Shown: positions 1 through 8,789, counted from the stretch's first letter. The stretch: 8,789 nucleotides of DNA from Vitrella brassicaformis CCMP3155 (GCA_001179505.1 CDMY01000949.1:1-8789); one strand, 5' to 3'. Numbers and translations: made by a program. The notes: generated by a model from the sequence alone, not told the origin.

Positions 1-1
1 G

Positions 2-355
2 CTGAGGGAGGTCGACAACAGAGTGAAGGCCTCCTTGTTGATCGTGCCGGCCACTATACTGTCTCGGGTCCTGCCCGCAGCATTCTACGTCATCTGCTTG
101 GCGGCCCTCGCGTGTGTCATTGCCGAGACGATGCTCTTCAACTGTTCGCTCATATCTGAGTGGCTTTTTCGTGACGTGACCAGGGGCAGCATCCTACACT
201 GTGCCCTTCCTATCTTCGTGTCCTTGCTGGCACTCACCTTTTCAGTCCAAGCCTTCTTCGCGACCTCCCTGTGGACCAAAAGTCTCGTCCGGCGCGTCCA
301 CAAGCGTCTGAGACGCGAAAGGGGTGGCGATGTGCCTGCGATTCTGTCTGTATAA
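2..355 (+). CDS. 3' end (5'-partial) of a multi-pass membrane protein gene, family not identified
   Basis: Frame is open from base 2 (LREVDNRVKASLL...) to TAA at 353-355. Third codon positions are strongly G/C. It has long hydrophobic segments (LLIVPATILSRVLPAAFYVICLAALACVIA; ILHCALPIFVSLLALTFSVQAFFATSLW) followed by a basic tail (RRVHKRLRR). TG-rich non-coding sequence follows the stop. Confidence 0.7.
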   Translation: MREVDNRVKASLLIVPATILSRVLPAAFYVICLAALACVIAETMLFNCSLISEWLFRDVTRGSILHCALPIFVSLLALTFSVQAFFATSLWTKSLVRRVHKRLRRERGGDVPAILSV

Positions 356-689
356 TGTATGTCTGTTTGTGTCGCTCTATGTGTGTCTGTCCATAAGTCT
401 ATGTGCTATGCAACGACAAATTTGCCGGAGCAGTATGACAGATGCCGTTTCTTCTGCGCAATCGATGCCTGTGTGACTGACTGACCGTTGCATGCTTTCA
501 CCGTAATTTGCTGGTCCATTCATCTCACCTGCCACCTCGGCTGCTTTGTCAGTCACAGCCAGAGCATACAGAAGAAGGCACAGAATCATGCAGGACAGCG
601 ACACGGCTGCCCGACCCCAAATCCATGCATCTATTACGTGTTCGCATGGGCGCTGACAAAGGTGTGCTCTATCTTCTCGTTTTAAAGAG

Positions 690-721
690 ACACTAAAAGA
701 AAAATAGCAACACTAAAAGAA
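690..721. repeat. 12-bp direct repeat acactaaaagaa x2 (period 20) between the convergent genes
   Basis: Copies at 690-701 and 710-721, in an A-rich tract that reads U/GU-rich on the minus strand. Confidence 0.7.
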
Positions 722-916
722 GACGACTGCGAGAAAAAGCAGGGTTCGCATCTCATACGCAATCAAAACCTATGCTCTATCCCCCCTCATTCTCGAAAAC
801 AGCCCTTTCGTGGCACAGAACGCACTCTCTTGGTGAGATGGGAAATGGGAGATGGGAAAAATAGGTACCCACTGAGACATGCCATATGTGCGAAAAAGAC
901 CCCACATGCACCTGAA

Positions 917-2597
917 TCATGTGTGCCCCTCACCATATGAAAGCCCTTGCTCATTCTCATCCAGCTGCCCCTCACCCAACACCCCCTCGCTGACACCCTC
1001 CGAGACGTGGGCCGCTATCATACGCTCCACACCCGTCATCAGCCTCTCTACATCGACACCACCTTCATGCTCCAACTCGTAGGTCTGCGCAGATGTCTGG
1101 ACAGACAAAAAGCGATGAGTACTGTCAGCAAAGGCTTCACAGCAAGTTTTTTCGCCTACCGAGCGTGGCCTGCCGTGTCTTTTCTTTTGTTTCGCATTTT
1201 TGTAAGCCGCATATAGCTCACGCCATCCACCAATGTGCTCATGCGTCTCAAGAACGTCATCTGTGCCAGTGACCGATTGCACAAAGCTCTTGTCTTCTTC
1301 TGAAAGACAGGACGACACACCCGAAAATGCTTGGTCACTATTGTGAAACCCACTTGCAACGTTGCGCCCGGATGGACTTCTGACTTTCGGGCTCCTTGTG
1401 CGCTTGCTGAGGTGGATATTCTCTTCGTACATGTTCTGGAACGTGACCAACTTGTCCACGACAAGCAGCAGTTTTGACTTTGAAATGAAGACACACATAT
1501 ACCCACACAAGCTGTGTGGACAAGAATGCGGGAGTGCGTGTACCGCGTCTCCACCTGTAGGTCGTGCAATGTCATGCCGCTCTTGGCACAGTCAGCCGCA
1601 GACCTTCATTCACCGAGGCAGCACCCAGCGACTGCACGTTGCTTCTCCAATGCATGTGACTCTGTGCTGACCTTTCAGAAGCCACGAAGGATTTGTCAGA
1701 CTCCGCGAGATCCCTTACCCAAACAGAGCCTCGCCTCGTTTCCATTGTGCTCTGCTGACACAGATGGCTGTACGAGCTTTGGATGACCGGGCGCTCCTGG
1801 ATGGCGACTGTGTTCACGGACGAGACCAGAGAGACACGCAATCCGATTTCTGCCAGCATTCTTCTCTCTCAGCTTACTAACCGTCCCACGGCTCATCGCG
1901 CCAAATTCTTTCGAATTCCCGTCGCTCAGTCTGAAAAGTAGGTCAACCATAGCAGTGTCACTCCATTCACTCCGCTTGTCTCACTTCCTTCTTCATGTAT
2001 GGAGAGTGGAGGACAAAGCAATAGGACCACAGGAAATCTAAGAAGTCCGGCGGGACCTGACACGATCGATCGAGATGCCGAGCTTTTGGATCACACAGAT
2101 TTTGTATCGGTCCCTCTGACCTCTTTGATTTGCAGCAGGTCGACGGCTTCTTGCATAGCCGCAGTCAACATCCGCATCACCAACTCACGCTTTCTTGCAA
2201 TCCACCACTCTTCGGCGCGTGATTTCGCGAAGCGGACGACGCCAGAGAGTCTGTCATGCTGCTTCTTGCCGTGAATGACAATCTCAGGTGATGAAGCAGT
2301 GTTGTGTGACATGTTGTCGGTGGCAGGCGGCTCCATCAGCGAGAATTTGCCGGTGTTCCAATCTAGCCACACCTTGCCGAGCCTCATGCGTCGTTGCTCC
2401 TCCCTCCCTGTGTGCCACTCCAACAGCTGTCTCTTGAGCCGGGATAAGCATAAGGCGATGGACTTGCAGTAAAGCACGGAGGAAGCAAGCACGGGGGCCT
2501 CTCGTAGGGAAAGTAGGGAAGAAAAGGCAGTCAATACAAAAATGGGCCTGAAGGTGAGGGCATCCTTGTTTTCAGCAACTTGTGAGAGGGCAGAGCG
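917..2597 (-). CDS. Exons 27-34: predicted cytoplasmic C-terminal tail (about 390 aa), no recognisable enzyme domain
   Basis: In-phase splicing gives ...ELVMRMLTAAMQEAVDLLQIKE|VPPDFLDFLWSYCFVLHSPYMKKE|TERREFERIWRDEPWD|VAIQERP...SDKSFVASER|SAADCAKSGMTLHDLQ|SKLLLVVDKLVTFQNMYEE...|KEDKSFVQ...RPRS|TSAQTYELEHEGG...GLSYGEGHT*. No kinase VAIK/HRD/DFG motifs. Two junctions use AAG acceptors and are less certain. Confidence 0.6.
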
Positions 2598-4455
2598 GAA
2601 GATAAGGGACAAGAGACTGAAGTAGTGATAGAGGTTGAGGAGCATGGCCAGCATCAACATCGAGACGTTGATGTACACTGCATCTCCGCCATTCACATCT
2701 CTGGGGGACAGTGCACGTGGCACATGCAAGGGCATGACAGAAGCCCTCAGGAACATAGTGCGTCTTGAGTGATCACCTGGCCTCATGAAGGATGACAGAC
2801 AGCAGCATGATTGACGCCAGCCAGATGATGAGACCTTGGCTTTCCATCCGATTGAGGAGGTTCATATGTCGGTGATCAAAAGGCGAGATGATCAGGTGGG
2901 CCGTGAGGCAGATAAATGCAACAATGGCCCAATAATGCAGCTGAAGATTTGGGTCGTTCACCACCATGTGCGAGATGAGCAGCACCAACACGCGCCTGCA
3001 TCCATCCAGTAGGAAAGGACGGTGATGACACAATAGAAGCGGTCTCCAGTGTTGACCTTAGAGCAAACACAGCGTCCTGTGCGCCAAGAGGCAGAGGAAG
3101 AAAGAATAGACAACAAGTTCAGTTTTTTCTTTCAAGTGTTTCTGACCCAGCAGGCGTACGCCCGTTTATATCCCTGTCCGCCAACAAACACGTATACAGA
3201 TATCTGCATCTCTTGCCATTCACTTACTCTGGCGCTAGAGGCAGACCCTTACCTGGTAGAAAAACCCAAACCTCTGCGGAAAGCAGAAGAAAAGAGATGC
3301 TTCTATATCGTGGTGTCTCTCTCATACCTTGCGCATTTTGGGGGAGTGCAGCTGGTTGTGGATACAGCACAGTAGCACCACGCCGATTATGACGGGCGAG
3401 AAGCTCTACAGTATGAGGCCTAAAACACCGATTCGGAAGAAATTGAGATGGAGGCCTTCCCTGCAACGAAGGTCCGGATTGACGTCGGGCCACGAAAGCA
3501 ACTTGTTGCTATCTCTAATTTTGTGCTCCCGACATCGCAGCAGCATCAGCATGTTCCTTGTGACCGTGGGATGCGTGAACGTCAGTATGATGATAAACAA
3601 TGCCGCCCGCTGGTCCGCGGCTGTTTTCATTCGAGCACAGCAGTCTCGTCTGTCGACGCGGGCCACATCGCGGGCCACGTCCAGGCCAACGTCGCGGGGC
3701 GTGTCGCGCGACTTGTCTCTGACTACATTACGAGCCGCATCGTCCTGTGACGATGACCGCCGCTCGACAGGTCGCCGTCGCCGTCTACAGCGCTGCAGGC
3801 GTTTGTGGCATCACAGGAAGATGGCGCCGATGGCTGGGATGACGATAAGGCAGACGAGCGGCACGGCAACCCAAGCGGCATGTCTCCACAGCACGGCATT
3901 GTCGTGGCGACCCCACCGGTCGATGATGCACTCCCTGAAACACATAAATCGCACACCCACATGTACACACAAAAGCGCCCGGACGCGTCACACAACACAC
4001 CAGGAGCCGTAGGCAAAGGGCATCCCTCCGTCCCAGGTGAAGAGGCGAGAAGTTGGCACGATGACCTTAGAGAGGTGCTTGACGTCGTAGGAAATCGATA
4101 GCACCAGCATGGCCAGCACACTTATCTGAAGAGAAAAGGCATTTGCAGATGCTCAGCTATGATGCATCCGCCTGCCTGCAACTATACCGATGTAAGATGG
4201 TTCAGGCCTAACTTGAAGAGTGCCTGTGGCAACAGGCAAACATACAGTAGTGACATACCAATACTAATGGAGAAATGGATTTACCGGAATCACGTCGTCG
4301 CGAGGTCTTGTCCCAGCTCTGCAGAAAAGGAGAAACCCAGATGGGCAAAGAGACGAATGTATGTACTTCTATGCCTGCACGCACCTTTCTGCAAGCCATG
4401 CGAGGCCGAAGATGGCCACGAGAGATGCGATTATCAAGAGAAAGGCGAACAGAAT
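2598..4455 (-). CDS. Exons 18-27: multipass membrane domain, about 9 predicted helices (two in-frame stops in exon 22)
   Basis: Hydrophobic segments seen by eye: ILFAFLLIIASLVAIFGLAWLA; LFKLGLNHLTSISVLAMLVLSISY; AAWVAVPLVCLIVIPAIGAIFL*; AALFIIILTFTHPTVTRNMLMLL; FFRIGVLGLIL*SFSPVIIGVVLLCC; AVFALRRVLVLLISHMVV; YWAIVAFICLTAHLIISPF; GLIIWLASIMLLSVIL; YINVSMLMLAMLLNLYHYFSLLSLIF. Motifs RFGFFYQGYKRAYACWDAVFALRR and PFDHRHMNLLNRME are typical of protist Cys-rich multipass / TRP-like membrane domains. Confidence 0.8.
3652..3720 (-). repeat. Imperfect 12-bp coding tandem repeat encoding RD-x-x tetrapeptides
   Basis: Encodes RDKS RDTP RDVG LDVA RDVA RVD. Plus-strand gcgggccac occurs at 3658-3666 and 3670-3678 (period 12). 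Confidence 0.75.
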
Positions 4456-5826
4456 GTTCCAGTGTACTTCACCGCAAGGATGACACGGCTGTGTCGGCCC
4501 TCTTCTCGCATATTCCTTCTCGCACAGGCCACATACGAATCCCCGGTACTTGGATCCTTTCTCTGACTGCAAACATGGCCACAAATATGAGCAAACTTGG
4601 CTTATATGTATCCCAACTTTACCAGGCATTTGGTCAGCCCTGTGTCTTCGTCCACGCCATCACATGCCTGCTTGAATGGACAGGGAATCACCACAGGAAG
4701 CGTCGTGTTTTTGGCAGCATATCTGCAAATGAACACATGTGGAAGCGTCAATTCCACATGCCATACATATTTCTACTAGGCGCTCCTCACGTTGTCATTC
4801 TGTCGTCGTAGGTTAGCAGGTAGAACCCCTTCTTTGTGGGCACAAGGGAGCGATTCTTTATGGGTTGCTCGCAGTCGAGGCCCTGCATATCCTCGATGCA
4901 CTTCTCGCATCTAAGTTTGCTGCTGTGCCTGCGAAAGAGACACAGACACACAACAACGAGACTTGCACGTCGCCTGCCAGCCGCGGCTTACTTGATGAAT
5001 CCATTTGTACAGTAACACAATTCCTTGTCTGTGCTGCCTTCTGGCGAGATTAAGTCGGCTCCACACTGTTCGCAAGTTGCCTTGCCGTTTTCAATTTTGC
5101 CGTACTGTCCTGTAGCAACACAAAGCACTATCTTGTTTTTGCTCCGTGGAACCAGATGAACAATCTACGGACATACCTGCAGGCCACTTCCGACATGTGT
5201 CCTTGTCTCTTTCATACCCTATCTCACAATTCTTCTGGCACATTTGGGAGGCGTTTTTGAAATGGTCCTCTTTGCAGTCACACTCTTGTTTTCCAGCTTG
5301 AGACGCTGAAGGTACACGAAAAACAGAAAACGTGCATGTCTCTTTGCCTCATTGGCGCCCTCACTCATTCCGTCTGCACATTCATGCCGCCATGCATTTC
5401 GTTTTCCCGCTCACTCTCTGTGTCTCGGCAGGGGTGGCACATGTGCGTGCCGGCATTGTGGTTTGAGTAAAAGCCAGCGGGGCACTCAGTGCAGTTGTCT
5501 CCAGCACCATCATAGCCAGGAATACATCGACAGAGCGCGGTCGGGTTGATGCTATGGTCAAGCTGTGAGCGCAGCAGATGACCCATTCAGGGGGAGGATC
5601 ACGTTATTCAATGCTCACCTGTACATCGTTCAATATACGGCAGACACTCGTGCACACTTGGCCATTTGAGACCCCGTTGTCGTCATCTGAGTCAGCAGGG
5701 AGACATGCAATGAATTCATGATGTCTCCTCCTCGCTTGCTATCTGCACACTTCGTTCAGGCCAATTTGGGTTCCGAACAAGCGCCTGAATCCCTCTGTCA
5801 CGCATAGCGGTCAGCTCAGCGCAGTC
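4456..5826 (-). CDS. Exons 11-18: cysteine-rich GCC2/GCC3 (TNFR/ephrin-receptor-like) repeats and juxtamembrane Cys module
   Basis: Spliced translation gives VCTSVCRILNDVQLDHSINPTALCRCIPGYDGAGDNCTECPAGFYS...CHPC...QECDCKEDHF...CRKWPAGQYG...CEQCGADLISPEGSTDKELCYCTNGFIK...CEKC...GLDC...KKGFY...VIPCPFKQAC...KCLSEKGSKYRGFVCGLCEKEYARRGPTQPCHPC. Confidence 0.85.
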
Positions 5827-5893
5827 CTGAGCGGCCAAGCCGTAAATCACAATGTCCGTCACTGTATCATGTGGTCACAAAGCTGTTGCTCAC

Positions 5894-8423
5894 CTTGATT
5901 TTCATTGTCGTGTTGACGAAGAGCCGCAGATTGGTGTTGTTCTTCAGATTCAAGTACGAGGGCCAATCGGAGGGAGAATCCGGCACATCGAATCGCTCCA
6001 AGCTATTGTTGCGCAGGTCAATGTCATGCGCCATTTTTTTCAGCGGTTCACCACTCGTGTCAACCGCCGTGATATGGTTGAAGGCGAGAGTGAGGATGCC
6101 AGTCGCTGAAATGTGACATAGGTGTTACCGTCCCAGGGCAATCAGCAATCGGTGTTGTCCTCCTTCAAGTTTAATAACTGTGATGCTACCTGAAAGAGCT
6201 TTGAAGCTGTCTTTGAAAGTTACATAGCCCTGCTTTGAGCAATACAGGGGACAAGAAATGTGCTGTGTTTGTGCGTGTGTGGGCGTGTCTTGAGCACTGC
6301 TTACTGCCGAGCCACTCCATTCCACGGGTCGGCTGTCGACCAGCTCTTGAACGTCATCTCTGTCGAAGTGATAGAGAACGGCGCAGGTCAAATTTCCCTT
6401 TAGCTGACACTCAGCGCAGCTGAGATTTGATAGGCTGCAAGGATAGGACAGAAGACAATGAGCCAATGCACTGGATCCACTCATGTGTCTCACTCACCTT
6501 GGCAGAGCCCGGAACCCTTGGAGAAAATCGGTGACGTCGATGTGCAGACTGTTGAAGCTCACGTCGAGCTCACGCAACACGGGCCAATCGGGCGGTTCCT
6601 TGGCAGACAACCACTCTTTGGCTTCAGACAACGTCGCTAAATAGAGCAACAGATATGAGTTAGAAAAAGACTACACGAGCAGGCTATTCGCTGTCTTACA
6701 GATCCGGTCATTAGCACAATATCCTTTGGCCGTTTCAAACCACTCTGGCCACGTGGATGCAGTGAAGCTGTTGTTGCTCAAAAGGAGCTTTTTAGCAGCA
6801 GGAAGATAATGCCAGCTTGCTGGGATAATGGCAAGGGCGTTGGTGTCAAAATTGATATCTTCCAGGCTGAACAATGTAAAAGTGAAAAAAGGTCAACGTG
6901 CGTCATTGTGTGTCTCCTTTTCTCTTGCTGACGTCTCGGGGAGGGATCCGTTGCCGGTGAAGCCCTCAATGCGATTGCAACTCAGGTCTACCATTCTGAG
7001 TCTCTTGATAGGGGACAGGGATGGCAGCGTGCCGGTCATATTGTTGTTGCTTAAGGAGAGTGTCGTTAGGCTTGTCCACTCATCGAGCGAGGATGGGAGG
7101 GCTGCCAGACTGCCCGATACAGAGATCAAAGCACATAAGCAGTGTGTCCTTCGGTCGACGGAAAGACCGTACTTGTTGTTGTCAGCGACAAGCTCTTTCA
7201 GTTCTGCGCATTCCGCCAGCCCATCAGGGACTGGTCCATTAAACTGTTGGCAAGCAATGTCAGACACAGAAATTAAAGTAATTTCTTTGCCCTGGTCCTG
7301 CTTTGATTCTAGACCTTGTTATGGCTCAAATGAACTTTCTTTAGCTGTGGAGGCAATCCGAGGGCGTCCAAGGTCCCCGATAGCTTGTTCCACTCCAAAT
7401 ACAACTCCCTCAGTTGCAAAAAGTTGCCCCACTGCTCAGGAATGGTGCCATTGAGGTTGTTGTATCAGGTGCTCTAGGTTGGTCAGCAAGCCCCACTCCG
7501 GAGGAAGGCCGCCGGAGAAGCCCTCATCCGCCTTTTTGGCTGTGAAGGTCGATGCGACGTATGTTTTTTGCCTTGCTGAGAGATGCGGGGAGAGACCCTG
7601 ACAGCTGCAAGCCAAAGAGCACATCGCCTTTTGCTCTCCACATTCGTGTCTCTCTTTGCTTTACGCGTTTCTTGACTTGCCTGATTTTCTTGGAGCTCTA
7701 ACTCCTCGAGATCGGGCCAGTTTGAGCCAAAGCCGTCAGGCAGGCTGCCATATAGAGAATTGCTCTGGAGTCTGAGATGTCTTAAGCGAGTTAGATTTCT
7801 GAGAAACATCGGGATAGGCCCAGAGAGGTTGTTCCGCTGCAGATCAAGGGTCTTGAGATGGTGAAGCTCTCCCAAAGAGTCCGGTATGCGACCGCTCAGA
7901 CTGACATTCTCGAGCACAAGCGACGTCAGATTGTGCCCGAGGGTGGAAGGGATGCTGCCAAGGTGCAAATCGGCCGGCTCGAGCGTCAGGTACTTGATTT
8001 GCATCAGGTTGGCGACGGAGAACGGTCCATTAAGCGCTGCATCGGTGATACCGAGCAGCTCGAGGGAGGGAAGATTCAGATTAGGCAATTGCCCCGAGAA
8101 GCTCAAAGATTTCTGTGACGAGCCGATGATGTCGAGCGCTTTGAGAGAAGTCAGGTTGTTGATGGATTTGAGGATTGTTCCATTCATAATTGTCCCCCTG
8201 ATGTAGAGCAGGCGTAGAGACGTCATGTTGCCAACTTCGTCCATCAGATGGCCCTCGAAAGGCACGCTGGAAATCCACAGACCGAGGATGTGCTTCAGCT
8301 CATAAATGTCCCGCGGGAAATCTACCGTCGTCCTCAGGTTCTCCCGCAACTCTGTCACTTCAAATCCATCCTCACGGTTGCCCCACAGTAGCTGCGAGGA
8401 ATCGATCAACAAACAACCACATG

Positions 8424-8460
<37 letters not shown>

Positions 8461-8789
8461 CGAGCGACGCTGTGCGTTCGCGCGCGCGTGTGTGTGTGTG
8501 ACACTGCGTGTGCGTGTGGGTTGCTGACCAGCAGATACCCCTCAGCCCCGTCAGGCAGGCGGATGCACACAATGAACGAGGCATTACAGAAGTCCACCGC
8601 AAAGGCGCTCCTGTCAGTCTTGTTGACGAGACTAATCTTCGCTAGCAACCTGCTGAGTGCATCAGCATCCGCCTGGCAAGGACCACACTCAGAGGTTGAG
8701 AGGTCCTCCATTTCGTCCAGTGGCAGGATGAGTGAGGTGCGGGATGAATTGCCCGTTGCGGTGACCGTGGGCCGGAAGACCACTAAACC
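5894..8789 (-). CDS. Exons 1-10: LRR N-cap and about 20 extracellular plant-type leucine-rich repeats (frameshifted in exon 3)
   Basis: N-cap-like [12 protein letters not shown]...[10 protein letters not shown]. Repeats match LxxLxxLxLxxNxLSGxIPxxL, e.g. [109 protein letters not shown]. Many N-x-S/T sequons. Confidence 0.9.
7605..7680 (-). other. Non-canonical GC-AG intron (76 bp)
   Basis: Donor CAG|GCAAGT at 7680 and acceptor TTGCAG|CTG at 7605. Removal joins LQENQ to LSGSLPASL in exact LRR register. No GT donor fits. Confidence 0.85.
8426..8500. repeat. Compound microsatellite (GA)16 ... (CG)5(TG)6 in intron 8392-8528
   Basis: GA x16 at 8426-8457, CG x5 at 8479-8488, TG x6 at 8489-8500, read directly from the sequence. 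Confidence 0.95.

What the first reader, a model, noticed from the sequence alone, without database searches (positions are those of the whole stretch)
917..8789. Kinase-less giant receptor combining a plant-type LRR solenoid with a CRMP-like Cys-repeat / 9-TM body
Seen: splicing yields N-cap, about 20 LRRs with the plant-style NxLSGxIP consensus, CxxCPxGxY repeats, YxGxxCxxC, about 9 TM helices and a long tail. Established: plant LRR receptor kinases and receptor-like proteins have one TM. Apicomplexan and ciliate cysteine repeat modular proteins (CRMPs) combine Cys repeats with a multipass domain and act in rhoptry/mucocyst exocytosis. Inference: this is a member of a little-characterised protist surface-sensor family in which a variable LRR ectodomain is fused to a CRMP/TRP-like membrane core, possibly sensing prey, host or pathogen.
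Basis: partly seen in the sequence, partly recalled or inferred. Interest (0 to 1): 0.75.

Follow-up and report, generated by a model that had tools for sequence, protein, structure and literature searches.

The report
Broken copy of LRR-headed CRMP receptor
This is a damaged duplicate of an alga's gene whose protein carries plant-like binding repeats on the membrane body that malaria and Toxoplasma parasites need to trigger invasion; the family is already known, so it is a modest addition.

Summary
In order it has an N-cap, about 20-24 plant-type LRRs, ephrin-receptor-like Cys repeats, a YxGxxCxxC module, about 9 hydrophobic helices and a kinase-less tail.

The CRMP reading is supported:
- A profile of the TM core hits Plasmodium CRMP2 (E 1.9e-29), P. 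berghei CRMP1 and a Neospora CRMPa-like protein.
- An HMM built only from apicomplexan CRMPs hits three window exons in order (E 7e-12, 8e-5, 1e-4).
- hhalign gives 99.8 % probability.

The genome is Vitrella brassicaformis. Annotated Vitrella proteins such as CEM14970.1 carry the same LRR-to-TM order in one gene.

Three points limit the finding:
- This copy is broken. It has two frameshift deletions (-2, -8 nt) in an LRR exon, two Trp-to-stop codons in the TM region and a lost CxxC cysteine. Exon 1 is cut off by the contig end. A 93 % identical copy on contig C738 is open at all four lesions.
- It sits in a Vitrella-specific clade, not with the parasite CRMPs in the tree.
- "TRP-like" holds only as borderline Pfam PF06011 matches in paralogues. 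Predicted folds match no solved TRP channel or GPCR.

CRMP expansion in the related alga Chromera is already published. This scan has met LRR- and flytrap-headed CRMPs on other DNA of the same genome.

The parts
8526..8789 (-). N-terminal cap exon, Cys-containing. It is cut by the contig end, so the start codon and signal peptide are absent. The block is conserved with paralogues and its 3' boundary is approximate.
   Evidence: Open frame 8409-8789. tblastx shows 64-69 % identity to C947, C487 and C508. C738 continues 376 nt further upstream, where a hydrophobic stretch beginning with Met-Met lies in a conserved block. No Pfam hit.
7681..8391 (-). Large LRR exon of 711 nt (237 codons), about 9 repeats, several with the N-x-L-S-G-x-I-P signature.
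   Evidence: Pfam LRR_14 6.6e-13, LRR_1, LRR_8 and LRR_4. The best solved-structure hits are all plant LRR receptors. The acceptor lies just upstream of 8391 and a GC donor sits at 7680.
7605..7680 (-). 76-nt GC-AG intron that splits one LRR.
   Evidence: Sequence read. The same GCAAGT donor is present in C738.
7315..7604 (-). LRR exon carrying two frameshifting deletions: -2 nt at about 7535/7534 and -8 nt at 7467/7466. It is 290 nt here and 300 nt in C738.
   Evidence: Pairwise alignment with C738. C947, C487 and C508 keep one frame across the 7466 junction. Coordinates.
5893..7243 (-). Further LRR and C-terminal-flank exons. Conserved blocks lie at 7243-6932, 6868-6707, 6658-6443, 6439-6185 and 6112-5893, with introns between them. 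Boundaries are approximate.
   Evidence: Pfam LRR_4 1.2e-8 and LRR_8. tblastx blocks.
5398..5571 (-). Ephrin-receptor-like (GCC2_GCC3-type) Cys-repeat exon.
   Evidence: PF07699 E 3.9e-5, 23.8 bits against cut-off 23.1.
4614..5315 (-). Four more Cys-rich exons: 5315-5175, about 5131-4991, 4954-4814 and 4757-4614. The codon at 5186-5184 is TGG (Trp) where C738 has Cys in a CxxCPxGxY motif.
   Evidence: No Pfam hit above threshold.
4372..4548 (-). Membrane-proximal YxGxxCxxC module (DUF7630-like) plus TM1 (4479-4378).
   Evidence: The apicomplexan-CRMP-only HMM matches it at E 9.8e-5, HMM positions 82-150. Hydropathy. Pfam DUF7630 not detected at E<=0.1.
3814..4152 (-). TM2 (4152-4081) and TM3 (3897-3814) exons.
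3811..3813 (-). Premature TGA where C738 has Trp.
3330..3645 (-). Exon with TM4 (3621-3559) and TM5 (3456-3346).
   Evidence: The apicomplexan-CRMP HMM matches it at E 7.7e-5, HMM positions 319-393. Alignment A1. Hydropathy.
3406..3408 (-). Premature TAG inside TM5. It replaces a Trp kept in every paralogue aligned there, at what I take, by comparing consensus strings, to be the invariant Trp of the aligned CRMPs.
   Evidence: Paralogue alignment. List of invariant residues.
3057..3273 (-). Three mini-exons: 3273-3253, 3173-3147 and 3076-3057. Together they encode the family's GF(L/F)Y-x-GY...YW(D/E)-x-V...R motif.
   Evidence: Sequence with GT/AG sites. The annotated paralogue P0005 uses the first and third mini-exons. 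The intronless paralogues have the motif uninterrupted.
2777..2995 (-). Exon with TM6 to TM8. This is the best-conserved part of the CRMP core.
   Evidence: The apicomplexan-CRMP HMM matches it at E 7.2e-12, HMM positions 443-517. At least 41 paralogous matches in the genome.
2701..2776 (-). 76-nt GT-AG intron that restores the frame. It is not a lesion.
   Evidence: Sequence.
2571..2700 (-). Exon with TM9 (2687-2598).
917..2570 (-). Post-TM region and cytosolic tail. Conserved blocks lie at 2426-2220, 2062-1979, 1727-1632, 1605-1555 and 1483-920, and the stop codon is at 919-917. No kinase or other known domain.
   Evidence: No Pfam hit. Collinear with P0015 and the paralogues.

Best explanation
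The window is a whole 8.8-kb contig of Vitrella brassicaformis. It holds a recently duplicated and now disabled copy of a gene for an LRR-headed, CRMP-type multipass receptor.

Intact relatives are the 93 % identical gene on contig C738 and annotated proteins such as CEM14970.1 and CEL99184.1. Their predicted layout is:
- a signal peptide;
- an extracellular plant-type LRR solenoid;
- a stalk of ephrin-receptor-like Cys repeats ending in a YxGxxCxxC (DUF7630-like) module;
- the roughly nine-helix CRMP membrane core;
- a cytosolic tail without a catalytic domain.

Shown: homology of the core to the apicomplexan CRMPs, the domain order, the lesions, and placement in a Vitrella-specific clade.

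Inferred from Toxoplasma and Tetrahymena CRMPs (PMC9670195, PMC9815656): the head faces outward and the tail faces the cytosol. The intact proteins would then act as ligand sensors, possibly paired through their membrane cores, that license regulated exocytosis or another membrane signal.

The copy in this window most likely makes no functional protein. It looks like a casualty of birth-and-death turnover in a large receptor family.
For: CRMP homology:
- The profile of the TM core gave 1094 hits at E<=1e-3, including Plasmodium CRMP2 at 1.9e-29, a Neospora Kringle/MAR protein at 9.4e-23 and PbCRMP1 at 2.2e-18.
- BLASTP of CRMP2 against Vitrella LRR proteins gave 1e-33 to 1e-39.
- An HMM from 10 apicomplexan CRMPs hits window pieces 4372-4659, 3409-3810 and 2776-3057 in order.
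- hhalign gave 99.8 % probability.

Head and stalk: Pfam LRR and Ephrin_rec_like hits, and plant LRR receptors as the best solved relatives.

One gene: collinear at C738, C947 and C487 and in annotated single proteins with LRR, Ephrin_rec_like and a TM core.

Lesions: a -2 nt and a -8 nt deletion, two stop codons and a Cys-to-Trp change. C738 is open at all of them.

Divergence from C738: coding identity 95.8 %, non-coding 91.6 %, dS 0.09, dN/dS 0.32. The duplicate was under constraint for part of its history.

Clade: the Vitrella LRR proteins group together (SH-aLRT 99), apart from the apicomplexan clade (99).
Against: - No transcript or read data were available, so the four lesions could in principle be assembly errors on a small contig.
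- dN/dS of 0.32 is not what a long-dead pseudogene would show.
- The C738 copy itself has an earlier stop in its tail, so 'intact' is relative.
- The exocytosis or sensor role is transferred from distant relatives in another clade, and no chromerid CRMP has been tested.
- Pfam DUF7630 and DUF7631, which are present in nearly all apicomplexan CRMPs, are not detected in the window's exons.
Confidence: 0.8

Rival explanations
1. The gene is functional, and the frameshifts and stops are sequencing or assembly errors, or are bypassed by alternative splicing. On this view the window encodes a working LRR-CRMP receptor.
For: dN/dS against C738 is 0.32, with coding sequence more conserved than non-coding. 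Nearly all other exons are open and splice sites are kept. The contig is short and may be poorly assembled.
Against: There are four independent disabling changes. They include an 8-nt deletion and two point nonsense codons at conserved Trp positions, plus the loss of a motif cysteine. That pattern is unlike typical base-calling error. The stops lie in the middle of conserved TM exons, which cannot be skipped without losing helices.
Confidence: 0.15
2. The LRR part and the Cys-repeat/TM part are two neighbouring genes: a secreted LRR protein followed by a CRMP-like membrane protein.
For: No transcript evidence was available for this locus. Some annotated Vitrella models, such as P0005 (803 aa), start at the Cys repeats.
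Against: The same order and strand, with short gaps, recur at C738, C947 and C487. Annotated proteins P0001, P0007, P0008, P0023 and P0029 hold LRRs together with a weak DUF7630 and/or TRP-type TM-core match in one chain. All of these except P0001 also carry Ephrin_rec_like repeats. No stop-plus-promoter-sized gap separates the last LRR exon from the first Cys exon.
Confidence: 0.03
3. The membrane body is a true TRP-type cation channel or a GPCR, so the protein is a ligand-gated channel or GPCR rather than 'CRMP-like'.
For: Pfam PF06011 'TRP' matches at least 8 paralogues above its cut-off (best 32.1 bits) and several annotated relatives weakly. PANTHER calls TgCRMPa GPCR-like (PMC9670195).
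Against: PF06011 models fungal Flc/Pkd2-type proteins, not the six-helix TRP channel fold. The window's exons and 12 CRMP-clade proteins (11 apicomplexan plus one Chromera) do not match it. AlphaFold models with pLDDT above 90 in the core find no TRP channel and no convincing GPCR. Foldseek finds nothing at E<=0.001, and the best VIA Z scores of 8.4-8.7 are to generic helix bundles.
Confidence: 0.02

Closest known systems
Apicomplexan cysteine repeat modular proteins (Plasmodium CRMP1-4, Toxoplasma CRMPa/CRMPb)
   Same: Ephrin-receptor-like Cys repeats are followed by a membrane-proximal Cys module and a nine-helix core. The conserved motifs are shared (LL-x-C, W-x-x-G-x-P, GFL-x-GY, YWE/D, PFD-x-R, L-x-R-x-E). 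Sequence homology is strong. There is a long tail with no catalytic domain.
   Different: The head is a plant-type LRR solenoid instead of Kringle, MAR or parasite-specific DUF modules. DUF7631 is absent and DUF7630 is only weakly recognisable. The window's family falls in a Vitrella-only clade, not inside the apicomplexan clade. The function is untested, and this copy is broken.
Annotated Vitrella brassicaformis paralogues (CEM14970.1 = P0007, CEL99184.1 = P0008, CEL98070.1 = P0001) and the C738 twin
   Same: The domain order is the same from N-cap to tail. C738 is 93 % identical in DNA.
   Different: Those copies are open where the window carries two frameshifts and two stops. P0007 and P0008 are only about 25-45 % identical in protein.
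Plant LRR receptor-like proteins and kinases (GSO1, FLS2, PEPR1, MIK2)
   Same: The LRR class is the same, with 24-residue repeats carrying the L-S-G-x-I-P signature. They are the best solved relatives of the LRR exon, at E down to 1.7e-79.
   Different: Plant receptors have one TM helix and usually a kinase. Here there are about nine helices and no kinase. The resemblance is confined to the repeat type.
Fungal Flc/Pkd2-type 'TRP' domain proteins (Pfam PF06011)
   Same: Paralogues match positions 233-400 of the 426-position model, some above the curated cut-off. UniProt names several Vitrella relatives 'TRP C-terminal domain-containing'.
   Different: The window's own exons and the 12 CRMP-clade proteins tested (11 apicomplexan plus one Chromera) do not reach the model. 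No ML-like N-terminal domain was seen. The link is borderline and rests on intermediates.
Coral protein LOC111331582 (Stylophora pistillata, P0208)
   Same: It has the same order in a 917-aa protein: LRR_8/LRR_5, then Ephrin_rec_like, then DUF7630, then a multipass core with a weak PF06011 match. It hits the family profile at E 3.1e-8.
   Different: It is much shorter and its LRRs match other Pfam LRR models. Whether the fusion is shared or independent was not tested, and contamination was not excluded.

Membership tests
CRMP (cysteine repeat modular protein) family | Extracellular ephrin-receptor-like / EGF-like cysteine repeats | tested here: met
   PF07699 hits window 5368-5586 at E 3.9e-5, above the cut-off. 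All 12 CRMP-clade proteins tested (11 apicomplexan plus one Chromera) carry it.
CRMP (cysteine repeat modular protein) family | Multipass (about 9 TM) core homologous to that of Plasmodium and Toxoplasma CRMPs | tested here: met
   Profile against Plasmodium CRMP2 1.9e-29. An apicomplexan-only HMM hits three window exons collinearly at 7e-12, 8e-5 and 1e-4. hhalign gives 99.8 %. Nine hydrophobic segments.
CRMP (cysteine repeat modular protein) family | Membrane-proximal DUF7630 (PF24633), present in all 12 CRMP-clade proteins tested | tested here: inconclusive
   No Pfam hit in window 4372-4659 at E<=0.1. That exon matches the corresponding part of the apicomplexan HMM at E 1e-4. Relatives score 17.6-26 bits against a cut-off of 27, and P0029 scores 54.8 bits.
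CRMP (cysteine repeat modular protein) family | DUF7631 (PF24634), present in 11 of the 12 CRMP-clade proteins tested | tested here: not met
   Absent from the window's exon pieces at E<=0.1 and from the Vitrella LRR relatives at the stricter cut-offs used for them (E<=0.01 or 0.001).
CRMP (cysteine repeat modular protein) family | Orthology to the CRMPA or CRMPB clade | tested here: not met
   In the TM-core tree the apicomplexan sequences form one clade (SH-aLRT 99). The Vitrella LRR proteins form a separate one (99). CRMPB-type sequences were not identified among the rows.
CRMP (cysteine repeat modular protein) family | Role in regulated exocytosis (rhoptries, mucocysts), with the N-terminus outside and the C-terminus in the cytosol | not testable with these tools
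   Known only from experiments in Toxoplasma and Tetrahymena (PMC9670195, PMC9815656).
Pfam PF06011 'TRP' (fungal Flc/Pkd2-type) | Match to the family model above its curated cut-off (28.5 bits) | tested here: inconclusive
   No hit in the window's exons. Eight or more paralogous loci score 28.6-32.1 bits. Annotated relatives score 18.8-27.8 bits. None of the 12 CRMP-clade proteins tested hits at E<=1.
Canonical TRP cation channels / 7TM GPCRs | Six-helix pore-forming fold, or seven-helix receptor fold | tested here: not met
   Tested on models of paralogues P0012 and the L048 open frame, which have pLDDT above 90 in the core. Foldseek finds no hit at E<=0.001. The best VIA Z scores of 8.4-8.7 are to unrelated helix bundles. 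The window's own spliced protein was not folded.
Plant LRR receptor kinases / receptor-like proteins | Plant-specific 24-residue LRR ectodomain | tested here: met
   All of the best 60 solved-structure hits shown, of 157 in all, are plant LRR receptor-type ectodomains. Pfam LRR hits.
Plant LRR receptor kinases / receptor-like proteins | Single TM helix, with or without a cytoplasmic kinase | tested here: not met
   About nine hydrophobic helices and no kinase or other Pfam domain in the tail.

The most novel reading that the evidence does not exclude
Chromerid algae may maintain a fast-turning, birth-and-death repertoire of CRMP receptors with interchangeable heads: plant-type LRRs, Venus-flytrap domains, or both. 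These would couple recognition of outside ligands to regulated exocytosis, which would make them a free-living forerunner of the parasites' invasion trigger.

The same nine-helix body may also belong to one superfamily with the fungal Flc/Pkd2 'TRP' domain (PF06011). The chromerid sequences would be the bridge between the two. That would point to an ion- or solute-conducting role for CRMP cores.
Probability: 0.3. Interest if true: 0.6.

Novelty: new member of a known kind. Interest (0 to 1): 0.3.

Why it matters
CRMPs are essential for rhoptry discharge and host-cell invasion in Toxoplasma. How they sense and signal is unknown, and no solved structure of a homologue turned up in these searches.

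Free-living relatives that put well-understood ligand-binding heads on the same core offer tractable material. The heads seen so far are plant-type LRRs, and in other paralogues ANF/flytrap domains. Such proteins could be used to ask what a CRMP core does after ligand binding.

This particular locus adds little beyond that. It is a broken duplicate whose main value is to document recent turnover in the family. The borderline PF06011 link is the one lead that might change how CRMP cores are thought about.

Tried and rejected
- Pfam on the TM and tail exon pieces alone gave nothing. The signal only appeared with paralogues and profiles.
- The word-based protein search with P0007's TM region found only 3 proteins, so it was too insensitive for this family.
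- The long 'open frames' at C291 and C262 turned out to be runs of N and were dropped as folding targets.
- A home-made single-repeat LRR HMM was too weak to survey the hits. phmmer with the whole LRR exon replaced it.
- I first suspected frameshifts at about 3017, 2776-2861, 5893, 5141 and 3325. Each turned out to lie in an intron or at a splice site, so they were rejected as lesions.
- Foldseek and VIA searches of two models against solved structures gave only weak Eph-receptor Cys-rich hits (E 0.04) and generic helix bundles.
Coordinates were derived by reference instead.
- The spliced exons were never joined for any search or fold. Exons were searched one by one by reference, and paralogues stood in for the whole protein.


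Full report
**What is in the window.** The window is the whole of contig C949 of a 72.7-Mb, 1064-contig assembly. All coding signal for the finding lies on the minus strand, in many short exons.

**How the spliced gene was handled.** Each exon piece was searched by reference. Intact paralogues or public Vitrella proteins stood in wherever a continuous sequence was needed.

**Checking the observation.**
- LRRs: Pfam finds LRR_1/4/8/14 in pieces 7486-8541, 7312-7464, 6896-7318 and 6674-6892.
- Cys repeats: Ephrin_rec_like (PF07699) hits 5368-5586 at E 3.9e-5, just above its cut-off.
- LRR class: the 250-aa LRR exon finds only plant LRR receptor ectodomains among its best 60 solved relatives shown (GSO1 1.7e-79, FLS2 9e-68, PEPR1 2.4e-62), so 'plant-type' is right for the repeat class.
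- LRR number: reading the translations gives about 20-24 repeats.
- Membrane region: nine hydrophobic segments lie between 4479 and 2598, and two weaker ones follow.
- Tail: no Pfam domain and no kinase. The gene's stop codon is at 919-917.
- One gene: the order N-cap, LRRs, Cys repeats, TM region, tail is collinear at C738, C947 and C487. It also holds inside the annotated single proteins P0007 (CEM14970.1, 1841 aa) and P0008 (CEL99184.1, 2192 aa). That argues for one gene, although I had no transcript data for this locus.

**The copy is broken.** A region of contig C738 (87,008-95,021) is about 93 % identical to the window. Aligning the two copies and checking against the more distant paralogues shows five changes in the window:
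- The LRR exon 7604-7315 is 290 nt here and 300 nt in C738. The window lacks 2 nt at about 7535/7534 and 8 nt at 7467/7466. C738 reads straight through in one frame, and C947, C487 and C508 keep one frame across the 7466 junction.
- TGA at 3813-3811 replaces a Trp just after TM3.
- TAG at 3408-3406 replaces the Trp of the W-x-F-x-P motif in TM5. All aligned paralogues keep this Trp. By consensus comparison it appears to be the invariant Trp of the 12 aligned CRMPs.
- The codon at 5186-5184 is Trp where C738 has the second Cys of a CxxCPxGxY motif.
- The contig ends inside the N-cap exon. C738 continues 376 nt further, where a hydrophobic stretch beginning with Met-Met lies in a conserved block.

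Several other apparent frame breaks turned out to be introns. They are a 76-nt GT-AG intron at 2776-2701, a 76-nt GC-AG intron at 7680-7605, and the introns around three mini-exons (3273-3253, 3173-3147, 3076-3057) that together spell the family's GF(L/F)Y-GY-YW(D/E) motif.

Over 4,071 aligned coding bases the two copies are 95.8 % identical, against 91.6 % outside those blocks. dS is 0.09 and dN/dS is 0.32. The duplicate was therefore constrained for part of its history, and the disabling hits are probably recent. C738 is not perfect either, since its tail stops about 75 codons earlier than the window's.

**Is the membrane body CRMP-like?** Yes, by four lines of evidence.
- The TM exon 2776-3057 has at least 41 paralogous matches in the genome, many in long intron-free frames.
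- A profile of the window's TM exons plus these paralogues (A1) was scored against 1.84 billion proteins. It gave 1094 hits at E<=1e-3 and 152 at E<=1e-10.
- The named hits span several groups:
  - Plasmodium vinckei CRMP2 (1.9e-29), with P. berghei CRMP2 in its cluster;
  - P. berghei CRMP1 (2.2e-18) and P. vivax CRMP1;
  - a Neospora Kringle/MAR protein with the TgCRMPa architecture (9.4e-23);
  - Theileria and Babesia proteins;
  - Chromera, Perkinsus and an oomycete.
- BLASTP of CRMP2 against the Vitrella LRR proteins gives 1e-33 to 1e-39 over 740-880 residues. The alignment runs from the last Cys repeats through the helices.
- An HMM built from ten apicomplexan CRMP cores alone hits the window's own exon pieces, on the right strand and in the right order. 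Piece 4372-4659 matches at E 9.8e-5, 3409-3810 at 7.7e-5 and 2776-3057 at 7.2e-12.
- hhalign of A1 against an alignment of 11 apicomplexan CRMPs plus one Chromera relative gives 99.8 % probability, E 8.8e-28, over 225 columns.

Two qualifications apply:
- Pfam's CRMP-derived modules DUF7630 and DUF7631 are present in 12 and 11 of those 12 CRMP-clade proteins. Neither is detected in the window's exons. DUF7630 is sub-threshold in most Vitrella LRR relatives but clear in P0029 at 54.8 bits.
- In a tree of 115 TM cores the apicomplexan proteins form one clade and the Vitrella LRR proteins another, each with SH-aLRT 99. The window's gene is therefore a lineage-specific CRMP-family paralogue, not an orthologue of the invasion CRMPs.

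**Is it TRP-like?** Only in a narrow sense.
- Pfam PF06011 is named 'TRP' but models fungal Flc/Pkd2-type proteins. It matches positions 233-400 of the model in at least eight paralogous loci above its cut-off (best 32.1 bits). It matches several annotated relatives more weakly.
- UniProt calls some of these proteins 'TRP C-terminal domain-containing'.
- The window's exons and the 12 CRMP-clade proteins (11 apicomplexan plus one Chromera) do not reach the model.
- AlphaFold models of two paralogues have pLDDT above 90 across the helices. They are P0012 (1029 aa) and the 492-aa L048 open frame.
- Foldseek finds nothing for them at E<=0.001 among solved structures. The best VIA-align Z scores (8.4-8.7) are to unrelated helix bundles.
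- There is no TRP-channel or GPCR fold. This agrees with the statement in PMC9815656 that no CRMP homologue has been solved.

**Where else LRR heads sit on this core.** Among the 150 best representatives, phmmer with the window's LRR exon picks out only Vitrella proteins (P0001, 2, 7, 8, 11, 13, 23, 29) and two Chromera proteins. P0029 and both Chromera proteins also carry an ANF-receptor (flytrap) domain.

A later search turned up a coral RefSeq protein, Stylophora LOC111331582. It has LRR_8/LRR_5, Ephrin_rec_like, DUF7630 and a matching core. The architecture is therefore not strictly chromerid-specific. I did not test whether the coral fusion is shared or independent, or whether the record is contaminated.

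**What is already known.** PMC9815656 states that Chromera has 'many diverse CRMPs' and 'a highly expanded repertoire'. Its domain key lists an LRR-fold SCOP class (d1ds9a_) among the domains seen in CRMPs. The chromerid genome paper does not discuss these proteins. I found no text describing LRR-CRMPs in Vitrella, but the proteins are in public databases.

This scan has already reported CRMP cores with flytrap heads and with flytrap-plus-LRR heads on other pieces of this genome. It has also logged several first-reader notes of LRR-CRMP hybrids.

**Mechanism.** For the intact relatives I infer an outward-facing LRR ligand-binding head on a Cys-rich stalk, a nine-helix core that may pair with another CRMP core, and a cytosolic tail. 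Together these would couple ligand binding to regulated exocytosis or another membrane signal. The inference comes from the topology and the exocytosis phenotypes of Toxoplasma and Tetrahymena CRMPs (PMC9670195, PMC9815656). None of it is shown for chromerids. For the window's copy the best reading is that it makes no working protein.

**Verdict.** The locus itself is a decayed duplicate in a family whose expansion in the related chromerid Chromera is already noted. Interest is modest.

Noticed in passing
window 23-355 (+): A hydrophobic 110-aa open frame on the other strand. It is 71 % identical in protein to part of a 738-aa open frame at C738:51975-52268. At the DNA level window 1-312 is 84 % identical to C738 at about 97,815-98,124. 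In C738 that segment lies upstream of the twin gene, but in the window it lies downstream of the gene's 3' end. The duplication therefore came with a rearrangement.
   Followed up: partly
window about 8409-8500: The intron after the N-cap exon is a dinucleotide microsatellite of GA/CT and CA/GT runs. It differs from C738 by 10- and 18-nt indels.
   Followed up: no
window 7605-7680: An intron with a GC donor (GCAAGT) rather than GT. It is conserved in the C738 copy and splits one LRR exactly between N-Q and L-S-G.
   Followed up: partly
P0005 (CEM18772.1, gene on C508 near 65.8-66.7 kb; loci L034/L017): The public gene model appears to skip the exon encoding TM5 and the GYK-x-x-YAYW mini-exon. 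Both are present and conserved in the DNA, so this annotated protein is probably mis-spliced.
   Followed up: partly
P0208, Stylophora pistillata LOC111331582: A coral RefSeq protein of 917 aa has LRRs, Ephrin_rec_like, DUF7630 and a CRMP-type multipass core. It could be a true cnidarian member of the family or sequence from a coral-associated alveolate.
   Followed up: partly
L053 (C291:124001-131000) and L054 (C262:31001-38500): Tandem intron-free CRMP-core paralogues are interrupted by assembly gaps (runs of N). This suggests the family sits in repeat-rich, poorly assembled arrays.
   Followed up: no
C738 equivalent of window about 1140: The otherwise open C738 twin has a stop about 75 codons before the window's stop, so its cytosolic tail is shorter.
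   Followed up: no
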